Sequence record: MN850621.1
Length of the DNA stretch: 64,000 nt
Reading direction: 5' to 3' (one strand)
Source of the DNA: Escherichia phage dhabil
Shown here: positions 1-64,000 of the stretch, one piece after another
Layout: every line of letters begins with the position of its first letter
How positions within the stretch are numbered: position 1 is the stretch's first letter
Notes under the pieces: generated by a model
What the model was told of the DNA's origin: nothing
Database searches by the model: none
Seen by the model: the letters and a program-made list of their open reading frames with translations, nothing else
Made by a program: the position numbers and the translations under genes

Positions 1-76
1 CTTTAGACCGGCAATATGAATCATACTTTTTATAATAGGCCATCTCAGTATTATAACGTGGGTGTCTATCAGCCAT
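1..76 (-). CDS. hypothetical protein, N-terminal fragment (ATG at 74-76, continues past window start)
   Basis: Minus-strand ATG at 74-76 opens a frame (MADRHPRYNTEMAYYKKYDSYCRSK...) that runs off the window; no clear RBS. Confidence 0.25.
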   Translation of the reverse strand, partial: MADRHPRYNTEMAYYKKYDSYCRSK

Positions 77-150
77 AATAATACTTAACGGCCAACCTTT
101 GGCATAATCGCGAAGACCGTTTATTTTATGAATGTATCTTTTCTTTAATT

Positions 151-375
151 TTAGCATGAGCTTGGGTACCAGATTTTACCATCGGAGCGAGCAACGAAGG
201 TACGACCAGCTTCTTCACCATAACAAGAGCTATTCAGCCAATCTTCAAGACGAACTTCACCATCATAATCATCAAGCTCAACACCAAAATCCTGAGCAGA
301 AGCCATATCTTTTACTTTCTTATACAGCGCAGCCAGTTCAAGAGCTGCTTTTTCTAATTCATTAATATTAGACAT
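151..375 (-). CDS. small acidic protein, member E of 5-gene paralogous array (74 aa, ends ...KIWYPSSC)
   Basis: ORF track; tight tandem spacing with upstream paralog (stop TAA inside the TAAGGTGATAAA-ATG RBS); C-terminal W-x-x-S-S-C tail shared with four neighbours. Confidence 0.6.
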   Translation of the reverse strand: MSNINELEKAALELAALYKKVKDMASAQDFGVELDDYDGEVRLEDWLNSSCYGEEAGRTFVARSDGKIWYPSSC

Positions 376-384
376 TTTATCACC

Positions 385-597
385 TTAGCAAGACATAGAG
401 GATGTAAACCAGAAACCTTCACCATCTGGGATACCGTAATCATCACGGACCCATTCGTAATCATCATATTCCGGATTCTTTGGGGAAATGTATTGTCCAC
501 GGCCGGAAACATGGAACTCTTCACCTGTTTCGTCAGCCACGGACTGACCTTTACGTACTAATTCACGGATTTGTTTTTCAATTTCATCAATAGTCAT
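385..597 (-). CDS. small acidic protein, member D of paralogous array (70 aa, ends ...FWFTSSMSC)
   Basis: ORF track; 9-10 nt gaps to neighbours; upstream gene stop sits in TGC-TAA-GGT-AAT-AAA-ATG; conserved C-terminal tail. Confidence 0.6.
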   Translation of the reverse strand: MTIDEIEKQIRELVRKGQSVADETGEEFHVSGRGQYISPKNPEYDDYEWVRDDYGIPDGEGFWFTSSMSC

Positions 598-606
598 TTT
601 ATTACC

Positions 607-804
607 TTAGCATTCGTAAGAGGAGGACACCCAAGAGGTACCACTAATAGTAATACAACCGTTATAAAGCGTTATATGTCGTTCTAAGTCACGAGCACCA
701 TCAATATAGATATCAGCTTCTTCGCGTTCTTCTTTACAAATTTGAATAACGTTTTCAATTGCCGCAGCGGCAGTTCGGATTGCACAATCTAATTCACGAG
801 ACAT
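607..804 (-). CDS. small acidic protein, member C of paralogous array (65 aa, ends ...SWVSSSYEC)
   Basis: ORF track; RBS GGA overlapping upstream stop (TGT-TAA-GGA-AAT-ATT-ATG); conserved WVSSS-x-E-C tail. Confidence 0.6.
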   Translation of the reverse strand: MSRELDCAIRTAAAAIENVIQICKEEREEADIYIDGARDLERHITLYNGCITISGTSWVSSSYEC

Positions 805-813
805 AATATTTCC

Positions 814-1095
814 TTAACATTCAGAAGAAGAGGACACCCAACCGCCAGTTGCGAGGTCAGTTGTATAGTCATGAGTATTAACAATAGCCCATTCAGGATG
901 ACCATCTTCTTCCCAATGGGCAAGGTCAGCTTTCAAGGCGCCAGGAGAATAATAGTCACCGCCCATACCGCGAGCAGGGTATATATTAAAATGAGTCTCA
1001 TATTTGTCTGCAATTTCCTCGGCACGACGAATAGCTTCATGAATTTCTTTTACTGCGGCCAGAAGCTCTGGATGGTTATGATTATCATTCATCAT
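814..1095 (-). CDS. small acidic protein, member B of paralogous array (93 aa, ends ...GGWVSSSSEC)
   Basis: ORF track; shares internal EEIADKY...G.DYY.PG block with member A and the C-terminal tail. Confidence 0.65.
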   Translation of the reverse strand: MMNDNHNHPELLAAVKEIHEAIRRAEEIADKYETHFNIYPARGMGGDYYSPGALKADLAHWEEDGHPEWAIVNTHDYTTDLATGGWVSSSSEC

Positions 1096-1104
1096 AGCTT
1101 TTCC

Positions 1105-1395
1105 TTAGCACATTGCCGAAGAGGAGACCCAGGCACCAACTGTAACGACGCCATTTTCAACTTCACCGCCATTGTTTTCAATTTCATCTTTAAACCACTG
1201 GGAGCATTCATAACCAACAGGGTAGTAGGTACGTCCTGAGCCATAATCACCTGTTCCGAATTGAATACCGTACTTATCGGCAATAGCTTCACATTTGGAT
1301 TCGATGATATCTACTTTACCGAGCAGGGCATAGATAGCTTTTTCTGCAGATTTCTCGTCGTTGTATTCAGGGATTTCAATTTCAATTTTATTCAT
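1105..1395 (-). CDS. small acidic protein, member A of paralogous array (96 aa, ends ...GAWVSSSAMC)
   Basis: ORF track; EAIADKYGIQFGTGDYGSGRTYYPVGYEC block paralogous to member B; conserved C-terminal tail. Confidence 0.65.
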   Translation of the reverse strand: MNKIEIEIPEYNDEKSAEKAIYALLGKVDIIESKCEAIADKYGIQFGTGDYGSGRTYYPVGYECSQWFKDEIENNGGEVENGVVTVGAWVSSSAMC

Positions 1396-1745
1396 GATTT
1401 ACATTCCTTAATAAAGGTTTCAAGGTCATTACGTTTGGTTTGTTTTACATACTCATTATAATTAGCCATCTCTAAAGCATATCTCTTACGGATGGGAGCA
1501 TTCAAAGCATTTGTATGGCAAATATCATACACGAGAGGGATAAAATAAGCCACGACAGCCGGAGCAATTATCATATAGAAACCCATCTCAATAGGCATGA
1601 CTCCTTCGATTGCAGCCATAACTGTGGTCATTACCAGACCAACCAGACCGCCGAGCATACCTGTGACAATTCCCGTGAATAAGGAAATAGCAATATCATA
1701 TTCAGCCAATTGATAAACATGCGATGAAAGACTAGGCCGTTCCAT
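1392..1745 (-). CDS. small integral membrane protein (about 117 aa from Met at 1745)
   Basis: ORF track; RBS AAGAGG 7 nt before ATG at 1743-1745; hydrophobic stretches (GIVTGMLGGLVGLVMTTVMAAI, YMIIAPAVVAYFIPLV) look like TM helices. Confidence 0.55.
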   Translation of the reverse strand: MERPSLSSHVYQLAEYDIAISLFTGIVTGMLGGLVGLVMTTVMAAIEGVMPIEMGFYMIIAPAVVAYFIPLVYDICHTNALNAPIRKRYALEMANYNEYVKQTKRNDLETFIKECKS

Positions 1746-2274
1746 TTTGGACCTCTTTAGCGTATTCACGGCATTCAGCAATAAAGCGATTAAGCTTCCG
1801 TTGTTGTTTACGACTTTCTAATGTGTACTCAGCAGTTAAGATACCAAGCTCGGCTTTATCATAATTTTTAATATCAGTGTAAGATGGTCGACGGTCGACC
1901 ATTCCAAATACATCACCATTTTCTAAAGCCACATAGCATACTAAATGGTAATCATCGTCTGCCATATTAAGAAGCACGCAATCATTGCTCTCATTTAAAG
2001 AATATACTGAATAACGTAGTCCAGCGAATTCCACTCGTTGAATAGCCAGATTTACGTCAATAATTTCCAAAGCATCTTCAAAAGAAAGGTCTTCAGCTAA
2101 AGCAAAAATAAAAGGTAATTTGGTAGTATCGCCACGGCTAGATGTTCTGCTTAAGAAATCGTTTGAATAGCCTAGGTCTTGGCGAATTCTATAAAGAACT
2201 GAATTGGTTTCATGGGAAAGACCACTATTTTTAAACCAATCAATATTTGATATAAGGTTATCATATAAACTCAT
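1732..2274 (-). CDS. hypothetical protein (180 aa)
   Basis: ORF track; strong RBS GGAGGAGAGGAG upstream; no family recognised. Confidence 0.55.
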   Translation of the reverse strand: MSLYDNLISNIDWFKNSGLSHETNSVLYRIRQDLGYSNDFLSRTSSRGDTTKLPFIFALAEDLSFEDALEIIDVNLAIQRVEFAGLRYSVYSLNESNDCVLLNMADDDYHLVCYVALENGDVFGMVDRRPSYTDIKNYDKAELGILTAEYTLESRKQQRKLNRFIAECREYAKEVQNGTA

Positions 2275-2295
2275 AATATTCTCCTCTCCTCCAAA

Positions 2296-2315
2296 TAGGG
2301 AGACCGAAGTCTCCC
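2296..2315 (-). terminator. GC hairpin GGGAGAC-TTCG-GTCTCCC (minus-strand sense); weak terminator or RNA-stability element
   Basis: Perfect 7-bp stem with tetraloop directly after the 2323-2916 gene, followed by TATTT. Confidence 0.4.
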
Positions 2316-2322
2316 GGTAATA

Positions 2323-2916
2323 TTACTTAAGTGAATTAATGTAGTCTTCGATATCGGCTGAAGTCGTATCCATTCCAACTTGTGGGCCTTTAAACGTTTC
2401 TACACGCAGCAGGGTATCTTCAATATCAATCTTAGTCAATGCAGCGATTTCAACCACATCATCGGCAGTAGCAATACCAAGGGCAGCCATATTACGAGTT
2501 TCACGAATGTACTCAAGCTTAACCGCTAGTTCCTGGCGAGAGTCATCAAGTTCCTTGACCTTCAGTTTAATTTCATTACGCATTTCGATATAATCGTCTG
2601 CTTTCTTACGAAGTTGATTAGCTGTACGACGATAAAGGAGGCCAAGTTTAGCATGCACCTGGACATCGGCGCCTTCTTTAATCAGTTTACGAATTTCACG
2701 CTCTTTTGAAGCGGCGAGTTGGTCTTTTTCATTCGCTAACTCGCGAATACGTTTTTCTTCATTCACAGACTTAACATGAGCAGTCTGGAGTTCAGTAATT
2801 TTATCAATCAGGGTAGAAGCAGCTTTAGTATACTGGTCTTCGATTGACAGGTTCTGAGTCATTGCGGTACCCAGTTTAGAACGGATGAATTCAACGATTT
2901 TCTTTAAAGTGTTCAT
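2323..2916 (-). CDS. alpha-helical coiled-coil protein (about 197 aa from MNTLKK)
   Basis: ORF track; start moved to ATG at 2916 with RBS GAAGGA, because 2917-2991 carries a promoter; K/E/R/L-rich heptad-like sequence. Confidence 0.55.
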
Positions 2917-2959
2917 AGTATTTCCTTCAGTCGGTTGATATTTTGTAATCCATGAGGAC

Positions 2960-2989
2960 ATTATACCCTGTCCTCTGAGGGTTGTAAAC
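2960..2989 (-). promoter_or_regulatory. early sigma70-type promoter (GTTTAC-N18-TATAAT, minus sense) with hairpin GAGGACA/TGTCCTC around the -10
   Basis: Read on minus strand: GTTTAC AACCCTCAGAGGACAGGG TATAAT; resembles T4 early promoters. Confidence 0.45.
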
Positions 2990-2992
2990 ATT

Positions 2993-3391
2993 TTATTTCA
3001 TTTTTGCTAGGCAAATTTCATTGGCTTCCCATTGAGCTTGCTTAATAATAGCTTTGGATACAGGAACCCTTTGACCATAAGTTTTTGACGTTGAGAGAAC
3101 AATATATTTGTTTGCCTCATTATGCCAACCTAGTGATTTTTCACCATGAGTACCTTTAACCACAGCTGACACCTCAACAGAGCAACCACCATCAGAAATC
3201 TTGGTTTCTACAATCCATTCATTTCTCTCGACAGCTTCAATTTCCGATCTCCTTTTTTCTTCATACATGGCGGCCCAATCAGTTTTTGCCAAGCTGAAAG
3301 TAAGAGCTTTCTCTAATTCTTTGGCAGCTTTTTGTTGTTCAGGCGTTAATGAATTATACAACTCTTGCATTTCTTTATCTTCGATATTCAT
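2993..3391 (-). CDS. hypothetical protein (132 aa)
   Basis: ORF track; RBS GAGGAGA before ATG at 3389-3391. Confidence 0.55.
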
Positions 3392-3416
3392 TATGCTCTC
3401 CTCAAATTACGGGCTC

Positions 3417-3446
3417 ATAATATCTCAATCATGAGCCCGTGTAAAC
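3417..3446 (-). promoter_or_regulatory. early promoter (GTTTAC-N18-TATTAT) inside hairpin ACGGGCTCAT...ATGAGCCCGT
   Basis: Minus sense: GTTTAC ACGGGCTCATGATTGAGA TATTAT; 10-bp inverted repeat encloses the -10. Confidence 0.4.
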
Positions 3447-3448
3447 AA

Positions 3449-3712
3449 TTATTTCATATTATTGAAATAATCTTCCGCATCAAAATCGTTATCGTGATAA
3501 ACTTTGGTAGACAATTTGACGTACCCTTCGGCAGCAAACATATTAACCACAACCTTTACGGTATACCACTGTCCATCGTCATTACCCATTACTGCGTAGG
3601 TTTCAAATATGGGATGGTCATCACCTATAACCTTAATATCGTTAACAGTAGCACCAAATTCTTCAGGAACGCATTTCATAAAGAAATTAAACAATTCACC
3701 ATAATTATCCAT
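3449..3712 (-). CDS. small acidic hypothetical protein (about 87 aa from MDNYGELF)
   Basis: ORF track uses a GTG start at 3727; ATG at 3710-3712 has RBS GAAGGAGAG and is preferred. Confidence 0.5.
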   Translation of the reverse strand: MDNYGELFNFFMKCVPEEFGATVNDIKVIGDDHPIFETYAVMGNDDGQWYTVKVVVNMFAAEGYVKLSTKVYHDNDFDAEDYFNNMK

Positions 3713-3747
3713 TTTACTCTCCTTCACTCTGTTGTTTTGATAGGTCT

Positions 3748-3776
3748 ATAGTATCACGTTTAAAGGAGGTGTAAAC
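3748..3776 (-). promoter_or_regulatory. early promoter (GTTTAC/TTTACA -35, TACTAT -10)
   Basis: One of three near-identical copies of ...TTTACA-N16/17-TACTATAG(G/A)CCTATCAAAA (also at 5902 and 6253). Confidence 0.5.
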
Positions 3777-3807
3777 AACTTTGTGAAATTATTTTTAGTT
3801 TAAACCC

Positions 3808-3829
3808 CCTAAAAGGAGACCGAAGTCTC
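3808..3829 (-). terminator. intrinsic terminator GGAGAC-TTCG-GTCTCC + TTTT (minus sense)
   Basis: Hairpin followed by TTTTAGGGGG, directly after the 3836-4459 gene. Confidence 0.5.
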
Positions 3830-3835
3830 CTTTCA

Positions 3836-4459
3836 TTATTTACGAGTCTTTTCGAACTGAGCTGCGTCACCGGCCAGTCGGCGTGCTTGACGAAGTTTGT
3901 TGTCAATTTCTTCGCGCATAGGCTGGGTGTACTTAAGGCCTTCAACCGTCAGATAGAGACGATAAAGGTCTGGTGTGTCCAGGTTGTTAATGTGTTGACC
4001 GTTACGAAGAACATTGAATTCACGAACAAGGTGTTTAGTTTCGGATTCTATTTCAGAAACCAAAGAAGCCAGTTGGTTATATTTTTTAACAATAGTGCTG
4101 GTGTCGAACTTGATTTTAGGTTTAGGAGCTTCTTTTACAGGCTCTGCTTTAGGTGCTGCCGCAGGTTTAGGTGGTGCAACTTTGGTTGGGGCTGCAGGTT
4201 TAGCAACAGGAGCTTTAGCTGGTTTAGCAGGTTTAGTAGCGCCACCGGCTACGATATCTTTAAAAGCTTTGGAAGCTTTGTAATATTCTTTCTGGTTACT
4301 AGTATCAAAACCATACATATCATAAACGTTTTTAAAGAACTCGGTAGTGGTTTTAGTCCCGGAAATTTTATCATAAGCAGCTTGCCACATATCTTTAGTC
4401 ATGCGCACGCTGGCTTCAGTCAGAACGCTTTCGTTCAAAAATTCATTGTAAGTTTTCAT
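3836..4459 (-). CDS. internal head protein, IPIII-like (207 aa) with N-terminal capsid-targeting sequence MKTYNEFLNE
   Basis: N-terminus matches the T4 internal-protein CTS (MKTYQEF-type, L-x-E gp21 cleavage context); Lys/Ala/Pro-rich basic core; T4 IPIII is similar in size. Confidence 0.7.
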   Translation of the reverse strand: MKTYNEFLNESVLTEASVRMTKDMWQAAYDKISGTKTTTEFFKNVYDMYGFDTSNQKEYYKASKAFKDIVAGGATKPAKPAKAPVAKPAAPTKVAPPKPAAAPKAEPVKEAPKPKIKFDTSTIVKKYNQLASLVSEIESETKHLVREFNVLRNGQHINNLDTPDLYRLYLTVEGLKYTQPMREEIDNKLRQARRLAGDAAQFEKTRK

Positions 4460-4499
4460 TATTGTTTCCTGTGTTAATTAACTTATCTATTTATACAAA

Positions 4500-4528
4500 A
4501 AAGGCCCAACCTTTCGGAAGGGCCTTTA
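4500..4528 (-). terminator. intrinsic terminator (GGCCC...GGGCC hairpin + T6, minus sense)
   Basis: Minus sense AAAGGCCCTTCCGAAAGGTTGGGCCTTTTTTG; core identical to the hairpin at 50656-50679. Confidence 0.6.
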
Positions 4529-4529
4529 A

Positions 4530-4694
4530 CCTAGGGTAACCTTGTCGGGGTTCCACCTGCTAGGCAAGTGTTCGGTGCGCCGTTTCAGCTGTGAGATAAG
4601 GGACTTTAAGAGGAACTCATGTACGCCTTAAAGTCGGGTCTTATTCAGGGAACTTCAGTCCGACGACTTACCGGTAGCGACCCGGTTTCTTGTT
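4530..4694 (-). ncRNA. candidate small stable RNA just 3' of tRNA-Arg (position analogous to T4 species 1/2 RNAs)
   Basis: 165-nt non-coding stretch between tRNA-Arg and the terminator, with nested inverted repeats (AAGTCG...CGACTT, CCTAG...CTAGG); no cloverleaf. Confidence 0.3.
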
Positions 4695-4770
4695 TGGTCG
4701 AGACAGTAGGGATCGAACCTACGACCCAGGACTTAGAAGGTCCTTGCTCTTCCTTCTGAGCTATGCCTCG
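4695..4770 (-). tRNA. tRNA-Arg (anticodon UCU), CCA encoded
   Basis: Manual fold: acceptor CGAGGCA/TGTCTCG, D-arm GCTC/GAGC, anticodon stem AGGAC/GTCCT with loop CTTCTAA, T-arm GTAGG-TTCGATC-CCTAC. Confidence 0.8.
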
Positions 4771-4774
4771 TATT

Positions 4775-4849
4775 TGGCGGACATGCATGGATTCGAACCA
4801 TGGACCAATTGATTAACAGTCAACTGCTCTACCACTGAGCTACACATCC
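4775..4849 (-). tRNA. tRNA-Asn (anticodon GUU), CCA encoded
   Basis: Manual fold: acceptor GGATGTG/CATGTCC, D-arm GCTC-AGTGGTA-GAGC, anticodon loop CTGTTAA, T-arm CATGG-TTCGAAT-CCATG. Confidence 0.75.
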
Positions 4850-4853
4850 AAAT

Positions 4854-4927
4854 TGGTGGCCCTGGGTGGAATCGAACCACCATCCAGCGATTATGAGTCG
4901 CTCGCTTGACCGTCCAGCTACAGGGCC
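4854..4927 (-). tRNA. tRNA with CAU anticodon (Met, or Ile if lysidine-modified), CCA encoded
   Basis: Manual fold: acceptor GGCCCTG/CAGGGCC, anticodon stem AGCGA/TCGCT with loop CTCATAA, T-arm GGTGG-TTCGATT-CCACC. Confidence 0.75.
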
Positions 4928-5012
4928 TTAATTCTATTATGAAAGGCTCTTTGAGGGAAGAACCTTTGGTAATAGAGGGTATTAATGATAGAGTAATAAT
5001 ATCACATAATTC

Positions 5013-5297
5013 TTAAAGCATATTAATATAGTCAAGTTTAATAGAAGCAATCTTCAAAGGGTTTTTAAAGATGTCGTATTCGACCAATCCATTTTCAGTT
5101 GCGGTATAAAAAGTAAAGTTAACAGAATTATAGCGATGGCTGTTAACTTTGAGTTTAACATCGCTTGAACTACGGCCAATATTAACCTGTTGAACATCAA
5201 GCACGGCATCTTTGCCGTAATTTCGAATCAACAACTCGGCTGCAACCTGATCGGATTTATAGCCATTCTCTGGATTAGTAACCTTAACGTATAACAT
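5013..5297 (-). CDS. hypothetical protein (94 aa)
   Basis: ORF track; abuts the upstream gene end. Confidence 0.5.
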   Translation of the reverse strand: MLYVKVTNPENGYKSDQVAAELLIRNYGKDAVLDVQQVNIGRSSSDVKLKVNSHRYNSVNFTFYTATENGLVEYDIFKNPLKIASIKLDYINML

Positions 5298-5678
5298 TTA
5301 ACCCTCGTCTACAATAGTGTGGGTATTGGCATTGACAATCTGCCACCAGTCAAAACGATTGGAACCGTAACAAGGCTTATTCTCGTTTTCTTTAATGATA
5401 TCGCGCAGTTCATCTTCAGTCGCGGCCTTTGCGATTAAGTCAGCATAACCGCCACGAGGATAATAGTTATCACCGGCAAAGAGCAAAAAGTTTGTTTTGA
5501 TATTCTTGAATTCTTCAAGAGTAATAACTGTTCCACCCGGTTGAACAATATCTACATAACTATATCCTAATTTCTGTGCTTCATTTACCGCTTCAAGCAG
5601 GGTGTCATGCGCCCACCCAATTTGGCAATCTGGTTTTTCAGATGGATTTGCTTGATAATCCGCATACACTTTATACAT
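5298..5678 (-). CDS. hypothetical protein (about 126 aa from MYKVYADY)
   Basis: Start moved to ATG at 5676-5678, which follows RBS AAAGGTGAG and overlaps the upstream stop (TAAAATG). Confidence 0.5.
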   Translation of the reverse strand: MYKVYADYQANPSEKPDCQIGWAHDTLLEAVNEAQKLGYSYVDIVQPGGTVITLEEFKNIKTNFLLFAGDNYYPRGGYADLIAKAATEDELRDIIKENENKPCYGSNRFDWWQIVNANTHTIVDEG

Positions 5679-5679
5679 T

Positions 5680-5877
5680 TTACTCACCTTTAGAGATTTT
5701 ATCCATAACGAAAGAGATTGAACCAATTAAGAATGCCACTACTAAAGAGATTATATTCTCGGAAGTTGTAAGCAAATCCAACATGAATCCTGCAAACATA
5801 CTAAAGCCAAAAGCAGTAACGGCGGCCAGTGCAGTAACATTTCTAATTAATTCACAACGTTTCATTTTATTCTCCAA
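5680..5877 (-). CDS. small membrane protein (65 aa, two hydrophobic helices)
   Basis: ORF track; ALAAVTAFGFSMFAGFML and [17 protein letters not shown] are TM-like. Confidence 0.5.
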   Translation of the reverse strand: MENKMKRCELIRNVTALAAVTAFGFSMFAGFMLDLLTTSENIISLVVAFLIGSISFVMDKISKGE

Positions 5878-5901
5878 TCACTCATTTGTTTTGATAGGGC
5901 T

Positions 5902-5930
5902 ATAGTATCATCACTAGAGCCCGTTGTAAA
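5902..5930 (-). promoter_or_regulatory. early promoter (TTTACA-N17-TACTAT, minus sense)
   Basis: Copy of the conserved promoter motif; inverted repeat GGGCT...AGCCC surrounds the -10. Confidence 0.5.
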
Positions 5931-5935
5931 TAACT

Positions 5936-6214
5936 TTAAAGTGCTTTTTTCAAAATATCAAAGTGCTTGGTGGCGATGTAAACGGTTTTCATTACAGAAG
6001 ATTCTTGAGCCGGGGAAATAACAATGCTCCCACCGTCTTTTTTAGCATGGTAACCGTCGCCCAGATAAACAGTACCTTTAAGTTCATCACCATTAAGACC
6101 GATAACCGGTTTACCTTCACGGCCTTTGTTTAGGGCTATAACTTCACTCATAACACTGGCTTCAGTGATAGGAGCCACTTTTTGAGATTTACTAAATTCT
6201 TGATAAGTTTTCAT
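5936..6214 (-). CDS. internal head protein (IPI/IPII-like, about 92 aa) with CTS MKTYQEF
   Basis: MKTYQEFSKSQKVAPITE N-terminus is a capsid-targeting sequence with an I-T-E cleavage context; the track's upstream MEIK start is less likely. Confidence 0.65.
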   Translation of the reverse strand: MKTYQEFSKSQKVAPITEASVMSEVIALNKGREGKPVIGLNGDELKGTVYLGDGYHAKKDGGSIVISPAQESSVMKTVYIATKHFDILKKAL

Positions 6215-6252
6215 TTTGATTTCCATTTGGTTAGTTTGTTTTTGATAGGCCT

Positions 6253-6281
6253 ATAGTATCATCACTAAAGCCCTTTGTAAA
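6253..6281 (-). promoter_or_regulatory. early promoter (TTTACA-N17-TACTAT, minus sense)
   Basis: Third copy of the conserved motif ...TGTAAAA(C/T)A...AGTGATGATACTATAG.... Confidence 0.5.
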
Positions 6282-6292
6282 ACATTTTTAAA

Positions 6293-7176
<884 letters not shown>

Positions 7177-7184
<8 letters not shown>

Positions 7185-7938
7185 TTTTATTTCCTAATAA
7201 TTTATCAATAGTAGTGTATAGTTCAGAAAGAGTGCCGTTATTTTCAATAACAACGTCACCAGGTAAAATTGGTAGACCCGCTTCAGTGATGTGCGAGTCT
7301 TGTACTTGACCGGTTTCAGCGCGAACTACATGAATAATCGTAGCACCCATCGCTCTGAGCGAATCAATTTCGTGTGTTTGACGAACATCAGGTACGACAT
7401 AGTATTTCGCATCAGAGTATATTTTATCAAAATAGTCTAAAGCGAACAACTTAACCCAATACATCTTATCAAATTGGTTAACAATAATATCAGTCCCAAG
7501 GGTCTGCATGAGACGACGTACTGACCAATTGTTATTTTTATTTATTACTTCAAATAGCTGGTCTTTTGTTTCTTCAGACAGATACTGGGCCGGGGTAAGA
7601 CCATAATGATATGCGATACGAACATCAATTCCTGGAATAGGAAGGATATTATTCAGCTTAACAATAGCATGTTCAAAAATATCAACCACATCATACGGTT
7701 TTAAAGGAATTATTTCTTCACGGTCATAACCGATACCTTCAAAACAATTAAAATCTAATTTAGGCATATAGCTACGGTCGAATACAGGGTCATCAGATAT
7801 GTATTCATAAGCTTCAGCCAGATACTTTTTAATAGGACCAGCGAGTTGGAATTTTACGGAATCCATATTCTCAATTACATAGTTAGCAACGGTATCCTTA
7901 CCGCTACGTTTGATTCCTACAATTGATATTAGTTTCAT
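7177..7938 (-). CDS. 1: deoxynucleoside monophosphate kinase
   Basis: P-loop GIKRSGKDT near N-terminus; size and position between 57A and 3 as in T4. Confidence 0.8.
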
Positions 7939-8528
7939 TATTTTCTCATAGATGGATGCATAGACATACGAGCCACACGTTGTTCGGCATACGAATCAAT
8001 TTGTGGACGACCTGTAACTATTGTACCATCTATTTCTACAGCAAACGACTTGAAGTTGAATGTTGCCGTAGCGATTATAGCAGGGTCAGAATCTTCTTTA
8101 TACGAGTATTGGATTTCCGATAAGTCGGATGGCCAACCGCCGTAGTAATGAATGCTCATTACGATTTTCTGTTTGTTGTTATCAAGGATATGGAGGGTAA
8201 TCGCTTCAGGCAAGCCTTTAGGATGCCAGGCTTCGGATTCATGTGTTACATAGTTGTTTAATGATAGCATCCATTTATAAACGTCCATCCATGATTTCAG
8301 CTCACGGTCTACAAGAAAGTTTACAATCAAGGGGTCGAATTCTACTGTAGAACCTGGCAGCTTAGCACGATGTATGCCCTGGGTCGATCCGGGGACGTCT
8401 GAGATAGGAATATGGATACCCGGTAGTGTTACATCTTGTACGTTCAATTTGAATGACTGCGTCATTCCTGAGTCACTAACCTCTAAGATAAAGTTGGTAG
8501 TGTTAGTTTGGTTAAATAAACCGTTCAT
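7938..8528 (-). CDS. 3: gp3 tail completion / sheath stabiliser protein
   Basis: Synteny (1-3-2-4) and size; start could instead be the internal Met at 8465. Confidence 0.65.
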   Translation of the reverse strand: MNGLFNQTNTTNFILEVSDSGMTQSFKLNVQDVTLPGIHIPISDVPGSTQGIHRAKLPGSTVEFDPLIVNFLVDRELKSWMDVYKWMLSLNNYVTHESEAWHPKGLPEAITLHILDNNKQKIVMSIHYYGGWPSDLSEIQYSYKEDSDPAIIATATFNFKSFAVEIDGTIVTGRPQIDSYAEQRVARMSMHPSMRK

Positions 8529-8610
8529 AGGATTCCTATATTGCTTAAGTCCCAGACAGTGTATAATGGTCCTAGGTCTATTCCATTCAATAACTGGCTG
8601 GGATAATAGA

Positions 8611-9261
8611 TTATTTTATAAATTCACGTAATCTTACAGGTGTCATAAAAGGCCATTTGGCTATAGTTGGTTTTATCCAGTATCTTTCATGACATGTAGC
8701 TTTAAACGCCCGAACCATATCCTTGGCCTCTTCTATAGTATCCACACCAAATTGTTCACAAGTTTTCTTTCTGGCTTTATCCCATCTCCGTTTAGCAAGC
8801 TCTGCTTGGAGGTCTTTATTGGCAAAATGGCCATTATTCCTGTTATGTGTGGTTCCTTTAGTAGGGCTCCATCCTCGTCCCTTTACAAATCCTTTAGGGA
8901 CAGGTTCGTCTGGGAATAATTTAATACACTTATCACCGTTATTATAATAAACCTTTCCGGTTTGGGTAGCTGTAATATTCTCAGAATGTTTACGTTTAAG
9001 CCACCCATAAAGCTTATTAGAACGACGAGGACCTTGAGTCATTGTCATAGCTGCAAAAGTTAGTCCAGGATGGCCCGGATGTATTTTAACTAATAGTTGA
9101 TGTGCCAAATAATGTTCTTCAGGGGTTAAATCAACTAGGTTTGTAGATTCATCACCTCCACCCATACATCTAGGTAAGATATGATGAGACTCTGTATAGC
9201 AGGATAGTGCTCGTCCTTGAGCACGTTTAATTAATGAAGAATATATTTTCTGGTAATCCAT
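8611..9261 (-). CDS. HNH-family homing endonuclease (free-standing, about 216 aa)
   Basis: HNH motif ESHHILPRCMGGGDESTNLVDLTPEEHYLAH; ATG at 9259-9261 overlaps the gene 2 stop (TAATG); sits between genes 3 and 2, which I recall as adjacent in T4. Confidence 0.7.
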   Translation of the reverse strand: MDYQKIYSSLIKRAQGRALSCYTESHHILPRCMGGGDESTNLVDLTPEEHYLAHQLLVKIHPGHPGLTFAAMTMTQGPRRSNKLYGWLKRKHSENITATQTGKVYYNNGDKCIKLFPDEPVPKGFVKGRGWSPTKGTTHNRNNGHFANKDLQAELAKRRWDKARKKTCEQFGVDTIEEAKDMVRAFKATCHERYWIKPTIAKWPFMTPVRLREFIK

Positions 9262-10097
9262 TATGCGTTCTTCCAAACTTTCTGAGCACTGTAACGCTTA
9301 CCTTTAGACATAAACTGCTGAAGAGGAAGTAGGGTTACGTTAGCCCAATCAGAAGGTTTTATCTCTACTAAAGGTCCCTTGATATTTCCAGGGATATAAG
9401 CCTTAATCATCGCGTCAGCACCAGCAAATCCTTTTACCTTACTCCAATCAATTTTTAATTTGGTCGAGTTCGTAATGGTAGGCGTACTCGCGTATTGCTT
9501 CAGCAATTCTTCTAGAAATTGTTGGCGTGCTTTAGGCGGAATATAGTGTAAGTTCAACCCATACATCAGATTATGCTTACCGAGCCCAAGATAAATGATT
9601 AAAGGATATTTGTCCCAGTAGGGTAATGTGTCCTTGTGTTTAGCATCATAGATATAAGCATAAAGCTTACCAGGAGATGGTTTAGATACCTGGTGTCCAC
9701 GAATTCCTTTCTTTAATGTTTCTGTAAACCATTTAGCTGATTTATTGTTTACAGCAGCGCCTTCGTTAGCAATCTTATCACGAATACTCTTTCTAAAACT
9801 ATTCACCAAAATTAATTGACGTTCGGCTTTGGTCAATTTATTGCCAGGTTTCTTCTGAAGTTTTTCGACCTGTACGGCAGTTTTAATTCGACTCGAGTAT
9901 CGAGACATCGCAGATGTAAAGCTAGAATACTTAATGCCTTTATCTTCAGCGAATTTCTTAGACGAGACACCTTTGGCCTTAGCTTTGGCATATTCAACAC
10001 CTAAAGCTATCCATTGTTGCTCTGAACGAGTAGGCTTAGAACCTTTTGTGGTTTCAGTGGCCTCATTGATGTAGGAAAATATACTCATCCTTTCCAT
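9261..10097 (-). CDS. 2: gp2 DNA end protector protein
   Basis: Synteny and size (278 aa) consistent with T4 gp2. Confidence 0.7.
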
Positions 10098-10534
10098 CCT
10101 AATTTTTTCAGTGAATGTTCGGTAATCAATCTAAAGTTGATACCCATTTTATCTGCGGTAGCTTTAGCGGCTTTCCACTTGTCACTATTCACAGACCAAG
10201 TATAATGTTCGTTAATATATCTCTTTTTAGCGGCAGTGGTCATTTTTACCGGAATCGCTGGAGGGTGGGTCTCTTTAAAAGGTTTGACTTCAAAAAAGAA
10301 TTGTTGACCATTATCAAACTTAACCCAGAAGTCCATATAATATCGACGTTTCTTTCCTTCAGCATTACAAAAATATGGAATCACAACCTCTTCTGAATTC
10401 CATTGGACTACATTAGGATGATTATCAAGCCATCTCATTAGCCATGCTTCCCAAGAGGAACGATATTGGATTTTCTTCCAGTCACCTTTATATTTTTGTA
10501 AGTTTGTAGGTTTAAATTTCCCTGAGTAAGCCAT
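10085..10534 (-). CDS. 4: gp4 head completion protein
   Basis: Synteny next to gene 53 and size (149 aa) consistent with T4 gp4. Confidence 0.7.
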
Positions 10535-10545
10535 AGTTGCCTCCT

Positions 10546-10553
10546 TATAAATA
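10546..10553 (+). promoter_or_regulatory. T4-type late promoter TATAAATA
   Basis: Exact TATAAATA 28 nt upstream of the gene 53 ATG. Confidence 0.6.
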
Positions 10554-10580
10554 TTAATATTATTTATACTCGGAGGCCCT

Positions 10581-11183
10581 ATGCTCTTCTCATTTTTCGA
10601 TCCTATCGATTACGAATCAAAAACAGTCAAGCCGGATTCGGGCTCATTAACAAATGCCGATGTATTGAGCGTGCCGATGACTGATATATTTAGAAATTAT
10701 AAAGAATATTTTGATAAAGTGGCTAAAAATTATACACTAAAGACTTATTATATCAATGGGGCCCCTCGTCCAGAAGAATTGGCCCATCTTCTTTATGGCA
10801 ATGTCCAATTATATTGGGTTCTACTTATGTGCAACAATATATATGACCCTTATTATGGATGGATTACCGGGCAAGAAGCAGCATATCAAGCGGCAATCCA
10901 AAGATATTCTACCGACGGCGGAAACCAGGTCCTTTACCATGTAAACGAAAAAGGTGAGAAATTCTGGAATCTTGTCAACACACCGGAAAATCCGTATACT
11001 TGGTATGATAAAGGCGATACAGAAAAACGTTATCCTCAATACGAAGGTCCATTAGCCGCAGTAGATATTTACGAGGATGCCATTCGTAAAAATGAATATA
11101 AGCGCGAAATAAAGATTATTGACCCTAATGATATTGAGTCTTTTATTTCTGCCCTTATTCGTGAAATGGAGAAAGCCCTCTAA
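10581..11183 (+). CDS. 53: gp53 baseplate wedge protein
   Basis: Synteny directly upstream of gene 5 (TAATG coupling) and size (200 aa). Confidence 0.75.
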   Translation: MLFSFFDPIDYESKTVKPDSGSLTNADVLSVPMTDIFRNYKEYFDKVAKNYTLKTYYINGAPRPEELAHLLYGNVQLYWVLLMCNNIYDPYYGWITGQEAAYQAAIQRYSTDGGNQVLYHVNEKGEKFWNLVNTPENPYTWYDKGDTEKRYPQYEGPLAAVDIYEDAIRKNEYKREIKIIDPNDIESFISALIREMEKAL

Positions 11184-12925
11184 TGATTAACATGTCTGAT
11201 AACGTAAGTTGGTTCGTCGGTGTAGTTGAAGACCGAATGGACCCACTCCAACAAGGTCGTGTACGCGTACGCGTATGGGGTATGCACCCGTATGAAAAAG
11301 TACAGGGCCCTGTAAAAGGCCTTCGTACGGAAGATTTACCATGGATGTCGGTATTAATGCCTACATCTTCTGCCTCTGTTTCCGGTATCCAAACCGCTAT
11401 GACTGGTATGGTCCCTGGTACACAAGTTTATGGCCATTTTCTTGATAAGTGGAAATTAAACGGGCTTGTCCTTGGTACGTACGGTTCAGCATCAAAACAA
11501 AAGGCAAATCCAAACGAAGGTTTTAGTGACCCTACAGGGCAGTATCCGCTTTATTTAGGTAATGATGCCGCTGCACTAAACCGAGGTGGTGAAGTTGGAT
11601 ATGATGCCACTTCTAACGTAATACAAGATGCAAACACTGATGTAGGTATTAATCCTGACGGTTTGGATTTAAGCCAAGTTAAGCCTGATGATAATCCTAA
11701 TTTCACAATAGAAAACATGCTTCATCGTGATGAAGGGCTTAGACTGAAGGTATATTGGGACACCGAAGGATACCCTACTATTGGTATAGGCCACCTTATT
11801 ACTCCACAACCTATTAGAGATATGACCCAGATAAACAAAATATTATCTAATCAAATAGGTCGAGAAGTTAAAGGTAATCCAGGTGCAATATCAATGGACG
11901 AGGCTTCTAAGTTATTCCAGGAAGACCTTAAAAAAGTTCAAAACGATATAGGTAGGCATAGTGTTGTAGGTCCGGTTTACAATAAAGAAAACCGTTCAAG
12001 ACAAATGGCTCTTGAAAACATGGCTTTCCAAATGGGTTTAGGTGGACTTGCTAAATTCCGTGGTATGCTCAGTGCTATGTTAATAGGCGATTATAAAAAG
12101 GCATTTGAGGAAGCTCGTAATTCAGTATGGTTTAACCAAACTAAGGGACGTGCCTCAAGGGTATCAATGATTATCCTTACCGGTAATATGGAATCATACG
12201 GTATTATGGCCCCTAAAGAAAGAGAATTTAATGGCCGTTCTTATAGGATGATTCAAACCTTTGCAGCCCCTACAAATTCAGACCCAGCCGACCCATGGAC
12301 TCCAGAAGATACAAGGATTCTTTTTAAAGAGCCGGATTCCAGTTATAAAGGCGAATATCCATATGTCCAAACCATGCAAACTGAAGGTGGGCATATCCAA
12401 GAATTCGATAACACACCAGGGCAAGAACGTTACCGATTAATTCACCCTACAGGTAGTTATGAAGAAGTTGCTCCTGATGGACGTAAAACTTCTAAGACCG
12501 TAGCCGACGGATATTATATGACCCAAGGCGATTCTAATACTTATGTTGGCGGTAATAATAAAGTCAATATAGGTGGTGATGAAACCTATTATAATATGGC
12601 AAACGTTCGACGTCAAACTGACGGTTCTGAAAGCATCCATATTCGTGGTAACGAAACCAAAACGGTAGAAGGCGACGGAACCCTTATTGTTAAAGGAAAT
12701 GTTACGGTTATTGTTGAAGGCAATGCTGATATAACTGTTAAAGGTGATGCAAAAACATTAGTTGAAGGCAACCATGATTATACAGTAAATGGAAACGTTA
12801 AATGGTCGGTAAACGGAAACGTTGATATGACCGTTGCTGGTAATTGGTCTGAAACTATGTCGACTATGAGTTCTATTGCATCCGGTCAATATACTATTGA
12901 TGGTTCGAGGATTGACATTGGCTAA
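11183..12925 (+). CDS. 5: gp5 baseplate hub / cell-puncturing protein with lysozyme domain
   Basis: Lysozyme block DEGLRLKVYWDTEGYPTIGIGHLI; C-terminal VxGxxxV beta-helix repeats; 580 aa. Confidence 0.9.
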   Translation: MINMSDNVSWFVGVVEDRMDPLQQGRVRVRVWGMHPYEKVQGPVKGLRTEDLPWMSVLMPTSSASVSGIQTAMTGMVPGTQVYGHFLDKWKLNGLVLGTYGSASKQKANPNEGFSDPTGQYPLYLGNDAAALNRGGEVGYDATSNVIQDANTDVGINPDGLDLSQVKPDDNPNFTIENMLHRDEGLRLKVYWDTEGYPTIGIGHLITPQPIRDMTQINKILSNQIGREVKGNPGAISMDEASKLFQEDLKKVQNDIGRHSVVGPVYNKENRSRQMALENMAFQMGLGGLAKFRGMLSAMLIGDYKKAFEEARNSVWFNQTKGRASRVSMIILTGNMESYGIMAPKEREFNGRSYRMIQTFAAPTNSDPADPWTPEDTRILFKEPDSSYKGEYPYVQTMQTEGGHIQEFDNTPGQERYRLIHPTGSYEEVAPDGRKTSKTVADGYYMTQGDSNTYVGGNNKVNIGGDETYYNMANVRRQTDGSESIHIRGNETKTVEGDGTLIVKGNVTVIVEGNADITVKGDAKTLVEGNHDYTVNGNVKWSVNGNVDMTVAGNWSETMSTMSSIASGQYTIDGSRIDIG

Positions 12926-12935
12926 TATTTTACCT

Positions 12936-13457
12936 ATGAGCACTGATTTAGGAGACTCCATGGAAGGAGCCTCAATCGATGTTACGTTTACCGCTCAATT
13001 AGAAACAAACGAAACATTAGTTGAAATAAATATAACAGAATATGAGCCAACAGAAGGCATTATTGTCGATGGGGCTCGTTTATACGGAACCTATGAATCG
13101 GTATTTGGATTCTCTGAAGATGCGTTAAAATATCGATTAGGTGATGAATTTAAAACAGCAGGTTCATGGAAAGATTTACCAGAGGACAAGAGCACTCAAT
13201 TATACCTCTGGAAAGCCCCTGGTAATCTTCAGAAGACTTTTTCCTATACTGTCACATTAATCTATGACTTTCAGGAAGAGTCATCAGGAGGTGATACAGG
13301 GAGCTCAGGAGGAAGTAATTCTAGAGCCGGTAGCGAAACCGACCCTCCTCCAGCACCAGTAAGAAAAACCCTTACTAAGGTTTATACCAAGGTTATAGTG
13401 GGTAATTGGAGCAAATGGGCTAATCAACTCAGAGAATATGTATATGCGAGGCCATAA
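12936..13457 (+). CDS. 5.1: gp5.1-like protein
   Basis: ORF between 5 and 5.4; start set at first ATG after the gene 5 stop (alternative ATG at 12960 has RBS AGGAGA). Confidence 0.55.
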
Positions 13458-13750
13458 TGTCGGGCTTAAGTTATAACCAATGCGTAACCGCAGGTCATGA
13501 AGCATGGCCTCCTACAGTAATAAATGCCACCCAGGGTAAAGTATTTACAGGCGGCATTCCTGTATTAGTCGATGGGGACCCAATAACTCCTCATACAGAA
13601 ATTAAAAAACCATATGAAACCCACGGTGGGGTAACCCAACCTAGAACATCAAAGGTATATGTTACAGGCAAAAAGGCTGTCCAGATGGCAGACCCTATTT
13701 CGTGCGGTGATACAGTCGCACAAGCCTCATCTAAAGTATTCATAAAATAG
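13457..13750 (+). CDS. 5.4: gp5.4 PAAR-type spike-tip protein
   Basis: 97-aa protein between 5.1 and 6, matching size and position of T4 gp5.4. Confidence 0.7.
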
Positions 13751-13758
13751 GAATTAAA

Positions 13759-15717
13759 ATGGCTACTCCTACGAATTACCAATTAACAAGAACCGTTAAC
13801 GCTATCCCAAAAGTATTTGTGGGAGCTACGTTTGAAGAAATTAAAAAGAATATTATAGACTGGCTTTCCAGCCAGGACGAATTTAAGGATTATGATTTCG
13901 TTGGTTCTCGAATGAATATCCTTATTGATATGCTTGCTTATAATACCCTTTATATGCAGCAATTTGCTAACACAGCTTTATACGAATCTTTTATAGGAAC
14001 AGCAAACCTTCGTTCTTCTGTTGTCCAAGCTGCACAAGACAATGGATATCTCCCTAGTTCTAAGTCTGCAGCTAAAACTACGGTAATGCTCACATGCACG
14101 CAAGCCCTTAATGAAAAGAATATTCGTATCCCTAGAGGTACCAAATTCTTGGCTTATGCACGTGATACATCAGCAGACCCATATTCTTTTGTGACAACTG
14201 ATAACGTTATCGCAGTGCGAGACGTTAATAATCAGTATTGGCCTATTGTTTCTTTGGCCCAGGGACGTATTATTCGTACTGAACTTAAATATGACCCTAA
14301 AACTCCTATTCTTATTCGTGACCCTGATATTGATAGACAAGAAGTTAGACTTTACGTTGATGGCGCAGAATGGATTAACTGGACCAATAAATCAATGGTC
14401 CACGCTGGCAGTACTTCAACAATTTATTATATGCGTGAAACCGTAGATGGTAATACAGAATTCTTCTTTGGTGAGGGTGAAGCCGAGAAATCTGTTGCGG
14501 GTGGAGTATTGGAAGCTAATTATATCGGCGGCCTAAAACCTGTTAAAGATTCTACTATCGTCATCGAATATCTTCGTACAGATGGTGAAGTTGCTAACGG
14601 TGCGGTGGACTTCAGTTATGCTGACTCCTTGGCTTATATTACTGTAGAAAAAATTACTGAAAACTATAACGACGACCCTGATTATGTGGGTGCTGATGGT
14701 GGTGGCGACCCTGAAGATATTGAACGAATCCGTGAATTGGCTGTAGTTAAGCGTGAAGCCCAGATGCGTGCTGTAACAGGAACCGACTACGATACATTCG
14801 TATCCGAACGTTTTGGTTCTATCGTGCAAGCAGTACAAACCTTTACAGACCCAAATAAACCCGGTTATGCTTTTGTCACCATTAAACCTAAATCAGGGCT
14901 ATATTTGACCGCGGTCCAACGTGAAGATATCCAAGACTATCTAAAAGAATTTAACTTAGCCCCTATTACCGCTTCTGTTATTTCTCCCGATTATTTGTTC
15001 TTAAAGCATAAAATTAAGGTATCGTATGCCTTGAATAAATTACAGGAATCTGAACAGTGGTTATCGGCCCAAATTCTTTCTCAGATAGACCGTTATTATA
15101 TTAACGAAGTAGAAATTTTTAACCACGGATTCGCTAAGTCAAAAATGCTGACTTATATTGATAATGCTGACCATAGTATTTTAGGCTCCTCTGCTACCAT
15201 AACAATGGTTCGTGAGGTATTGAACTTTTTCAAAACTCCTGAGTCAGGTATTAAATACTATAATCAATACACTAACCGTTCTGTGGTTTCTAGTGAATTT
15301 GAGTTTGTCCCTACTAACGTTTCTGAAGACCACCCGGCATATAATGTACGAATTGCCGCTACAGATAAAGACGAACGTGGTGATGGTAAAATGGTTATTG
15401 GGCCTTTCCGTCCAGGAGATGTAATTGAAAACCAATATATTAAACCATATACAGGAAATGACTTTGATAAAATGCCTGCTCCTGCAGACCAATCCGTTTA
15501 TTACGTTATAGGTGAAATCGATTATTATTCAGATTTCATTTTCTGGGACATCGCGGCTATTGGTTTAACGTCCGACCGTTTTGAAGTTCAATCTATAGAA
15601 CTTTATGCGGGACCTGACCAAGATAACATCTTTACAAAAGATGGTTCATTAATCGTATTTGAAGATGACCTCCGCCCTCAATACACGACCATTGAATTAG
15701 AACCTATTACAATATAA
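13759..15717 (+). CDS. 6: gp6 baseplate wedge protein
   Basis: Synteny and size (652 aa). Confidence 0.8.
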   Translation: MATPTNYQLTRTVNAIPKVFVGATFEEIKKNIIDWLSSQDEFKDYDFVGSRMNILIDMLAYNTLYMQQFANTALYESFIGTANLRSSVVQAAQDNGYLPSSKSAAKTTVMLTCTQALNEKNIRIPRGTKFLAYARDTSADPYSFVTTDNVIAVRDVNNQYWPIVSLAQGRIIRTELKYDPKTPILIRDPDIDRQEVRLYVDGAEWINWTNKSMVHAGSTSTIYYMRETVDGNTEFFFGEGEAEKSVAGGVLEANYIGGLKPVKDSTIVIEYLRTDGEVANGAVDFSYADSLAYITVEKITENYNDDPDYVGADGGGDPEDIERIRELAVVKREAQMRAVTGTDYDTFVSERFGSIVQAVQTFTDPNKPGYAFVTIKPKSGLYLTAVQREDIQDYLKEFNLAPITASVISPDYLFLKHKIKVSYALNKLQESEQWLSAQILSQIDRYYINEVEIFNHGFAKSKMLTYIDNADHSILGSSATITMVREVLNFFKTPESGIKYYNQYTNRSVVSSEFEFVPTNVSEDHPAYNVRIAATDKDERGDGKMVIGPFRPGDVIENQYIKPYTGNDFDKMPAPADQSVYYVIGEIDYYSDFIFWDIAAIGLTSDRFEVQSIELYAGPDQDNIFTKDGSLIVFEDDLRPQYTTIELEPITI

Positions 15718-15745
15718 GCCTCTTAGGAGGCTTTGAGGAGATTTA

Positions 15746-18700
15746 ATGTCTGTGCAAGCGCCTTCCGTTACTAGTTTGAGAATTGATAAACTCTCGGCTA
15801 ACCATGTAAGTATTCTTTGGGATGACGTAGGCGCCAATTTCTATTATTTCGTAGAACTGGCCCAAACCAAGGATGCGGGTGAATCTATACCCGATGATAA
15901 GTTATTTTGGAGAAATTTAGGTTACACCCCGAACAATAACTGGTTCGAAGAAAGATTTATTTCTCCTAATTCGTTTTATAAAATGCGTGTCGCTGTAGCT
16001 GCTCAAGGATTTGAACAATCTGAATGGGTTTATACAGAAGAATTCGAGACATTTTCTACCAACGCATATACCTTCGAGCATATGCGAGAATTCACTTTAT
16101 CCAATAAATTCATTGAAGAAAAATTTACCAAAAATAACCAGAATTACGTGGATTTTAATAGTGATGCCATTATGGCTTCTATGATGACAGAGGATTTTAC
16201 TTGGACTCCATCGTATTCTCACCTTTCTTCAATTTCTAATTATGTATTAAAGGCTGACCGCTTTCATGAGATTCAAGGAAGTATTCAAGCCGTATGTAAG
16301 GACCCTAATCGTTCCATTTTAATGGAGCTTGGTGGTGTACTTTATCTTTTAGAAAGATTTCAGAACACTGCTAAGGTATCTAATGACAAAGCTCAAAACT
16401 GGCACTATATTCGTTTGTTTAATGACCGAGTAGGTAACCCGGTTTCACGTACGGCCCATTACCAAACGGACACCACAACTTATGTTTTAGGTTATGACCG
16501 TATATTTTACGGACGTAAATCGAGCGATATCAGATGGTCTGCTGACGATGTACGTTTTAGCTCACAAGACGTGACATTTGCTAAAATTGGTAGTGATATC
16601 GACCTTGATTTTGAAATTGAAATTTTTGGTTCTTATGCCCGTTTACCATTAGCTATTTCTACTATAGCAGAGGCAATGTGTGCTTCGGATGATTTTATTT
16701 ACGTGGCTGCTAGAGACAGAGTTTATAAAGCAAAAACCACCGATGCGCCTATTGATACCGACCCAGGTTCTCCTACTTATGGTGAAAAAATATTTGAAAG
16801 TGGATATTCGACCATAACCGGCAACCCTAAAGCAGTTTGTTATAAATTGGACTCTATTCAAGGAAATACTTTTGCCTTAATTACGGGTGAAGTTAAAGAA
16901 GAAAGAATGGACCCTACTAAAGAAGAAAACGTGGTTGATTCTGAATCTAAAGGCGTTTATTGGTTGGATGCTGAAACTGATACATGGACCAGAGTATTTG
17001 GTAATACTGAAGAAGAGAGACGTCGTATTGAGCATGGTTATACCAGCATGTCTACAGACGGTGAAGAAATATTCTTTAGCTCAAGTAACTTCAAATACGA
17101 GGTGGAAGTTGACAACGAATTGCCTTTAGAATACCCTATCGTGGCTTCTGCCGTAAAATACGTTAAGGATGAGCAGTGGATTCATGATAAACATTATCTG
17201 ATGATGAGCTTTAGAGCCAACAGTAAATCAGATTTTAAAGAATTCAAACCTGGCCGAATGGCTTATTACGCCGAACCATTCTTTAGTTGGTCTAGACGCG
17301 ATGGAACCCGCTCTTGGATTACCACAAGTAATCATGCGATGGTAGTTTATAACGATGCATTATATCAGAAAATTATTGATTTAAACAGTGGTTCTTCTCC
17401 AGAGCGTATTATCCGTGAAATTTGGGATAAAGGCTTTTGTACCGTAACATGCCCTAACATTGAATTCAGCGGATTTAAAAAATATTCTTCAGGTATTATG
17501 ATTCACAAATCATCAGGTGAATTGGTAGGATATTTCGAGTTCGATTATCGAGTTCGAGATGAAGTTAGAATAATTTGGAAGCCTAAAGAAATAATGTTTA
17601 CCGCAGAGCTCCAAAACCAAGAGCATGAAATCCCATGGACCCCTAAAGAAGAAACAGGTGAACAAGACCCTGATTTGCGTCCTTTATTGGTTAAAATGGT
17701 CCCTGATAGTTATTTGCTTCAAGATTCTAACTTTGAAAAATTCTGCGAATATTATCTTCAGTTTATTAGTGATGGCTCTGGCACTCATTATAATAACCTA
17801 TTAAATCTTATTCGTAACCAATATCCTCGTGAAGAAGACTCGTGGGAATATTTGTGGTCCGAAATCTATAAACGTAATATCTACCTGTCTAAAGAAAAGC
17901 GCGACGAAGTGGTTCGTTTCTTCCAGGCTCGTCAATCGGATTTCTGGTCTACAAAAGGTACCGAGGCTTCTTATAAGTTCCTGTTTAAATTGCTTTATAA
18001 CGAAGATGTCGAAATTGATATAGAGTCTAAGAACTCTATTGAATATGATATCATTGTAGAATCCGATAACATCAGTGAAGATATTGTCGGCCAAACAATT
18101 TATACCCCTACAGGAAGAAGTAATGTTACTTATATAGAACGAAATTATAAAGATGGTAAATTGCAATGGCGTTTAACCATTCATAATCTTTTAGGTCGTT
18201 TTATAGTGGGTCAAGAGATTAAATCTGAACGCACATCATTTAAAGGTATGATAGTGCAGGGTGTACGCGGTAAAGAATTGTTAAGTAACAATATCGATTA
18301 TATTAACCGCAACCGTTCTTATTATGTTATGACTATTAAATCCAACCTCCCTACTTCTCGATATCGTAATGATGTATTGAGATTTGTCCACCCTGTAGGA
18401 TTTGGTTTTATAGGGATTACGTTGCTTTCTATGTTTGTTAACGTCGGTTTGACATTAAAGCACACGGAAACCATTATTAATATACTTAAGAACTATAAGT
18501 GGGACTCAGGTCTTCCATCTGAATGGTATGATAGAGTTGCTGTAATCGGATTTGATGGTAATATAGAACGAGACCCTAGAACAGGGCTCCCGGTTTATAA
18601 CGTTGGACCTAAAGCAGGTGAACCGTTTGATATTCCTGCTGATTATGACGCAGAAAATGATTTCTCTGTATTCCAAGGCCAATTACCTCATGAACGTATT

Positions 18701-18838
18701 AAAAAGCATAGTCCTTTATTTGACCAAAGTGCAGTAACATTTTCAAAATGGCGTGCTTTAGTTGATGACAGACTTAAAGCTGATATAGGAAACCCTAGAG
18801 ACCCGCAAGACCCAACTCAGGTAAAAATTGATGATTAA
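15746..18838 (+). CDS. 7: gp7 baseplate wedge protein
   Basis: Synteny and size (1030 aa). Confidence 0.8.
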   Translation: MSVQAPSVTSLRIDKLSANHVSILWDDVGANFYYFVELAQTKDAGESIPDDKLFWRNLGYTPNNNWFEERFISPNSFYKMRVAVAAQGFEQSEWVYTEEFETFSTNAYTFEHMREFTLSNKFIEEKFTKNNQNYVDFNSDAIMASMMTEDFTWTPSYSHLSSISNYVLKADRFHEIQGSIQAVCKDPNRSILMELGGVLYLLERFQNTAKVSNDKAQNWHYIRLFNDRVGNPVSRTAHYQTDTTTYVLGYDRIFYGRKSSDIRWSADDVRFSSQDVTFAKIGSDIDLDFEIEIFGSYARLPLAISTIAEAMCASDDFIYVAARDRVYKAKTTDAPIDTDPGSPTYGEKIFESGYSTITGNPKAVCYKLDSIQGNTFALITGEVKEERMDPTKEENVVDSESKGVYWLDAETDTWTRVFGNTEEERRRIEHGYTSMSTDGEEIFFSSSNFKYEVEVDNELPLEYPIVASAVKYVKDEQWIHDKHYLMMSFRANSKSDFKEFKPGRMAYYAEPFFSWSRRDGTRSWITTSNHAMVVYNDALYQKIIDLNSGSSPERIIREIWDKGFCTVTCPNIEFSGFKKYSSGIMIHKSSGELVGYFEFDYRVRDEVRIIWKPKEIMFTAELQNQEHEIPWTPKEETGEQDPDLRPLLVKMVPDSYLLQDSNFEKFCEYYLQFISDGSGTHYNNLLNLIRNQYPREEDSWEYLWSEIYKRNIYLSKEKRDEVVRFFQARQSDFWSTKGTEASYKFLFKLLYNEDVEIDIESKNSIEYDIIVESDNISEDIVGQTIYTPTGRSNVTYIERNYKDGKLQWRLTIHNLLGRFIVGQEIKSERTSFKGMIVQGVRGKELLSNNIDYINRNRSYYVMTIKSNLPTSRYRNDVLRFVHPVGFGFIGITLLSMFVNVGLTLKHTETIINILKNYKWDSGLPSEWYDRVAVIGFDGNIERDPRTGLPVYNVGPKAGEPFDIPADYDAENDFSVFQGQLPHERIKKHSPLFDQSAVTFSKWRALVDDRLKADIGNPRDPQDPTQVKIDD

Positions 18839-19835
18839 TTCAACAGTAATATATCGTTCTATTGTTACTTCTAAATTTAGAACGGAAAAGATGTACAACT
18901 TTTACAGAACAATCGGTGATGGTGAAGACCAGAACACGATGTATGTATCTTTCGGGAGAGCCCAACCATGGGCTCCTAACGAAAACGACCCAGGCTTTGC
19001 TCCACCGTATCCTGTAGATGATTCTGAGGGCGTAGAGGACGTCTGGACAAACATGATGGGTTGTGTTAAGGTTTATAAGAGTATGTTGGATTGTGTTGTT
19101 CCTCGCAAAGACTGGGGCGATACCTCTTATCCTAATCCTTTCACATTCCAGATTGGTGAAATTGTAGTGGCGAATAGCCAGCCGCAAAACCGTACTGATG
19201 TTGGTGCAGGTTGGATGGTTTATCGTTGTGTGGATGTTCCTGAATCCGGAGCATGCTCTATTTTATCTCTTGATAATAAAACCGAGTGTATTAAACTTGG
19301 CGGTAAATGGACCGCAAACGTCCCTTCAGTTAAAGCTCCAGCAGGACAAGGCGATACCGAAGGTATGGTTGATACCGGCGATGGGTATCTTTGGGAATAT
19401 CTTTATGAGATTCCACCTGATGTAAGTATCAACCGTTGTACCAATGAATATATTGTAGTTCCATGGCCGGAAGAAATTGCTGAAGACCCTGAACGTTGGG
19501 GATACGAGAATAACCTCACTTGGCAACAAGACGATTACGGATTGATTTATCGTATTAAAGGCAATACTATTCGTTTTAAAGCATTCTTAGATTCAGTTTA
19601 TTTCCCTGAATTTAGTTTGCCAGGGAATAAAGGATTTAGACAACTTTCAATAATTTCCAACCCATTGGAAGCTAAAGCCCACCCATCAGACCCGATCATT
19701 AAAGCCGAAAAAGAGTACTATGACGTTATAGACCTCTCCCGCCACTCCGGTGAAATGATTTATATGGAAAACCGTCCTCCGGTTATTCGTTCCATGGACC
19801 AAACCGAAGAAATTAACATTATCTTCGAATTCTAA
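18828..19835 (+). CDS. 8: gp8 baseplate wedge protein
   Basis: Synteny and size (335 aa). Confidence 0.8.
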   Translation: MMINSTVIYRSIVTSKFRTEKMYNFYRTIGDGEDQNTMYVSFGRAQPWAPNENDPGFAPPYPVDDSEGVEDVWTNMMGCVKVYKSMLDCVVPRKDWGDTSYPNPFTFQIGEIVVANSQPQNRTDVGAGWMVYRCVDVPESGACSILSLDNKTECIKLGGKWTANVPSVKAPAGQGDTEGMVDTGDGYLWEYLYEIPPDVSINRCTNEYIVVPWPEEIAEDPERWGYENNLTWQQDDYGLIYRIKGNTIRFKAFLDSVYFPEFSLPGNKGFRQLSIISNPLEAKAHPSDPIIKAEKEYYDVIDLSRHSGEMIYMENRPPVIRSMDQTEEINIIFEF

Positions 19836-19837
19836 TA

Positions 19838-19858
19838 AAGGGCCGCAAGGCCCTTTCG
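19838..19858 (+). terminator. hairpin GGGCC-GCAA-GGCCC + TTTC after gene 8
   Basis: Perfect 5-bp GC stem with tetraloop; T-tract is weak. Confidence 0.4.
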
Positions 19859-19862
19859 GGGG

Positions 19863-19870
19863 TATAAATA
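19863..19870 (+). promoter_or_regulatory. T4-type late promoter TATAAATA
   Basis: Exact TATAAATA 27 nt upstream of the gene 9 ATG. Confidence 0.6.
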
Positions 19871-19896
19871 CATTATATCAATAATGAGGCATACCT

Positions 19897-20757
19897 ATGA
19901 TTAAGCAAACTGGTAAATTACTAATTGACGTTGGTGAAATTGGTAATGCTAGCACCGGCGACATTCTTTATGACGGTGGTGTTAAACTAAACACCGACTT
20001 AAACAACATCTATAATACCTTTGGTGACCAACGTAAAACCGCTCTTACAGGCGAAACTACCGGTCAGAAATTACATGCCACTGGATACTATCAAAAATTT
20101 GGCGATACCGACCAAGCAAGTTCTGTTGACCTTGGTTCTTTGGTTGATATTGATGCTTCTACAGGTTCTATAGTGTTAACCACGGTAAAAGGAGCCGTAG
20201 GTGAAGGTATTGAAATAATTAACTCTAATGGAAGTATTTCAGCTACCAACTATCTTGAAATCCGTATATTGGATTCGTTTTTAAACCATCCTACATCAAC
20301 CCTAAGAATAGTAACTCCTTATACTAGAGTTCTATTATGGTGTGTAAGTGACATCAACGGTATAGCTGTATGGGATTATTCTATTGAGAGCATGTTTGGT
20401 GATAAACGAGTGCCGTTAAATAGAACATATAACATTTCTAACGTACCTAGAGATATACCGGTGGTTTTTTCAGGTCAATATTCTTTGGTCAAGCTTTTAG
20501 TTACCGCAGTAAATGCTAATGAAACCATTTATAAAGCTTCTGAATATCTTTTGTTTATGGATAACCAAGCTAAAAAAATATATTCCACCGAATATGCTGT
20601 TATCCGTCGTGGACAGACCACTGATGAAGACGAAATTTACAAACTCGATTTTAAATTTGATACCTCTAACTATATAGTGGCTACGGCATCATCTGAAACC
20701 CCTATGAGATTAGCAATTAAAGTCGTAGATACCCAAACTATTGGAGTTCCATTATAA
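19897..20757 (+). CDS. 9: gp9 baseplate protein (long tail fibre socket)
   Basis: Synteny and size (286 aa). Confidence 0.8.
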   Translation: MIKQTGKLLIDVGEIGNASTGDILYDGGVKLNTDLNNIYNTFGDQRKTALTGETTGQKLHATGYYQKFGDTDQASSVDLGSLVDIDASTGSIVLTTVKGAVGEGIEIINSNGSISATNYLEIRILDSFLNHPTSTLRIVTPYTRVLLWCVSDINGIAVWDYSIESMFGDKRVPLNRTYNISNVPRDIPVVFSGQYSLVKLLVTAVNANETIYKASEYLLFMDNQAKKIYSTEYAVIRRGQTTDEDEIYKLDFKFDTSNYIVATASSETPMRLAIKVVDTQTIGVPL

Positions 20758-22568
20758 TGAAACAAGAATTAAAAATAGGCCAGGCCGTTGATGATGGCTC
20801 CGGAGATTACCTGCGCGCAGGTGGTCTAAAAATCAATAATAACTTTAACGAGTTATACTATCAATTAGGTGATGGAGATAATCCTCACGCTGCTGGTGCC
20901 TGGAAACAATATTCTACTGCAGATGGTCCTTTACTTAATGCTGTTATGGGTCATAGCTATACGTTGAATACCCAGGGTGGAAGGATTAACGTTCAACTTC
21001 CTAAAGGTACCCCTTCAGAATATAACTTTGTAATTCGTTTGCGTGACGTTTATTCTTCTTGGCAAGCTAACCCTGTAACAATTATACCTGCTCCAGGTGA
21101 TACGATTAAAGGCTCTGCTGTACAGGTTGAAATAGCCCGTAACTTTGCTGACCTTGAACTTGTCTATTGTGCTCCGGGTCGCTGGGAATATGTTGAGAAC
21201 AAGCAAGTTAACCGTATTCCAAATAACGACCTCGCTACTGTAGCAACCAAACAGTTTATTGCTACTGAAGGCCAAACCGATTTCTTGGATATTTTCCCAG
21301 GATTAACCTATAATATTTCTAGTCTTAGCGTAATTCAACGTGGTAACACCTTGTTTTATGGTGTAGATGATATATTTGATGAAGCCACTTCAGAGTTCGG
21401 TAGCCCAGGCGCTAACCCAGGCGAATTGGTTGAATTGAACGGTAAAGATATCCGTTTGAAATATCCATGTGAAGCCGGTGATACAGTAATCATTAAATCC
21501 TATAACGATGGATTGGCCCAATGGCGTAGTTCTTATAATCGTCGTGATATTACTATTTTAGATAAAACCCTTACCCATGAAACCACAGTTAACGGTTCTA
21601 AAGTAGTATTAGACCTTTCTACCATACAGACTATTACCGCGGTGGAATTAAATGTTTCTCCTACAAGCCCTATTAACCCTAATGCTTGCCAGGTAATGCT
21701 TAACAGTACTTTATTGCACCAAGCTGGTACTGCAGGGTTCCCTGCTTTCTATTGTGAAGGTGTTGATACTGATGATGCAGCTCTTTGTGCTGATTCGGGT
21801 GGTGTATGGACACAATCTAAATCTGATTATATTTTGAATATTGCAGATGACGATAAAATCGAATCATTCGAATTTGGACGTAAATTAGAACATGGTGATA
21901 TCCTTACCGTAATTTGGTATAATAATGATATTGGTACTACCATGACTATTGATGAGATTTTGGATACTACAAATGATATCTACATTTCTCAAGGTCCTTC
22001 GGTGTCTTTAACCGGCCAGGTTCGTATTACTGATGTGGATAATCCATTTTCTCCTAACTTTGAACCTGTTGCAGAATCCGAAGTTTCTATTAATACGGCT
22101 GCAGTGATGTTCGATTTGTTCCATCCAATAGGGACAATTTACGAGAACACGGTGAACCCTAATAACCCTGCAACTTATATGGGTATGGGTAGTTGGAAAC
22201 GTTTATCTGATAGTTTCCTTGTAGGTTGGTCGCCGGATGCAGATTCATTGTTCAATGCGAACAATAACGATTTGGATTCTTCTGGTATTCCTAAATCTAC
22301 CGCAGGTGGAACAGGTGGTTCTCATAATATTTCGATTAAATATGAAAATGTTCCTGAACTTAATACAGATGACAAGGTATTAGTTGCTGATGATAATGGC
22401 CCTATTGTTATCGGTGGATGTTTGGTAGACCCGGATGCACAAGGTCCTGCTTATACCAAATATCGTGAAGATAAAGCTACAATAAACAAGCAGCAATCTA
22501 CAACGCCTATTCCAATTAATACATTGCCTCCATATACAACCGTTTATCGCTGGGTGAGGATTGCGTAA
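20757..22568 (+). CDS. 10: gp10 baseplate wedge protein
   Basis: Synteny and size (603 aa). Confidence 0.8.
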   Translation: MKQELKIGQAVDDGSGDYLRAGGLKINNNFNELYYQLGDGDNPHAAGAWKQYSTADGPLLNAVMGHSYTLNTQGGRINVQLPKGTPSEYNFVIRLRDVYSSWQANPVTIIPAPGDTIKGSAVQVEIARNFADLELVYCAPGRWEYVENKQVNRIPNNDLATVATKQFIATEGQTDFLDIFPGLTYNISSLSVIQRGNTLFYGVDDIFDEATSEFGSPGANPGELVELNGKDIRLKYPCEAGDTVIIKSYNDGLAQWRSSYNRRDITILDKTLTHETTVNGSKVVLDLSTIQTITAVELNVSPTSPINPNACQVMLNSTLLHQAGTAGFPAFYCEGVDTDDAALCADSGGVWTQSKSDYILNIADDDKIESFEFGRKLEHGDILTVIWYNNDIGTTMTIDEILDTTNDIYISQGPSVSLTGQVRITDVDNPFSPNFEPVAESEVSINTAAVMFDLFHPIGTIYENTVNPNNPATYMGMGSWKRLSDSFLVGWSPDADSLFNANNNDLDSSGIPKSTAGGTGGSHNISIKYENVPELNTDDKVLVADDNGPIVIGGCLVDPDAQGPAYTKYREDKATINKQQSTTPIPINTLPPYTTVYRWVRIA

Positions 22569-23233
22569 TGACTTTAACAGAAATGAAAAGCGGGTTAAAA
22601 TCCCGCCTTGCCGACTTTTTAGAATTTTCTTTTACAACTAATCAACCTGCCGCAGTGGCAGGTCAACGCCCTATTGGTGGTCCATCGGCAAACCAAACCC
22701 GAAAAGGCGTTTATTACCCTACAGTCCAAAGTGCTATTGATGATATTGCTTTCCGCGCAGAACTTCCTGTTAATGCGGTGGTAACTACTACCGAAAACAG
22801 AGCGCCTGGCTTTATCCAACAATCTGATAAATTAACTTTCTCTGGCTCCATTTCTTCTGGTGGCGAATTAGGCGATACGGTTATAATTAAGGTATTTGGT
22901 TTGCCTGTTGAAGTTATTGTGGGTGATTCTTCGGTTCTGGTTGCTTCTAAAGTTAACGATGTTTTTATAAGCGCTATTGCTAATAGTTATATTTTAGCAG
23001 AAACCTCTATCGACCCTCTGGACCAATCTACTTTAAACATTAAATATAACGACTACCAAAACCATATTTTTGAGCCATTTAAACAGGCTGGATGTACCAT
23101 TTCCCAAACTATAGTCCAAGAGCCTCGTGCAGGTTATGGATACTGGGAATATTTAGGTTCTACTACAGAATCTATGACCGGTGGAACTATAAATGGAACT
23201 ACAACTTTATATCACTATAAGCGAGTAAGTTAA
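22568..23233 (+). CDS. 11: gp11 baseplate wedge / short-fibre attachment protein
   Basis: Synteny and size (221 aa). Confidence 0.8.
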   Translation: MTLTEMKSGLKSRLADFLEFSFTTNQPAAVAGQRPIGGPSANQTRKGVYYPTVQSAIDDIAFRAELPVNAVVTTTENRAPGFIQQSDKLTFSGSISSGGELGDTVIIKVFGLPVEVIVGDSSVLVASKVNDVFISAIANSYILAETSIDPLDQSTLNIKYNDYQNHIFEPFKQAGCTISQTIVQEPRAGYGYWEYLGSTTESMTGGTINGTTTLYHYKRVS

Positions 23234-24765
23234 TGTCTACAAATACACTAAAACATATAAGTGATAAATCGGAATTTAAAACATTCGACCCTACCGGGTC
23301 GAATTTTGACCCTAGTATTACCAACGTCCAAGACGCCTTATCATCCATTTCTGCTATAGGTGTTACAGGTAATATTCCGGCCGCATCCGAAACAGAACAG
23401 GGTATTATTAGATTAGCCACCCAACAAGAAGTTATTGATGGCACTGATACTTTCTCTGCTGTGACCCCGGCTACTTTAAAAGGCCGCTTGGACATTCCTA
23501 CTCAAGCAACTGAAACCTATGTAGGTATCACACGTTATGCTACTAATGATGAGGCCATCGCTGGGACAGAGACCCAGGCTGCAATCGTAGCATCATCTTT
23601 GAAGGCTACTATAGATTATACATTCACCAATCGTTTAGCCACAGAGAACACTACAGGTGTACTCAAGATTTCAACCTTGCCAGCGGCTTTAGCGGGTACA
23701 GATGATACTACGGCTATGACGCCTCTTAAAACCGCACAGGCAATTGGAGCCGCTACATCGGCCTTACCAACTTATGCAAGTGCAACACAAACTACTGAAG
23801 GTATTGTTAGAATCGCGACAAATGCCGAAGTGGCAAATGGCACATTGACTAATGGCGTCGCAATTTCTCCATCAGGGCTTATTTCTTTAACTTCTAATAC
23901 TTCTCGACGTGGACTGGTTCAATTAGCCACTGGAGCTGAAGTTTCGGCCGGAATTGATGCAAATAAAGCTATTACGCCTCAAACCCTTTTGTCAAGAACG
24001 GGTAATACCGGTAGAATAGGCCTTCTTAAAACCACAACTACCGTGGGTTCTGGCGATGGAAGTACAGCATTGGCATATAATGCTAACGTTATTTCTACCA
24101 CCGGTGGTACTATTAATGGTACTTTAAACGTTAATGGTACTTTACGTCGTAATGGGCGTGATGTTGTTACTGTCGACCAATTAAAAGATTCTGTTCCTAT
24201 TGGTACTATCGTTATGTGGGGAGGCCAAATTAACAATATCCCTGCAGGTTGGGCCGTTTGTGATGGTGGTAACTCTGGTGAGCAAGGATTCCGAAACGTA
24301 GTTGGTAGTAAATGGGGCTCAACTGGTGCTCGTCCTGACTTCCGTGGATTATATCCTAGAGGTGCAAACCAAACTAATGACGGTGGATTAAAAGAATGGG
24401 ACGCCAACGTTAGAATTAGAGACGCCAAAGGTAACGACGCCAAAGGCAAACCAAAATTAGGTGTAGGTTGTGGTTCATATGGACACGGTACAGTACAAGC
24501 TCAACAACTTCGGTTCCATAAACATGCAGGTGGTTTTGGTGAACATGATAACGCAGGTGCTTTTGGTAACACTGTTCGTTCCAACTTTGCCGGTACTCGT
24601 AAAGGATTAGACTGGGATAACCGTTCTTACTTTACAAACGAAGGATACGAAATTGACGGTTCCGGTTCACGAGATTCAAGAACTACCCTAAACAGTGAAG
24701 GGTTAATTGGTAACGAAAACCGTCCTTGGACTATGTCCATCCTATTCATTATTAAAGTTGCTTAA
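23233..24765 (+). CDS. 12: gp12 short tail fibre
   Basis: Synteny and size (510 aa); repeated G-(I/V)-x-R-(L/I/Y)-AT-x-x-E blocks in the N-terminal half. Confidence 0.85.
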   Translation: MSTNTLKHISDKSEFKTFDPTGSNFDPSITNVQDALSSISAIGVTGNIPAASETEQGIIRLATQQEVIDGTDTFSAVTPATLKGRLDIPTQATETYVGITRYATNDEAIAGTETQAAIVASSLKATIDYTFTNRLATENTTGVLKISTLPAALAGTDDTTAMTPLKTAQAIGAATSALPTYASATQTTEGIVRIATNAEVANGTLTNGVAISPSGLISLTSNTSRRGLVQLATGAEVSAGIDANKAITPQTLLSRTGNTGRIGLLKTTTTVGSGDGSTALAYNANVISTTGGTINGTLNVNGTLRRNGRDVVTVDQLKDSVPIGTIVMWGGQINNIPAGWAVCDGGNSGEQGFRNVVGSKWGSTGARPDFRGLYPRGANQTNDGGLKEWDANVRIRDAKGNDAKGKPKLGVGCGSYGHGTVQAQQLRFHKHAGGFGEHDNAGAFGNTVRSNFAGTRKGLDWDNRSYFTNEGYEIDGSGSRDSRTTLNSEGLIGNENRPWTMSILFIIKVA

Positions 24766-24774
24766 GGAAATAAA

Positions 24775-26937
24775 ATGATTGACAAACTGAGTATTAAAGA
24801 ACTTCCGTTTGTCGATGGTGTACCTGATGCATCCCAAGAGCGTATCCGTTGGATACGCAATGGCGAATGTATTGAAGGAGCCACGACTAAATACGGTCAC
24901 GACGGTAATTTGAATGCCCCTGCTTTAGGAGTACAAACTAACGTAGTTAGATTAGAAGAAAACAGCATAGCTTCTAAAGACAAAATTAACGAGCTTGTGG
25001 ATAACGTTAATTTGATTAATGAAGCCCTTGATATTTCTACTGATACGGCTGTTATTCAGCAAATTGAAAAGAACCGTGTCGATATATTGGCTGTAGATGA
25101 AAAGGCTTCCGAGACTAAAAAGGACTTAGGCGACTTAACAGTTAATTTTAATTTTTTAGAAGAAGATGTCGGTTATTATGACCCGTCTTTAGATGGCCCG
25201 TATCTCACTGTTAGAGAAAATATAAATCTTCTTAAATCAGAAATTGGCCATTATGCAAACCAAGATATAAACAGCCAGCCGCTTCCTCCCGGTGAAACTT
25301 CTGAAGCCACCGGTATGAAACGTCGTATTATGGATAATACCAGTGCTATTGTCGACCATTCGCAACGTATAGATACCCTTGAAAAGAATTATGAAGATTC
25401 TGATGTAGGTCAACTTGGGCTTAAACTTAACGAAATTCGTGAAGAACTTGGTCCACATATTGATACGGTAGGTAAACAACCTGCTTATACTAGAATTTCA
25501 GCTCTCGAAACGGCAGCCGTAAACTTTAATGAATCGATAGATTCTATCAAAACCAGTATAGGCTTTAATAAGGGCTCTATTGATACCAGAGTAACTACAT
25601 TAGAAACTAAAACGTCTACTTTAGAAAACACTGTTAATAATGGATTGGTCCCTAGGGTTACTGCAGTAGAAACTGCCATCGGTACTGCCGATACCCCTAC
25701 GTCTATTAACGGCAGATTGGGCGGCTTGCGTACTGATGTTAATGAGTTAAAAACCATAGTTGGTGCTAGTTCATCTGAAGGGCTTCGTTTCCAGGTTTCT
25801 GATATAGACCGTAAAATCGGTGCGGATGTGAGTCCGGCAGCAGGAACAATCAATAAACGTTTGAACGACCTTACAACTCAAGGCAATACTTCAGCCTCTA
25901 CTATTCAGGATTTGCAGGCCGAAATTGGTAATAACCAAACAGGCATCAAAGGTTCTATTCTTAAAATCACCAACCAAATTGAAGGAACCAACCCTAACGG
26001 TAGTACCGTAGAAGAACGAGGATTAATAAACTCGGTTAAAGGCCTTGAAGCTCAGATGCCTACTAAATTGGGTGAAGCACCTACTGATGGTAAATTGTAT
26101 GGACGTAAGGATTCGGCATGGACGGAAATCCTTGATGGTACTACAGAAATCGATGCAGTAAAAGCTTCTTTATTGGTTACTGATGGTAAGGTATCAGCCT
26201 TAACGGCTAGAGTCGATACTAATGACGCCTCCATTTCTTCTCTTGATACCAGAACTGGTGCTTTAAACACTTCAGTAGGAGAAATTAAAGCCGATGTTGT
26301 TTTGTTAAAATCCAAAGACACTGAGCAAGATAATCGTATTACTGCTTTGGAAGAAAGTGACGTAACTATTAATGGCAAAATAACCGCATTGGAAACCAAG
26401 ACGGATACAACCGATTCTGATGTTACGGCTTTGGCTTTAGATGTGAGTTCTATAGAATCACAATTAACCCCTATTAAAGCCGATATAACCAAGAATAAAG
26501 GTGATATCGTTACTTTAACCGGGCGAGTAGCAGCTAATGAAGGCGAAATTACTGATATTAAATTAGATACCGCTAAAATAGCTCCTTTAACAACTCGTGT
26601 AACAACAGCTGAAGGTAAAATAACTACACTTCAGTCCGATTTAGCCGCAGTTAAGGTTGAATCGGATAAAGTAGAAGGAATTGATACTCGATTAGGTACA
26701 TCTGAAGGTAAAATAACTACCCTTGAAACAGGTTTGGCTGCCGTTAAAGTTGAATCTGATAAAGTTGCCGATTTAGGAACCCGTTTAACCGCCGCCGAAG
26801 GTAAAATTACAGCCTTAGAAACAGAATTAGCTAAACGTCCGCCGGTGGCTCCTGCTGCAGACGGACTCCCGTACGTTCTGGTTGATAACGCATGGGTATT
26901 ATTGTCTGATTTTGTGACTTTAAACTCAGCACCATAA
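24775..26937 (+). CDS. wac: fibritin (whisker), extended 720-aa form with C-terminal foldon-like segment
   Basis: Long heptad coiled-coil; C-terminus DGLPYVLVDNAWVLLSDFV resembles the T4 foldon; position between 12 and 13. Confidence 0.85.
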   Translation: MIDKLSIKELPFVDGVPDASQERIRWIRNGECIEGATTKYGHDGNLNAPALGVQTNVVRLEENSIASKDKINELVDNVNLINEALDISTDTAVIQQIEKNRVDILAVDEKASETKKDLGDLTVNFNFLEEDVGYYDPSLDGPYLTVRENINLLKSEIGHYANQDINSQPLPPGETSEATGMKRRIMDNTSAIVDHSQRIDTLEKNYEDSDVGQLGLKLNEIREELGPHIDTVGKQPAYTRISALETAAVNFNESIDSIKTSIGFNKGSIDTRVTTLETKTSTLENTVNNGLVPRVTAVETAIGTADTPTSINGRLGGLRTDVNELKTIVGASSSEGLRFQVSDIDRKIGADVSPAAGTINKRLNDLTTQGNTSASTIQDLQAEIGNNQTGIKGSILKITNQIEGTNPNGSTVEERGLINSVKGLEAQMPTKLGEAPTDGKLYGRKDSAWTEILDGTTEIDAVKASLLVTDGKVSALTARVDTNDASISSLDTRTGALNTSVGEIKADVVLLKSKDTEQDNRITALEESDVTINGKITALETKTDTTDSDVTALALDVSSIESQLTPIKADITKNKGDIVTLTGRVAANEGEITDIKLDTAKIAPLTTRVTTAEGKITTLQSDLAAVKVESDKVEGIDTRLGTSEGKITTLETGLAAVKVESDKVADLGTRLTAAEGKITALETELAKRPPVAPAADGLPYVLVDNAWVLLSDFVTLNSAP
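26590..26850 (+). repeat. about 2.5 tandem copies of a 93-bp (31-aa) repeat inside wac
   Basis: GAAGGTAAAAT recurs at 26611, 26704 and 26797; protein repeat ...EGKITTLE..LAAVKVESDKV...TRL.... Confidence 0.7.
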
Positions 26938-26940
26938 TAA

Positions 26941-26962
26941 AAAGGGCTTCGGCCCTTTTTTG
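26941..26962 (+). terminator. intrinsic terminator GGGC-TTCG-GCCC + T6 after wac
   Basis: AAAGGGCTTCGGCCCTTTTTTG. Confidence 0.6.
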
Positions 26963-26963
26963 C

Positions 26964-26971
26964 TATAAATA
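26964..26971 (+). promoter_or_regulatory. T4-type late promoter TATAAATA
   Basis: Exact TATAAATA 22 nt upstream of the gene 13 ATG. Confidence 0.6.
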
Positions 26972-26992
26972 CGGTTATTAGAGGAATAAAAT

Positions 26993-27925
26993 ATGGCAAG
27001 CGAATCATTCAACCCTAAGCAACTCAAGGACGCTATTCTGCGCCGCCTGGGTGCACCGATTACAAATATTGAAGTAACTACAGACCAAGTATATGATTGC
27101 ATCCAGCGTGCTCTAGAGCTCTACGGTGAATACCATTATAACGGGTATAACAAAGGATATCAGGCTTTTTATATCGGCCACGACGATGAAGAAAAATTCC
27201 GTAATGGTGTATTCGACCTTAAAGGACGTAATATATTTGCAGTAACACAAATTTTGAGAACTAACGTTGGTTCTTTAACATCTATGGATGGGCAAGCAAC
27301 TTATCCCTGGTTTACAGATTTTGTATTAGGCTTAGCTGGTATTAATGGTGGGCTTGGGTCTTCATGTAACAGTTTCGGACCTAATGCCTTCGGCGCCGAC
27401 CTTGGTTATTTTACGCAGCTAATGCAATATCGTTCTATGATGCAGGACCTTTTGGTTCCACTACCAGATTATTGGTATAACGATGCCACTGAACAATTGA
27501 AGGTAATGGGTAACTTTGTTAAAGGCGATTTTATTGTAATCGAAGTTTATACTCGTTCTTTTAATGGGGTTGATTCTATGGTTGGAAATACCGTAGGCTA
27601 TGGTTATGCTTCGGCCTGTGGTGAAAACGAATGGAGCCCAGGTGCTATTTGGGATAACCCATCTCGTCGTATTTCCGGTATGCGCGTAGGCGAGGACCTC
27701 GGCCTTCAGGACGGTGCATATAATAACCGTTGGGTTAAAGATTATGCCACTGCATTGGTTAAAGAAGTCAATGGCAATATTCTAGCCAAACACCAAGGCA
27801 TGCAACTTGCAGGTGGAACCACTGTAGATGGTATTCGATTGATTGAAGAGGCTCGTTTAGAAAAAGAACGTCTTCGTGAAGAATTAGATTTGCTCGACCC
27901 ACCAACACCTATTTTAATTGGATAA
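26993..27925 (+). CDS. 13: gp13 neck protein
   Basis: Synteny and size (310 aa). Confidence 0.8.
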
Positions 27926-27927
27926 TT

Positions 27928-28701
27928 ATGGCTACTTTCGATTCGAGTTTATTCGCTAAGCTAGAAGATAATACTGGCTATGCTAACACGAACGAAACTG
28001 AAATAATGAACCCATTCGTCAACTTTTATCGCCATGAGAACACCCAAACATTGGCTGATGCTTTAGTTGCTGAGTCTATTCAAATGCGTGGTATCGAGCT
28101 TTATTATATACCACGTGAATATGTTAAACCAGACCAGCTATTTGGCGAAGACCTTCAGAACAAATTTACTAAAGCCTGGAAGTTTGCAGGTTATTTAGAT
28201 TCCTTTGAAGGTTATTCCGGTGACAATACTTATTTCAGTAAGTTCGGTATGATGGTTAATGATGAAGTAACAATCACAATTAACCCTAACCTTTTTAAAC
28301 ATCAATGCAATGGTACTGAACCTGTTTCAGGTGACTTGATTTATTTCCCTATGGACAACAGTCTATTTGAAATTAATTGGGTTCAACCTTACGACCCGTT
28401 CTATCAAGTTGGTACAAACGTCCAGCGTCGTATTACTGCTACCAAGTTCATTTATAATGGTGAAGAACTTCGTCCTGAATTACAGAGAAATGAAGGTATT
28501 AATATTCCTGAATTCAGTGAGCTTGATTTAATGCCTGTTAAAAATATCGACGGGTTGGCTGATATCTCTGATATCCAATATGAAGAGGTTAATGAGATTA
28601 ATGCTGAAGCAGCGGAATTCGTACATCCTTATGTGGTGATTAATGGTAGAGGAGAAGATGCTCCTCCTACAGCATTTGATGATGCTTTTTTAGATGATTA
28701 A
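27928..28701 (+). CDS. 14: gp14 neck protein
   Basis: Synteny and size (257 aa). Confidence 0.8.
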
Positions 28702-28708
28702 ATAATAC

Positions 28709-28730
28709 ATGGCGCATAGTGCGCCATTTT
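28709..28730 (+). terminator. hairpin ATGGCGCA-TAGT-GCGCCAT + TTT after gene 14
   Basis: 8-bp inverted repeat followed by TTTTAGG; overlaps the gene 15 RBS region. Confidence 0.35.
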
Positions 28731-28737
28731 AGGAGGT

Positions 28738-29603
28738 TTGATGTTTGGACATTGGTATAATAGTTCGCTACGTCGCTATATTGTTTTGATGGGTGATTTA
28801 TTTTCCCATGTTCAAGTAGCACGTCAAAGAGAAGATACAGGGCTTAAATTTATTAAGGTTCCTATTACGTATGCTTCTAAAGAAAGATTTATGGCTAATT
28901 TAGGTAAGTGGACCGCAGTTCAAAATATCCCAAATCCTAATATGTCCCCAAAAGAAAGGGCTGAACAAAAAGCTAAAGTGGAAACTGTTCTTCCACGTAT
29001 GAACCTCCAAATGGTTGACATGCTTTATAACTCACAATACAAAACGGCTCTTCAAAATAGAACACAAATTCAATTTGAGAATGGAGACCCTCGGAAACGA
29101 GTCAGCCAATATTCTCCTACTCCAGTAAAAATGATTTTTGAACTGGGTATTTACACTAGAACTCAAGATGATATGTTCCAGATTGTGGAACAAATTATGC
29201 CGTATTTCCAACCTCACTTTAATACAACAATTACCGAACTCTATACAAACGAAATTAAATTTGACCGTGATATTCGTATTGTGTTCCAATCTATAGCAAT
29301 GGACGAACAATTAGAAGGTGATACCACTTCACGTCGTCGCTTAGAATGGTCTATGATGTTTGAGGTTAACGGATGGCTATATCCTCCTGTTAAAGAAATG
29401 GAAGGCGAAATCAAAACCATTTATCTTGATTTCTTTGCCAACTCTAAAGAACTCGCTCCTGAAGGTAATTTTGAATCGGTTGATAGCGAAGTAGTTCCTA
29501 GAGGCGTAGAAGAAAAAGAATGGGATGGTAAGTCCATTCAAACGTATTCACAAGATATTCCGGTGCCTGTTGAACCAGAGCCTCCAGCACCAAGGAGAAA
29601 CCC

Positions 29604-29607
<4 letters not shown>
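28738..29607 (+). CDS. 15: gp15 tail sheath stabiliser / tail completion protein
   Basis: Synteny and size (289 aa). Confidence 0.8.
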
Positions 29608-31917
<2,310 letters not shown>

Positions 31918-31946
31918 ACAATAAAGCATAACCAAGAGGATTCAAA

Positions 31947-33929
31947 ATGGCTTTATTATCACCGGGCATTGAGCTCAAAGAAACGTCCGTACAGAGTACT
32001 GTCGTTCGTAACGCAACGGGTCGTGCAGCGCTGGTAGGTAAATTCCAGTGGGGCCCTGCTTTCCAGGTAACTCAGATTACTAATGAAGTTGAACTGGTTG
32101 ATTTATTTGGAGGTCCTAATAACGAAGTAGCAGATTACTTTATGTCTGGTATGAACTTCCTCCAGTATGGTAATGACCTTCGCACAGTTCGTGTTGTTAG
32201 TCGCGAATTTGCTAAAAACGCATCTCCTATCGCTGGTAACATTGAGACCACTATTACTACGGCCGGTTCCAACTATGCAGTAGGCGATAAAATCAATATT
32301 AAATATAACCAAACTGTAGTCGAATCTGAAGGTCGTGTGACTTCTGTAGATACAGACGGTAAAATTCTTTCCGTGTTTATTCCGTCAGCAAAAATTATTG
32401 CTTATGCACGTTCTTTAAACCAGTATCCTACCCTTGGCCCAGCTTGGACCGCTGAAGTTACTTCTGCATCTTCCGGTGTTTCTGGTACTATTACCGTAGG
32501 TAAAATTGTTACGGATTCCGGTATTCTTTTGACTGAAGCAGAGAATAGTGAAGAAGCTATTACTTCTCTTGAATTCCAAGCTTCTCTTAAGAAATTTGCT
32601 ATGCCAGGCGTAGTGGCTCTTTATCCTGGTGAAATTGGTTCTACTCTGGAAGTAGAAATCGTTTCCAAAGCCGCTTATGATGCTGGTTCTTCTAAAATGC
32701 TGGATATTTATCCTGGCGGCGGTACCCGTGCTTCTATTGCCAAGGCAGTATTTAATTACGGACCACAAACAGATGACCAATACGCAATTATTGTTCGTCG
32801 CGATGGCGCTATCGTAGAATCTGTCGTACTTTCTACCAAAGAAGGTGAAAAAGACGTTTACGGTAATAACATTTATCTTGACGACTATTTCGCTAAAGGT
32901 ACTTCCAACTATATTTTTGCTACCTCTTTGAACTGGCCTAAAGGCTTCAGCGGTATCATTAATCTGATGGGCGGTGTTTCTGCTAACGATAAAGTTACTG
33001 CAGGCGATTTGATGCAAGGTTGGGATTTGTTTGCCGATCGTGAAGCACTCCATATTAACCTGCTTATTGCCGGTGCTGTTGCTGGTGAAGGCGACGAAGT
33101 GGCTTCTACTGTTCAGAAACACGTTGTGAGTATTGCTGATGAACGTCAGGATTGCTTAGCATTTATTTCTCCTCCTAAAGGACTGTTGGTTAACGTTCCA
33201 CTGACTCGTGCAGTAGATAACCTTATTGACTGGCGTACCGGTGCTGGTAATTTCGATGCCAACAACATGAACATCAGTACCACTTATGCTGCTATTGATG
33301 GTAACTATAAATATCAGTATGACAAATATAATGACGTAAACCGTTGGGTACCACTGGCTGCTGATATGGCTGGTTTGTGTGCACGTACTGATGATGTGTC
33401 TCAGCCTTGGATGTCTCCTGCTGGTTATAACCGTGGTCAGATTCTTAACGTTCTGAAATTGGCAATTGAACCACGCCAAGCACAACGCGACCGCATGTAC
33501 CAGGAAGCTATTAACCCAGTTGTTGGTTTTGCTGGTGGTGATGGTTTCGTATTGTTTGGTGATAAGACTGCAACTAAAGTTCCATCTCCGATGGACCACA
33601 TTAACGTTCGCCGTCTGTTCAACATGCTTAAGAAAAATATCGGTGATGCCTCTAAATATAAACTGTTTGAATTGAACGATAACTTCACTCGTTCAAGCTT
33701 CCGTATGGAAGTTTCTCAGTACTTAGATGGTATTAAGGCACTTGGTGGGATTTATGAAGGACGTGTGGTTTGTGATACTACAGTGAACACCCCTGCGGTT
33801 ATCGACCGTAACGAGTTTATTGCTAATATATACGTAAAACCTTCTCGTTCTATTAACTACATCACGTTGAACTTCGTTGCAACGAGCACTGGTGCTGATT
33901 TTGATGAATTGATTGGACCTTTAGTATAA
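31947..33929 (+). CDS. 18: tail sheath protein
   Basis: N-terminus MALLSPGIELKETSVQSTVV...GKFQWGPAFQ matches recalled T4 gp18; 660 aa. Confidence 0.95.
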   Translation: MALLSPGIELKETSVQSTVVRNATGRAALVGKFQWGPAFQVTQITNEVELVDLFGGPNNEVADYFMSGMNFLQYGNDLRTVRVVSREFAKNASPIAGNIETTITTAGSNYAVGDKINIKYNQTVVESEGRVTSVDTDGKILSVFIPSAKIIAYARSLNQYPTLGPAWTAEVTSASSGVSGTITVGKIVTDSGILLTEAENSEEAITSLEFQASLKKFAMPGVVALYPGEIGSTLEVEIVSKAAYDAGSSKMLDIYPGGGTRASIAKAVFNYGPQTDDQYAIIVRRDGAIVESVVLSTKEGEKDVYGNNIYLDDYFAKGTSNYIFATSLNWPKGFSGIINLMGGVSANDKVTAGDLMQGWDLFADREALHINLLIAGAVAGEGDEVASTVQKHVVSIADERQDCLAFISPPKGLLVNVPLTRAVDNLIDWRTGAGNFDANNMNISTTYAAIDGNYKYQYDKYNDVNRWVPLAADMAGLCARTDDVSQPWMSPAGYNRGQILNVLKLAIEPRQAQRDRMYQEAINPVVGFAGGDGFVLFGDKTATKVPSPMDHINVRRLFNMLKKNIGDASKYKLFELNDNFTRSSFRMEVSQYLDGIKALGGIYEGRVVCDTTVNTPAVIDRNEFIANIYVKPSRSINYITLNFVATSTGADFDELIGPLV

Positions 33930-34054
33930 TCTATTATCCCAGGCTGTAATATAAAGAACCTAAAACCATTATACCATGGGTTTGGTTACAGCGTACATCA
34001 CGTAGAATTGCGCCTGGGATTGATTAACTATCAGGAATATGATTTATCAACTGT

Positions 34055-34062
34055 TATAAATA
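34055..34062 (+). promoter_or_regulatory. T4-type late promoter TATAAATA
   Basis: Exact TATAAATA 41 nt upstream of gene 19. Confidence 0.6.
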
Positions 34063-34102
34063 AATTAATCAGAACGTTCCTGGTGTGGCCAGGAACTGAC
34101 TT

Positions 34103-34606
34103 ATGAGGCATCCCATGGAGTTGACAGATATCACTCGTGCGTTTGAGTCAGGTGACTTTGCACGCCCTAACCTTTTCGAAGTGGAAATTCCATTTCTTGG
34201 TAAAAACTTTAGCTTTAAATGTAAAGCAGCACCTATGCCGGCAGGCATTGTAGAAAAAGTACCGGTTGGCTACATGAACCGTAAAATTAACGTAGCTGGC
34301 GACCGTACGTTTGATGATTGGACTATTACCATTTATAACGATGATGCCCATGACACCCGTCAGGCAATTGTCGATTGGCAAAACCTCTGCCACGGTATGA
34401 CCAATGAAATTACCGGTGCTGCACCTGCAGAATATAAGAAACAAGCAATTGTTCGACAGTTCCACCGTGATGGTAAGACTGTGACTAAAGAAGTTACAAT
34501 TTATGGCTTATGGCCTACTAACGTTGGTGAAGTCCAGATGGATTGGGATTCAAACAACGAGGTAGAAACTTTCGAATCTACGTTCGCTATCGATTGGTGG
34601 GAATGA
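34103..34606 (+). CDS. 19: tail tube protein
   Basis: TRAFESGDFARPNLF...IVEK.PVG.MNRKINVAGDRTFDDWT matches recalled T4 gp19; 167 aa. Confidence 0.95.
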   Translation: MRHPMELTDITRAFESGDFARPNLFEVEIPFLGKNFSFKCKAAPMPAGIVEKVPVGYMNRKINVAGDRTFDDWTITIYNDDAHDTRQAIVDWQNLCHGMTNEITGAAPAEYKKQAIVRQFHRDGKTVTKEVTIYGLWPTNVGEVQMDWDSNNEVETFESTFAIDWWE

Positions 34607-34607
34607 G

Positions 34608-34615
34608 TATAAATA
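34608..34615 (+). promoter_or_regulatory. T4-type late promoter TATAAATA
   Basis: Exact TATAAATA 49 nt upstream of gene 20. Confidence 0.6.
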
Positions 34616-34623
34616 GAATTATA

Positions 34624-34645
34624 AAGGAGCTTCGGCTCCTTATCC
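34624..34645 (+). terminator. hairpin GGAGC-TTCG-GCTCC + TT after gene 19
   Basis: AAAGGAGCTTCGGCTCCTTATCC; lies between late promoter and gene 20 start, likely a partial terminator or RNA structure. Confidence 0.35.
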
Positions 34646-34663
34646 CATTCATCGGAGACTCTA

Positions 34664-36238
34664 ATGGCAAACTTTAATACAATATTAAGTTTTCTTAAGC
34701 CATGGGCTAATGAAGACGAAAAAGAATATAAACAACAATTAAATAACAATTTAGAGTCTGTCACTGCACCTAAGCTTGATGATGGCGCTCGCGAAATTGA
34801 AACCCAAGAGCAAAATATTCCTTATAATGCTCTTATGCAACAAATGTTTGGTAGTAATGAGCCTGAAGTTAAAAACACCAGGGAACTCATTGATACCTAC
34901 CGTAATTTGATGAACAACTATGAAGTCGACAATGCCGTTCAAGAAATTGTGTCTGACGCTATTGTCTACGAGGATGATAAAGAAGTAGTTGCATTGAATT
35001 TAGACGGCACGGAATTTAGTCAATCAATTAAAGATAAAATTTTGGCTGAATTTAGTGAAGTTTTAAACCTTTTAAATTTCCAACGTAAAGGCACTGACCA
35101 TTTCCAACGTTGGTATGTAGACTCGAGAATATTCTTTCATAAAATTATAAACCCTAAAAAAATGAAAGATGGCGTACAAGAGCTTCGACGCTTAGACCCG
35201 CGCCAAGTCCAATATATTCGTGAAATCGTTACACGTATGGAAGACGGCGTTAAAATTGTAGACGGGTATCGCGAGTTTTTCGTTTACGACACAGGCCATG
35301 AAAGTTATTGCGCTGATGGACGCATTTATTCAGCCGGGACTAAAGTTAAAATTCCTCGTGCTGCCGTAGTTTATGCACATTCCGGATTATTAGATTGTTG
35401 CGGTAAAAACATCATTGGCTATTTGCAACGTGCTATTAAGCCTGCAAACCAGCTTAAATTGATGGAAGACGCAATGGTCATCTACCGTATTACACGTGCT
35501 CCTGACCGTCGTGTGTTTTATATCGATACAGGTAATATGCCTTCACGTAAGGCTGCAGCACAAATGCAACATATCATGAACACGATGAAAAACCGTGTGG
35601 TGTATGATGCTTCGACAGGTAAAATTAAAAACCAACAACATAATATGTCTATGACTGAAGACTATTGGTTGCAACGTCGTGACGGTAAAGCGGTAACAGA
35701 AGTTGATACAATGCCAGGTGCTACTGGTATGAGTGATATGGATGATGTTCTTTATTTCCGCACAGCACTTTATCGTGCACTGCGTATTCCAGAGTCACGT
35801 ATCCCTAGTGAATCTAATTCAGGCGTTATGTTTGATGCCGGTACAGCAATCACTCGTGATGAGTTGAAATTTGCTAAATGGATTCGCCAGCTACAAAACA
35901 AATTTGAAGAAATTTTCCTAGACCCGTTAAAAACAAACCTCATTCTTAAAAAGATTATTACAGAAGATGAGTGGGAAAAGGAAATAAATAATATTAAAGT
36001 TACGTTCAATCGTGATAGCTATTTCAGTGAAATGAAAGATGCGGAAATCATGGAACGCAGAATCAATATGCTAACGATGGCTGAACCATTTATTGGTAAG
36101 TATATTTCACATCAAACGGCTATGAAAGATTTCCTTCAGATGACTGACGAAGAAATTAATCAAGAAGCTAAGCAAATTGAAGAAGAGTCTAAAGAGGCTC
36201 GTTTCCAAAACCCAGATGAAGAAGAAGAGGATTTCTAA
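34664..36238 (+). CDS. 20: portal vertex protein
   Basis: 524 aa, same length as T4 gp20; position between 19 and 67. Confidence 0.9.
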
Positions 36239-36516
36239 TGGAAGATTTAATCGAAGCTATTAAATCAAACGACCTCGTAGCAGTTCGTAAAGCAGCAGCC
36301 CCGCTTATCGAATCTCGAGTAGCCGCTTTGATTGAAGCCCGTAAAGCAGAAATTGCTCGCTCCGTTATGATTGAAGGCGAAGAAGCCGACGAAGATGACG
36401 AAGACGAAGATAAAGACGAAAAATCCGATAAAGCAGATAAGAAAGACAAAAAAGAATCTGACGATGCGGATGAAGGTGATGACGGCGATGATGATGAAGA
36501 CGAGGACGACGAATAA
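36238..36516 (+). CDS. 67: prohead core protein with poly-acidic C-terminus
   Basis: 92 aa ending in a long D/E run; position as T4 gp67. Confidence 0.8.
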
Positions 36517-36944
36517 TGTTCCTTATCCCTGATGATTACGAATTAACTCTAGAAAGCGTAGAGGCCAAAATTCCAGAAGCACAGGGACGTTTTGCTACTC
36601 TTTCTGAAGCCCTCGAGAAAAGCGATATAAATAATCTTGTAGAGAACATGATTGCTGATGGTGATATCGATACAGCTATCGCCATTGCCTCTTTGAATGA
36701 AAATATGGCTCTTAACGAATTTATCGTTAAGCACGTCTCTTCTAAAGGTGAGCTTACTCGTACTAAAGATATTAAAACCCGTCAACGCAACGCTTATCAA
36801 ACGACTGGGTTGTCTAAAGCAAAACGCCGTCAGATTGCTCGCAAAGCGTCTAAAACCAAACGTGCTAACCCGTCTACTCAAGTACGTGCTGAACGTAAGC
36901 GTAAGAAAGCTCGTTCTAAACGTAAAGCCTTTGGACTTAACTAA
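36516..36944 (+). CDS. 68: prohead core protein
   Basis: 142 aa with basic C-terminus; position as T4 gp68. Confidence 0.8.
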
Positions 36945-37579
36945 TGAAACCTGAATTGCTCATCGAACATTGGGGACAACCAGGTGAAATTATCGATGGG
37001 GTTCCGATGTTGGAATCTCATGATGGAAAAGATTCTGGACTTGCCCCGGGCCTTTATATAGAAGGCATATTCATGCAAGCCGAAGTGGTTAACCGTAATA
37101 AACGCCTTTATCCAAAACCTATTTTGGAAAAAGCTGTTGCTGATTATATGGCAGAACAGGTTGCTACTAAACAAGCTTTAGGAGAATTAAATCATCCGCC
37201 TCGTGCTAACGTCGACCCTATGCAAGCCGCTATTATTATTGAAGATATGTGGTGGAAAGGTAATGACGTTTATGGACGTGCTCGTATTATTGAAGGCGAC
37301 CATGGTCCTGGTGATAAACTAGCTGCTAATATTAGAGCCGGTTGGGTGCCTGGTGTTAGTTCTCGTGGTCTAGGTTCTTTAACTGAAACCAATAAAGGAT
37401 ATAAGCGTGTAAACGAAGGTTATAAATTAACCGTCGGTGTTGATGCAGTATGGGGTCCATCTGCTCCTGATGCTTATGTAACTCCTAAACAAATTACAGA
37501 ATCACAAACGGTAGATACCGATACCAGTGCCGATGACGCCTTTATGGCTCTCGCAGAGGCCATGAAAAAAGCGTTATAA
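36944..37579 (+). CDS. 21: prohead core protease
   Basis: LIE.WGQPGEIIDGVPMLESHDGKD...GLYIEGIFMQAEVVNRNKRLYP matches recalled T4 gp21; 211 aa. Confidence 0.95.
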   Translation: MKPELLIEHWGQPGEIIDGVPMLESHDGKDSGLAPGLYIEGIFMQAEVVNRNKRLYPKPILEKAVADYMAEQVATKQALGELNHPPRANVDPMQAAIIIEDMWWKGNDVYGRARIIEGDHGPGDKLAANIRAGWVPGVSSRGLGSLTETNKGYKRVNEGYKLTVGVDAVWGPSAPDAYVTPKQITESQTVDTDTSADDAFMALAEAMKKAL

Positions 37580-37582
37580 ATA
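37575..37582 (+). promoter_or_regulatory. T4-type late promoter TATAAATA
   Basis: Exact TATAAATA overlapping the gene 21 stop, 28 nt upstream of gene 22. Confidence 0.6.
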
Positions 37583-37609
37583 TTATTATCTAAACAACAG
37601 GACTACAAA

Positions 37610-38425
37610 ATGCTTAAAGAACAACTGATCGCCGAAGCACAGAATATTGATGCTTCCGTTGCTCTTGACAGTATTTTCGAATCAGTTAATATTTCTCCGG
37701 AAGCAAAAGAAACTTTCGGCACTGTATTCGAAGCTACCGTCAAGCAACACGCCGTTAAACTGGCTGAATCTCATATCGCTAAAATCGCTGAAAAAGCGGA
37801 AGAAGAAGTTGAGAAAAATAAAGAAGAAGCTGAAGAAAAAGCTGATAAGAAAATCCAAGAAGCTGCCGGTCGTTTCCTTGACCACGTCGCTAAAGAATGG
37901 ATGGCTGAAAACCAGCTGGCTGTTGATAAAGGTATTAAAGCCGAACTGTTCGAATCCATGTTGATGGGTATGAAAGAACTGTTTGTTGAACATAACGTGG
38001 TTGTTCCAGAAGAAGCAGTAGACGTTGTCGCTGAAATGGAAGAAGAATTGGCTGAACAGAAAGCTGAAACCGCTCGTTTGTTCGAAGAAGTTGGCAAGCG
38101 TGACGCATATATTAATTACGTACAGCGTGAACAAGCTGTTATGGAAGCAACCAAAGACCTGACTGAATCTCAGAAAGAAAAAGTTAGTTCTCTGGTAGAA
38201 GGCATGGATTATTCCGATGCATTTGGTAAAAAAATTGGCGCTATCGTTGAAATGGTTAAGGGTCAGACCGACGTTGAAAAACCAATCACTGAAGCCGCTA
38301 TAAATAAAACTGAAGACGATGCTGCAGCACTGAATTATATTTCGGAAGCAGTTGAAGAAAAAGGCGCTAAGCCTACCCTGTCCTTCGCGGACCTGTCTGC
38401 AATCGCAGCATCTCGAATTTCTTAA
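37610..38425 (+). CDS. 22: prohead core scaffold protein
   Basis: 271-aa E/K/A-rich helical protein between 21 and 23. Confidence 0.9.
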   Translation: MLKEQLIAEAQNIDASVALDSIFESVNISPEAKETFGTVFEATVKQHAVKLAESHIAKIAEKAEEEVEKNKEEAEEKADKKIQEAAGRFLDHVAKEWMAENQLAVDKGIKAELFESMLMGMKELFVEHNVVVPEEAVDVVAEMEEELAEQKAETARLFEEVGKRDAYINYVQREQAVMEATKDLTESQKEKVSSLVEGMDYSDAFGKKIGAIVEMVKGQTDVEKPITEAAINKTEDDAAALNYISEAVEEKGAKPTLSFADLSAIAASRIS

Positions 38426-38446
38426 TTTAATAAGGTTATACAACAC

Positions 38447-40006
38447 ATGAAAAAGAATGCATTAGTACAAAAATGGTCCGCTCTGCTGGAAAACGAAGCT
38501 CTTCCTGAAATCGTTGGTGCTTCTAAACAAGCTATCATCGCTAAAATCTTTGAAAACCAGGAACAAGATATTCTGACCGCTCCTGAATATCGTGACGAAA
38601 AAATCTCCGAAGCATTTGGTTCTTTCCTGACTGAAGCTGAAATCGGTGGTGACCACGGTTATGATGCTACCAATATCGCAGCTGGCCAGACCTCTGGTGC
38701 TGTAACTCAGATTGGGCCGGCAGTAATGGGTATGGTTCGTCGTGCTATTCCTCATCTGATTGCTTTTGATATTTGTGGTGTTCAGCCTCTGAATAACCCT
38801 ACCGGCCAGGTATTTGCACTGCGCGCAGTATACGGTAAAGACCCTATCGCTGCTGGCGCTAAAGAAGCTTTCCACCCGATGTATGCTCCGAATGCTATGT
38901 TCTCTGGTCAGGGTGCTGCTCAGACTTTTGAAGCACTGGCTGCAGGTAAAGTTCTGGAAGTTGGTAAAATTTATTCTCACTTCTTCGAAGCTACCGGTTC
39001 TGCACACTTCCAGGCTGTTGAAGCCGTAACCGTTGATGCTGCTGCTACCGATGCTGCTAAACTGGATGTTGCCGTAACCGCTCTGTTGGAAGCTGGTCAG
39101 CTGGCTGAATTGGCTGAAGGTATGGCTACTTCTATCGCTGAACTTCAGGAAGGCTTTAACGGTTCTCAGGACAACCCGTGGAACGAAATGGGCTTCCGTA
39201 TCGATAAACAAGTTATCGAAGCTAAATCCCGTCAGCTGAAAGCAAGTTACTCCATCGAACTGGCACAGGACCTTCGTGCAGTACACGGTATGGATGCAGA
39301 TGCTGAACTGTCCGGTATCCTTGCTACCGAAATTATGCTCGAAATCAACCGTGAAGTTATTGATTGGATTAACTACTCTGCACAGGTTGGTAAATCTGGT
39401 ATGACCAACACCGTTGGCGCTAAAGCTGGTGTGTTTGACTTCCAGGACCCGATCGATATCCGTGGTGCTCGTTGGGCCGGTGAGAGCTTTAAAGCCCTTC
39501 TGTTCCAGATTGATAAAGAAGCAGCCGAAATCGCTCGTCAGACCGGTCGTGGTGCTGGTAACTTCATCATCGCTTCCCGTAACGTAGTTAACGTACTGGC
39601 TGCAGTTGATACTTCTGTAAGTTATGCAGCTCAAGGTCTGGGTCAAGGTTTCAACGTTGACACCACTAAAGCAGTATTTGCCGGTGTTCTTGGTGGTAAA
39701 TATCGCGTTTACATCGACCAGTATGCCCGTGCTGATTACTTCACCATCGGTTATAAAGGTTCCAACGAAATGGACGCAGGTATCTACTACGCCCCTTACG
39801 TTGCACTGACCCCGCTGCGCGGTTCCGATCCGAAGAACTTCCAGCCGGTAATGGGCTTCAAAACTCGTTACGGTATCGGTATTAACCCGTTCGCTGACCC
39901 AGCTGCTCAGGCACCTACCAAACGTATTCAGAATGGTATGCCGGACATCGTTAACAGCCTCGGTCTGAATGGTTACTTCCGTCGCGTTTATGTTAAAGGT
40001 ATCTAA
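38447..40006 (+). CDS. 23: major capsid protein
   Basis: Long blocks (QAIIAKIFENQE, AFGSFLTEAEIGGDHGY, ATNIAAGQTSGAVTQIGPAVMGMVRRAIP, C-terminal FRRVYVKGI) match recalled T4 gp23. Confidence 0.97.
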   Translation: MKKNALVQKWSALLENEALPEIVGASKQAIIAKIFENQEQDILTAPEYRDEKISEAFGSFLTEAEIGGDHGYDATNIAAGQTSGAVTQIGPAVMGMVRRAIPHLIAFDICGVQPLNNPTGQVFALRAVYGKDPIAAGAKEAFHPMYAPNAMFSGQGAAQTFEALAAGKVLEVGKIYSHFFEATGSAHFQAVEAVTVDAAATDAAKLDVAVTALLEAGQLAELAEGMATSIAELQEGFNGSQDNPWNEMGFRIDKQVIEAKSRQLKASYSIELAQDLRAVHGMDADAELSGILATEIMLEINREVIDWINYSAQVGKSGMTNTVGAKAGVFDFQDPIDIRGARWAGESFKALLFQIDKEAAEIARQTGRGAGNFIIASRNVVNVLAAVDTSVSYAAQGLGQGFNVDTTKAVFAGVLGGKYRVYIDQYARADYFTIGYKGSNEMDAGIYYAPYVALTPLRGSDPKNFQPVMGFKTRYGIGINPFADPAAQAPTKRIQNGMPDIVNSLGLNGYFRRVYVKGI

Positions 40007-40021
40007 GACCTAACCTTATTA

Positions 40022-40044
40022 TGGGAGACTTCGGTCTCCCATTC
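40022..40044 (+). terminator. intrinsic terminator GGGAGAC-TTCG-GTCTCCC + CATTCTTGTTTCT after gene 23
   Basis: Perfect 7-bp stem with UUCG loop followed by a T-rich tract. Confidence 0.6.
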
Positions 40045-40093
40045 TTGTTTCTGTACTATAGTAACACGTGGGAACCTTGCTGTAAACAACTTT

Positions 40094-40101
40094 TATAAAT
40101 A
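40094..40101 (+). promoter_or_regulatory. T4-type late promoter TATAAATA
   Basis: Exact TATAAATA 28 nt upstream of the first gene 24 copy. Confidence 0.6.
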
Positions 40102-40129
40102 AACATATACCCTCAATAAGGAAAGCGCA

Positions 40130-41413
40130 ATGGCAAAGATTAACGAATTACTGCGCGAGTCAACAACTACTACCAGCAACTCATTGGGTCGCCCTAATCT
40201 TGTTGCTTTGACCCGTGCTACCACTAAACTAATTTATCGCGATATCATCGCTGAACAACGTACAAACCAACCTATCGCTGCGTTGTATGGTGTCAAATAT
40301 CTTACCCCTGATAATGAATTCAGTTTCCAAACCGGTGCAGTTTATGGTGGTGAAGTTGGTTCTAAAGACCGTGAAACTATCCCGGAACTCACAGATAAAG
40401 CCCAGGCGATTGCCAAGGGTGACTACTTTAAGTATCAGAATGTGGTTTATAAGGCTCTTCAAGCAAGCCCACTCGCATCCACTAGCGCTACAGAATTGGC
40501 CGATGCTCTTCAAGAAGGTTTGGTGTCATTAACGTGTCGTTTGGTTCCTGATGCAGCCCATACCACTAAATTTGAAGAGAGTGATGTAGAAATCTCTGAT
40601 GCTGTATTCCAGGTTAATAAATGGAATGCCCCTGTTAAGACCCGTAAATTGAAGACTGCTTTGACCGTAGAATTAGCACAGGATATGGAATCAAATGGCT
40701 TCGACGCCCCTGCATTCTTAGAAGACCTCCTGGCTACAGTAATGGCAGATGAAATTAATAAAGATGTTCTGCAATCCCTAATAACCGTATCCAAACGCTA
40801 TAAAGTTACGGGTGTATCTGATAATGGCATCATCGATTTGACTTATGATAGTGCTCCAGAATCTGCACGTAAACTTTATGAAATTGTTTGTGAGATGAAT
40901 TCTGAAATCCAGAAAACTACTTCTTATTCGGGTACGTTTGTTGTGGCTTCAAGTCGTGTGGCTGCAATGCTTGCAGGTTCTGGCTGGTTAAAACATAGAC
41001 CTGAAGATAATAATTGGCTCCCAGAAACGGCCTATGGTTATTTGTTGAATGGATTACCTCTGTTCTGTGACGTTAACAGCCCATTGGATTATGTTATCGT
41101 AGGTGTTAAAGAGAACTATGGTGGTAATGAAGTTGTCGGTTCTATTTTCTATGCCCCATATACAGAAGGCCTGGATTTAGACGACCAAGAACACGTTGGT
41201 GCTTATAAGGTTATTGTCGACCCGGATTCATTACAGCCTTCTATTTCTCTGATGGTTCGTTATGCACTGTCCGCTAACCCGTACACCGTAGCTAAAGACG
41301 ATAAAGAAGCTCGTGTTATCGATGCAACCAATATGGATTTAATGGCTGGTCAGAGTAATATGTCTTATCTGCTTGGTGTTAAACTTCCAGCAATTATTTA
41401 CGAGGCTGATTAA
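40130..41413 (+). CDS. 24: capsid vertex protein gp24, copy 1
   Basis: 427 aa (T4 gp24 length); gp23-like blocks (FRIDKW..EVK.RKLKT.LTVELAQD, YAPYTEGLD, LSANPYTVAKDDKEARVID). Confidence 0.85.
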   Translation: MAKINELLRESTTTTSNSLGRPNLVALTRATTKLIYRDIIAEQRTNQPIAALYGVKYLTPDNEFSFQTGAVYGGEVGSKDRETIPELTDKAQAIAKGDYFKYQNVVYKALQASPLASTSATELADALQEGLVSLTCRLVPDAAHTTKFEESDVEISDAVFQVNKWNAPVKTRKLKTALTVELAQDMESNGFDAPAFLEDLLATVMADEINKDVLQSLITVSKRYKVTGVSDNGIIDLTYDSAPESARKLYEIVCEMNSEIQKTTSYSGTFVVASSRVAAMLAGSGWLKHRPEDNNWLPETAYGYLLNGLPLFCDVNSPLDYVIVGVKENYGGNEVVGSIFYAPYTEGLDLDDQEHVGAYKVIVDPDSLQPSISLMVRYALSANPYTVAKDDKEARVIDATNMDLMAGQSNMSYLLGVKLPAIIYEAD

Positions 41414-42693
41414 TGTCTAAGATTATAGACCTAATTAAAGAATCCACATTGACGGCTGCCAACTCGGTTGGCCGTCCTGCTCTTCTTTCATACACCCAAG
41501 CAACTAATAAACGAATCTTTAAAGCCCTAGTTGCTGAACAAAAAACAAGCCAACCTGTTGCTGCTCTGTACGGGGTTCGTGTACTTAACCCTGACGACAA
41601 AATGACTTATCTTGGTGGCGCTACATTTGCAGGCCAGATTGGTATGTCGGAACGTGAAAATATTCCTGAATTTACCGATTCGTCTACAGCTTATGCAGCC
41701 GGCGATATGTTCCAGTTTGAAAGTGTAGTGTTTAAAGTTCTAGAAGCATCTCCTTTCGCCGGAACCACGGAAACCGACCTCGGTGAAGTTATTTCTGAAG
41801 CAGTGGCCGCTGGGCATATTCGTATGGTATCAGATGCTGCTATTACTTCTAAATTCGAACAAGGCCATCCTGAAATTGCTGAAGCAGGCTTCCGTATTGA
41901 CAAATGGCAATCTGAAGTTAAATCACGTAAACTGAAAACTTCATTGACAGTCGAATTGGCCCAAGACCTAGAATCAAACGGGTTTAATGCTCCTAATTTC
42001 ATTGAAAATCTGCTAGGCATTCAAATGGCAGAAGAAATTAATAAGGACGTATTACAGTCATTAATTACAGTGAGTTCTCGTTTTAAAGTCCAGGGTGTTT
42101 CTGAAAAGGGCGTATTGGACCTTACTAACCCACGTTATGATAATGCCCAGGACCGTGCTCGTACATTATATTATTACATGTGTGAGATGAACTCTGCCGT
42201 CCAACGTCAAACTTCTTTCGCTGGGACTTATGCCGTAGCTAGTTCTCGTTGTGCTGCTATTCTCGCTGCATCCGGTTGGGTTGAGAAAAAGGAAGACCAA
42301 GATGAATTGGCTTATGGTGTATTAAAGAATGGTCTACCTCTTTATGCCGATATGAATAGTCCATGTGATTATGTTATTGTTGGTGTAAATGCTCAGATGG
42401 GTGAAGGACAGACGGTCGCATCTTTATATTATGCGCCTTATACGGAAGGTTTGGATGTGGTTGATGAAGAAGGTGATACTTCAGTAGGTGAATTTAAGGT
42501 TATTGTTGACCCAGAAAGCTTACAACCTACAGTAGCATTGCTTGCTCGTTATGCATTGACTGCAAACCCTTATACCGTCGCTAAGGACGATAAAGAAGCC
42601 CGCATTATTGATGGTTCTGATATGGACAAAATGGCTAACCAAAGCCAGTTGAGTTCTTATCTCGGTGTTAAACTTCCACCACTAGAAAAATAA
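41413..42693 (+). CDS. 24: capsid vertex protein gp24, copy 2 (tandem paralog)
   Basis: 426 aa, alignable with copy 1 over full length; translationally coupled (TAATG). Confidence 0.85.
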   Translation: MSKIIDLIKESTLTAANSVGRPALLSYTQATNKRIFKALVAEQKTSQPVAALYGVRVLNPDDKMTYLGGATFAGQIGMSERENIPEFTDSSTAYAAGDMFQFESVVFKVLEASPFAGTTETDLGEVISEAVAAGHIRMVSDAAITSKFEQGHPEIAEAGFRIDKWQSEVKSRKLKTSLTVELAQDLESNGFNAPNFIENLLGIQMAEEINKDVLQSLITVSSRFKVQGVSEKGVLDLTNPRYDNAQDRARTLYYYMCEMNSAVQRQTSFAGTYAVASSRCAAILAASGWVEKKEDQDELAYGVLKNGLPLYADMNSPCDYVIVGVNAQMGEGQTVASLYYAPYTEGLDVVDEEGDTSVGEFKVIVDPESLQPTVALLARYALTANPYTVAKDDKEARIIDGSDMDKMANQSQLSSYLGVKLPPLEK

Positions 42694-42718
42694 AAGGGAC
42701 CGTAAGGTCCCTTTATTG
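42693..42718 (+). terminator. intrinsic terminator GGGACC-GTAA-GGTCCC + TTTATTGTTTATT
   Basis: Hairpin plus T-rich tract directly after gp24 copy 2. Confidence 0.6.
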
Positions 42719-42719
42719 T

Positions 42720-43727
42720 TTATTTGGATACTAATTCAATCCATACAGCTCGTAGCGTATCTTTAACGCACTCAATAAGCTGCTTTTTAACTTCAACAGG
42801 GTTTTCTGCATCGGTTAATTCTAATTCTTCGCGGGCTGCCTCTTCCAAAATATCTTGGACCGTCAGTCCCATTACCTTTCCAAAATCTTTAGGTGATACT
42901 TCACCAATCTTACTGATAACGTTGTTAATACGGTTAACAGTCACATAATCTGTGAATTGTTGTAATAAATCTAAATCGTCTTGGGATAATACTACTGCAA
43001 CTTTAATAGGCTTATCAGATTTTTTCTTCTCGCTGAATTTAGAGTTCTTGCATTTAATTGCTACACGATTTCCATTAGGCAGCCAAAGCGGATAACAAGG
43101 TTTTAATACGTACCCTTCAGCGGTAAATACTTCGCCTTTTGCTTCGGCATTCCACACATGAGCATTAGCTTCGGCTAGCCCGACATTATCTACTGTAAAA
43201 TTATAATCAGGAAGGACGGAATCTAAATCATTTGGCAATTTAATAAGGTCTTCAAATTTACCACGACCTAAAAGTGGTGCCATTTTAAATTTGAACGTCT
43301 TACAAAATGATTCCATCATATAATCGTCGACATAAGTCACATCGCCGCTTTCGGTGGTAACAATAATGTCAAATACATAAAAATCTTTATCACCGTAATC
43401 AACGTTCTTCTGAATGCCTGTTCCAGCGAATTCACCGAAAACTTGATAAGATACGGCTGCTGAAGTTTCCATAATATCTTGTATAGATTTAATAGAATCA
43501 GCGTAGTTCTTAAGTACAATTTCATAACCATAGAAATCTTCAGCAGGGAGAATTGGGCCAGTGCGCTTGGCGCATGTGACTGCGTCACGTTCTATGATTA
43601 AACTAAAGTTGGTTCCATGAATCTTCTCACGTGCTACCCATTCACCACCAGTCAAACCATTGGTACGGAGTTTTTCGATAAACTTACTGTTGTAGTGGTT
43701 TTCCAGACTGCTATATTTCTTGAACAT
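42720..43727 (-). CDS. rnlB: RNA ligase 2
   Basis: [20 protein letters not shown]...[10 protein letters not shown] (ligase KxHG lysine motif); 335 aa; position after gene 24 as in T4. Confidence 0.9.
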
Positions 43728-43841
43728 AAATCACCATAATAAATATAATTAAATAGAAGAGCTAGTAATCTTCTGTCACCAAGCCAAATGGTTTAACGGA
43801 AGGACCTAGACCCATTATAACACACCTAAATTTAAAGCATA

Positions 43842-44054
43842 TTACTTTAGACCAAAAACGCGCTTTGCGCTGACCTTTTTGTTGTTTAATCTTTTACGAT
43901 ACACAACTTTCTCTTTTGCTTTAAACTTGGCCTTAGCATTCTCAACTTCGGCCCAGGCTTTAGCCATATCTCTGGCAGTTCCGCCAATCTTTTTAGCAAT
44001 ATCAATAAAATTCATACCCGATTCATGTAAAAAATGTACTTTAATCTTATCCAT
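43842..44054 (-). CDS. small helix-turn-helix-like protein (about 70 aa from MDKIKV)
   Basis: Start at 44052-44054 is downstream of the predicted promoter; GMNFIDIAKKIGGTARDMAKAW resembles an HTH. Confidence 0.45.
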   Translation of the reverse strand: MDKIKVHFLHESGMNFIDIAKKIGGTARDMAKAWAEVENAKAKFKAKEKVVYRKRLNNKKVSAKRVFGLK

Positions 44055-44083
44055 AACAGTTCTCTTGTGATTTGAACTATTCA

Positions 44084-44113
44084 ATAGTAACATGAGAATT
44101 TTAACTTGTAAAC
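44084..44113 (-). promoter_or_regulatory. early promoter (GTTTAC-N18-TACTAT, minus sense)
   Basis: Same architecture as the early promoters at 3748, 5902 and 6253. Confidence 0.45.
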
Positions 44114-44123
44114 AGGAGATTTT

Positions 44124-45629
44124 ATGTCAGACAATCCATTATACGGGCATGATGGTAGAGGCCACTTTAGAGGCGTATCATTAGTAGAAGTTCCACAGAA
44201 CAAATCATTGGAATTTGTGGACATACTCACTAGTGAAAGCACCTTAGACCCTACTATGCTAGATTCTTCTCAAAGCTATGGACTTGAATTTATAAAACAA
44301 GCTTCTAGGGAAGGCGCGTTGGCCCATTTAGGTATAACTAATGAGATGCTAACACCTGGTACTGAAGGTCCACAAGGCCCTAAAGGAGACCCAGGGCCGC
44401 AAGGTATTCAAGGTAACCCCGGTCCTAAAGGAGAAAAGGGCGAACCAGGACCAGTAGGTCCAGAAGGTCCTAAAGGAGACCCGGGTTCACCAGGAAAAGA
44501 AGGCCCTCAGGGTTTACAAGGGGCCCAAGGAGAAGTAGGACCGCAAGGACCACAAGGTCCTATAGGCCCGGCAGGTTTGGTGTGGAAGGGAGCCTGGGAT
44601 GAATCTACCCAATACTCTAAAGACGATGCAGTTGGATACCAGGGAGCTTCTTATTTTTGCATCAGTTCTAATACAGGAACAATACCTCCTAGCGAAGGAG
44701 TTTGGGCACTATTGGCTAATATCGGTGCACCAGGTCCTCAAGGACCAACAGGCCCAACCGGCCCTCAAGGTCCACAAGGCGCGCCAGGCCAAGATGGTAA
44801 TGGGTTTATCTGGGCCGGAAACTGGGCCCTTGGTTCGTCTTATTATATAAACGATTTGGTCCAGTGCGAAGGGTCTTCTTGGATTTGTATCCAGGATAAT
44901 ATAGCAAATAATGATAGTTATCCTGGGAGTGGAGACCTGTGGGCCGATTATTGGAATTTATTTGTAAAAGAAGGGCGTCCAGGAAATCCCGGAGAAGATG
45001 GTGCACCTGGAGAGCAAGGTGCCCAAGGACCGCAAGGCGACCCAGGTCCTAAAGGTGAAAAGGGTGAACCCGGGCCACAAGGTATTCAAGGTCCTATAGG
45101 TCCTGCAGGTGCGCCAGGCAAAGATGCAGTATTTGATGTCGATTCTTTAACCCAGTCTCAATTAAAATCTTTATATGATAAACTTTTCCCATTCTATCCA
45201 CCTAGATATTGGAAAGGCTCTTTAAGATTTGATAAGCCTCTGAACACTTCAGAGTGGAAGGAAATACGTTTGTGGGACCTTAATATGGTTCTTCATGTTC
45301 GCATGTACTCATCTGTAGGCATCCATATAAGGGCTACTAATGCAGGTCTTACTAATAGGCTTGATATTAAAAGATTTACCAACTATGAAAACGGAATAGA
45401 ATGTGCCAACTGGAGTAATGTGTTGTGGTCATCATCTCCTGAATTATTCGACGATTTGGCTTATTCTAGTGCAAGACAATTTAACCGTTACGAAATATTT
45501 GACCGTGATACTAGAAAATACTACACTGTATCTGTGTTTATTGTAGGCGGCCCTCTTAATACGACTACAGATATCCCTGTTGAAGTTTTATTTTCTGTCG
45601 AAGACCATACCAATATGAGCACGTTTTAA
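44124..45629 (+). CDS. collagen-like triple-helix repeat protein with two carbohydrate-binding-like (CBM5/12-type) inserts and a C-terminal globular domain (501 aa)
   Basis: Three Gly-X-Y runs (aa about 81-152, 203-229, 286-336) separated by two W....Y..(D)D.V.Y.G.SY.C...N.G..P....W motifs; RBS AGGAGA. Confidence 0.75.
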
Positions 45630-45638
45630 GGAGGTTAA

Positions 45639-46505
45639 ATGATTGTACTTAAAATAAATGGTCCTAGATATGAATTGGTTGGCAGGACAGTAACCTTTTA
45701 TACCGGGTTTGTATTACCACCCGGTTCTACTCTAGATGACGTAGAAATTAATTGGTATAAAAACGATGTCCATATTCCACAACTTCCTACCGAAGACCCT
45801 TTTGAATTAAATTTATGGGAAGTAGGATTCCCGGCGGCAGGAACATTTTATGCGACCATAACAAATAAGAAAAGTGGTGAAATAACAAAGAGTAACGAAA
45901 TAGAACTTGAAATAGGTACCCTTCCAAGAAGAATAGTCCTAGATATAAACTCTAGGGAATTAATATATGCCAATATAGGAGAAACAGTTTCACTTCGCCC
46001 GTCGTGTAGAGTGGAACCCACTTATGCCGAAAGAATTTGTAGATGGTATAGAGATGGAGTAGAATTATCTAAAGACGAAGATATTGATATATTAATAGAC
46101 GACCCTGATAAATTTGGAGATTATACATTAAAATCTATAGCGACCTGCGAAGGAGCATATATCCCTGCTTCTGAAGAACTTTTAGTTGAAATAAAACCTA
46201 GGGATGATGTATTGCAGTGCCCTTTCATATATGATAACGACCTTAATGCTTATTTACCATATGGCGGTGGAAGAAATGAATCGTATATGTGGATAGGTTG
46301 GTGGGTATGGGACGAAATAAGAGAAGCCGTTAGATTGGGAGAAGATTGGACTTTGGATATAAACAACAGCCCATACAAGTATAAATGTGAGTTACAAAAA
46401 GTAGCCGACCTTTTGTCTAAGTATCCTGAAGTAGAGATACAAGAGTCGAGAAATGGCTACATCTTAGAAAGGAAAGACTTAGTTTACGTCCCTCCTGAAA
46501 AATAA
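45639..46505 (+). CDS. Hoc-like capsid decoration protein paralog (288 aa)
   Basis: C-terminal about 90 aa (YMWIGWWVWDEI...EDW...LQKVADL...YPEVEIQESRNG) parallels the Hoc C-terminus at 46779-47066; RBS AGGAGG. Confidence 0.7.
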   Translation: MIVLKINGPRYELVGRTVTFYTGFVLPPGSTLDDVEINWYKNDVHIPQLPTEDPFELNLWEVGFPAAGTFYATITNKKSGEITKSNEIELEIGTLPRRIVLDINSRELIYANIGETVSLRPSCRVEPTYAERICRWYRDGVELSKDEDIDILIDDPDKFGDYTLKSIATCEGAYIPASEELLVEIKPRDDVLQCPFIYDNDLNAYLPYGGGRNESYMWIGWWVWDEIREAVRLGEDWTLDINNSPYKYKCELQKVADLLSKYPEVEIQESRNGYILERKDLVYVPPEK

Positions 46506-46507
46506 TA

Positions 46508-46529
46508 AAGGGCCTACGGGCCCTTTTTG
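46508..46529 (+). terminator. intrinsic terminator GGGCC-TAC-GGGCCC + T5
   Basis: AAAGGGCCTACGGGCCCTTTTTGG directly after the Hoc-like gene. Confidence 0.6.
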
Positions 46530-46693
46530 GTATGTAAAATTTTATCTATAGTAGCTATTATCCCAAAAAAGGAACTAATGCATGTGAAAAGAGCCAATAT
46601 AGAAGCAAACAACCCACTAGTTAATGAAATTAACGAAAACAAAAACAGCACTATAAAGAAAACCAACAACCCTATATCTTTGTTAAATTTCAT
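46514..46693 (-). CDS. small hydrophobic membrane protein (59 aa)
   Basis: Hand-translated: MKFNKDIGLLVFFIVLFLFSLISLTSGLFASILALFTCISSFFGIIATIDKILHTKKGP; RBS AGGTGG 4 nt before ATG. Confidence 0.4.
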   Translation of the reverse strand: MKFNKDIGLLVFFIVLFLFSLISLTSGLFASILALFTCISSFFGIIATIDKILHTKKGP

Positions 46694-46754
46694 ATATCCA
46701 CCTATTAAAAATTATTCGTCAATAACTTAATCTCCCGAAACATTATCATAAACT

Positions 46755-46780
46755 AAATAAGGGCCTTGCGGCCCTTTATT
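46755..46780 (-). terminator. hairpin GGGCC-TTGC-GGCCC flanked by T-rich tracts (possibly bidirectional)
   Basis: AAATAAGGGCCTTGCGGCCCTTTATT directly 3' of hoc. Confidence 0.45.
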
Positions 46781-48191
46781 AATAAACGTAATCGTAAATA
46801 ATTCCAGCATCCAAAGCGGTTCTGTGAATAATTCTACCATTACGAGATTCCTGTACATCAACCTCAGGATAATCGGCTACCATTTTTTGAAGGGTATAAC
46901 GATGGAGATAATATTCACTATCAGGTTCGTCAGTTTTCCAGTCTTTGCCTTCAAGGGTCATTTTCTGAATTTCGTCCATAACCCACCAACCACACCAAAT
47001 ATAAGCTGAATTACGAACTGGTAGCGGATGAACGTAAGGTAGTTCGCCCTCTGGTTCAGGAGCGACTTTAGCCGTAATTGTTACATTACCGGATTTTGTG
47101 ACGGTCACAGAATTATAGTCGGTAGCCGAAACCACAACAGAAACTTCAATAACCTGTGAACCTTCAGCGCTTGTGTCAATTACTAATGTATCCGTAGCAC
47201 CCACAACAGGTGAACCATCTTTCTTCCAAGAATAAGCAAAAGTAGCACCACTAGGCGCACCGACTACCGTGGCTTTAAAAGAAGCCGGGATTCCTTCAGA
47301 GACAGTAATAGAAGCAGGCGTTAAATTAACAGAAACACCTGCCATAGTCTTTTTAGTAATTGTTACACTTCCTGTTTTGGTAACGGTTAAATCATTATAA
47401 TCCGTACCTTTTAGGAGTACCGAAACTTCAATAGAGTAAGAACCTATTGTAGACGTATCAACAGCAAGAGTATTACTGCTTTCGCCCGGAATAATAGAAC
47501 CGTTTTTCTTCCAAGAATAAGTTGCATTTACGCCGGAAGGAGCGCCGACTACATCCGCTTTAAACTGTGCAGATGAGTCTTTCTCTGTACTAATTGAGGC
47601 CGGTGTTAAAGTAACAGAAACACCTGATATAGTTTTCTTAACAAAAGTTACCGCAGCACCTTTAGTAGCGGTACCCGGGTTATATTCAGGGGCGGTAACA
47701 GTAACTTCACAGTTCAACGTGTAATTTGCTTCCGCGGCTTCGGTTACAGTAATAGTTTTACCAGTTTGGCCAGAGATTACGCTGGTGTTACGTTTCCAAA
47801 CATAAGCAATTGTTGCACCTGCAGGTGCACCCGTCACGTTAGCAGTAACAACTTGAGATTGGCCAACTTCTTTAGAAACAGAAATAGGGTCCAAAGCCAA
47901 AGAAATAGACATGGTCTTATTAGCTACGGTAACTTCAAAAGTATCTTCAGCTACCTCAGGTTCGCCTTCAGCCGGAGTAGAAGTTGCTACTACTTTTAAA
48001 ACTTTCTTACCTACAGGTGCAGCACCTGTATATTTCAAAACATTGGTTGCTTCTGGATTAGAAGCACCATCAATAGACCATACATATGTAATGGTTCCTT
48101 CTACAGCTGCACCTGTTGCGGTAGCAGTGTAGTTAGCACTTTCGCCTATTTTAATAGACGCTGTGCCGGCTATACTTACAGTAAAAGCCAT
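46779..48191 (-). CDS. hoc: Hoc outer capsid protein with four Ig-like repeats plus C-terminal capsid-binding domain (470 aa)
   Basis: Four about 95-aa Ig-like repeats each containing Y-x-W-K/S-x-(D/N)G; position next to inh as in T4. Confidence 0.85.
   Translation of the reverse strand: MAFTVSIAGTASIKIGESANYTATATGAAVEGTITYVWSIDGASNPEATNVLKYTGAAPVGKKVLKVVATSTPAEGEPEVAEDTFEVTVANKTMSISLALDPISVSKEVGQSQVVTANVTGAPAGATIAYVWKRNTSVISGQTGKTITVTEAAEANYTLNCEVTVTAPEYNPGTATKGAAVTFVKKTISGVSVTLTPASISTEKDSSAQFKADVVGAPSGVNATYSWKKNGSIIPGESSNTLAVDTSTIGSYSIEVSVLLKGTDYNDLTVTKTGSVTITKKTMAGVSVNLTPASITVSEGIPASFKATVVGAPSGATFAYSWKKDGSPVVGATDTLVIDTSAEGSQVIEVSVVVSATDYNSVTVTKSGNVTITAKVAPEPEGELPYVHPLPVRNSAYIWCGWWVMDEIQKMTLEGKDWKTDEPDSEYYLHRYTLQKMVADYPEVDVQESRNGRIIHRTALDAGIIYDYVY
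47067..47621 (-). repeat. internal tandem duplication of Ig-like domains 3 and 4 within hoc
   Basis: ATYSWKKNGSIIPGESSNTLAVDTSTIGSYSIEVSV... versus FAYSWKKDGSPVVGATDTLVIDTSAEGSQVIEVSV... are closely similar. Confidence 0.6.
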
Positions 48192-48200
48192 ATTTTACCC

Positions 48201-48872
48201 TTATTTTAAAGTTACGAAAGATGAATTACGCGTTTCACGTACTAATACTGAACCATTACGATTGATGTAATAAATCAGACTGAATAGTGTTTGGTGGGCA
48301 GATGGGTGTTGGAAATCTTTAGGGCGTTCTTTCCAATCAGGGGTTTCGGTAATCCATTGATAAATCCACCAAGGCACAGTACAATACCCTGGGTTTTTAC
48401 CAATGAGTAAAAGATTAGGGCTAAAGTTTTCAGGTAAAGAGAATACAGGTTTTTCAGATTCAATAACCTCGGCCACAGCCTCTTTGAATTTCTCTTCGAC
48501 AAACGGGACGTCTTCTTCAATAATCTCTACCTTAGGAAGTTCGGCTACCTCAATAACTTCAACTACCGCTTCAGGGGCATCAAATAATAGGGTAGCCTCT
48601 TCTTTGGCGGGTTCGGCACCATCAACAAATTCGTTAGCGCCTGTGAGTTCGTCGGCGGCATCAATCAAATCAGAAATAGACAAACCTTCGGTTTCTGGAA
48701 GTGGTTCATCAGCCAGGGCTTTAAGGCCTTCAGAGATATCGATAATCAAATTATCAAACGAACGGGTTTTCTTAAGTTTCAAACCGAATTGTTCGCCGTA
48801 TTCGATTAACTTAGCTTTAGCTTCTTTTTTATCTTCGAGTGCACGAAGCTCTTCAATATATTGAGTATCCAT
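48201..48872 (-). CDS. inh: Inh, inhibitor of prohead protease
   Basis: 223 aa (T4 Inh is similar), acidic N-terminal half; position between hoc and uvsW. Confidence 0.7.
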   Translation of the reverse strand: MDTQYIEELRALEDKKEAKAKLIEYGEQFGLKLKKTRSFDNLIIDISEGLKALADEPLPETEGLSISDLIDAADELTGANEFVDGAEPAKEEATLLFDAPEAVVEVIEVAELPKVEIIEEDVPFVEEKFKEAVAEVIESEKPVFSLPENFSPNLLLIGKNPGYCTVPWWIYQWITETPDWKERPKDFQHPSAHQTLFSLIYYINRNGSVLVRETRNSSFVTLK

Positions 48873-48892
48873 AATTAGTCTCTTGTTGGTGT

Positions 48893-48913
48893 ATAAATAT
48901 AATTATATTTATA
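48893..48913. promoter_or_regulatory. divergent pair of late promoters (TATAAATA on plus 48893-48900; TATAAATA on minus 48906-48913)
   Basis: Plus copy 27 nt upstream of uvsW; minus copy upstream of inh and hoc. Confidence 0.55.
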
Positions 48914-48927
48914 ACTGAGAATTAGAC

Positions 48928-50424
48928 ATGCAAATTCAAGTACATTTTGATAATTTTAGTCATGTTCGTGTTGAGTGTGATGAATCCACCTTCTACGAAC
49001 TCAGAGACTATTTCAGCTTTGAAGCTGATGGATATAAATTTAACCCTAAATACCGTTACGGGCAATGGGACGGGAGAATTCGTCTTCTAGATTATAACCG
49101 TAAACTTCCGTATGGTCTAGTCCCACAAATTAAAAAATTCGCTGACCAGTTTGAATACTCTCTTTGGATAGACCCACGTATTCTTGAACAGGAAGATATT
49201 TCTCGCGAAGATTTTGACTCATGGGTGGCTTCACAAGAGATTTATTCAGGTTCTACCAAGATTGAGCCACATTGGTACCAGAATGAAGCCGTATACAACG
49301 GTCTGACAAAACGTCGTGCAATTCTGAATTTACCTACATCCGCAGGTAAATCATTGATTCAGGCGCTCCTGAGTCGATATTACGTTGAGAACTATGAAGG
49401 TAAAATTCTTATCTTAGTTCCTACTACTGCACTTGTCGACCAGATGATTAATGACTTCATCGATTATCGTTTGTTCCCTAAAGCCGCTATGCTTGGTATT
49501 CGTTCAGGTACTGCTCGTGATTCTGATGCAATGATTTATGTTTCAACTTATCAAACGGCTATTAAACAACCTAAAGAATGGTTTGCTCAGTTTGGTATGT
49601 TTATGAATGACGAATGCCATTTGGCAACAGGTAAATCAATTTCTACCATCATCGAAGGCCTTACCAATTGTATGTTTAAATTCGGTTTGTCCGGTTCTTT
49701 AAAAGACGGTAAAGCCAATTTAATGCAATATATGGGTTTGTTTGGTGATGTGTTTAAGCCAGTATCCACTTCACAGTTAATGGAAGAAGGACAGGTAACT
49801 GATTTAAAAATAAACAGTATTTTCCTTCGTTATCCGGATGAATTCACTGTTAAGATGAAAGGTAAAGATTACCAATCAGAAATTAAAGTCATTACTAAGG
49901 CTACTCGTCGTAATAAATGGGTTGCTAATTTAGCTGTTAAACTCGCTAAGAAAGAAGAGAACGTATTCCTGATGTTTAAAAACATCGAGCACGGTAAAAC
50001 TCTTTTTGAAATGGTTAAAGAGCAACATAAAGAAGTTTATTACGTATCAGGTGAAGTTAATACAGAAACTCGTAATGCTCTTAAAGTAATGGCGGAAAAT
50101 GGTAAGGGTATTATTGTTGTGGCAAGTTATGGTGTGTTCTCTACTGGTATTTCCGTTAAGAACCTCCACCATGTAATATTTGCACATCCGGTAAAATCCA
50201 AAATCATTGTACTCCAGACAATAGGTCGTGTGCTCCGTAAACATGCTTCTAAATCAACAGCACAAGTTTGGGACATTATAGACGACATGGGCGTTAAGCC
50301 TAAATCAGCAAATGCTAAAAAGAAATATGTTCATTTGAATTATGCATTAAAACATGCCTTAGAACGTATTCAACGTTATGCTGACGAGAAATTTAATTAC
50401 GTAATGAAACAGGTGGATTTATGA
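48928..50424 (+). CDS. uvsW: UvsW RNA-DNA / DNA helicase
   Basis: HFDNFSHVRVECDESTF.ELRD.FSFEADGY.FNP..RYG.WDGRIRLLDYNR, NLPTSAGKS (Walker A), MNDECH (Walker B) match recalled T4 UvsW. Confidence 0.95.
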   Translation: MQIQVHFDNFSHVRVECDESTFYELRDYFSFEADGYKFNPKYRYGQWDGRIRLLDYNRKLPYGLVPQIKKFADQFEYSLWIDPRILEQEDISREDFDSWVASQEIYSGSTKIEPHWYQNEAVYNGLTKRRAILNLPTSAGKSLIQALLSRYYVENYEGKILILVPTTALVDQMINDFIDYRLFPKAAMLGIRSGTARDSDAMIYVSTYQTAIKQPKEWFAQFGMFMNDECHLATGKSISTIIEGLTNCMFKFGLSGSLKDGKANLMQYMGLFGDVFKPVSTSQLMEEGQVTDLKINSIFLRYPDEFTVKMKGKDYQSEIKVITKATRRNKWVANLAVKLAKKEENVFLMFKNIEHGKTLFEMVKEQHKEVYYVSGEVNTETRNALKVMAENGKGIIVVASYGVFSTGISVKNLHHVIFAHPVKSKIIVLQTIGRVLRKHASKSTAQVWDIIDDMGVKPKSANAKKKYVHLNYALKHALERIQRYADEKFNYVMKQVDL

Positions 50425-50648
50425 AGTCCTTTAAAGAAGTTATCTATGAAGCCTCTATCGAGAGCTTCATGTCTAAAATTAGTTCTTGTCAAACCATGGA
50501 CGGTTTGAAGGAATTGGAGAAGTATTACAAAACTCGTAGTAAAGAAGCTGAACTTCGAGATTCGGATGATATCAGTGTTCGTGATGCCCTGGCAGGTAAA
50601 CGGGCTGAATTAGAATCCATGGATGACGAAGAGCAAGAAGAGTTCTAA
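50421..50648 (+). CDS. uvsW.1: UvsW.1 small acidic protein
   Basis: 75-aa ORF overlapping the uvsW stop (ATGA). Confidence 0.7.
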   Translation: MKSFKEVIYEASIESFMSKISSCQTMDGLKELEKYYKTRSKEAELRDSDDISVRDALAGKRAELESMDDEEQEEF

Positions 50649-50652
50649 AAAC

Positions 50653-50680
50653 AAAAAGGGCCCAACCTTTCGGAAGGGCC
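50653..50680 (-). terminator. intrinsic terminator (GGCCC...GGGCC hairpin + TTTTTGTTTTT, minus sense)
   Basis: Core GGGCCCAACCTTTCGGAAGGGCC identical to the 4503-4524 terminator. Confidence 0.6.
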
Positions 50681-50710
50681 AATAACCATAAAATGGCTAT
50701 ACACACTAGA

Positions 50711-50878
50711 CTAAAGTAATAATTGGGTTTCGTTCAGCTGTTCTTCAGTGTTTTCCGTAACAGGCATGCTTTGAACGTAATTATAACATGGACCCGGATG
50801 AACCGGACCTTTTTCTGTTTCAACAACCAATGCAGCATCGATTGGAGTTTTACAGACAACGCAAATCTTATCTGACAT
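50711..50878 (-). CDS. small Cys-containing protein (55 aa), uvsY.-2 position
   Basis: Hand-translated: MSDKICVVCKTPIDAALVVETEKGPVHPGPCYNYVQSMPVTENTEEQLNETQLLL; below the ORF-track length cutoff. Confidence 0.45.
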   Translation of the reverse strand: MSDKICVVCKTPIDAALVVETEKGPVHPGPCYNYVQSMPVTENTEEQLNETQLLL

Positions 50879-51004
50879 GATTGTCTCCTTAGTTTATCTT
50901 ACATATCTATTTATTACTTGCTAAAGCGGCATTAATGAATTCTTGGAGAAGTTTCATCTTATCGGCATCTACTTTAATGGGTTTGGTATTTTTAGTACGT
51001 CTCA

Positions 51005-51439
51005 TTATTTACCTGCCTCAAATTGCCTCATCTCATGCATGGTCTTAAGGTTAAAACCTCGCGCTTTAATAGCATCAAGGGCTGAACTACAAAAGTCCTG
51101 TAATAAAGCCCAATATTGAATTGATGTATCTATTTTAATCACGCTAGAATCTGCGGCCATTACAGTCTTTAATTCTGACTTCTCATACTGGTCCATACAA
51201 ACCTCATCACCGGGCTCTCCACGTCCCGTGTAGAAATCTAATCGCTTCTTAAGAGAGGTCTTTTTCTGGATTTCTAATCGCATTATCTCTTTCTTACAAT
51301 TCGTATACAGCCTTAGCCATTTGCTGTGCAGCAAAACGTTGTTCTGTACTTCATACTGTAAACGGGTCCCATCAATCTTTAAATCTTCATCTAATGCATC
51401 TTGGAATGATTCCAATTTATATTCAATCTCTTTACTCAT
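51005..51439 (-). CDS. uvsY: UvsY recombination mediator protein
   Basis: GTRLQYEVQNNVLLHSKWL, MRLEIQKKTSLKKRLDFYTGRG, C-terminal KARGFNLKTMHEMRQFEAGK match recalled T4 UvsY; start moved to Met at 51439. Confidence 0.9.
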   Translation of the reverse strand: MSKEIEYKLESFQDALDEDLKIDGTRLQYEVQNNVLLHSKWLRLYTNCKKEIMRLEIQKKTSLKKRLDFYTGRGEPGDEVCMDQYEKSELKTVMAADSSVIKIDTSIQYWALLQDFCSSALDAIKARGFNLKTMHEMRQFEAGK

Positions 51440-51444
51440 CGCAT

Positions 51445-51480
51445 GTTTCCTGTGTAATAACCATAGGACCATTATACACT
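51445..51480 (-). promoter_or_regulatory. possible MotA-dependent middle promoter for uvsY
   Basis: Minus sense ATTGCTGTTCA (MotA-box-like) followed 11 nt later by TATAAT. Confidence 0.35.
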
Positions 51481-51497
51481 ATTCATTTGAACAGCAA

Positions 51498-51887
51498 TTA
51501 ACCACTCTGTGAGAGCTGGATTCTAATTTGCTCTAATGTATCCGGGTCATCAACAATACTAAACTGGACAGTTACTATAATAGAGTTGTCATCATAAACA
51601 GGGGTAACGCCTACGGCAAGAGCAGAAATTCTGGGTTCGAAGTTCCGCACAGCGGAAACTATATTACGCTTAATGGTATCTGTGATTAATGGAGTAATAT
51701 TCTCAAATAGTTGATTACTGATATCACAACCAAATTCAGGCATAAAAGGGCGAGAACCCTTACGGGTGGTAATAATGCCTAGCAAACTGTTTTTTACTGC
51801 ACGGGCCCCTGTAGCTTTAGCGACGTCTCTATTCCAAGACGTCCTCATTTCAGGGTCTAAATCTGAATACATTTTATTGATATTCAT
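51498..51887 (-). CDS. 25: gp25 baseplate wedge protein
   Basis: INK.YSD.DPEM...WN.DV, GIITTRKGSRPF.PEFGCD.S.QLFEN matches recalled T4 gp25; 129 aa. Confidence 0.9.
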   Translation of the reverse strand: MNINKMYSDLDPEMRTSWNRDVAKATGARAVKNSLLGIITTRKGSRPFMPEFGCDISNQLFENITPLITDTIKRNIVSAVRNFEPRISALAVGVTPVYDDNSIIVTVQFSIVDDPDTLEQIRIQLSQSG

Positions 51888-52510
51888 TACATCACCTTAA
51901 AGAACTCTTTAAGTCCCTCAATAACATGGACGGTATGTTCACCACATTCACAAGAAATAGGTATGGCCAAAATAGGCTTAGGGGCAACTAGAGCATCATA
52001 AACTTCTTTTATATCTTTTTCTGTTATCACAGAATAAAGGTCATCAAGTTCCGCATCACTTAAATCGGAAAGAAAAAGCTTTTCGCCTGCAGAAGTTAAA
52101 ATATAATCGATACACCCTGCGACCATCATAGCTCTATTTTTATCTTCAAAGAGTTTAGGATATCTGAACACGATTTTAAAGTTGCCAAAGTCTTTAATAA
52201 CATCTGGCTCTTTACCTAATGTTGCGCGAGTTAGTGTCATAGGAACAACCTGTGAGCGACCACAACTACAAACCCACTCACGTTCTATATTAACTTCAGC
52301 TAATGAATGGGCCCACAGGTTTATCACCAGGAGCTCAGATTCTTGCTTGTTTAAATCACGAGCATCTGTGCAATTCGAAATGAGTTCATTGATAAAGGAC
52401 TCTATTCTGCCTTCTAATTTAGCTTGGAGCAAGTCCTTATACTCTCTGAGGGTAAATGCTCTGCATTTTATGGTTTTGTTTTTAATTTTTACGTCAAAAG
52501 TATAATTCAT
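51887..52510 (-). CDS. 26: gp26 baseplate hub protein
   Basis: Synteny (25-26 then divergent 51) and size (207 aa). Confidence 0.75.
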   Translation of the reverse strand: MNYTFDVKIKNKTIKCRAFTLREYKDLLQAKLEGRIESFINELISNCTDARDLNKQESELLVINLWAHSLAEVNIEREWVCSCGRSQVVPMTLTRATLGKEPDVIKDFGNFKIVFRYPKLFEDKNRAMMVAGCIDYILTSAGEKLFLSDLSDAELDDLYSVITEKDIKEVYDALVAPKPILAIPISCECGEHTVHVIEGLKEFFKVM

Positions 52511-52528
52511 TGTCTTCTCCTTTAAGCT

Positions 52529-52540
52529 TATTTATAAATA
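52529..52540. promoter_or_regulatory. bidirectional palindromic late promoter TATTTATAAATA
   Basis: Palindrome gives TATAAATA on both strands between divergent genes 26 and 51. Confidence 0.65.
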
Positions 52541-52560
52541 CATCAATAAGAGGACACCCT

Positions 52561-53313
52561 ATGGCTAATATAGTACGTTGTGAAATGCCCGATGGAGTCC
52601 ACCGATTTAAACCTTTTACAGTAGCTGATTATCGTGATTTTATTTTGATTCGAAATGACATGAATAATAAATCACCTGAAGAGCAAAAACAAATTTTAGA
52701 TGAGTTACTGGAAGAATACTTCGGTGAATATCCTATGTCATGGCGCCCGTATATGTTCATTGAACTTTACACGTCATCACTCGGCAAGACCAAAATTCCT
52801 ATCCGATACACTTGCAGTAAGTGTGAAAAGGATAAACAAGTCTTATTCAATTTGAAACAGGCCAAGTTAGATAACCCTACAATTGAAGTGGCTGGCTTGA
52901 AACTAACATTCAAATTTCCGGAAATAGAATATCACGACAAATCTGAATTGATTTTGAACACCCTCCAAACCGTCGAAGATGAAAATGGGACATATAATTG
53001 GACTGACCTTTCTGAAGAAGACCAGTTGGCCGTAATAGATGCTATAGACTTATCCACTTTAGAGGATATAGTCAAACAAACAAGCCCTATTCATTTCGAA
53101 CTCAAATATGGATGCTGTAATCGTAGAACAATTACGTATACCGATATTTTAGAGGTGTTTAAGCTTATAGTCAATCCGGATGAGATATTTTTATTTTACC
53201 AAATAAACCATTTATTGGTAAAGAACAATTATTCATTAGAAAGCATTATGCAGATGATTCCAATCGAACGCGGTATTGCTTTGTCTTTGGTTGAAAAGGA
53301 CCTTAAGAAATGA
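52561..53313 (+). CDS. 51: gp51 baseplate hub assembly protein
   Basis: Start at ATG 52561 (RBS AAGAGGA, downstream of the late promoter); about 250 aa; synteny. Confidence 0.75.
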
Positions 53314-54479
53314 GTTCAAAAACTATGCAGCGTGAAGGCTTTCCTAATATTAGTATACGCCTTTACGAAGATTATGACGCCTGGTTAGAGCATCGTTTTG
53401 TTGAACTAGGCGCGACATTTACTACCCTAACAATGCGTGATGGCCTTTACGGTAGTAATGAAGGATTGCTCCAGTTTTATGATGCAAAAAACCTTCATAC
53501 TAAAATGGATGGTGAACAAATTATCCAAGTTTCTGTTAAGAATGCCAACTCTGAACGTACCCAATCAAGAATTTACGGAAGTAAACACTTTGCAGTAGGG
53601 GTGGATTCTAAGGGCGACAATATCATAACAATACAACTCGCCCCTATCCACTTTTTAGAAAATCTTAAATTCGGACGTATGTTCTTCCCTAGCGTTCAAG
53701 AAACATTAACAGAAATGATTGGTGTTATTTACCAAGACCGTCCGTTACTTGCTCCTCCTTTGAACGGAATAAACGTTTACGTTCCTAATGTTCCGTGGTG
53801 TGATTCTATGGACAGATATATGGAATTTGTGCGAGAAGTAGGTATGGCTGTTGAATCCGATAAATTTGTATTTGTCTGGGAAGATATAGATGGTATTTCT
53901 ATCATGGACTACGAATTTATGGTTAATCAGGAGCCTATCAATTTTGTGGTTGGTGAGCCTCGTTTAATAGGCCAATACGTCCAAGATATGGATACCCCTA
54001 TTGCATTTGATTTTGAGTGGCTAACTAAAGCTAACCAACATACCAGAAAGCCATACGAAAATGCTACAGTATATGCCCATTCGTTCCTAGATAAAAACGC
54101 TACACGAATTACTTTTGGTGATGGACAAAACAGTATATTGGTTTCTCGTTCAGGTGGATATTCTGATTATACCTACCGAAACGGATTTGAAGAAGCTGAT
54201 AGATTAGTTACAATGGCCCAGTATGATGGCTATGCTCATTGTAAGGTATACGGTAACTTTGAATTAACTCCAGGTGATAAGATTAATTTCTATGACCCTA
54301 AAAACCAATTCCAGTACGATTTTTATGTAGACGAAGTTATTCATGAAGTGAGTAACAATACATCAATTACAAACCTTTATATGTTTACTAATGGTAAGCC
54401 TATTAAGATTGAAGAACCACCGAAGGTTAAAAATGAACTTAAAACTGATACTCCCGATCAAGAAAATAACGCTGGGTGA
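53310..54479 (+). CDS. 27: gp27 baseplate hub protein
   Basis: Synteny and size (389 aa). Confidence 0.8.
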
Positions 54480-54954
54480 TAAAGAGATTTCCATTCCTAA
54501 ATTAGGTCTTAAACACCAAAAATTGGTTAAAGATGAAAAAGACCCATATAAAGCTCTTCATATATTAATGAATTCCATTTATAAGGGTTTAACTGCGGCC
54601 GAAACCGATTTCGCTGCTCTTCATCTTTTAGAATTCAACGGACGGTTGAAAGAAAAGGTAACTAAGGACGGGTTTACGTATAACCTAAATGACCTTTATA
54701 TCTGCCAGCGACTTGAATTCCAATTCCAAGGTAAAACATTTAAATTCAAATCGCACGAACCATTCCAAACCTTTGGTCCGGTTGATAGTGTATTACAATC
54801 TCTTTACCTTGGTAACGATGTACCAGATTTTCTGGATATGCCTGCCTTTGTTGCTACATGGGCCGACGATATAACTTCTACTGTAGCTATCCCTGGTCCT
54901 AATGGTCCTATCAAAGGATTGCTTAAAATCATGGATATCTTAAATGAAGAATGA
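54433..54954 (+). CDS. 28: gp28 baseplate hub distal protein
   Basis: Start moved to internal Met at 54433 (RBS GAAGGT); about 173 aa; synteny. Confidence 0.7.
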
Positions 54955-56680
54955 ATCTAATCAGAATAGTTTTCGTCGCAATAAACTGATTGAAGAAATG
55001 GCTCCTCAGCGTCGTGCTGAGGCGCTAGCCCAAACTCAGAACGATGAATTAGGAAATATATCAGATGTTTTATCTGATTCCCAGGCGGCGTCTGAATTGC
55101 TCTCTGAAGTGGTTGAGACAAAGTCCAATCAGATTATTAATTCTGTAGATAGAGTAGATAAAAGCGTCCAAGACGTTGTCGCTGGAACAGAATTAACAGC
55201 TGAAGCTATATCAGAACAAACCCAACAGTCTAAAGCTCTTTCGGATGCATTAAACGAAAAGATTAATAAGCTTTCTAATATGTTGGAGGCTAAATTTTCC
55301 GGTATTTCTATTCCACCGGACGGGAGCTCATTAAAGGTTATTGAAGACTCTATTCCGGAAGAACCCAAGGCCGAAACTCCTAAAGTCCCTGCTGTTGTTG
55401 AAGATATTCTTCCGCCTGAAGATAATAAACCTGACGCCGAATTTATGCCAGAGCCTCCTAAAAATTCGGATGAAGGTAAAGAAGGTGATAAGTCTTCTCT
55501 TTCTGATAAAATCGAAGCCCTTACAAAAATAACCGAAAAAGGATTTAAAGCTTCTATAGGCGTCGCTGATAGAATTTCAGGCATGCTTTTTAAGTATACT
55601 ATTACTGCTGCTGCAGAAGCCGCTAAACTTGCCGCAGGTTTAGCCCTTTTAATATTTGGTATAGATGCTATTCGTGTATACTTCCAATATTTCATGGACC
55701 AATTTAATGAAGGATGGAAAAAATTTAACGATAAGTTTAAAGAATGGGGACCTGTACTTGAAGGCTTAATGACCTGGGCCAAGAATGCTGAAGCTATGTT
55801 TAGCGAAAGAAATTGGCTAGGTCTGGCAGAAGCTATTATTCGCGGTATGGTTAATCTTACCAAAAATATGGCACAACTGTTAATGCTCGGTATTTCTAAA
55901 TTGATTTCTGCCATTTTAAGTAAAATACCAGGTATGGGCGAGTTGGCTGAAAACGTAGAGGCATCCGCTTTAATGTCATATCAACAAAATACCGGAGCCA
56001 CTTTAGATGACGAAGACCAAACTAAAGTAGCCAAGTATCATGATAGACGTTCTGCCGAGGCTTTAGAAGCAGCCGAGAAAATGAATAAGAAGTATAAGGA
56101 TAAACCCGAGCTTATAAACCAGGCAGAGAAATACGGTAACCTTACTAAAGAACAAGCTGACCAATTACGCGCAGGTGGAATTGACACAAGCTTCCGTGAC
56201 CTCCCTGAAGAAGAACGTTTAGAGTATTTCAAGAAACGTGATAAAGCACAGGCCGATATTATTCGTTTAACTCAAACCGCCGATAATATAATGAAGCCTG
56301 ATTCTAAAGATATCGAAAATGCCAAGGCATTTAAAGCGGATATCGAGAAACAATTGGCTGACCCTATTATGGCTAAAGGTGGAGCACCTAAGGACCTTAA
56401 TATCCAGCAATTACTTGATAAGATGAATAAATCTTTAGAGAAATTTAACGAAGCTGAAAAGCCTAAACCTGCTTCTGTAGCGGAATCTCCTGAAAACACC
56501 CAGGTTAAAAAGGTTGACGAGCAAATGAGAGCAAAGGAAAATGCTAAATATAGTCAGCAAGCTCCAACTCAAATAAATCAGCAAACGAATATCAAGAAAA
56601 CGAGTAAGACCAGTTATAATTTACCACCACAGTCTTCTACTCCTGCTCCTGGTATGCGTCAAGCTACTAAAGTTAATTAG
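54944..56680 (+). CDS. 29: gp29 tail tube length / tape-measure protein
   Basis: Synteny and size (578 aa); extended helical low-complexity protein. Confidence 0.8.
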   Translation: MKNESNQNSFRRNKLIEEMAPQRRAEALAQTQNDELGNISDVLSDSQAASELLSEVVETKSNQIINSVDRVDKSVQDVVAGTELTAEAISEQTQQSKALSDALNEKINKLSNMLEAKFSGISIPPDGSSLKVIEDSIPEEPKAETPKVPAVVEDILPPEDNKPDAEFMPEPPKNSDEGKEGDKSSLSDKIEALTKITEKGFKASIGVADRISGMLFKYTITAAAEAAKLAAGLALLIFGIDAIRVYFQYFMDQFNEGWKKFNDKFKEWGPVLEGLMTWAKNAEAMFSERNWLGLAEAIIRGMVNLTKNMAQLLMLGISKLISAILSKIPGMGELAENVEASALMSYQQNTGATLDDEDQTKVAKYHDRRSAEALEAAEKMNKKYKDKPELINQAEKYGNLTKEQADQLRAGGIDTSFRDLPEEERLEYFKKRDKAQADIIRLTQTADNIMKPDSKDIENAKAFKADIEKQLADPIMAKGGAPKDLNIQQLLDKMNKSLEKFNEAEKPKPASVAESPENTQVKKVDEQMRAKENAKYSQQAPTQINQQTNIKKTSKTSYNLPPQSSTPAPGMRQATKVN

Positions 56681-56682
56681 GA

Positions 56683-57777
56683 TTGATAATGAAAGTAAAA
56701 GAAATTGACATTGACGTAGCCTCCTTGTTTAAAGGAGGTTCAAAGACCTCCGCCGGCCAGTCTAAAGCTAAACCGGTCCAAACTACAGTAACGGCCCAAT
56801 ACCCAGCAGAAAGGGCCTCTGGTAATGACACCTCTACGGATATGGTGTTAAGCGATTTATATAAAAACGGGCTACTTTTTACAGCATATAATTTTAGCTC
56901 TCGTGTATCACCCGATTTGCGTAATGACCGTTCAAGCCAAATGACTAAAAAGTTTTCAAAAGCCGCTAGTAAACTTACCGGTAATACCGGAGGATTCAGT
57001 GCGGTTAAAAACTTGTTTAGTAACAACTCTAAAGGAGTTAAATTTGATAGCCAGGCTTTAGCCAATATTTTGCTCCCACGTTCTAAATCTGATGTTGATT
57101 CGGTTACCCATAAATTTAATGATGTAGGCGAATCATTAATTACTAAAGGTGGTGGTACTGCTACCGGTATTTTGAGTAACGTTGCCAGTACTGCTGTATT
57201 TGGAGCATTGGAATCCGTAACTAACGGCGTAATGGCCGATTCAGGTGAGCAAATATACACAACCGCCCGTAGTATGTATGCAGGGCCAGATAACCGTACT
57301 AAGGTATTTACTTGGGAAATGACCCCTAGAAACGCCCAAGACCTTATTCAGATTATTAAAATATACGAAATCTTTAATTACTATTCTTATGGTGAAACCG
57401 GTAACTCTGCCTTCGCCGGTGAATTAAAAGAGAAGATTGATACTTGGTACCGTTCCACATTTAAAAAAGAAGCTATTGATAACTTTGACGGCAAACTATT
57501 AGGCGAAGGTATTACGAGCTTCCTTTCTAATGTTATTGTGGTAAGTAACCCAACTATTTGGTATATTCGAAACTTTGGTGATAGTAGTTCATACGATGGC
57601 CGTGAAGATATTTTCGGACCCTGCCAAATCCAAAGTATACGATTTGATAAAACTCCTGATGGACATTTTAACGGTTTGGCTATTGCTCCTAACTTACCAT
57701 CTACGTTTAGTTTAGAAGTTACTTTCCGTGAAATCATTACTTTGAACCGTGGCTCACTTTATACGGAAGGATTCTAA
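56683..57777 (+). CDS. 48: gp48 baseplate-tail tube junction protein
   Basis: 364 aa (T4 gp48 length); synteny. Confidence 0.8.
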   Translation: MIMKVKEIDIDVASLFKGGSKTSAGQSKAKPVQTTVTAQYPAERASGNDTSTDMVLSDLYKNGLLFTAYNFSSRVSPDLRNDRSSQMTKKFSKAASKLTGNTGGFSAVKNLFSNNSKGVKFDSQALANILLPRSKSDVDSVTHKFNDVGESLITKGGGTATGILSNVASTAVFGALESVTNGVMADSGEQIYTTARSMYAGPDNRTKVFTWEMTPRNAQDLIQIIKIYEIFNYYSYGETGNSAFAGELKEKIDTWYRSTFKKEAIDNFDGKLLGEGITSFLSNVIVVSNPTIWYIRNFGDSSSYDGREDIFGPCQIQSIRFDKTPDGHFNGLAIAPNLPSTFSLEVTFREIITLNRGSLYTEGF

Positions 57778-58730
57778 TGTATACTTTACAAGAATTTCAA
57801 AACCAGGCAATTAATATTGACCTACAGAGGAATAACCTGTTTAGTGTAGTATTTGCTACAGTTCCTTCTTCTAAATCCCAAGCGCTCCTCGACCAGTTCG
57901 GTGGAGCTTTATTTAACAATATCCCATTGAACACTGATTTGTTTGGAATTACTCAAGGAGAGTTGACTCAAGGTGTTACGACATTAGTGACCGCGGGCAC
58001 TCAGAAGTTGATTCGTAAGTCAGGCATAAGTAAATATCTGATTGGTGCTATGTCATCCAGGGTTGTGCAGAGCTTACTAGGTGAGTTTGAAGTCGGGACT
58101 TATCTGATGGATTTTTTCAATATGGCTTATCCTACGGCAGGTCTTTTAGTCCATGCTGTTAAAATCCCAGATAATACTTTGAACTATGAAATGGATTTGA
58201 ATCACAACTCGCCTAATATCAAAATTACCGGAAGAGAATATTCTCCATTGGTATTAAGCTTCCGTATGGATTCTGAAGCTGCTAACTACCGTGCTTTTAA
58301 TGATTGGGTCAACAGTGTCCAAGACCCTATTACACAATTAAGAGCATTGCCAGAGGATGTTGAAGCCGATATCCAAGTCAACCTTCATTCTCGTAATGGA
58401 TTGCCACATACGGTAGTAATGCTTAATGGATGTGTTCCTGTAAGTGTTTCATCGCCGGAATTATCTTATGATGGCGATAACCAGATTGCTTCGTTTGATG
58501 TTACATTTGCTTATAGAAGTGTACAGACGGGTGCAGTCGGTAAACAAGCTGCTTATGAATGGCTGGAAGATAAAGTCCTTAAAGGCGTAGCAGGTATAAG
58601 TGAGAGTAACTCATTAAGTTCTTCTGTAGCTAAATTAAGTAGACTTTCAGGAGCTTCTAGTGGATTGACCGGGTTGGTTAATACATTTGGTGGGCGTGCT
58701 ATTAATAATGGAGTATCCAGGTTGTTATAA
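57777..58730 (+). CDS. 54: gp54 baseplate-tail tube initiator
   Basis: Synteny and size (317 aa). Confidence 0.8.
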   Translation: MYTLQEFQNQAINIDLQRNNLFSVVFATVPSSKSQALLDQFGGALFNNIPLNTDLFGITQGELTQGVTTLVTAGTQKLIRKSGISKYLIGAMSSRVVQSLLGEFEVGTYLMDFFNMAYPTAGLLVHAVKIPDNTLNYEMDLNHNSPNIKITGREYSPLVLSFRMDSEAANYRAFNDWVNSVQDPITQLRALPEDVEADIQVNLHSRNGLPHTVVMLNGCVPVSVSSPELSYDGDNQIASFDVTFAYRSVQTGAVGKQAAYEWLEDKVLKGVAGISESNSLSSSVAKLSRLSGASSGLTGLVNTFGGRAINNGVSRLL

Positions 58731-58735
58731 CAAAA

Positions 58736-58760
58736 AAGGAGAGCTTACGCTCTCCTTTAG
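58736..58760. terminator. bidirectional terminator GGAGAGC-TTAC-GCTCTCC flanked by A6 / T-rich tracts
   Basis: CAAAAAAGGAGAGCTTACGCTCTCCTTTAGGGGTTTATTT between convergent genes 54 and 58765-59055. Confidence 0.6.
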
Positions 58761-58764
58761 GGGT

Positions 58765-59055
58765 TTATTTACGGAACGAGATAAAACCTGCAGCGGTCAT
58801 TAATGGCTGCTTTTTAACAAAGACCGTGATAGAAATAGGAGCTTCAGATTCAAACTGACCGGTTACTACACCATTAAAAATATTTTCGGTTTGCTCAGGT
58901 TGTGAAAAATTTTCAACCGGGCGTAAGTCGAACTGTTTGTCTTCGCCGAAAACTCGACGTAATTCATTACCTACTGCACTGTCGAACTCTTCAGAAGCAG
59001 GGATAACGTTTTCAACTACCAGTTCTTGACCATTAAAACGGAATGCAGATTTCAT
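58765..59055 (-). CDS. hypothetical acidic protein (96 aa)
   Basis: ORF track; RBS GAGGAG before ATG; own early-type promoter upstream. Confidence 0.5.
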   Translation of the reverse strand: MKSAFRFNGQELVVENVIPASEEFDSAVGNELRRVFGEDKQFDLRPVENFSQPEQTENIFNGVVTGQFESEAPISITVFVKKQPLMTAAGFISFRK

Positions 59056-59083
59056 AATGTTCTCCTCATGTTTGTGTAAGGTA

Positions 59084-59113
59084 ATAGTACCACATCCTTG
59101 TGGTGTTGTAAAC
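59084..59113 (-). promoter_or_regulatory. early promoter (GTTTAC-N18-TACTAT, minus sense)
   Basis: Minus sense GTTTAC AACACCACAAGGATGTGG TACTAT; spacer contains hairpin CCACA/TGTGG. Confidence 0.45.
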
Positions 59114-61236
59114 TACATTTTGAATTTATTTGGTAAAGAAGAGATGTCCAAAGATGCAGCAAGGATTTCCATAGCCTCGTTACTTTCTGAAACAGATTCT
59201 GAAACTAGGAATTCTTTAAACCCATTCATCAATTTAACTTCGCCGGTTTCCATCAGATGGTCACCATCGTAAACGGACTCACTGAGTTCTGAAGGAGATG
59301 TCACTGTAGCTTCCATAAGGTATTTGTGAGATACCCTATCATTCATAGCAAAAGCTGCTACTTTATCAACCTTCAACAATAATCCGCGCGGAAGGATAAT
59401 TTCCGCTTCTTCGGCATATTCTGTAAGGTCACCAGGAGCGATAACTTTAACTGCTTCAGCACCTCGAATAACCATACCAATTTCAGCAATCCTGTCTGCA
59501 GGGCCTTCAGGTGCAATTGGATTACCAAACTCGTCTTCTTCCCATTCTACCTCTTCATCATCAACTTCACCTACGTCAGATGAACTACCACTGGCCAATT
59601 TAAACAACTCATCGGCGGAGGATAAAGAACCTTCATCACCAACAAAAACTGCTTGGTTGTCGAGGGCCATATAATTTTTACCAAATTCACCAAAGATATT
59701 AGGCTTTAATGAAGCGGATACAAAGTTCTTAAAGTAAAAGGTTTTGTTATCAATATTATGGCGCAGAATTTTGTATGGTAAATCCTGACCACGATACAAA
59801 ATAGTACCCTTAGGAAGTTTAATACCCTTGGTAAATGCTGAGTCTAAATCCTTAATCAATTTAATAGCTGTTGTATTGTTTTCGGATTCAGGTTTACCTA
59901 AAAGGAATAAGTTCATAGGAGCATATTCAGCCGCACAATATTCAATAATGGCATTACTTTCGTCTTTGGTCAAGCCCTTAGGTTTAATGAGCTCGCCTGA
60001 ATAAGCATATGCATCGCTAATAGAATCGTTAATCAGTTTATAAACGGCTTCCATAGCGAAAGCAATTCGGGATGCTTTCTCTGAAGGAGACCCCTGAAAA
60101 CGGGCACTCAGGTTATTAACAATTCTCTTAATAATATCCAGACTATTGGTAGTATTGATTTGAGAAAGGCCGCTTAAAAGTCTATCGACTTCCGTATTAA
60201 AAAATGCCATATTATTAGAGTAAATTTCAAACCCTTGTTTATCTCTATTAGCATAATTTAGTTTAAATTTACTATCAGTCATTAAAGCGTGTGTGAGAGC
60301 AATGGTGTATCTAAAGTTGGCAAGGTCCTCACTCTTAGATTTAAACTGAGAGGCCTGACGCATTTTAGTAATAGCACCTTTTTTAAAGTTCTGGCTAATT
60401 TGTTCAATACCTTCGTTCTCAGGGCCTTCGGCCGAGTGAACAGGGACGGAAGCTTCAAACTCGTTATAAACCTGCAATTCTTTAGGTGATAAAGTTTCAG
60501 GTTCGGCAGTAGAATACTGCGCTGCTGCAGCCATACGACGGGAAATTTTAGTACGAGAGATAACAGCCTTATCGGTACGTTTCTCTTCAACCTGTGCAAT
60601 AGATGCTGCTACGGCTTCGACCTTACTTACGGCCTGGCCGGTTTTCTTAGAAACATAAACTTCACCGACTTTAGACTCAACCTTGGTATAAAGGTCCGCA
60701 TCAATTTCAGGCATACCCTTGATATCTTCGATATTAGTGCCACGACGTGCTAAAAGAACGTATGTATGTTTACCACTAAACTGGAACATGCTATCGACAA
60801 CTTTAAACTTACCACCGGTACGTGCCATCGCCAAACGAGCTAATACACGCTGAACAGTAGGGCCCTTACCTTTCATTTTCTTGGTAGGGAAACGGAACAA
60901 AACCGCATCCATTTTAAGTTTATTTACCTGTTCGTATATCGTATCAAAAATAGTATTCAATGTACCAAGTGGGTCGGAACCAAGGCCACCTTTGAGTTCA
61001 GCTGGAGCACCCTTGCTCGACAAACTCATTAAAATAACATGAATGTATTTGTCACCAGGCTTAACCATTTTAATAGCGTCTCCTTGAGACGCATAAGATA
61101 CCATACGAGCAACCAGGTTATCGTTACCTGGTGCTTGAATAGAGAAAATCTGTGGGATACCGGAGCCTGGTTTAAGATTTGTTACTGGATAGTTTTTAGC
61201 GGAATCACTATCAAAAACTTCGTTTAAATTTTCCAT
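59113..61236 (-). CDS. alt: Alt-like ADP-ribosyltransferase, paralog 1 (707 aa)
   Basis: Size and position beside gene 54 and ligase as T4 alt; C-terminal candidate ART motifs (Arg in YRGQ, FVSASL, EEAEIILPRG). Confidence 0.75.
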   Translation of the reverse strand: MENLNEVFDSDSAKNYPVTNLKPGSGIPQIFSIQAPGNDNLVARMVSYASQGDAIKMVKPGDKYIHVILMSLSSKGAPAELKGGLGSDPLGTLNTIFDTIYEQVNKLKMDAVLFRFPTKKMKGKGPTVQRVLARLAMARTGGKFKVVDSMFQFSGKHTYVLLARRGTNIEDIKGMPEIDADLYTKVESKVGEVYVSKKTGQAVSKVEAVAASIAQVEEKRTDKAVISRTKISRRMAAAAQYSTAEPETLSPKELQVYNEFEASVPVHSAEGPENEGIEQISQNFKKGAITKMRQASQFKSKSEDLANFRYTIALTHALMTDSKFKLNYANRDKQGFEIYSNNMAFFNTEVDRLLSGLSQINTTNSLDIIKRIVNNLSARFQGSPSEKASRIAFAMEAVYKLINDSISDAYAYSGELIKPKGLTKDESNAIIEYCAAEYAPMNLFLLGKPESENNTTAIKLIKDLDSAFTKGIKLPKGTILYRGQDLPYKILRHNIDNKTFYFKNFVSASLKPNIFGEFGKNYMALDNQAVFVGDEGSLSSADELFKLASGSSSDVGEVDDEEVEWEEDEFGNPIAPEGPADRIAEIGMVIRGAEAVKVIAPGDLTEYAEEAEIILPRGLLLKVDKVAAFAMNDRVSHKYLMEATVTSPSELSESVYDGDHLMETGEVKLMNGFKEFLVSESVSESNEAMEILAASLDISSLPNKFKM

Positions 61237-61239
61237 TAT

Positions 61240-63300
61240 TTACCCTTGGATGAATTTTTCTGGGATGTCATAGAGGTCTATGCATGAAGCCAAAAGAGGC
61301 AGTACGTCAAACCGTGTAGATTTAACAAATGAATCAAAAGATACAGGGCTTTCGGAAGTATCGAAGTCATCTTGGTATACAACCAATTCACCAGTTTCCA
61401 TTAGTACATCACCATCATATACCACTGACTCTTGAAGCTCATCTGTTGTCATAACTTCAGCTTGAATGAGTTTTGTATTGTTGGATATTATACCGTCATT
61501 ATTGGATGCATCTGTTATTTTATTAATTTTTACCATTAGTCCACGCGGGAGAATGATTTCAGCTTCAGTAGCAATGCCAAGTTGCCCAGGGAATACTACG
61601 TTAACCTTAGAAGCCCCATCAATAGCCCAACCAACTTTAACCAACTTGTCGCCGGAACCTTGGACCTTAGTATAACCTTCATCATTTTTATCTACGGTAA
61701 GTTCGGCTCTAACTTCAGGCTCTAAAAGACCCACACCCGCATGAGTAACACCAAAACGGCCGAAAATAATAGGAGTCAGTGAAGTGGATACAAAGTTTCT
61801 AAAATAGAATACTTTATTTTTGACTAAAGCATTATATATGGCCCACGTCATACTCTGTGCACGATAAACAGTAATGCCTTCAGGTAATCTATCACCGTTT
61901 TCAAAAGCAGAATCCAAATTATTAACTGCAGATTCGATATCTTTTTCGCTCATAACCTCATAGTTCTGAGGATTATATCGTCCTAAAAGAAGGTTATTGA
62001 TATCGCCATATCCGGAGCCACAATATTCACGAATACCACGTTTTTGAGAAGGGGTGTATTTATCTGCACTATGACCTAAAGTAATATCAACCATAATACC
62101 ACCACCTACACCAGCAAAACTATACACACGTTTTTTAATGAACTTGGTCTTGGCTGCTTTCCACTTGGACTCGGTTAATTCATTCCAGACGTCATCAGGC
62201 TGACCTTTACGAGTTTTGTTATGCTTAGCCAGCCATTCACCTTTGTATTCTTCGAAAACGGTATTAATAACAGAGGCATATTTTTCTAGAGCTTTAACAG
62301 ATGTCAAAGGTTCGTTTTTGATGGCCGTAAGGATTCTCTCTTTAATTTTCTCTTGGATTTCACCTATACCGTGAAGAGGAAACATTTTATAATCGTAATG
62401 CAACTCTTCAGCAGTGCCTTCAGCTACTATATTAGCAACCTTATTTTTAGCCGCAGGAGAATTGTTATTAGTAACCATTTCTTGGGCATCAGGGATTAAT
62501 GGAGCTGTTGCCGGTTTATTAAAATCAGCGGCAGTGGCTTCATATTTCTTAAACAGTTCACTTTCATTACGATAGGATTCTAAAGACTGGCTTGCTGCAA
62601 TAGCGCGACGAGAAATCTTAGTCTTGGTTATAACCATTTTATCAGTGCGACGTTCTTCAACTTTAGCAATACTGCCGGTAATAGCAGTTTCTTTAGTAAC
62701 CTGCAGGCCTTCTTTTTTAGAAATATAAACTTCACCAACATCAGAATCTACCTTAGTATACAATTCGGCATTAATTCCAGGCATACCTTTGATATCTTCG
62801 ATATCAGCTTGTTTACGAACTACTAGGATATAAGTATGTTTACCGGTAAATTGGTACATAGCCGGAACTACTTTAAAACGTCCACCGGTTTTCTGTGCTA
62901 CCAAACGTTGGATAATCCGTTGGACAATAGGTCCTTGCCCTTTCATTTTCTTGGTTGGAAAACGGAACATCACAGCATCCATACGAAGCTTTTTAACTTG
63001 TTCGAATACTACGTCGAAAATGGTATTAATAGCATCAATAGGAGTAGGGCCTAAGCCACCTTTAAGTTCGGCCGGAGAACCTTTAGCTGAAAGGCTCATA
63101 AGGATAACATGGGCGTATTTATCACCTAATTTAACCTGTTTAATAGCATCGCCTTCAGAGGCATAAGATACCATACGGGCCACTAATTGGGATTCGGCGT
63201 CGCCAATCTTCCAAATCTGCGGTACTTTAAGTTTTGGGTTTAAGTTTACAGTAGGCAGGGTGCCTTCGGACTCAAACACCTCATTCAATTGTTCGGTCAT
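61240..63300 (-). CDS. alt: Alt-like ADP-ribosyltransferase, paralog 2 (686 aa)
   Basis: N-terminal 230 aa closely parallel paralog 1 (LVARMVSYAS.GDAIK.VK.GDKY.HVILMSLS.KG.PAELKGGLG); motifs YRAQ, FVSTSL, TEAEIILPRG. Confidence 0.75.
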   Translation of the reverse strand: MTEQLNEVFESEGTLPTVNLNPKLKVPQIWKIGDAESQLVARMVSYASEGDAIKQVKLGDKYAHVILMSLSAKGSPAELKGGLGPTPIDAINTIFDVVFEQVKKLRMDAVMFRFPTKKMKGQGPIVQRIIQRLVAQKTGGRFKVVPAMYQFTGKHTYILVVRKQADIEDIKGMPGINAELYTKVDSDVGEVYISKKEGLQVTKETAITGSIAKVEERRTDKMVITKTKISRRAIAASQSLESYRNESELFKKYEATAADFNKPATAPLIPDAQEMVTNNNSPAAKNKVANIVAEGTAEELHYDYKMFPLHGIGEIQEKIKERILTAIKNEPLTSVKALEKYASVINTVFEEYKGEWLAKHNKTRKGQPDDVWNELTESKWKAAKTKFIKKRVYSFAGVGGGIMVDITLGHSADKYTPSQKRGIREYCGSGYGDINNLLLGRYNPQNYEVMSEKDIESAVNNLDSAFENGDRLPEGITVYRAQSMTWAIYNALVKNKVFYFRNFVSTSLTPIIFGRFGVTHAGVGLLEPEVRAELTVDKNDEGYTKVQGSGDKLVKVGWAIDGASKVNVVFPGQLGIATEAEIILPRGLMVKINKITDASNNDGIISNNTKLIQAEVMTTDELQESVVYDGDVLMETGELVVYQDDFDTSESPVSFDSFVKSTRFDVLPLLASCIDLYDIPEKFIQG

Positions 63301-63319
63301 AATAATTCCTCTTTAATAA

Positions 63320-63350
63320 CCGTATTTATGCCATAAAAGGCCCGAAGGCC
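63320..63350 (-). promoter_or_regulatory. terminator hairpin (AAGGCC-TTCG-GGCCTT + TTTAT) followed by near-consensus late promoter CATAAATA
   Basis: Minus sense AAGGCCTTCGGGCCTTTTATGGCATAAATAC directly upstream of alt paralog 2. Confidence 0.4.
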
Positions 63351-63521
63351 TTAAAGTGGTAGCAACGTACGATATACTTCGAATGTCGGGCCTTTTTCAT
63401 AGCCATCAAACACGTCTTTAAAATCGGCAAAAGCTATTTCATCCTCAAACTCTAGGATGATTTGAGAGGCCGCGGTGGTATTTGTATTTGTTACAACAAT
63501 TGTTTCTAAATAAGCTTTCAT
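63351..63521 (-). CDS. small hypothetical protein (about 56 aa from MKAYLET)
   Basis: ATG at 63519-63521 lies 1 nt after the ligase stop codon; the longer track ORF would overlap the ligase 3' end. Confidence 0.4.
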   Translation of the reverse strand: MKAYLETIVVTNTNTTAASQIILEFEDEIAFADFKDVFDGYEKGPTFEVYRTLLPL

Positions 63522-63522
63522 A

Positions 63523-64000
63523 TTATAGTCCAGTTTGAGACCAATCACCAAATACATCTTCAAATGTATCAGCTTCTGTTTTATCGAAACGCCAACCTTT
63601 AATAATTGGAAGGAAAATACCTACAGTATCTGTACGTCCTTTAGAATGAACCCAACCATTACATTCACAGTCAGCAATACGTCCAATCAACTTACCTTCA
63701 CGAGCTTGTTTCATAAGAAGTTCACGGTCTAAATCAGGACGGTCTTCCAATGGAATCAATACCTTTTTACCTGATTTATCTTTCTTATGGGTAGTATCTT
63801 TAAAGCCTGAACCACAGTCGGATGTAATTCGACGACACCGCGATACTAGCTCGACACCACCAAGTTTGTTAGGGTCCTTCGAGTGTTCATAATAACCCAC
63901 CACTTCTAAAGCGATATCAATTACTTCTTTGAACTTGATAAGATTCTTAGAACGGCGGTTTTCCCAGTAGGAGTCCATGTTCTTAAGGATAATACCTTCC
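63523..64000 (-). CDS. 30: DNA ligase, C-terminal portion (gene continues beyond window end)
   Basis: EGIILKN.D..WEN.RSKNL.KFKEVID...ECNGW..S.GRTD...FLPI...R.DKT.A.TFEDVFGD matches recalled T4 DNA ligase C-terminus; frame stays open to position 64000. Confidence 0.9.
   Translation of the reverse strand, partial: EGIILKNMDSYWENRRSKNLIKFKEVIDIALEVVGYYEHSKDPNKLGGVELVSRCRRITSDCGSGFKDTTHKKDKSGKKVLIPLEDRPDLDRELLMKQAREGKLIGRIADCECNGWVHSKGRTDTVGIFLPIIKGWRFDKTEADTFEDVFGDWSQTGL

What the first reader, a model, noticed from the sequence alone, without database searches (positions are those of the whole stretch)
1392..3727. Block of uncharacterised early genes upstream of the paralog array, including a membrane protein and a coiled-coil protein
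Between the IPIII-like gene and the five-gene array lie five ORFs with no family I can name: a small acidic protein (87 aa), a 132-aa protein, a 197-aa coiled-coil protein, a 180-aa protein and a roughly 117-aa membrane protein whose stop overlaps the first array gene. The membrane protein, the 180-aa protein and the array are co-directional and tightly packed, so they are probably co-transcribed and could act together. The region has its own early promoters and hairpins.
Basis: partly seen in the sequence, partly recalled or inferred. Interest (0 to 1): 0.45.

Follow-up and report, generated by a model that had tools for sequence, protein, structure and literature searches.

The report
T4-type e.8–e.3 early gene cluster
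The five "unnamed" genes are the JS98-type phage's copy of phage T4's e.8–e.3 early gene cluster, catalogued but functionally untested; its best-conserved member (e.6) is a phage-encoded relative of the bacterial membrane-repair protein PspA, followed by a small membrane protein.

Summary
Five real minus-strand genes lie at 1392-3712, with three T4-type early promoters and four hairpins. The window is a Dhakavirus, 98.9% identical to Escherichia phage CLB_P2.

The "no family" reading does not hold:
- The 87-aa protein is T4 e.8 (85% identity).
- The 197-aa coiled-coil protein is T4 e.6 (74%).
- The 117-aa membrane protein is a T4 e.3 homologue.
- The 180-aa protein sits in the e.5 slot and is probably a very divergent e.5.
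- The 132-aa protein fills the variable e.7 slot.

None has a tested function. T4 knock-downs of e.2-e.8 show no fitness cost.

The e.6 family is a divergent PspA/IM30 branch. One family member passes Pfam's PspA_IM30 threshold, and fold and profile comparisons agree. A 2021 genome announcement already noted this link.

Proteins encoded just downstream of e.6 share a C-terminal [FY][IV]xxC[RK] motif, or are small membrane proteins.

My proposed mechanism, which is inferred, is a phage-borne membrane-maintenance module. The link between the membrane protein and the paralog array is positional only. It recurs in four lineages and is absent in three. The array also has its own predicted promoter.

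Verdict: ordinary, catalogued genes with one useful lead.

The parts
3810..3835 (-). UUCG-loop hairpin after the upstream internal-protein-like gene. It marks the 5' boundary of the block.
   Evidence: Fold -16.9 kcal/mol, z -3.4. Terminator-like scan hit on the opposite strand.
3748..3776 (-). T4-type early promoter (GTTTACA-N16-TACTAT) for the e.8 homologue.
   Evidence: T4 and RB69 have the same kind of site before e.8.
3449..3712 (-). e.8 homologue: 87 aa, acidic (pI 4.2), function unknown.
   Evidence: 85% identity to T4 e.8. phrog_2678, E 4e-52. JS98 annotates it as e.8.
3409..3446 (-). Early promoter (3417-3446) for the 132-aa gene, overlapping a strong 13-bp hairpin (3409-3440) whose loop holds the -10 element.
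   Evidence: Fold -21.5 kcal/mol, z -7.7. Conserved in JS98 and CLB_P2.
2993..3391 (-). 132-aa protein in the variable 'e.7 slot'. It has an N-terminal helical part and a C-terminal domain (about residues 52-130) shared with RB32 ORF130c-type proteins. Function unknown.
   Evidence: phrog_8232 E 5e-74 and phrog_6869 E 7e-20. 256 phage records, only 88 of them full length. No similarity to T4 e.7. No PDB or Pfam relative.
2960..2989 (-). Early promoter (TTTACA-N17-TATAAT, 11 of 12 positions) for the e.6 homologue.
   Evidence: T4 has an equivalent site before e.6.
2323..2916 (-). e.6 homologue: 197 aa, a divergent PspA/IM30 (ESCRT-III superfamily) protein.
   Evidence: 74% identity to T4 e.6. 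Found in 1110 phage records. AF2 model with alpha0 plus a long hairpin. Vipp1, PspA and CdvB2 are the top Foldseek matches. Family member P0222 passes the Pfam PspA_IM30 cut-off. hhalign against PspA scores about 10 sd above shuffles. PMC7862958.
2298..2315 (-). GGGAGAC-UUCG-GUCUCCC hairpin after e.6. It has a weak U-tract and is probably a leaky terminator or RNA-stabilising element.
   Evidence: -13.4 kcal/mol, not significant against shuffles.
1732..2274 (-). 180-aa acidic protein in the e.5 slot, specific to Dhakavirus and Gaprivervirus. Its invariant C-terminal helix carries RFIAECREY.
   Evidence: phrog_8788 E 4e-115; weak phrog_2607 (the T4 e.5 family) E 0.009. hhalign local match to T4 e.5, E 1e-4. 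C-terminal BLASTP match. Only relatives of 74% identity or more among 5.8 billion proteins. AF2 failed, pLDDT 40.
1392..1745 (-). e.3 homologue: 117 aa, two transmembrane helices, and a basic C-terminal tail (cytoplasmic by the positive-inside rule) ending TFIKECKS. The stop overlaps the start of array gene 1.
   Evidence: phrog_2330 E 3e-46, which is T4 e.3's PHROG. BLASTP to T4 e.3 over the full length, E 4e-9. VR7 annotates its 83%-identical copy as e.3. Hydropathy.
1455..1481 (-). MotA-type middle-promoter-like site (TATGCTTTA-N12-TATAAT) inside the 3' end of e.3, about 60 nt before the array.
   Evidence: 7 sites in the window against 1.5 expected. Identical in JS98 and CLB_P2. RB69 has an early-type site at the same place.
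151..1395 (-). Context: the five-gene paralog array downstream, each product ending W-x-S-S-(x0-2)-C.

Best explanation
SHOWN. The block is the Dhakavirus version of the T4 early cluster e.8 / e.7-slot / e.6 / e.5-slot / e.3. It lies between the tRNA and internal-protein genes and the nudE-e genes. It is transcribed leftward from three sigma-70 early promoters, placed before e.8, the 132-aa gene and e.6. The 180-aa gene, e.3 and the array follow e.6 behind a weak hairpin and are coupled by overlapping stop and start codons.

HIGHLY LIKELY. e.6 is a divergent member of the PspA/IM30/Vipp1 (ESCRT-III) superfamily. It has an N-terminal cationic amphipathic helix, a long helical hairpin and short C-terminal helices.

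INFERRED.
- e.6 binds the inner membrane through its N-terminal helix.
- It polymerises there to stabilise or reseal the membrane and keep the proton-motive force during infection. T-even phages shut off host gene expression (general knowledge), so the host presumably can no longer induce its own psp operon at that stage.
- Threats it could answer include injection damage, superinfection during lysis inhibition, and membrane-attacking abortive-infection effectors.
- The genes that follow e.6 are its partners or targeting factors. These are the soluble e.5-slot protein and the 2-TM e.3 (plus e.4 in other phages).
- These partners share a cytoplasmic C-terminal helix with the motif [FY][IV]xxC[RK], which I propose is a common docking peptide, loosely analogous to PspB/PspC with PspA.
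- e.8 and the 132-aa protein are separate single-gene early units of unknown role.

My confidence by layer:
- Identity of the cluster: about 0.97.
- e.6 is a PspA homologue: about 0.9.
- Membrane-maintenance role: about 0.45.
- Motif-mediated partnership: about 0.25.
For: Identity:
- Window 98.9% identical to CLB_P2 and 95% to JS98, with JS98 annotation.
- PHROG matches; BLASTP against T4 proteins.
- The same gene order in T4, RB69 and VR7.

Expression:
- Promoters.
- T4 e.3-e.8 are early RNAs, and all are detected as proteins (PMC9697503 supplement).

e.6 as a PspA homologue:
- AF2 model with pLDDT 75.6: helices 2-18, 25-80, 86-145 and then short helices.
- Foldseek against PDB: the top seven matches are Vipp1/PspA-superfamily entries, followed by further Vipp1 and archaeal CdvB2; 6zvs_A gives TM 0.71 and 3.0 A over 123 columns.
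- BFVD: the first hits outside the e.6 family include a 'PspA/IM30 family protein' of an Acinetobacter phage.
- The e.6 profile finds P0222 at E 3e-18 over its full length among 1.84 billion proteins.
- P0222 scores 39.0 bits on Pfam PspA_IM30 against a cut-off of 33.9, and P0220 scores E 1e-4.
- P0222 sits on a T4-like contig beside UvsX and a DnaB-like helicase.
- The window e.6 against P0222: 27% identity over 167 aa, E 2e-11.
- A profile of remote family members hits Vipp1 and PspA chains in register, 1-146 against 1-147, E 3e-4.
- hhalign of the e.6 family against PspA scores 33.4, aligning residues 1-57 to 1-57. 200 column-shuffled controls give 12.7 +/- 2.0 with a maximum of 21.9.
- Published HHpred probability of 99.9% for an e.6 homologue against PspA 4WHE (PMC7862958).
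- The hydrophobic moment of the N-terminal helix is 0.46 against 0.42 for PspA.

Module:
- The gene immediately downstream of e.6 carries [FY][IV]xxC[RK] near its C-terminus in T4, RB69, the window, KMB20, Aes012 and IME-CF2. e.3 and most e.4 copies carry the same or a relaxed form. Synonymous sites vary.
- Only 3 of 111 ORFs in the window have the motif, and two of them are these genes.
- The C-terminal segment is invariant in the 180-aa family.
- Small membrane proteins follow e.6 directly in Providencia phage PSTCR6 and on contig L010.
Against: - The window e.6 itself gives no Pfam PspA_IM30 hit even at E 10. The close-homologue profile finds no PspA in the PDB.
- There are no PspB, PspC or PspF homologues. 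The partnership and the docking role of the motif are untested.
- Part of the motif (AAGGA within F-I-K-E) doubles as the ribosome-binding site of the next gene in some cases.
- T4 knock-downs of e.2-e.8 are all 'Not Fit', meaning no measurable fitness role on a laboratory host (PMC11879866 supplement).
- VR7 keeps e.4, e.3 and the array but has no e.6 in the 14 kb examined.
- The 180-aa protein could not be modelled.
Confidence: 0.45

Rival explanations
1. The block is simply part of a T4-type hyperplastic accessory region. It would be a row of independent small early genes, each acting alone on a different host target or defence system, exchanged slot by slot between phages, with no joint function even if e.6 is PspA-like.
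For: - Slots are replaced between lineages. T4 e.7 is replaced by the 132-aa gene here and by three other genes in RB69. e.5 is replaced by the 180-aa gene here, a 217-aa gene in KMB20, a 288-aa gene in Aes012 and a 271-aa gene in IME-CF2.
- e.8, the 132-aa gene and e.6 each have their own promoter.
- Known single-gene counter-defence or injected proteins lie nearby: the 57B/Acb1 homologue and the internal proteins (function from general knowledge).
- Knock-downs have no effect on a laboratory strain, which is typical of conditionally useful genes.
Against: - e.6 is far more widely and strongly conserved than its neighbours: 1110 records, with a family length fixed at about 200 aa.
- e.6 is consistently followed by a gene carrying the same C-terminal motif or by small membrane proteins in seven lineages. 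That is not expected of unrelated cargo.
Confidence: 0.35
2. One reading: the 117-aa membrane protein, the 180-aa protein and the five-gene array form one co-transcribed functional unit. For example, the membrane protein could handle, anchor or export the small acidic Cys-terminated array proteins.
For: - The e.3 stop overlaps array gene 1 as ATGA in the window, JS98, RB69 and VR7.
- In the distant Providencia phage PSTCR6, a 2-TM protein directly after e.6 is followed, one nucleotide later, by two array-type genes.
- No promoter was found between the e.6 hairpin and the 180-aa gene.
Against: - T4 has e.3 followed by e.2 and no array in this region.
- In Karamvirus KMB20 the array follows a soluble 217-aa protein.
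- In Aeromonas phage Aes012 the array follows nrdD, 2.7 kb away from e.6, with no membrane gene beside it.
- A near-consensus MotA middle promoter inside e.3, or an early-type site in RB69, gives the array its own transcript.
- Synteny among T4-like phages is largely inherited, so adjacency is weak evidence.
Confidence: 0.15
3. e.6 keeps the PspA fold but does not protect the membrane. It could act as a decoy or dominant-negative that interferes with host PspA, PspF or another coiled-coil partner, or it could tune lysis timing.
For: - It shares the PspA architecture but has a divergent C-terminal third with its own invariant residues such as T174 and F175.
- No Psp partner genes are present.
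- The protein accumulates in the middle period in T4.
Against: - By general knowledge, host transcription is largely shut off early in T-even infection, so a regulator mimic would have little to regulate.
- The N-terminal amphipathic helix, which is the membrane-binding element in PspA and Vipp1, is among the best-conserved parts of the family: F10 is invariant, and K5, I11 and K14 are at least 90% conserved.
Confidence: 0.1

Closest known systems
Phage T4 genes e.8, e.7, e.6, e.5, e.4, e.3 (early cluster between the tRNA genes and nudE/e)
   Same: Same position, orientation and order. e.8 is 85% identical, e.6 is 74% identical, and e.3 is homologous over its full length (same PHROG). Early promoters lie before e.8 and e.6 in both phages. 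Downstream genes overlap in both. All are of unknown function.
   Different: - The e.7 slot holds an unrelated 132-aa gene with its own promoter.
- The e.5 slot holds a 180-aa protein that shares only short colinear segments and the C-terminal motif with e.5.
- e.4 is absent.
- e.3 is followed by the paralog array instead of e.2.
Bacterial PspA (phage shock protein A) and the Psp system
   Same: e.6 has the same length class and helix layout. Helix boundaries are within a few residues of those I recall for PspA (from memory, not checked here). It has an N-terminal amphipathic helix followed by an ED motif, and profile similarity in register from residue 1. One e.6-family member passes Pfam PF04012.
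   Different: - The window protein itself is below every sequence threshold for PF04012.
- There are no PspB, PspC or PspF homologues.
- It is encoded by a lytic phage under an early promoter rather than a sigma-54 stress promoter.
- The neighbours are phage-specific proteins with their own C-terminal motif.
Vipp1/IM30 and archaeal/eukaryotic ESCRT-III (CdvB2, Snf7)
   Same: These are the best Foldseek matches of the e.6 model, giving a hairpin core TM-score of 0.71 with Vipp1 6zvs.
Klebsiella phage Metamorpho gp163 (PMC7862958)
   Same: It is an e.6 homologue for which HHpred gave a 99.9% match to PspA 4WHE. This is the only prior statement of the link that I found.
   Different: It is a one-sentence remark in a genome announcement. 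It covers no context, partners or experiments.

Membership tests
T4 e.8 family (PHROG 2678) | Full-length sequence similarity to T4 e.8 | tested here: met
   85% identity over 87 of 87 residues. phrog_2678 E 4e-52, covering 1-87 of 87.
T4 e.6 family (PHROG 1203) | Full-length sequence similarity to T4 e.6 | tested here: met
   74% identity over 197 of 197 residues. phrog_1203 E 2e-83. Found in 1110 phage records.
T4 e.3 family (PHROG 2330) | Full-length similarity, two transmembrane helices and a basic C-terminal tail | tested here: met
   phrog_2330 E 3e-46, covering 1-117. BLASTP against T4 e.3 over 1-116 vs 1-117, E 4e-9 against a small database. Hydropathy. Alignment with the e.3 and e.4 proteins of T4, RB69 and VR7.
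T4 e.5 family (PHROG 2607) | Significant sequence or profile similarity to e.5 | tested here: inconclusive
   phrog_2607 E 0.009 over 29 residues. hhalign 79-107 vs 83-111, E 1e-4, probability 58%. C-terminal 15-residue BLASTP match, E 0.004. Same slot and same motif. AF2 model unusable.
PspA/IM30 (Pfam PF04012; ESCRT-III superfamily) | The protein itself scores above the Pfam gathering threshold | tested here: not met
   No PF04012 hit for the window e.6 or for any of 32 close homologues, even at E 10.
PspA/IM30 (Pfam PF04012; ESCRT-III superfamily) | Homology chain through intermediate sequences | tested here: met
   The e.6 profile finds P0222 at E 3e-18 over its full length. P0222 scores 39.0 bits on PF04012 against a cut-off of 33.9. 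Window e.6 against P0222 gives E 2e-11. A profile of remote members hits Vipp1 and PspA chains in register.
PspA/IM30 (Pfam PF04012; ESCRT-III superfamily) | Profile-profile similarity to PspA beyond composition | tested here: met
   hhalign score 33.4 (P 1.4e-4), aligning residues 1-57 to 1-57. 200 column shuffles give a mean of 12.7, sd 2.0, maximum 21.9; the reversed alignment gives 13.2. The PspA alignment used was shallow (enterobacterial only). Published HHpred 99.9% for a homologue.
PspA/IM30 (Pfam PF04012; ESCRT-III superfamily) | ESCRT-III-type fold: alpha0 amphipathic helix, alpha1-alpha2/3 hairpin, alpha4 and alpha5 | tested here: met
PspA/IM30 (Pfam PF04012; ESCRT-III superfamily) | Membrane binding and self-assembly into rings or rods | not testable with these tools
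   Needs purified protein, liposomes and electron microscopy.
Psp system (PspA with PspB, PspC and PspF) | Presence of PspB/PspC membrane partners or the PspF regulator | tested here: not met
   Neither the 180-aa nor the 117-aa protein has any Pfam or NCBIfam hit to PspB, PspC or PspF. The membrane neighbours are phage-specific.
   Only residues 1-25 align with T4 IPIII (44% identity, E 0.019). It is an internal-protein-like gene by its N-terminus and position only.

The most novel reading that the evidence does not exclude
T4-like phages carry their own Psp-like envelope-maintenance system. It would consist of the PspA homologue e.6 plus a changing set of partners: e.5-type soluble proteins and e.3/e.4-type 2-TM proteins. 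These partners would be recruited through a shared C-terminal [FY][IV]xxC[RK] helix. The system would keep the inner membrane energised after host shut-off, or defeat membrane-depolarising abortive-infection systems. The Cys-terminated array proteins might be further clients of the same membrane module.
Probability: 0.25. Interest if true: 0.65.

Novelty: already known. Interest (0 to 1): 0.35.

Why it matters
Taken as reported, the finding is routine. The genes are identical or nearly identical to catalogued hypothetical genes of JS98-like phages and homologous to T4 ORFs listed since the T4 genome was annotated.

Its value is as a lead. A PspA-type membrane-repair protein is conserved in more than a thousand T4-like phage genomes. 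It is expressed from its own promoter and is always followed by motif-bearing or membrane proteins. It has apparently never been studied experimentally.

Studying it could explain how T-even phages keep the host membrane energised through injection damage, superinfection and long lysis inhibition. It could also show whether they use it against membrane-targeting defence systems.

Public annotations could be improved. e.6 is still labelled 'hypothetical' or, wrongly, 'host specificity protein'.

Tried and rejected
- Curated libraries. Pfam, NCBIfam and PADLOC scans of all five proteins gave only sub-threshold noise.
- PDB by sequence. Searches with e.8, the 132-aa protein and the 180-aa family profile found nothing. 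The single e.6 sequence and its close-homologue profile found no PspA.
- Pfam on 32 close e.6 homologues gave only coiled-coil noise. The link appeared only with remote family members.
- The afdb50 fold library was unavailable.
- Searching with E. coli PspA returned only homologues of 86% identity or more, so the PspA profile used for hhalign is shallow.
- AF2 of the 180-aa protein failed (pLDDT 40) because its family has only relatives of 74% identity or more. No fold search was possible for it.
- Literature. Full-text searches for e.x gene functions returned nothing specific. The main texts of the HIDEN-SEQ and CRISPRi-ART papers do not mention these genes.
- A second MotA-box match at 2106 was rejected because its -10 element (TCTTTT) is poor.
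- Plus-strand ORFs inside the block, such as 3365-3751, were treated as antisense artefacts. I did not test them: all annotated and homology-supported genes here are on the minus strand.
- The idea that the C-terminal motif is a nucleotide-level recombination linker was rejected because synonymous positions differ between copies.
- Rfam and tRNA scans found only the three tRNAs upstream, with nothing in the block.


Full report
**What the window is.** Bases 1-5000 are 98.9% identical to Escherichia phage CLB_P2 and 95% identical to phage JS98, both of genus Dhakavirus, subfamily Tevenvirinae. All genes in this part run on the minus strand. In JS98 the five ORFs of the finding are annotated as orf134 (e.8), orf133, orf132 (e.6), orf131 and orf130. 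In CLB_P2 they are all 'hypothetical', except the e.6 homologue, which is labelled 'host specificity protein'. The exact sequences of four of the five proteins are already in public databases, always unnamed.

**Check of the observation.** The five ORFs are present. Their likely starts are 3712, 3391, 2916, 2274 and 1745, and each is preceded by a Shine-Dalgarno sequence.
- The products are 87 aa (pI 4.2), 132 aa, 197 aa, 180 aa (pI 4.7) and 117 aa. The last has two hydrophobic segments and a basic C-terminal tail.
- The 180-aa and 117-aa genes overlap by 14 nt. The stop of the 117-aa gene overlaps the ATG of the first array gene (ATGA).
- Differences from JS98 fall mainly on third codon positions. 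Each protein has 82 to 1110 full-length matches in phage genomes. They are real genes.
- Three T4-type early promoters (GTTTAC-N17-19-TAnnnT) lie exactly in the intergenic spaces before the 87-, 132- and 197-aa genes. The window has 9 such sites against 3.1 expected.
- Hairpins lie at 3810-3835 (after the upstream gene), 3409-3440 (strong, z -7.7, overlapping the second promoter), 2954-2975 and 2298-2315. The last is a UUCG tetraloop after the 197-aa gene.
- Rfam and ARAGORN find only the three upstream tRNAs.

**What the genes are.** I compared the block with T4 and with PHROG families.
- The 87-aa protein is 85% identical to T4 e.8 (phrog_2678).
- The 197-aa protein is 74% identical to T4 e.6 (phrog_1203).
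- The 117-aa protein aligns over its full length with T4 e.3 (E 4e-9) and belongs to phrog_2330, which is T4 e.3's family. VR7 annotates its 83%-identical copy as e.3.
- e.3 and e.4 are paralogous 2-TM proteins. e.4 is missing here.
- The 180-aa protein occupies the e.5 slot. It has only relatives of 74% identity or more among 5.8 billion proteins, all from Dhakavirus and Gaprivervirus phages.
- The 180-aa protein also shares three colinear traces with T4 e.5: a weak phrog_2607 hit, an hhalign match of 79-107 to 83-111 (E 1e-4), and the C-terminal RFIAECREYAKEV against KFVKECREYVKAI. I treat it as a probable, very divergent e.5.
- The 132-aa protein has no similarity to T4 e.7. Its C-terminal domain recurs in RB32 ORF130c-type proteins of other T-even phages at the same position, so the e.7 slot is variable.
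- The gene order e.8 ... e.6, e.5, e.4, e.3 is the same in T4 and RB69.

**What is known about them.** A T4 multi-omics study classifies e.3-e.8 as early RNAs. Their proteins appear early (e.4, e.5, e.7, e.8), in the middle period (e.6) or late (e.3) (PMC9697503 supplement). The CRISPRi-ART study lists e.2-e.8 as 'unknown function' with prior essentiality 'UNKNOWN', and finds all knock-downs 'Not Fit' (PMC11879866 supplement).

**e.6 is a PspA/IM30 relative.** e.6 is by far the most widely conserved gene of the block. It occurs in 1110 phage records across Escherichia, Klebsiella, Enterobacter, Serratia, Aeromonas and other hosts. An exhaustive HMMER search of 1.84 billion representatives found a compact family of only 46 clusters; the full-length members are all about 200 aa and the rest are fragments.
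- *Model.* The AF2 model (pLDDT 75.6) has an N-terminal helix (2-18), a long hairpin (25-80 and 86-145) and short C-terminal helices.
- *Foldseek.* Against the PDB, the top seven matches are Vipp1/PspA-superfamily entries, followed by further Vipp1 and archaeal CdvB2. In BFVD the first hits outside the family include a phage 'PspA/IM30 family protein'.
- *Close homologues.* The window protein and its close homologues give no sequence-level hit to PF04012 or to PspA chains.
- *Remote members.* P0222 is hit by the e.6 profile at E 3e-18 over its full length. It is 27% identical to the window protein (E 2e-11). It passes Pfam's PspA_IM30 gathering score (39.0 against 33.9 bits). It is encoded on a T4-like contig next to UvsX and a DnaB-like helicase.
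- *Remote profile.* A profile of the remote members hits Vipp1 and PspA chains in register from residue 1.
- *hhalign.* The whole e.6 family against an enterobacterial PspA alignment scores 33.4, aligning 1-57 to 1-57. Column-shuffled controls give 12.7 +/- 2.0.
- *N-terminal helix.* It is as amphipathic as PspA's and is cationic.
- *Prior report.* The genome announcement of Klebsiella phage Metamorpho states that its e.6 homologue aligns with PspA 4WHE at 99.9% in HHpred (PMC7862958). It is the only paper in the library that connects the two.

**A shared C-terminal motif.** Near the C-terminus, the 180-aa protein carries RFIAECREY and the 117-aa protein carries TFIKECKS.
- The motif or a relaxed form occurs in T4 and RB69 e.5, e.4 and e.3.
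- It also occurs in otherwise unrelated proteins encoded immediately after e.6 in Karamvirus KMB20 (217 aa), Aeromonas phage Aes012 (288 aa) and Citrobacter phage IME-CF2 (271 aa).
- Synonymous positions differ between copies, so selection acts on the peptide. In some genes the AAGGA codons also serve as the next gene's ribosome-binding site.
- In the 64-kb window, only 3 of 111 ORFs of 60 aa or more have [FY][IV]xxC[RK] in their last 35 residues. Two of them are these genes.
- The motif region is invariant across the 180-aa family.
- In Providencia phage PSTCR6 and on the metagenomic contig L010, e.6 is followed directly by small membrane proteins.
- I infer, but have not shown, that these tails dock onto a common partner, most simply e.6.

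**The link to the array.** The e.3/array junction (ATGA) is the same in the window, JS98, RB69 and VR7. In PSTCR6 a 2-TM protein precedes two array-type genes by one nucleotide. Against a required link:
- T4 has e.3 followed by e.2 and no array in this region.
- In KMB20 the array follows a soluble protein.
- In Aes012 the array follows nrdD, far from e.6.
- A near-consensus MotA middle promoter (TATGCTTTA-N12-TATAAT, 1455-1481) lies inside e.3, about 60 nt before the array. RB69 has an early-type site at the same place.

The array family occurs in 366 records. Co-transcription from the e.6 promoter is plausible. A joint function remains possible but is unsupported.

**Mechanism proposed.**
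- *Shown:* the cluster's identity, its promoters and the translational coupling.
- *Highly likely:* e.6 is a PspA-superfamily protein.
- *Inferred:* e.6 binds and stabilises the inner membrane during infection, when by general knowledge the host can no longer induce its own psp operon. The e.5-slot protein and e.3 would be partners or targeting factors that act through the shared tail.

e.8 and the 132-aa protein remain small early proteins of unknown role. The main rival is that the region is a mosaic of independent accessory or counter-defence genes.

**Verdict.** The residual interest lies in an experimentally untouched, very widespread phage PspA homologue and its motif-bearing neighbours.

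Noticed in passing
window 151-1395 (-): All five array proteins end in W-x-S-S-(x0-2)-C with Cys as the last residue. They are the only 5 ORFs of 60 aa or more in the window that end this way. The family occurs in 366 phage records. The same ending appears in a distant Providencia phage (GWVSSSEQC, and WLSSSDLCY with one extra terminal residue). The conserved terminal Cys suggests a modification or metal site.
   Followed up: partly
window 1392-1745 and 1732-2274 (-); L003, L005, L004, L006, L007, L008: A C-terminal motif [FY][IV]xxC[RK] is shared by otherwise unrelated proteins encoded downstream of e.6 in six lineages. These are the e.5-slot proteins of 180-288 aa; e.3 and most e.4 copies carry it or a relaxed form. 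Synonymous sites vary, so the constraint is on the peptide.
   Followed up: partly
window 1455-1481 (-): A near-consensus MotA-dependent middle promoter (TATGCTTTA-N12-TATAAT) lies inside the coding sequence of the e.3 homologue, about 60 nt upstream of the array. It is identical in JS98 and CLB_P2. RB69 has an early-type promoter-like site at the equivalent position.
   Followed up: partly
window 3409-3446 (-): A 13-bp perfect hairpin (-21.5 kcal/mol, z -7.7) overlaps the spacer and -10 element of the early promoter of the 132-aa gene. It could end or stabilise the e.8 transcript while sharing sequence with the next promoter. JS98 keeps the pairing through paired changes (GGGCCCAT instead of GGGCTCAT).
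   Followed up: partly
window 3836-4459 (-) and 4488-4495 (-): The upstream 'IPIII-like' gene resembles T4 internal proteins only in its first 25 residues or so (MKTYNEFLNE, which resembles the capsid-targeting sequence of T4 internal proteins, from general knowledge). It has a Pro/Ala/Lys-rich linker and a late promoter TATAAATA just upstream. It is an internal-protein-like gene, not an IPIII orthologue.
   Followed up: partly
window 6499-6954 (-): This 151-aa protein closely resembles T4 57B when the two translations are compared by eye. By general knowledge 57B is Acb1, the anti-CBASS phosphodiesterase. RefSeq records label it 'RNA ligase'.
   Followed up: no
window 2917-2991 (-); L002 4323-4961: CLB_P2 and some UniRef entries annotate the e.6 homologue as a 212-aa 'host specificity protein'. 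That start codon lies inside the -10 element of the e.6 promoter and has no ribosome-binding site, and all other homologues start at MNTLKK. The 197-aa product is the likelier one, and the name looks like an annotation artefact.
   Followed up: partly
window 1732-1745 (-); L004 7001-7014: The window's 180-aa protein and VR7's unrelated e.4 both end in NGTA, because both overlap the same e.3 start (ATGGAACGGCCTAG). The junction upstream of e.3 is kept while the upstream gene is exchanged, a sign of module swapping at gene boundaries.
   Followed up: no

Follow-up and report, generated by a model that had tools for sequence, protein, structure and literature searches.

The 64,000-nt stretch of the Escherichia phage dhabil genome analysed here (record MN850621.1, hereafter the window) carries a family of promoters that are probably ordinary strong early promoters of the T4 type, read by the host sigma-70 RNA polymerase, with spacer hairpins that probably act on read-through RNA; the promoter activity, the start sites and all the RNA-level functions are predicted ones. 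The hairpins themselves are real, selected structures and not products of chance, and the repeated cassettes flank an internal-protein gene that has been swapped.

The window shares 99.5–100% identity with Dhakavirus dhaeg, the phage being JS98-like and T4-type. The dhaeg genome was used as a proxy for genome-wide promoter counts, with the T4 early regions as the second comparison. The noted promoters have their home in the 57B–ip–tRNA–e.8–e.6 early region, where the gene order is syntenic with the T4 order 57B-ipI-trna.4/.3/.2-tRNAs-rnaD/C-e.8-e.7-e.6.

The promoter family and its placement

All promoter and inverted-repeat coordinates are given on the minus strand:

2941–2989, minus: promoter P2960, 5′ of the e.6 homologue; −35 GTTTAC 2989–2984, −10 TATAAT 2965–2960, matrix score 31.3; hairpin GAGGACA 2975–2969 / TGTCCTC 2960–2954 with the −10 in the loop (fold z = −1.9); predicted +1 A2953, conserved leader GGATTACAAA 2950–2941, likely start codon ATG 2916
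3389–3446, minus: promoter P3417, 5′ of ORF 2993–3391 in the position of T4 e.7; −35 GTTTAC 3446–3441, −10 TATTAT 3422–3417; 10-bp hairpin ACGGGCTCAT 3440–3431 / ATGAGCCCGT 3418–3409, enclosing and overlapping the −10, part of which is in the loop and part in the 3′ arm; predicted +1 about 3410, ATG 3391
3710–3776, minus: promoter P3748, 5′ of e.8; −35 GTTTAC 3776–3771, TGn and −10 TACTAT 3753–3748, score 32.8; consensus extension AGACCTATCAAAA; predicted +1 A3741, ATG 3712; anti-Shine-Dalgarno (anti-SD) segment CUCCUUUA 3768–3761 pairing in the fold with UGAAGGAG 3726–3719, the latter containing the Shine-Dalgarno (SD) sequence
3812–3833, minus: separate hairpin of the canonical terminator type, GGAGAC-UUCG-GUCUCC followed by UUUU
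5863–5931, minus: promoter P5902, 5′ of the trna.4 homologue; −35 ATTTAC 5931–5926, −10 TACTAT 5907–5902, score 26.7; hairpin GGGCU.UAG 5922–5914 / CUAUAGCCC 5905–5897, its 3′ arm overlapping the −10 (z = −2.1); predicted +1 about 5895, ATG 5865
6212–6282, minus: promoter P6253, 5′ of the internal-protein (ip) gene; −35 TTTTAC 6282–6277, −10 TACTAT 6258–6253, score 24.1; predicted +1 about 6246, ATG 6214
40058–40087, minus: early-type promoter; GTTTAC 40087–40082, TACTAT 40063–40058, score 33.6
44084–44113, minus: early promoter 5′ of a small ORF; GTTTAC 44113–44108, TACTAT 44089–44084, score 24.8
59084–59113, minus: early promoter 5′ of the alt.-3 homologue; GTTTAC 59113–59108, TACTAT 59089–59084, score 32.3

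The sequence GATACTATAGNCCTATCAAAA occurs in exactly three copies (3735–3755, 5889–5909 and 6240–6260, minus strand), with 0.02 copies expected by chance and three reached in none of 100 shuffles. Each copy holds the −10 hexamer TACTAT, ending at 3748, 5902 and 6253, respectively, with a TGn extended −10 and a TTTACA 16–17 nt 5′ of the −10, which confirms the three near-identical promoters, far above chance, with all their motifs where a first-pass annotation of the window had placed them. The looser pattern GTTTAC-N17-19-TANNAT matches seven times, always on the minus strand, versus 0.92 matches expected, and recovers all four related promoters of the same annotation (2960, 3417, 44084 and 59084) together with 3748, 40058 and 40845, the last of these being without support from the position matrix. 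Scanned with the matrix, the window yielded 8 sites and the proxy genome dhaeg 48; every one of them is on the early-gene strand and none on the opposite one, and the early regions of T4 gave 34 sites versus 0. The site at 40058 is an addition to the original list and has the highest matrix score in the window; it is located between the late genes 24 and 23, in antisense orientation to the latter, without a downstream ORF.

Most sites (44 of 49) are intergenic, just 5′ of early-strand genes, with leaders mostly of 18–36 nt, and in 26 of the 42 intergenic promoters the −35 element lies no more than 5 nt from the upstream stop codon, the promoters being fitted into gaps of a few dozen bases that separate small early genes. 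Their consensus, consisting of an A-rich, UP-like A-tract, GTTTAC, TGn and TAnnAT, with TACTAT as the commonest −10, is the T4 early consensus, which in its published form has GTTTAC at −36 to −31, the A-tract and TGn, together with C in positions −3 to −1 (PMC1524935, PMC2988021). This consensus, the strand bias and the placement identify the sites, by sequence, as the early promoters they had been taken for.

Spacer hairpins and cassette exchange

The inverted repeats reported at 3411–3438, 2954–2978 and 5897–5922 are real, and although the shorter ones, those of P2960 and P5902, are marginal singly, the family as a whole is highly non-random. When the spacers were paired with their own downstream sequence the mean energy was −12.4 kcal/mol versus −8.3 for cross-paired promoters (z = −10.3, 0 of 10,000 permutations), with no pairing signal between the spacer and the upstream flank (z = 0.2) and only z = −2.3 in the coding control. 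The T4 promoters behave in the same way (−12.5 own versus −7.6 cross, z = −10.6).

In the TATAAT-in-loop subclass, to which P2960 belongs (11 paralogues and orthologues), 98.9% of the cells are paired versus 35–45% in slid controls, the four wobble cells are all G·U, and compensatory double changes are found in six of the eight pairs, while the P3417 orthologues, T4 included, keep the stem with 94.9% of cells paired and two compensatory pairs; such compensatory-looking changes could partly stem from templated quasi-palindrome mutation or gene conversion between copies. The better pairing of each spacer with its own downstream sequence, the same preference in T4 and the compensatory changes are the grounds for regarding the hairpins as selected.

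Most copies have a spacer complementary to sequence 3′ of the −10, and two forms can be distinguished by whether the 3′ arm lies at the −10/discriminator or on the SD. In form (i), seen in P2960, P3417, P5902 and P6253, the −10 is in or beside the loop of a 7–13 bp hairpin, and in form (ii), seen in P3748, the partner of the spacer is the SD region of the downstream gene. The P3417 hairpin folds at −21.5 kcal/mol (z = −6.4, 0 of 200 shuffles). In P5902 the core GGGCT (5922–5918) / AGCCC (5901–5897) extends to GGGCU.UAG/CUAUAGCCC, and its arm changes are compensatory when set against the copies with GGTCTATAG/CTATAGACC. A notable hairpin is missing at several promoters, for example P44084 (no significant hairpin in the fold test, z = +0.8), P59084, dhaeg 153454 and dhaeg 167068; the spacer at 59084 contains a small one, CCACA-AGGA-UGUGG.

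The hairpin of P6253 (z = −2.6) is imperfect because this promoter is chimeric: alignment with orthologous promoters assigns its 5′ half to the trna.4-promoter type and its 3′ half to the ip-promoter type. Close relatives have unrelated ip genes in place of the one that P6253 and P5902 flank.

Probable action on read-through RNA and competing explanations

With its 5′ arm located upstream of the predicted start, the hairpin can be folded only in read-through RNA and not in the RNA of the promoter itself. The sense strand folds slightly better than the antisense one (−12.4 versus −11.7, p = 0.02), a small preference of 0.6 kcal/mol. Promoters that abut the upstream ORF have stronger hairpins (−13.8, n = 26) than those set apart from it (−10.0, n = 16), the difference being modest (p = 0.03), and the hairpins show no significant association with canonical upstream terminators (p = 0.10).

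The anti-SD motifs CTCC/CCTC are present in 14 of 42 spacers versus 5.7% expected (p = 4e-8), about a six-fold enrichment, while GGAG/GAGG occur at the expected rate. In read-through RNA the SD accessibility has a bimodal distribution, with 13 of 42 promoters below 0.05, 14 of 42 above 0.6 and intermediates depleted (p = 0.001). Full masking is not significantly more frequent than in cross-paired promoters (13 versus 9.7 ± 2.2, p = 0.10), and since the mean accessibility of 0.35 equals that obtained with shuffled upstream sequence (0.37), CT-rich spacers as such account for part of the masking. At dhaeg 97121, the counterpart of P3748, the SD has an unpaired probability of 0.88 in the promoter-initiated RNA versus 0.00 in the read-through RNA; there is also a terminator-like fold upstream (−11.1 kcal/mol).

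The hairpin would probably act on read-through RNA, serving as an insulator of the individual small gene cassettes. In form (i) its role towards the upstream message would be that of a 3′-end hairpin, attenuator or processing barrier. In form (ii) it would hide the ribosome-binding site, also the RegB GGAG target, and the gene would be translated mainly from the transcript of its own promoter, or when the stem is opened by ribosomes terminating on the gene upstream. The near-identical cassettes probably also provide homology patches for recombination exchanging genes between them. The general idea of the first-pass annotation, a composite promoter and stem-loop unit acting on read-through transcripts, is that of the published promoter-early stem-loops, PeSLs (PMC2839356, PMC4122927).

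That annotation had the hairpins as possible terminators of read-through transcripts, each element being a compact terminator-promoter unit; true termination is unlikely and not supported in this form. A U-tract follows none of the 26 strong hairpins, their tails being A-rich with 1–4 T among the first 8 nt past the stem, and the terminator scan makes no call at any promoter hairpin, so these are not canonical intrinsic terminators. The true terminators of the region are different hairpins, of the CUUCGG type and with T-runs, which the genome has where needed, such as the one at 3812–3833 between the IP-like gene 3836–4459 upstream and P3748 downstream, and the SD-pairing helices, with loops of about 15–35 nt, are unable to act as intrinsic terminators. 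Termination is favoured by the RB49/phi1 stem-loop PeSL211/210, which cut expression like rrnB T1 when placed between a strong promoter and lacZ, although the RB49 stems are polyG/polyC, unlike those of dhabil (PMC2839356), as well as by the stronger hairpins where a separate terminator has no room and by the association of U-tract-less stem-loops with 3′ ends of Rho-terminated transcripts (PMC13613805). A 3′-end hairpin or attenuator, or masking of the ribosome site, appears more likely than a classical terminator.

It is rather improbable that the repeats act as DNA, whether by cruciform or hairpin extrusion aiding −10 melting or as structure-specific recombination hot-spots, targeted for example by endonuclease VII or another DNA-binding protein. 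The stems are mostly Watson-Crick (396 pairs versus 37 G·U), the antisense strand folds nearly as well (−11.7 versus −12.4), recombination has happened inside these elements, and Arbiol et al. speculate on a stem-loop-recognising recombination protein and report GGGC/GCCC inverted repeats at T4 deletion endpoints (PMC2839356), a motif contained in P3417 and P5902. However, loops of 8–12 nt, far longer in the SD-pairing form, make extrusion costly, the sense-strand wobbles are G·U and never A·C, the arms vary among copies and thus offer no conserved sequence-specific protein site, and recombination in T4-type phages is explained by homology alone.

The extension past the −10 had been proposed as a special regulatory site, and turns out to be a family-wide −6 to +6 consensus, AGaCCT/ATCAAc (C−3, C−2, T−1, A+1), common to most promoters of the genome and to T4, with positions −3 to +5 conserved in 24–35 of 42 promoters and also in T4; in many copies it doubles as the 3′ arm of the hairpin. 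There is a slim chance that the extension ATAG-NN-CTATCAAC binds a phage or host regulator, e.g. an early-promoter shut-off factor: the −3 to +5 conservation exceeds standard sigma-70 contact needs, T4 early-promoter shut-off is described as incompletely understood (PMC3014915), and P6253 has a perfect 10-bp palindrome, ATAGGCCTAT. Still, the conserved positions coincide with start-site and discriminator preferences (pyrimidine at −1, A at +1, C at −3 to −1; PMC1524935). The palindrome is imperfect in other copies (ATAGACCTAT, ATAGCCCTAT), a second promoter subclass has a variable stem and then GGATTAYAAA in place of the segment, and no candidate protein was identified.

Least probable of all are functionless repeats arising as by-products of cassette duplication, gene conversion or templated mutation, for although the promoters are a recombining multi-copy family and templated (quasi-palindrome) mutation, well documented in T4, can perfect palindromes without selection, without exception the 5′ arm is in the spacer and its partner downstream, unrelated arms occupy exactly the same register within the TATAAT-in-loop subclass, the P3417 stem is kept from Dhakavirus to T4 despite sequence change, and there remain the anti-SD enrichment and the correlation of hairpin strength with gene spacing.

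Comparison with known systems

The dhabil hairpins share with Rho-independent terminators a stable stem-loop directly after a stop codon and differ in having no U-tract and, in several cases, too large a loop.

The promoters are of the same type as the T4 early promoters (Pe) with their 'uber' UP/−35/TGn/−10 arrangement (Liebig & Ruger 1989; Wilkens & Ruger; Miller 2003; Hinton 2010, PMC2988021; Nolan 2006, PMC1524935), sharing the GTTTAC −35, the A-rich tract, TGn, TAnnAT, a C-rich −3 to −1, the extra conserved positions and the location just 5′ of small early genes on the early strand only. T4 has matrix matches at the syntenic positions of ipI (73939), trna.4 (73572), e.8 (70696), e.7 (70359) and e.6 (69967). 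No difference is essential, the −6 to +6 segment of the dhabil type (AGACCTATCAAC) being more uniform than that of T4 (ACAACTATCAAC / TACCCTATCAAC).

In their architecture the hairpins have published precedents in T4-type phages, namely the PeSL cassettes of RB49/phi1, T4/PST and KVP40/nt-1 (Arbiol 2010, PMC2839356; Comeau 2014, PMC4122927) and the IP-locus elements. PeSL stem-loops lie mostly between the −35 and −10 or overlap the −10 (PMC2839356), and PeSL-like elements on T4 early promoters flank IP loci (PMC2839356, PMC4122927), those of T-even phages being ascribed in these papers to Repoila 1994. Both kinds of cassette have an AT-rich region, an early promoter with a stem-loop at the spacer/−10, then an SD and ATG, and both are repeated, intergenic among small variable genes and tied to gene swaps, in dhabil at the IP locus itself. 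The dhabil stems differ in not being polyG/polyC, and a terminator activity or mini-circle formation like that of PeSLs would be putative in dhabil. The consulted portions of PMC2839356 and PMC4122927 mention the SD as a cassette part only and do not describe an SD-pairing form or promoter-specific spacer/leader complementarity.

Form (ii) also resembles hairpins hiding a ribosome-binding site, in which the 5′ arm is upstream of an internal start and the 3′ arm holds the SD, so that the distal transcript alone is masked. Such hairpins in long transcripts, with an internal promoter giving translatable RNA, are reportedly found in T4 e, soc, 49 and I-TevI. Aeh1 mobE is a further example (Gibb & Edgell 2009, as cited in PMC3014915). 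The classical internal promoters are late or middle ones and the effect is temporal control, whereas in dhabil the internal promoter is early and the 5′ arm is in its own spacer.

Finally, sigma-54 promoters may contain anti-SD 'insulator' motifs by which expression from read-through is silenced (Levy et al., bioRxiv 10.1101/086108). Like those of dhabil, these motifs are short, CT-rich, located within the promoter no more than 25 bp upstream of the SD, and pair with the SD only in read-through RNA. The sigma factor and the organism are different, and motifs of 3–5 nt there correspond to promoter-specific helices often of 9–13 bp in dhabil.

The T4-type early-promoter family

Between Escherichia phage dhaeg (MN850609; Straboviridae, Tevenvirinae, Dhakavirus; JS98-like) and the region of the finding (2800-6500) the identity is 100%; compared across 25 kb it is 99.5%, with SNPs and indels. 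Because of these differences the window can be assigned to a very close relative of dhaeg and not to dhaeg itself, and dhaeg served as the whole-genome proxy for promoter counts. All the genes of the region lie on the - strand of the window in an order syntenic with T4 57B – ipI – trna.4/.3/.2 – tRNA cluster – rnaD/rnaC – e.8 – e.7 – e.6. T-even phages have two internal-protein (IP) loci, of which this region is one. The five promoters considered here, named by the end coordinate of the -10 element on the - strand, precede e.6 (P2960), the e.7 position (P3417), e.8 (P3748), a trna.4 homologue (P5902) and the internal-protein gene ip (P6253). The Rfam scan of the whole window returned three tRNAs only and no match at the promoters.

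The sequence GATACTATAGNCCTATCAAAA occurs in exactly three copies, all on the - strand (3735-3755, 5889-5909 and 6240-6260; 0.02 expected from shuffles), and the pattern GTTTAC-N17-19-TANNAT has seven matches in the window, also all on the - strand, versus 0.92 expected, which confirms both the three near-identical copies and the wider family noticed in the first-pass annotation. The motif search was carried to the rest of the window and to the dhaeg proxy with a two-block position-specific matrix, seeded with the exact matches and then iterated, which found 8 and 48 sites, respectively, on the early-gene strand and 0 on the opposite strand. The T4 early regions gave 34 versus 0, with a match at the position syntenic to each of the five promoters. 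The GTTTAC match at 40845, being intragenic and not picked by the matrix, was rejected, and a fourth GATACTATAG at 8733-8751 (- strand), located inside gene 2 and lacking a recognisable -35 element, is probably due to chance or a relic. N4-type hairpin promoters, which require the virion RNA polymerase and 3-nt loops, were rejected as a model since neither requirement applies here.

The dhaeg sites are mostly intergenic (44/49) and co-oriented with early genes, with leaders mostly of 18-36 nt. Of the intergenic promoters, 42 were taken forward for analysis, and in 26 of these the upstream stop codon lies no more than 5 nt from the -35 element. Over these 42 promoters the -35 counts are G38/T42/T36/T42/A42/C42, with GTTTAC about 17 bp upstream of the -10 element, for which the counts are T42/A42 ... 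A39/T42 (TAnnAT). The extended -10 is represented by T-15 in 37/42 and G-14 in 39/42, and TG likewise precedes the -10 of P3748, P5902 and P6253. The profile, including an A-tract (UP-like) at -44 to -38, upstream of the -35 element, reads G-T-T-T-A-C, T-A-(C/T)-T-A-T and then A-G-a-C-C-T/A-T-C-A-A-c spanning -6 to +6. As a sequence profile it is the published T4 early-promoter consensus, described as GTTTAC at -36 to -31, an UP-like A-tract, TGn, 'additional regions of consensus' and C at -3 to -1 (PMC2988021, PMC1524935).

It was proposed earlier that the conserved extension past the -10 element may be a regulatory site. As the extension matches the -6 to +6 profile of the whole family, it is no peculiarity of three promoters; the proposal of a special site is not supported, and the segment is read instead as consensus that the family shares around its predicted starts. 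The promoter family itself is borne out by the strand bias (48:0 in dhaeg, 8:0 in the window) and the T4-type consensus; every sequence feature of T4 early promoters was found, so that the sites are supported by sequence as predicted members of this sigma-70 family. Literature searches surfaced no genome-wide 5'-end or 3'-end mapping data set for T4.

The result provides a full early-promoter map of a JS98-like phage, with 48 sites in the near-identical dhaeg, and corrects some start codons annotated inside promoters. The start of the dhaeg e.6 homologue (2916-2961, - strand) is annotated at the ATG within TATAATG, inside the promoter, and the start corresponding to that of T4 is ATG 2916, which has an AAGGA Shine-Dalgarno (SD) sequence. 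Over-extended starts of a similar kind were seen at dhaeg 27712 and near 167376.

The internal-protein locus and neighbouring features

Between P6253 and P5902 lies an internal-protein gene with a conserved capsid-targeting leader (MKTYQEF...) and with a body that in the window is unrelated to that in five other Dhakavirus contigs. P6253 is chimeric, its 5' half matching the trna.4-type promoter and its 3' half the ip-type promoter, with the junction in the shared GATACTATAG core and the hairpin thereby degraded. Gene swap combined with a chimeric promoter is the behaviour described for PeSLs, the promoter-early stem-loop cassettes of T4-type phages, and for PeSL-like elements of T-even IP loci (PMC2839356, PMC4122927). 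The repeated cassettes mark sites of internal-protein gene exchange. Because T4 internal proteins are injected alongside the DNA and some of them counter host defences, phage engineering and the search for accessory genes can use such cassettes as landmarks.

A second internal-protein-like gene (3836-4530, - strand; 207 aa, leader MKTYNEF) has no early promoter and is preceded by an intrinsic terminator and then by the T4 late-promoter motif TATAAATA. Tandem small paralogous ORFs at 365-1132 (- strand) carry a 48-nt repeat in four copies at their junctions and a conserved terminal W(V/F)(S/T)SSxxC motif followed by TAAGG..ATG. A 61-codon ORF at 6293-6478 (- strand), unannotated in dhaeg, occupies the 216 nt separating 57B from P6253; its C-terminus resembles the WVSS motif of this family.

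Two further features were recorded in the window.

4480-4700, - strand: rnaD/rnaC homologue directly after tRNA-Arg, with 92% identity over 60 nt to the rnaD-annotated region of T4
40058-40087, - strand: predicted early-type promoter between late genes 24 and 23, with the top matrix score in the window (33.6)

The former contains further blocks matching T4 rnaD and rnaC, which are small stable RNAs, and ends at a GGCCC...GGGCC-T6 terminator; no Rfam family matched it. The latter is directed antisense into gene 23 with no ORF downstream, and a GGGAGAC-CGAA-GUCUCCC hairpin lies about 20 nt past its predicted start, so it may be a source of 'anti-late' or short non-coding RNA.

Stem-loops within the promoters and the read-through RNA

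The three inverted repeats said to enclose -10 hexamers are present where they were first placed. P3417 possesses a perfect 10-bp stem (-21.5 kcal/mol, z=-6.4), and the fold z-scores of P6253, P5902 and P2960 are -2.6, -2.1 and -1.9, respectively; repeats as short as these would not be convincing taken one by one. RNA duplexes of spacer (-31 to -13) and downstream part (-12 to the start codon) were computed for all 42 intergenic dhaeg promoters, and the best duplex of own pairs was compared with that of cross-pairings of different promoters. Own pairs averaged -12.4 kcal/mol versus -8.3 kcal/mol (z=-10.3; 0/10,000 permutations), the control pairing of the spacer with its own upstream flank showed no preference (z=0.2) and the coding-region control gave z=-2.3. 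The same duplex test in T4 yielded -12.5 versus -7.6 (z=-10.6), and the pairing is therefore a general property of T4-type early promoters and is not peculiar to the window. The 3' arm takes one of two placements: (i) -12 to +6, with the -10 element in or at the loop, or (ii) +1 to +19, in the SD region.

Covariation was followed in alignments anchored on the -10 element, MAFFT with flanks having put the stems out of register. In the subclass including P2960 with its paralogues and orthologues (11 distinct sequences), TATAAT lies wholly within a 10-nt loop; 98.9% of cells pair, compared with 35-45% when the partner is slid, both sides have changed in 6/8 pairs, and all four wobble cells are G.U. 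In the P3417 stem, C-G is replaced by U-A in other Dhakavirus contigs and CG/CG by UA/UA in the T4 e.7 promoter, with 94.9% of cells paired overall among the orthologues. The arm pairs of the TACTAT class, namely GGTCTATAG/CTATAGACC, AAGGCTAT.GTA/TACTATAGCCTT, GGGCT.TAG/CTATAGCCC and GGTAGGGTA/TACCCTATC, occupy one common place. The covariation is clear, and the hairpins are real and selected.

The pattern scan of IMG/VR with TATAAT-N8-9-GGATTAYAAA returned mostly noise from AT-rich contigs, with few usable T4-like copies. A near-identical promoter, GTTGACATTTGG(A/C/G)TCAAC...TATAATGGTACCATGGATTACAAA, was observed on many metagenomic viral contigs (eleven IMG/VR loci), and it has in common with the TATAAT-loop subclass the GGATTAYAAA leader 3' of the -10 element.

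In these units the predicted +1 is downstream of the 5' arm, which the promoter's own transcript therefore lacks, and folding is possible only in read-through RNA (or single-stranded DNA). The first-pass annotation had suggested compact terminator-promoter units. No U-tract follows any of the 26 strong hairpins, the tails being A-rich with 1-4 T per 8 nt, and a simple terminator scan flagged none at the promoter hairpins; the GC-rich hairpin followed by a U-tract that defines an intrinsic (Rho-independent) terminator was thus not found, and classical termination by the stem-loops is not supported. Separate CUUCGG-type hairpins with T-runs are used where space allows, as at 3812-3833 upstream of P3748. 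What stands of the suggestion is the composite unit of promoter and hairpin, which probably acts on read-through RNA; ribosome-site masking or a 3'-end hairpin, acting on such RNA only, would be an alternative to termination.

A role for the upstream message fits the strength of the embedded hairpins, which is greater where the promoter abuts the upstream ORF (-13.8 versus -10.0 kcal/mol, p=0.03) and tends to be lower after a canonical upstream terminator (-9.4 kcal/mol, n=7, p=0.10). The stem-loop could then attenuate that message, provide a hairpin at its 3' end, or act as a barrier once Rho-dependent termination or processing has taken place (compare PMC13613805).

With regard to ribosome-site masking, the anti-SD motifs CTCC/CCTC occur in 14/42 spacers versus 5.7% expected (p=4e-8), and the complementary GGAG/GAGG occur at the expected rate. 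Mean predicted SD accessibility is 0.66 when computed on the promoter's own transcript and drops to 0.35 on read-through RNA, the latter mean being no different over the 42 promoters from that with shuffled or cross-paired upstream sequence, and masking is not significantly more frequent than among cross-paired promoters (p=0.10). It is the shape of the distribution alone that separates the native promoters, with 13/42 fully masked, 14/42 fully open and intermediate values depleted (13 versus 21.9 +/- 2.8, p=0.001). P3748 is of the masked type (0.88 to 0.00 in read-through RNA), and P2960, P3417, P5902 and P6253 are of the local-hairpin type. RegB cleavage is hindered by RNA secondary structure (PMC3014915), so a masked GGAG would also escape RegB, and masking could impose translational coupling as well.

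Taken jointly, these data allow the tentative reading, which we regard as possible but rather unlikely, that spacer-to-downstream complementarity may be a general design rule built into T4-type early promoters, with a switch in the spacer of every promoter setting the behaviour of the downstream gene on read-through RNA, as a promoter-encoded code of translational insulation and coupling. One state would fully mask, on read-through RNA, the ribosome-binding site, at the same time the GGAG target of RegB; the other would hold the CT-rich spacer in a local hairpin and leave the site open. If true, such a code would separate 'own-promoter' from 'read-through' expression and offer a possible basis for the distinction between immediate-early and delayed-early genes.

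Comparison with known systems

The SD-pairing form resembles the hairpins sequestering the ribosome-binding sites of T4 e, soc, 49 and I-TevI. It also resembles the anti-SD insulators inside sigma-54 promoters (bioRxiv 10.1101/086108). The promoter-specific, bimodal pairing of spacer and leader, seen in T4 too, may be the one aspect going beyond the literature, the PeSL papers, as far as found, containing no description of a spacer switch or insulation code.

The units can be assigned to the PeSL and PeSL-like class by predicted architecture, location and association with gene swaps: stable stem-loops lie between the -35 and -10 elements or overlap the latter, the placement that Arbiol et al. 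found most common (PMC2839356); the units are intergenic between small variable genes and close with the SD and ATG of the gene that follows; and flanked genes are replaced between close relatives, as in the ip swap with its chimeric promoter. Termination or attenuation by a PeSL stem-loop was shown for one RB49/phi1 element only (PMC2839356); the sequence of the present elements offers no U-tract. The RB49/phi1 type differs further in its polyG/polyC stems and near-perfect TTGACA/TATAAT, whereas mixed-sequence stems and a GTTTAC -35 element are found here. These fit the T-even 'analogue' type, since Arbiol et al. described the elements of T-even IP loci as analogues that are based on T4 early promoters and have stems both weaker and richer in AT (PMC2839356), and the permutation and covariation tests lend the PeSL idea quantitative support for T4 and for a further T4 subgroup.

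Follow-up and report, generated by a model that had tools for sequence, protein, structure and literature searches.

The question raised by this locus is what a cluster of only three tRNA genes, followed by a conserved non-coding stretch, provides to the phage that carries it. The 64-kb stretch of DNA that we analysed, referred to here as the window, shows 100% identity to the JS98-type Dhakavirus phage dhaeg (record MN850609). The locus is a small tRNA operon, from a T4-like coliphage of the JS98 type, in which three tRNA genes are followed by an unannotated copy of rnaD (Table 1). We consider it very probable that the locus is the reduced, T2L/RB3-type core of the T-even tRNA operon, expressed as one transcript that yields decoders for AUA and AGA together with an rnaD RNA acting in trans.

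Table 1. Features of the dhaeg tRNA operon, in window positions.
Feature	Position	Strand	Basis and remarks
Candidate MotA-dependent middle promoter	4996..5020	minus	consensus match only
Order: tRNA-CAU, tRNA-Asn-GUU, tRNA-Arg-UCU, rnaD, trailer, terminator	4927->4497	minus	
tRNA-CAU	4854..4927	minus	ARAGORN; Rfam 62.6 bits; CCA encoded
tRNA-Asn (GUU)	4775..4849	minus	ARAGORN; Rfam 72.6 bits; CCA encoded
tRNA-Arg (UCU), AGA reader	4695..4770	minus	ARAGORN; Rfam 63.8 bits; CCA encoded
rnaD ortholog (T4 species 2 RNA), ~121 nt	4573..4693	minus	ends inferred from T4 homology
rnaD P1 hairpin	4686-4682 with 4674-4670	minus	predicted; invariant loop GUCGCUA, 4681-4675
rnaD P2	4667-4661 with 4582-4578 and 4576-4575	minus	predicted
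rnaD P3	4654-4651 with 4590-4587	minus	predicted
rnaD P4	4647-4641 with 4599-4592	minus	predicted
rnaD P5, lineage-variable hairpin	about 4639-4601	minus	predicted
Conserved trailer (3' external spacer), 45 nt	4528..4572	minus	follows rnaC in T4-type phages
Trailer hairpin CACUUGC-CUA-GCAGGUG	4570-4554	minus	predicted consensus fold
Trailer small hairpin AACC-CCGACAA-GGUU	4552-4538	minus	predicted consensus fold
Intrinsic terminator	4497..4527	minus	hairpin 4527->4503, then U6 4502->4497

A first-pass annotation, made from the sequence, had called tRNA-Arg-UCU, tRNA-Asn-GUU and a CAU tRNA, and all three were accepted by ARAGORN and by Rfam, with scores above the gathering score of 29 for the Rfam tRNA family (RF00005). 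Exactly three tRNAs were found by ARAGORN across the 64-kb window, all on the minus strand. That the set is small beside the eight tRNAs of T4 is borne out by a published table that gives three tRNA genes for JS98-type phages versus eight for T4 (PMC2993671); the small set is already known and not new. The presence of an Asn-GUU tRNA was confirmed by both programs and is common to T2L and RB3-type phages, and the encoded CCA can be read in three of three genes. The packing is as tight as had been described, with the spacers, given as 4–5 nt, both being exactly 4 nt (AAUA and AUUU). Neighbouring ORFs have no Pfam matches and match only PHROGs of unknown function.

Beyond the tRNAs, positions 4530–4694 are non-coding and conserved, and comprise an rnaD homolog plus most of the trailer. 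This stretch had been described as 165 nt of structured sequence, placed 3' of tRNA-Arg like the species 1 and 2 stable RNAs of T4 and ending at a terminator, a description that is supported, with refinements: an ortholog of species 2 (rnaD) is present and species 1 (rnaC) is absent; the first 121 nt are the rnaD homolog and the last ~45 nt are a separate conserved trailer; and the terminator is present, with its hairpin just beyond position 4530. Compared with the experimentally defined T4 species 2 RNA (X03016, 4615–4734), dhaeg rnaD is identical at 55 of 60 positions at the 5' end (92%; BLAST E = 1e-20) and at 26 of 30 positions at the 3' end (87%; BLAST); identity to RB10 rnaD is 101/130 (78%; BLAST E = 5e-25). 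Annotated rnaD or species 2 features underlie the matches in X03016, AJ880101 and KM606999 (T4, T2L and RB10), the inferred start at 4693 lies 2 nt after the CCA of tRNA-Arg (4695), the same as in T4, and the rnaD covariance model scores 131.8 bits at this site. The dhaeg record MN850609 has no rnaD annotation. On the minus strand of 4530–4694 no Rfam family was matched at the gathering threshold or at E <= 10; T4 rnaD and rnaC are likewise without an Rfam match.

Structure prediction, backed by the 30-sequence alignment below, gives a rod-like fold in which a 5' hairpin similar to a tRNA T arm precedes a long interrupted helix. Loop and internal-loop sequences are invariant, the stems vary by compensation and the apical hairpin is swapped among lineages. 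The folding z-score of the 121 nt is −1.0, and extending the fold to 200 nt, so as to take in the terminator, gives −2.4; in most lineages the folding energy of rnaD is no better than that of shuffled sequence (z −0.5 to −1.4). A MAFFT alignment of 26 rnaD sequences has 98.4% of its cells paired and compensatory change at 5 pairs. None of 500 shuffles reached its percentage paired, its number of doubly changed cells or its covariation score, but 123 of 500 reached its count of doubly changed pairs, which is therefore not distinctive. An alignment of 30 sequences, consisting of the rnaD set plus Vequintavirinae and Klebsiella-phage sequences, shows compensatory change in 12 of 22 pairs and 98.6% of cells paired, with 0 of 500 shuffles reaching it on any measure; it was fitted to the covariance model and its pair counts are therefore biased, whereas the MAFFT alignment is independent. 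Slid controls of the covariation test scored near zero. It is thus homology and covariation, not thermodynamic stability, that set this stretch apart from chance, and on these grounds the structured stretch that had been noted is real.

Several further features were considered and either rejected or set aside. The AUG that opens 12 codons in T4 rnaD, a candidate small peptide, is missing in dhaeg and most lineages. The putative tRNA-like CCA end is ACCA in T4 and RB10 and elsewhere ACCG, ACAG, ACCU, ACCC or AUCC; the KaAlpha homolog is without the ACCA-type 3' end. The GACUGA/GAAA internal loop could be a K-turn or tandem G-A motif in the T-even and Vequintavirinae copies, but the KaAlpha homolog does not conserve this loop, and the motif stays no more than an idea. 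An alternative P3 register (CUG/CAG), taken from single-sequence minimum-energy folds, leaves a varying position unpartnered in dhaeg-type sequences, unlike the alifold P3, which pairs in both sequence types.

The rnaD stretch is conserved in >730 phage records (743 in BLAST), and also occurs in 6 Vequintavirinae records and, as one divergent, statistically supported match, in a Klebsiella T4-like phage. The first 61 nt of the query (the end of tRNA-Arg and the 5' core of rnaD) have at least 90% identity in most records; the neighbouring protein gp1 has only ~50% identity between dhaeg and T4-type phages. Strong copies have the same invariant loops beside tRNA-Arg, the CAU tRNA, tRNA-Tyr or an ORF stop, and the weak Klebsiella-phage matches lie after tRNA-Asn and do not have every invariant segment. 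Nearly all lineages have rnaD, with an A-rich leader, 1–2 nt past a tRNA CCA; the copy of T2L-type phages comes after an ORF stop codon, and in RB69-like contigs an ORF lies between tRNA-Arg and rnaD. Among the Vequintavirinae records, a second copy was found only in A5-4, and its slot holds a tRNA-like element in phage A7_1. The covariance model found no rnaD in the syntenic tRNA regions of Salmonella STP4-a, Yersinia TG1, Klebsiella KP179 and RCIP0006 or in a 2-kb tRNA segment of Aeromonas CC2, and six metagenome pattern matches (L019, L021, L024, L028, L031 and L035) were discarded as chance matches in GC-rich coding DNA. In a BLAST search of 5,426 E. coli genomes, rnaD and the trailer together had no match at E <= 10; rnaD has no host homolog and no long complementarity to E. 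coli. The element has evidently moved into another phage subfamily and been retained there, and its conservation could come partly from recent horizontal spread instead of selection.

In dhaeg, rnaD is joined directly to the trailer that elsewhere follows rnaC, the 137-nt tRNA-like RNA; a blastn search of the window for rnaC gave chance matches only, and the GGTTCRANTCC motif has no occurrence in the window beyond the tRNAs. The absence of rnaC is precise, like that of a lost cassette. In T4, RNase P cleavage of rnaC helps to set the 3' end of rnaD; because rnaC is missing here, and this cleavage with it, the dhaeg product could be longer than 121 nt, up to ~197 nt, and end at the terminator. 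The first ~33 nt of the trailer are nearly invariant among 22 distinct sequences, with or without rnaC, and neither trailer hairpin shows covariation in the consensus fold. The terminator stem pairs AAAGGCCC with GGGCCUUU around an inner CC-GAAA-GG, and U6 comes next; folding gives a GGCCC/GGGCC stem with a GAAA loop, and one pair is compensated between lineages (C-G to G-C). A simple terminator scan did not list this site (4527–4497), which we attribute to the internal UU/UU mismatch. The E. coli 3'ETS-leuZ is a tRNA-operon trailer that acts as a sponge of small RNAs; dhaeg 4572–4497 is likewise a conserved last segment of a tRNA operon with an intrinsic terminator at its end, and by analogy only, the trailer could additionally be a 3'ETS-type small RNA. 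The homologous T4 site is annotated as a potential terminator in X03016.

Upstream of the array lies a candidate promoter. T4 middle promoters have a MotA box (TGCTTtA) ~12 bp upstream of a TAnnnT −10 element, and in dhaeg a MotA-box-like TGCTTTA (5020->5014) is followed after 12 nt by a −10 element TATTAT (5001->4996), overlapping the stop codon (5015->5013) of the trna.2 homolog. A generic sigma-70 scan gave chance-level matches only. The tRNA cluster of T4 is transcribed in its entirety from a middle promoter immediately upstream, as a single ~1.75-kb precursor that ends after species I RNA (PMC2330249).

On this basis we propose that a single minus-strand transcript, likely started by the MotA-type middle promoter over the end of the trna.2 homolog, would run through the CAU, Asn-GUU and Arg-UCU tRNAs, rnaD and the trailer and stop at the intrinsic terminator, with host tRNA-processing nucleases freeing the parts, as the T4 literature suggests. 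The CAU tRNA, a tRNA-Ile2 look-alike that host TilS would make into an AUA reader, and tRNA-Arg-UCU would supply decoders for AUA and AGA, and tRNA-Asn would add capacity for the abundant AAU and AAC codons. The rnaD RNA would be a stable product cut from the tRNA precursor, acting in trans and recognised sequence-specifically by a protein or RNA partner; this role is suggested because the loops are invariant, the stems compensate and the apical hairpin is swapped. Because T4 deletion mutants without any of the tRNA region can be grown on laboratory strains, whatever function the region has is expected to be conditional. RNAC and RNAD have been classified from RNA-seq, with RNAC and ssrA as the Northern probes (PMC9697503; PMC3014915), and when a T4-like phage was evolved on ECOR34, every line acquired a convergent SNP in rnaD (PMC12685909). 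The BW1 SNP falls in the central part of rnaD, as placed approximately from the published coordinates (PMC12685909).

A further and tentative idea is that rnaD is a self-contained, tRNA-derived cassette that moves between the arrays of unrelated phages, its loops binding a host or phage factor in trans; rnaD would then be, for example, a decoy that modulates a host-specific infection barrier. We are doubtful of a role in cis, in which rnaD would be a structured 3' module of the tRNA precursor that either guides maturation of the preceding tRNA by RNase E or a 3' exonuclease or shields that tRNA, and would accumulate only as a by-product. Such a role agrees with the position of rnaD just past a tRNA CCA and behind an A-rich leader in nearly every lineage, with its use of the same kind of slot as tRNA cassettes and with its having no known target or partner; however, the T2L-type and RB69-like copies indicate that adjacency to a tRNA is not required, the remaining tRNAs of the same arrays mature without such a module, and a processing aid would not call for four invariant 7-nt loop segments. 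The host-specific adaptive SNP in rnaD (PMC12685909) also speaks for the trans-acting RNA that we prefer.

The tRNAs themselves have close relatives in T2L-type phages. The dhaeg tRNA-Arg is identical to those of T2L and RB10 at 75 of 76 positions but to that of T4 at only 51 of 76. Identity between the dhaeg and T2L tRNA-Asn is 63/75, and by its sequence the dhaeg gene is an ortholog of T2L/RB10 tRNA-Asn; it carries GGTTCGAATCC...CCAA, in agreement with the consensus published for SegB recognition (PMC2330249). The comparison of codon usage with the host that had been suggested in the first-pass annotation, made here with a K-12 sample, places AGA (5.3x) and AUA (4.8x) at the top of the phage-enriched codons, with ATG at 0.8x, no enrichment. 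Codon supplementation fits tRNA-Asn poorly: neither AAC nor AAU is a rare codon in E. coli. This lack of rarity gives some weight to the view, which we nonetheless think unlikely, that the three tRNAs mainly replace host tRNAs cleaved or depleted in infection instead of matching codons. Nucleases of the colicin E5 and colicin D types act on Asn and Arg tRNAs, and phage tRNAs can rescue infection from tRNA-cleaving defences. Against replacement, the two tRNAs that also recur in RB69-like and VR5/VR25-type contigs are exactly the AUA and AGA decoders, and host anticodon loops are presumably identical to those of the phage, which would offer no obvious escape from loop-recognising nucleases.

The CAU tRNA, identical to its T2L counterpart at 69 of 75 positions, is most likely a tRNA-Ile2 that would read AUA after host TilS makes lysidine at C34. 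In alignment, its acceptor stem (GGCCC...GGGCC) is that of K-12 ileX, with GGCTA...TAGCC in metT and metU; the anticodon stem-loop GCGACUCAUAAUCGC (GCGA-CUCAUAA-UCGC) is identical to that of ileX and differs from metT/metU, and the discriminator is A. In common with ileX and unlike metT/metU, it has C4-G69, C5-G68, C29-G41 and A73, and the sequence and alignment also give U12-A23, A37 and A38. We take C4-G69 and C5-G68 to be TilS determinants, with U4-A69 and A5-U68 in tRNA-Met, and A73, U12-A23, C29-G41, A37 and A38 are presumably IleRS identity elements. The best E. coli matches are annotated tRNA-Ile genes, the closest being a prophage tRNA-Ile (80.5%). The AUA-reading tRNA-Ile that had been put forward for this gene is supported by these stems and matches and by the enrichment of AUA. 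It is improbable that the gene encodes an elongator tRNA-Met, as its CAU anticodon might suggest and as ARAGORN and the records MN850609, AJ880101 and KM606999 label it: the labels rest on the anticodon alone, the acceptor and anticodon stems depart from metT/metU at the pairs that separate TilS and IleRS substrates from those of MetRS, the best matches are to tRNA-Ile, and it is ATA, not ATG, that the phage favours.

Finally, it is most improbable that the 165-nt stretch is a non-functional spacer or decayed tRNA pseudogene before the terminator, as a folding energy near that of shuffled sequence and the resemblance of P1 to a mutated T arm might suggest, since the stretch is kept with long invariant segments in the >730 phage records, shows compensatory change in more than half of its base pairs, was retained after transfer to another phage subfamily and has a T4 homolog that is a detected stable RNA (X03016 annotation; PMC9697503).

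Set beside known systems, dhaeg rnaD resembles that of T4 in lying directly 3' of tRNA-Arg in a tRNA operon and on the same strand, in the homology of the 5' ~55 nt and 3' ~30 nt, and in its predicted P1–P5 architecture and ~120-nt length. It differs in that the apical hairpin of the dhaeg/JS98 type is unrelated in sequence to the T4, RB10 and T2 types, the 3' end is ...CACCG instead of ...CACCA, and the trailer and terminator come next, where T4 has rnaC. T2L, RB1/RB3 and RB10 share with dhaeg the same CAU, Asn-GUU and Arg-UCU orthologs in the same order, as well as rnaD and the terminator, but have 10 tRNAs (or extra ORFs) plus rnaC; dhaeg has kept three tRNAs and rnaD and has also lost the intervening Tyr. 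T4 rnaC, the other stable RNA of the operon and likewise cassette-like in the array, openly resembles a tRNA: it has a canonical T arm (CCGGGUUCGAAUCCCGG) and a stem like that of an acceptor arm. In rnaD the likeness stops at a T-arm-like hairpin whose loop is changed. Lambdoid prophage clusters (ileZ/argN/argO type) likewise place a CAU tRNA-Ile beside tRNA-Arg-UCU, but lie upstream of lysis genes in temperate phages and are without rnaD.

The locus itself is ordinary for a T4-like phage. Its analysis provides two corrections to annotation: what is labelled ‘tRNA-Met’ is most likely a tRNA-Ile2 that reads AUA, and the rnaD gene is missing from the dhaeg record and many related ones. It also offers handles on the ~50-year question of the role of the T4 species 1 and 2 RNAs, in the form of a covariation-supported rnaD structure and invariant loops (GUCGCUA, GGACUGA, UCCCUGA and AUCACAG) as targets for mutation. 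rnaD has been kept even though rnaC and most tRNAs have been lost, and dhaeg, being naturally free of rnaC, allows rnaD to be studied on its own. If rnaD is indeed a mobile, trans-acting cassette, JS98-type phages would be natural rnaC-null backgrounds for finding its function.

Over the 601 bases around the locus, the sequence matches Escherichia phage dhaeg (MN850609; Straboviridae, Tevenvirinae, Dhakavirus), whose name we use for the locus, with 100% identity, and JS98, JS10 and IME08 with 96–99%. The annotation of MN850609 lists tRNAs Arg, Asn and ‘Met’, and has no feature between tRNA-Arg and the next ORF. ARAGORN predicts three tRNAs in the entire 64-kb window, each on the minus strand, and the Rfam tRNA model scores them at 62.6–72.6 bits (gathering score 29), confirming the three packed tRNAs of the first-pass annotation. 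CCA is encoded in all three genes, as had been read there; the spacers, put at 4–5 nt, are indeed short, but both measure 4 nt (AUUU and AAUA, minus-strand reading). The stretch 3′ of tRNA-Arg, first delimited as 4530–4694, is non-coding and ends at a hairpin followed by U6, although the terminator itself lies just below 4530.

Features of the dhaeg tRNA operon in the window
Feature	Position	Strand	Basis or description
tRNA CAU	4854-4927	minus	ARAGORN; Rfam tRNA model 62.6 bits
tRNA Asn-GUU	4775-4849	minus	ARAGORN; Rfam tRNA model 72.6 bits
tRNA Arg-UCU	4695-4770	minus	ARAGORN; Rfam tRNA model 63.8 bits
rnaD	4693-4573	minus	121 nt; ends placed by homology to those annotated for the T4 RNA
Conserved trailer	4572-4528	minus	Homology to T4/RB10 sequence beyond species 1 RNA
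Terminator hairpin	4527->4503	minus	AAAGGCCC-UUCC-GAAA-GGUU-GGGCCUUU, then U6 at 4502->4497

The T4 species 2 RNA, rnaD, was already known in the 1970s. A sensitive BLAST search with 4495–4694 matched 743 phage records; in those with annotation, the features at the matched position are ‘rnaC’ and ‘rnaD’ or ‘species 1 RNA’ and ‘species 2 RNA’; the earlier placement of the stretch at the position of these T4 RNAs matches annotated features of T4, T2L and RB10 (X03016, AJ880101 and KM606999, the reference records aligned to the window). RB10 rnaD aligns over its full length with window 4699–4571 (101/130 identities), and T4 species 2 RNA aligns there with its two ends (55/60 and 26/30). From 4572 downward, through the terminator, the window aligns with T4 (64/77) and RB10 (70/82), and in both phages this match starts directly past species 1 RNA (rnaC), at its 3′ side. 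What dhaeg lacks is exactly the segment of ~144 nt in which T4 carries rnaC, the junction reading GCGCACCGAA/UUAUCGAUUCG...CGUUUCGUACAA/ACACUUGCC in T4-type phages and GCGCACCGAA/CACUUGCC in dhaeg. No rnaC-like sequence was found elsewhere within the 64-kb window, and Rfam 15 gave a family match for neither rnaD nor rnaC, even at E ≤ 10. T4-, RB69- and JS98-type phages, with or without rnaC, share the first ~33 nt of the trailer (AACACUUGCCUAGCAGGUGGAACCCCGACAAGG) in almost invariant form. The trailer alignment shows no covariation by which to judge a structure; by analogy, trailer and terminator could be released as a 3′ETS-type small RNA.

Contigs from IMG/VR and metagenomes, scanned by pattern, and the annotated records together provided 26 distinct rnaD sequences. 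In their MAFFT alignment, the segments CCGGGUCGCUACCGG, AAGUCGUCGGACUGA, UCACAGC and GAAACGGCGCAC are invariant and UCCCUG is nearly so; of the central region that they flank, at least three versions unrelated to one another are known (dhaeg/JS98, T4/RB10 and T2 types), and all of them are predicted to fold as a hairpin. RNAalifold places a 5′ hairpin, P1 (R-CCGG / GUCGCUA / CCGG-Y), before a long interrupted helix of P2 (GUCGUCG/CGGCG-AC), P3 and P4 that bears the variable hairpin P5. Five pairs have changed in a compensatory way: one at the foot of P1 (A-U/G-C), one in P3 (U-A/A-U) and three in P4. In the independent 26-sequence alignment 98.4% of cells are paired, the observed pairing and covariation scores were reached by 0 of 500 shuffles, and the signal was lost when the partner strand was slid by 1–3 columns; the count of doubly changed pairs, reached by 123 of 500 shuffles, is not distinctive. 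Searches with a covariance model derived from these 26 sequences brought in more copies; in the resulting 30-sequence alignment, which was fitted to the model, compensatory change is seen at 12 of 22 pairs and paired cells make up 98.6%. P1 here changes to GCAGG/CCUGC and P3 to GAUU/AGUC or UAAU/AUUA, and the P1 loop GUCGCUA is unchanged in strong copies. Because folding energies alone are not distinctive (z of −0.5 to −1.4 in most lineages), the case for structure rests on covariation; no published covariation-supported rnaD fold was found in the searchable literature or Rfam.

The distribution of rnaD is cassette-like, spanning about 735 phage records that include T4-, RB69-, JS98- and VR5-like phages. 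RB69-like and VR5/VR25-type contigs retain only tRNA-CAU, tRNA-Arg-UCU and rnaD, so rnaD outlasts rnaC and most tRNAs. Directly upstream lies tRNA-Arg, tRNA-CAU, tRNA-Tyr or an ORF stop codon, or, for weak matches, tRNA-Asn. Six Vequintavirinae records have a copy after tRNA-CAU; Escherichia phage A5-4 of this subfamily has two strong copies (112 and 91 bits with the covariance model), one after tRNA-CAU and the other after tRNA-Tyr, and its second copy occupies the exact slot of a 75-nt tRNA-like element in the relative A7_1. Among Klebsiella T4-like phages, one divergent match is supported, directly after tRNA-Asn in KaAlpha (Karamvirus; 27.6 bits, E about 2 × 10−4), and others have weaker covariance-model matches after tRNA-Asn. 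Most records have at least 90% identity over the first 61 nt queried (tRNA-Arg end and rnaD 5′ core); at a distance of 2.3 kb, the dNMP kinase gene encodes proteins that share only ~50% identity between dhaeg and T4-type phages.

The element of Escherichia phage A7_1 (OP795442, L055:1586–1660), uncalled by ARAGORN, combines an acceptor-like stem of 7 bp and a canonical T arm (CUGGUUCGAAUCCAG) with an ACCA end; where a tRNA would have its anticodon arm there is a hairpin of 7 bp. Its architecture recalls that of T4 rnaC. In three IMG/VR T4-like contigs (L011:~1041–1110, L012:~325–389 and L013), ~70 nt between a T4-type tRNA-Arg and rnaD resemble a truncated rnaD duplicate (GCCGUCGUAUGAAGACUGAUUACCAGCAUUCACCGGCGCAAC).

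SegB, a homing endonuclease of T4, has the T-arm motif GGTTCRANTCC as its recognition sequence and cleaves tRNA genes at their 3′ ends, immediately behind CCAR. In mixed infections this drives conversion of the tRNA region, and the site that SegB prefers is the T2L tRNA-Asn gene (PMC2330249). The dhaeg tRNA-Asn and tRNA-CAU genes (4775–4927, minus) carry GGTTCRANTCC followed by CCAA, the SegB recognition and cleavage pattern, and dhaeg may therefore be a conversion target in T4 co-infection. The SegB mechanism fits the cassette behaviour of rnaD. P1 (window 4670–4686) resembles a tRNA T arm: P1 of the second A5-4 copy (L051:2378–2394) is GCAGG-GUCGCUA-CCUGC and the T arm of KaAlpha tRNA-Asn (L045:18204–18220) is GCAGG-UUCGAUA-CCUGC, with loops that differ only at the equivalents of positions 54 and 58 (U:A to G:C). 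The changed P1 loop motif no longer fits the SegB consensus. The likeness of P1 to a T arm suggests that rnaD was derived from a tRNA. Read as plus strand, 4670–4695 (the P1 complement and a subsequent T-rich run; ACCGGTAGCGACCCGGT TTCTTGTTTG) scores as terminator-like; it could halt antisense transcripts before they enter the tRNA genes, or be a coincidence.

The dhaeg CAU, Asn and Arg tRNAs are orthologs of those of T2L/RB10 (69/75, 63/75 and 75/76 identities), whereas T4 has its own tRNA-Ile and tRNA-Arg that are not orthologous to this set. Aligned with K-12 ileX, metT and metU, the CAU tRNA agrees with ileX in its acceptor stem GGCCC/GGGCC (C4-G69, C5-G68), its anticodon stem-loop GCGA-CUCAUAA-UCGC (C29-G41), U12-A23 and A73, the elements used by TilS and IleRS; metT and metU differ at those pairs. 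In a search of 5,426 E. coli genomes, the sequences most similar to the CAU tRNA carry the annotation tRNA-Ile and are of the prophage ileZ type. In 54 long window ORFs (18,775 codons), compared with 40 ORFs of a 50-kb K-12 segment, AGA (5.3×) and AUA (4.8×) are the two most phage-enriched codons, AAU is enriched 2.2-fold and ATG is not enriched (0.8×). The ileX-like elements, tRNA-Ile matches and AUA enrichment support the earlier suggestion of an AUA-reading tRNA-Ile, and the ‘tRNA-Met’ label should probably read tRNA-Ile2. The codon bias supports a role of the CAU and UCU tRNAs in codon supplementation, and explains tRNA-Asn less well. The closest E. coli relative of the CAU tRNA is the tRNA-Ile of a lambdoid prophage in ESC818, in which an array of Ile-CAU, Arg-UCU, Thr-UGU and Gly-UCC tRNAs lies upstream of lysis genes (L037:24659–24969).

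Upstream of tRNA-CAU, the minus strand has TGCTTTA (5020->5014), 12 nt and TATTAT (5001->4996), a sequence match to the published T4 middle-promoter layout; this candidate promoter overlaps the stop codon of the trna.2 homolog, and a generic promoter scan gave matches at chance level only. At the equivalent site in T4, a middle promoter gives one precursor that contains every tRNA of the cluster and the two stable RNAs (PMC2330249). A copy of the T4 late-promoter consensus TATAAATA (18 occurrences in the whole window versus 8.3 expected) is found at 4495->4488 (minus), one base past the U tract of the terminator and 29 nt upstream of the ATG (4459) of the downstream ORF 3836–4459(−); it belongs to that next gene. 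Comparison of 4400–4496 with JS98 (L016/L040) and with L006 and L018 reveals, in JS98, IME281 and VR5, a different gene immediately past the shared terminator and late promoter, so the downstream boundary of the operon is another mosaic junction; in JS98, the ORF that starts at 4459 in the window has its start shifted by about 0.9 kb.

By analogy with T4, a single middle-mode transcript would cover the operon, host RNases would free its parts and rnaD would accumulate as a stable RNA. Its biochemical function is unknown according to reviews and recent omics papers (PMC3014915, PMC9697503). The main rival explanation is that rnaD acts purely in cis, in processing; the invariant loops, compensating stems, interchangeable apical hairpin and retention after subfamily transfer argue instead for an RNA that would be recognised sequence-specifically and act in trans. 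When a T4-like phage evolved on ECOR34, all lines had the same rnaD SNP (PMC12685909), which hints that rnaD has a role that depends on the host. The JS98-type three-tRNA set has already been published (PMC2993671), and what is new at the locus is modest: a dhaeg copy of rnaD that carried no annotation, a probable tRNA-Ile2 behind the ‘tRNA-Met’ label, the covariation-supported rnaD fold, the exact absence of rnaC in JS98-type phages and the occurrence of rnaD in a few Vequintavirinae.

Follow-up and report, generated by a model that had tools for sequence, protein, structure and literature searches.

Between the complete genes 2 and 3 of Escherichia phage dhabil (MN850621), a Dhakavirus, i.e. 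a JS98-like T4 relative, recovered from Danish wastewater in the same isolation study as phage dhaeg (PMC7552041), lies an open reading frame of 216 amino acids. An earlier note made from the DNA letters had proposed such a frame with an HNH motif at this position, and its presence has been confirmed, with the frame located on the minus strand and the motif corresponding to residues 24-54. The analysis covered a stretch of 64,000 nucleotides, hereafter referred to as the window, in which the following features can be delineated around the homing endonuclease gene (HEG):

7177-7938, minus strand: gene 1, dNMP kinase (Pfam DNMK, E 1.6e-89)
7938-8528, minus strand: gene 3, tail completion/sheath stabiliser, 196 amino acids, with its ATG at 8528
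8529-8610, minus strand: native intergenic spacer of genes 2 and 3, 82 bp, with the boxes ATCTATTATC and ACCATTATAC, outside the insert
8600-9338, no strand: putative transferred patch of about 740 bp, HEG plus flanking tract, from the three-way comparison of the window, dhaeg and the metagenomic contig L070
8611-9261, minus strand: free-standing HNH homing endonuclease gene of the Mob family, 216 amino acids plus stop (open reading frame, PHROG, identical annotated protein, dN/dS)
8614-8961, minus strand: site-specific C-terminal region, residues 101-216, presumed DNA-binding module
8962-9261, minus strand: N-terminal nuclease domain, residues 1-100, common to T4 MobB/MobE and hundreds of phage Mob-like genes
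9100-9192, minus strand: HNH motif ESHHILPRCMGGGDESTNLVDLTPEEHYLAH, residues 24-54 (E24, H26, H27, N41, H50, H54), from invariant alignment columns
9259-9263, minus strand: TAATG, stop of gene 2 and start of the HEG with a one-base overlap, probable translational coupling (sequence)
9261-10088, minus strand: gene 2, DNA end protector, 275 amino acids from the homologue-supported ATG at 10088
9262-9353, minus strand: 3' end of gene 2 that was co-converted, with markers of donor type at 9276-9336; predicted to contain the target of the endonuclease and the immunity polymorphism, from the mismatch cluster
10085-10534, minus strand: gene 4
10561-10568, minus strand: TATAAATA, T4 late-promoter consensus upstream of gene 4, with no further copy ahead of the HEG on the same strand

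Genes 53 and 5 come next on the plus strand. The homologues of the flanking genes are annotated as gp1, gp3, gp2 and gp4 in relatives, and Pfam assigned PF26869 (Phage_T4_gp2) and, for gp3, PF23849 on a contig with the identical HEG protein. The HEG itself extends from the ATG at 9261-9259 to the stop codon at 8613-8611; a mechanical list of open reading frames sets the start 15 nt further upstream at a TTG (9276), while every homologue starts at the ATG. The overlap of this ATG with the gene 2 stop codon, to which attention had been drawn before, is indeed found in the sequence, the TAA at 9263-9261 having one base in common with the start codon. No paralogue of the HEG was found elsewhere in the 64-kb window.

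The HEG protein is assigned to phrog_655 (PHROG 655), 'homing endonuclease', with an E value of 7e-55 (PHROGs), and 1054 phage records were matched by tblastn. An identical sequence has been deposited as 'homing endonuclease [Escherichia phage dhabil]' (QHR72551.1), and gene, family and position are already known from public annotation, with RB32ORF146c listed since 2006. The N-terminal layer of similarity, spanning residues 1 to about 100-142, is 40-58% identical to mobB, mobE and Mob-like genes at other loci including HNH genes of ICP1, with 47.7% identity to T4 mobB over residues 1-99 and 40.4% identity to RB9 mobE over residues 1-142 (tblastn). Full-length matches are restricted to genes that likewise adjoin gene 2, the C-terminal part being confined to genes at the site between genes 2 and 3. 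The full-length protein identity amounts to 94-97% within Dhakavirus, 60-63% for P479 and ESh32 at the Tequatrovirus level and 51% for Serratia SP1, and positional orthologues show a DNA identity of 75% (Kosakonia 305), 71% (Serratia X20 and Erwinia Gravdalen) and 66% (RB32/RB33). Mob proteins have been described as a well-defined HNH domain fused to a distinct, presumably DNA-binding C-terminal region, encoded by promoterless genes (PMC2988022). Equally, the window protein combines an N-terminal HNH domain homologous to Mob genes with a distinct C-terminal region.

In an alignment of 44 homologues, E24, H26, H27, P30, C32, G35, N41, E48, E49, H50 and H54 are invariant, and the conserved motif HH..P...GG...N..L....H...H supplies the histidine acting as general base, the asparagine and the metal-ligand histidine of the HNH superfamily. 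A loss of the catalytic histidine and asparagine residues, which was to speak against the assignment according to the earlier note, was looked for and is absent, as H26/H27, N41, H50 and H54 are retained throughout. A scan of the HEG open reading frame alone against Pfam gave no match at E<=0.1 nor at E<=1, NCBIfam yielded only a sub-threshold IscB HNH fragment and phmmer against the PDB found no significant match, so that a family profile was needed to reach the HNH motif of McrA (E 0.0033); with the same profile, the HNH motifs of Cas8-HNH and of a group II intron maturase could also be aligned. Furthermore, 40 of the 44 homologues match the Pfam HNH family (PF01844) at E<=1, the best at 8.7e-5, and the comparison with HNH families by hidden Markov models that had been recommended is thereby in favour of the assignment. 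In the predicted model of the protein, beta strands at residues 24-27 and 42-45 precede a helix at 47-60. The sequence evidence argues for a functional HNH homing endonuclease gene of the Mob class of T4-like phages, with an N-terminal HNH (beta-beta-alpha-metal) nuclease and a locus-specific, putatively DNA-binding C-terminal region, a reading to which, together with the homing mechanism set out below, a probability of roughly 0.8 can be given. The earlier note had reached the same homing endonuclease reading, and only its idea about the intergenic spacer, discussed below, finds no support.

The occurrence of the gene among close relatives is sporadic. The earlier statement that genes 3 and 2 are adjacent in T4 is correct, since in NC_000866 gene 3 (75424-75954) is separated from gene 2 (76061-76885) by a gap of 106 bp in which nothing is annotated. 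RB32, on the other hand, carries the orthologue RB32ORF146c, annotated as 'similar to mobB; not conserved from T4 position'. The 2.25-kb region was matched by 92 phage records, and 51 of them reach Dhakavirus-level identity; the insert is present in eight of these and missing from about 43. In IMG/VR, three of approximately 50 loci holding both genes 2 and 3 contain it. The nearest relatives dhaeg and CLB_P2, with flanks 98.8-98.9% identical, are devoid of exactly 650 bp at this position, as are most Dhakavirus records, T4 is without the insert too, and the comparison with insert-free relatives that had been proposed as a check has consequently uncovered a presence/absence polymorphism. In the alignment, the HEG-less junction ...GAAGAACGCATAAT is joined directly to CTATTATCCC..., and the HEG-carrying arrangement reads ...GAAGAACGCATAATGGATTAC...TTTATAAAATAAT joined to CTATTATCCC...; as ATAAT occurs at both ends of the insert, the junction can be placed only to within 5 bp. 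Insertion has taken place at the upstream edge of the spacer, immediately behind the stop codon of gene 2. A sporadic distribution among close relatives, a fixed site and precise boundaries 650 bp apart are features in agreement with a Mob gene.

Annotation of the locus in public records is inconsistent. In SHP1 (KY979109.1), product names are shifted by one gene such that the HEG is called 'DNA end protector' and gp3 'intron-like endonuclease', in C6 (MW679410.1) the HEG is annotated from an internal ATG with 184 amino acids, and in 04086 (OR842557.1) it is unannotated. Different Mob-like HNH genes reside upstream of gene 4, probably in the gene 4/53 region, in the loci L022, L027-L029, L050, L051 and L060 of other T4-like phages (locus coordinates of about 640-1130, on the upstream side of genes 4 and 2), and another one is located between 5.4 and gene 6 in the CLB_P2 locus (L011, 11198-11875). 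The window is without Mob-like HNH genes at both of these nearby sites. Independent insertions of HEGs seem to favour the part of the late region around genes 4 and 2 as a hot spot.

The DNA flanking the insert carries the most informative signature. Between the window and the HEG-less dhaeg, 23 mismatches are observed over window positions 4900-13000 (about 7.45 kb compared), 15 of which fall within 64 bp (9276-9339) at the 3' end of gene 2 directly upstream of the insert, where an even spread of the 23 would predict approximately 0.2; the other eight are scattered. A search of the phage collection retrieved no donor, the best match being 93.1% for the HEG and 85.5% for the tract. An exact-protein look-up, in turn, led to the metagenomic contigs L070 (ENA) and L071 (Logan), which encode an identical HEG protein on a Dhakavirus backbone 6-7% diverged from the window and display only three differences to it across 8600-9338, that is a patch of about 99.5% identity; within the HEG, L070 is three synonymous bases apart. 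In the three-way comparison of the window, dhaeg and L070, 582 sites distinguish dhaeg from L070. The window is of dhaeg type at 563 of them and of L070 type at 14 of 14 contiguous sites between 9276 and 9336, while five scattered L070-type singletons represent private changes in dhaeg. One crossover is thereby located between 8599 and 8611 and the other between 9336 and 9354, and the acquired DNA amounts to 650 bp of HEG together with a stretch of gene 2 of about 61-92 bp and no more than 11 bp of spacer. The patch alters gp2 at three residues, V-M-M to T-L-L (9327-9335); the remaining 12 changes in the tract are synonymous, including a three-base TCA-to-AGT serine switch.

The simplest history would be a single event in which a dhaeg-like genome recently gained the HEG from a different, L070-like Dhakavirus, although the direction of the transfer is one that we infer. 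Such a natural patch on a dhaeg-type backbone is consistent with biased inheritance and co-conversion of flanking markers. On the sequence comparison, it is rather probable that the window and dhaeg constitute a natural before/after pair of one Mob-family homing event, that the near-minimal patch of about 740 bp restricts cleavage to the junction and roughly the final 90 bp of gene 2, with the gp2 V-M-M codons or their vicinity as the most likely position, and that the element has rewritten three residues of an essential virion protein.

A second mosaic block, unrelated to the HEG patch of the window, is located about 1.5 kb from the HEG in the region of gp57A (window 6954-7184). The protein has 76 amino acids in the window, dhaeg, CLB_P2, C6, SHP1 and 04086 and 81 amino acids in QL01, ABTNLS3 (L007, L009) and the metagenomic contigs L070 and L071, and about 50% of the bases mismatch over 7000-7100.

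As a comparison of two genomes alone is symmetric, the HEG might alternatively be ancestral in the lineage of the window, with dhaeg and CLB_P2 having lost it by recombination with a HEG-less phage. A donor for such an event would be available, as the dhaeg-type tract is common to more distant HEG-less phages such as IME281. However, two events with coinciding boundaries would be needed, the loss in dhaeg and CLB_P2 plus a separate recent transfer between window and L070, whereas one gain in the window accounts for all 582 informative sites. Furthermore, dhaeg and CLB_P2 represent distinct backbones with the same HEG-less state and tract, and a loss in dhaeg leaves the near-identity of the patch across backbones diverged by 6-7% unexplained. 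This reversed direction is considered improbable.

Slightly less credible still is that the HEG represents an inactive or decaying relic that was inherited vertically, with its patchy occurrence caused by repeated loss and not by mobility. Degeneration is common once a HEG has become fixed, shorter proteins are annotated for some copies (184 amino acids in C6, 143 amino acids in SHP1), and vB_EcoM_005, which is HEG-less on a HEG-positive-like backbone, looks like a case of loss. The sequences themselves, though, show little of decay. All eight compared HEG copies are intact and full-length without internal stops, the shorter annotations being start-codon choices, and dN/dS against six other Dhakavirus/Kosakonia copies is 0.05-0.08 for the N-terminal as well as the C-terminal half, with the seventh compared copy, L070, distinguished by synonymous changes only. 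The HEG is under strong purifying selection, and its catalytic residues are invariant. Equally, a HEG and tract about 99.5% identical across backbones 6-7% apart are incompatible with vertical descent.

Least plausible is a domesticated HNH nuclease which benefits the phage, for example in processing of DNA ends or packaging beside gene 2, in competition between phages or in anti-defence, instead of a selfish element: HNH proteins beside packaging genes can assist the terminase in HK97-like phages (discussed in PMC10448857), a T-even HEG is reported to assist in immune evasion (PMC13096335) and strong purifying selection would fit, but the gene is missing from most close relatives and from T4, all fully viable, has no terminase genes next to it, shares architecture and N-terminal domain with Mob HEGs and, in the manner of a homing element, moves together with a minimal patch. 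A terminase-associated HNH protein such as the HK97 gp74-like packaging factor was specifically considered and rejected, with genes 2 and 3 as neighbours and the gene missing from most relatives. Equally rejected was an intron-encoded homing endonuclease of the I-TevIII or I-HmuI type, as genes 2 and 3 are complete, the HEG-less junction is plain intergenic DNA and no Rfam match was obtained over 8300-9500 at E<=1.

With a mobile Mob-class endonuclease as the preferred reading, the patch can be used to delimit the target. In homing initiated by a double-strand break or nick, the co-converted tract spans the break and the HEG insertion site (PMC2988022, PMC2790892), and the predicted cleavage interval therefore comprises the junction with the last 90 bp or so of gene 2 on one side and no more than 11 bp of the spacer on the other. 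An independent pair, T4 versus RB32, displays the same asymmetry as the window and dhaeg: 17 mismatches are concentrated in the final 69 bp of gene 2, the 185 bp or so ahead of these are free of mismatches, and the gene 3 side has a single one over more than 300 bp. At the patch codons, HEG-less phages encode N-V-V-M-(M/L)-P, and HEG-positive Dhakavirus and Kosakonia phages N-V-I-G-L-P or N-V-T-L-(L/M)-P; codon -15 is GTA in six of seven distinct HEG-less Dhakavirus sequences and GTT in seven of seven HEG-positive ones. Exceptions to the codon pattern are vB_EcoM_005, HEG-less with IGL, and the HEG-positive loci L048 and L025 with VLL and VML. Because of these exceptions, the specific location can be given moderate confidence, and the endonuclease is reasonably likely to target the 3' end of gene 2 near the gp2 V-M-M codons. 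The candidate patch in gp2 resembles the situation of T4 MobE, where a polymorphic patch at the nick site is situated beside a conserved block (PMC2790892). A cleavage site across the gene 2 junction itself is possible, and one further into the spacer is unlikely as long as the donor resembled L070 at position 8599. The genome of vB_EcoM_005 was also considered as a second footprint and set aside, as its backbone is simply nearest to the HEG-positive group and the pattern is ambiguous.

The 82-bp spacer before gene 3 had been suggested to hold a remnant of the insertion or the cleavage site. The first part of this suggestion has not been borne out, since the spacer is the native intergenic region of genes 2 and 3, of equal length and near-identical sequence in the HEG-less phages dhaeg, CLB_P2 and JS10. 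The second part finds no support either, as the footprint implicates the 3' end of gene 2: markers of donor type end at or before 8599 and reach 61-92 bp into gene 2, which makes the spacer unlikely as the main target. Structured RNA was not apparent, with no Rfam family matched over 8300-9500 at E<=1, a z score of -1.05 for the single-sequence fold of the spacer and no pairs predicted by RNAalifold on 10 diverse spacers.

The spacer has features of its own. On the minus strand it opens right after the stop codon with TAATCTATTATCCCAG, followed about 35 nt on by GACCTAGGACCATTATAC. Both boxes recur in this order on the plus strand (33926-34102), directly after the stop codon of a 660-amino-acid open reading frame (31947-33929, probably gene 18) and before the next frame, and AGGACCATTATACACT recurs at 51466-51481, within about 51450-51490 on the plus strand. 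Five occurrences of ACCATTATA were counted in the window, compared with an expectation of 0.9. Ahead of gene 3, the CCATTATA box is conserved in T4 (L072), RB32, Mosigvirus-like and more distant T4-like phages (loci L012-L061), including phages with flanking proteins as low as 45-80% identical. This box may serve late tail genes as an element of regulation or processing or as a promoter-like one, its reverse complement containing TATAAT.

With respect to expression, a search for TATAAATA on the minus strand between 8529 and 10560 found none, and the box at 10561-10568 is the probable source of a 4-2-HEG-3 transcript. Because no such box occurs between genes 2 and 3, the HEG is placed inside the late 4-2-3 unit, with gene 3 read through the HEG. 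The HEG is intergenic between complete genes 2 and 3, appears promoterless and has a start codon overlapping the upstream stop, as found for Mob genes. Distant orthologues keep the overlap as ATGA or TTGA. In T4, nrdA and mobE share UAAUGA such that the mobE AUG overlaps the nrdA stop, and translational coupling has been proposed (PMC2988022); the suggestion that the overlap in the window serves to hitch the HEG onto expression of its host gene matches this arrangement. A GC-rich hairpin followed by a T-rich run (TCCGGGCCATCCTGGA CTAACTTTTG) at 9064-9079 on the minus strand, within the first third of the HEG from its 5' end, is reminiscent of the weak terminator described inside T4 mobE, and its sequence also codes for the conserved HPGHPGL motif. 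An internal terminator as in mobE was, however, rejected, as three terminator-like elements against 2.0 +/- 1.4 in shuffled sequences are not above chance.

Taken together, a mechanism can be proposed in which the HEG would be a promoterless cassette within the late 4-2-3 transcription unit, its translation probably coupled to termination of gene 2 at UAAUG. In a mixed infection with a related phage, the enzyme would introduce a nick or a cut close to the 3' end of gene 2 in the HEG-less allele of the latter, upon which recombination-dependent phage repair would copy the HEG with a short flanking tract from the HEG-carrying genome. The substitutions in the flanking tract would protect HEG-carrying genomes from the enzyme. 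In this manner, a dhaeg-like genome has probably acquired the HEG from a different Dhakavirus.

Among characterized systems, T4 MobE provides the closest guide. It is mobile and nicks nrdB at a polymorphic patch (PMC2790892). The N-terminal HNH domains are homologous (40% identity over residues 1-142 to RB9 mobE), and both genes are intergenic and promoterless, overlap the upstream stop by one base of their AUG and are sporadic among relatives (PMC2988022). Likewise, an essential flanking gene bears a polymorphic patch separating HEG-positive from HEG-negative genomes (PMC2790892, PMC2988022). On the other hand, the C-terminal region, the insertion site (nrdA/nrdB for mobE) and the target gene are different. 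The MobE target lies downstream, in the 5' part of nrdB, whereas the predicted target of the window HEG lies upstream, in the 3' end of gene 2, and MobE has an internal terminator, which is not discernible in the window at 9079-9064. RB32ORF146c is a positional orthologue between genes 2 and 3 in Tequatrovirus, but diverged and in another genus, and T4 MobB has the N-terminal domain in common but sits elsewhere, in the alpha-gt region, with another C-terminal region. To our knowledge, a target has been mapped for neither of the two. The 'site-specific intron-like DNA endonuclease' of QL01, ABTNLS3 and C6 is 94-97% identical and occupies the same site in Dhakavirus; the copies of the QL01 group differ from the window HEG by about 7-8% at the DNA level and possess IGL instead of TLL in the flanking tract. 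I-HmuI and I-TevIII belong to the same HNH catalytic class with a two-module architecture of nuclease and DNA-binding parts, yet reside within group I introns, while the window gene is free-standing between two complete genes with no intron-like RNA found. I-HmuI is a nicking enzyme like MobA and MobE (PMC2988022).

As an element of known kind, the HEG has little discovery value in itself. In contrast, dhabil-like and dhaeg-like phages differ at the locus by essentially one clean patch and offer a ready system for mapping the target of a Mob-class enzyme and the associated immunity; MobE could not be cloned (PMC2790892). The pair also illustrates how homing elements can carry amino-acid changes into an essential gene, in this case gp2. 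If the interpretation is true, target mapping and immunity rules of Mob enzymes, which are hard to obtain experimentally, could be tested directly in two sibling phages that stem from a single isolation campaign.
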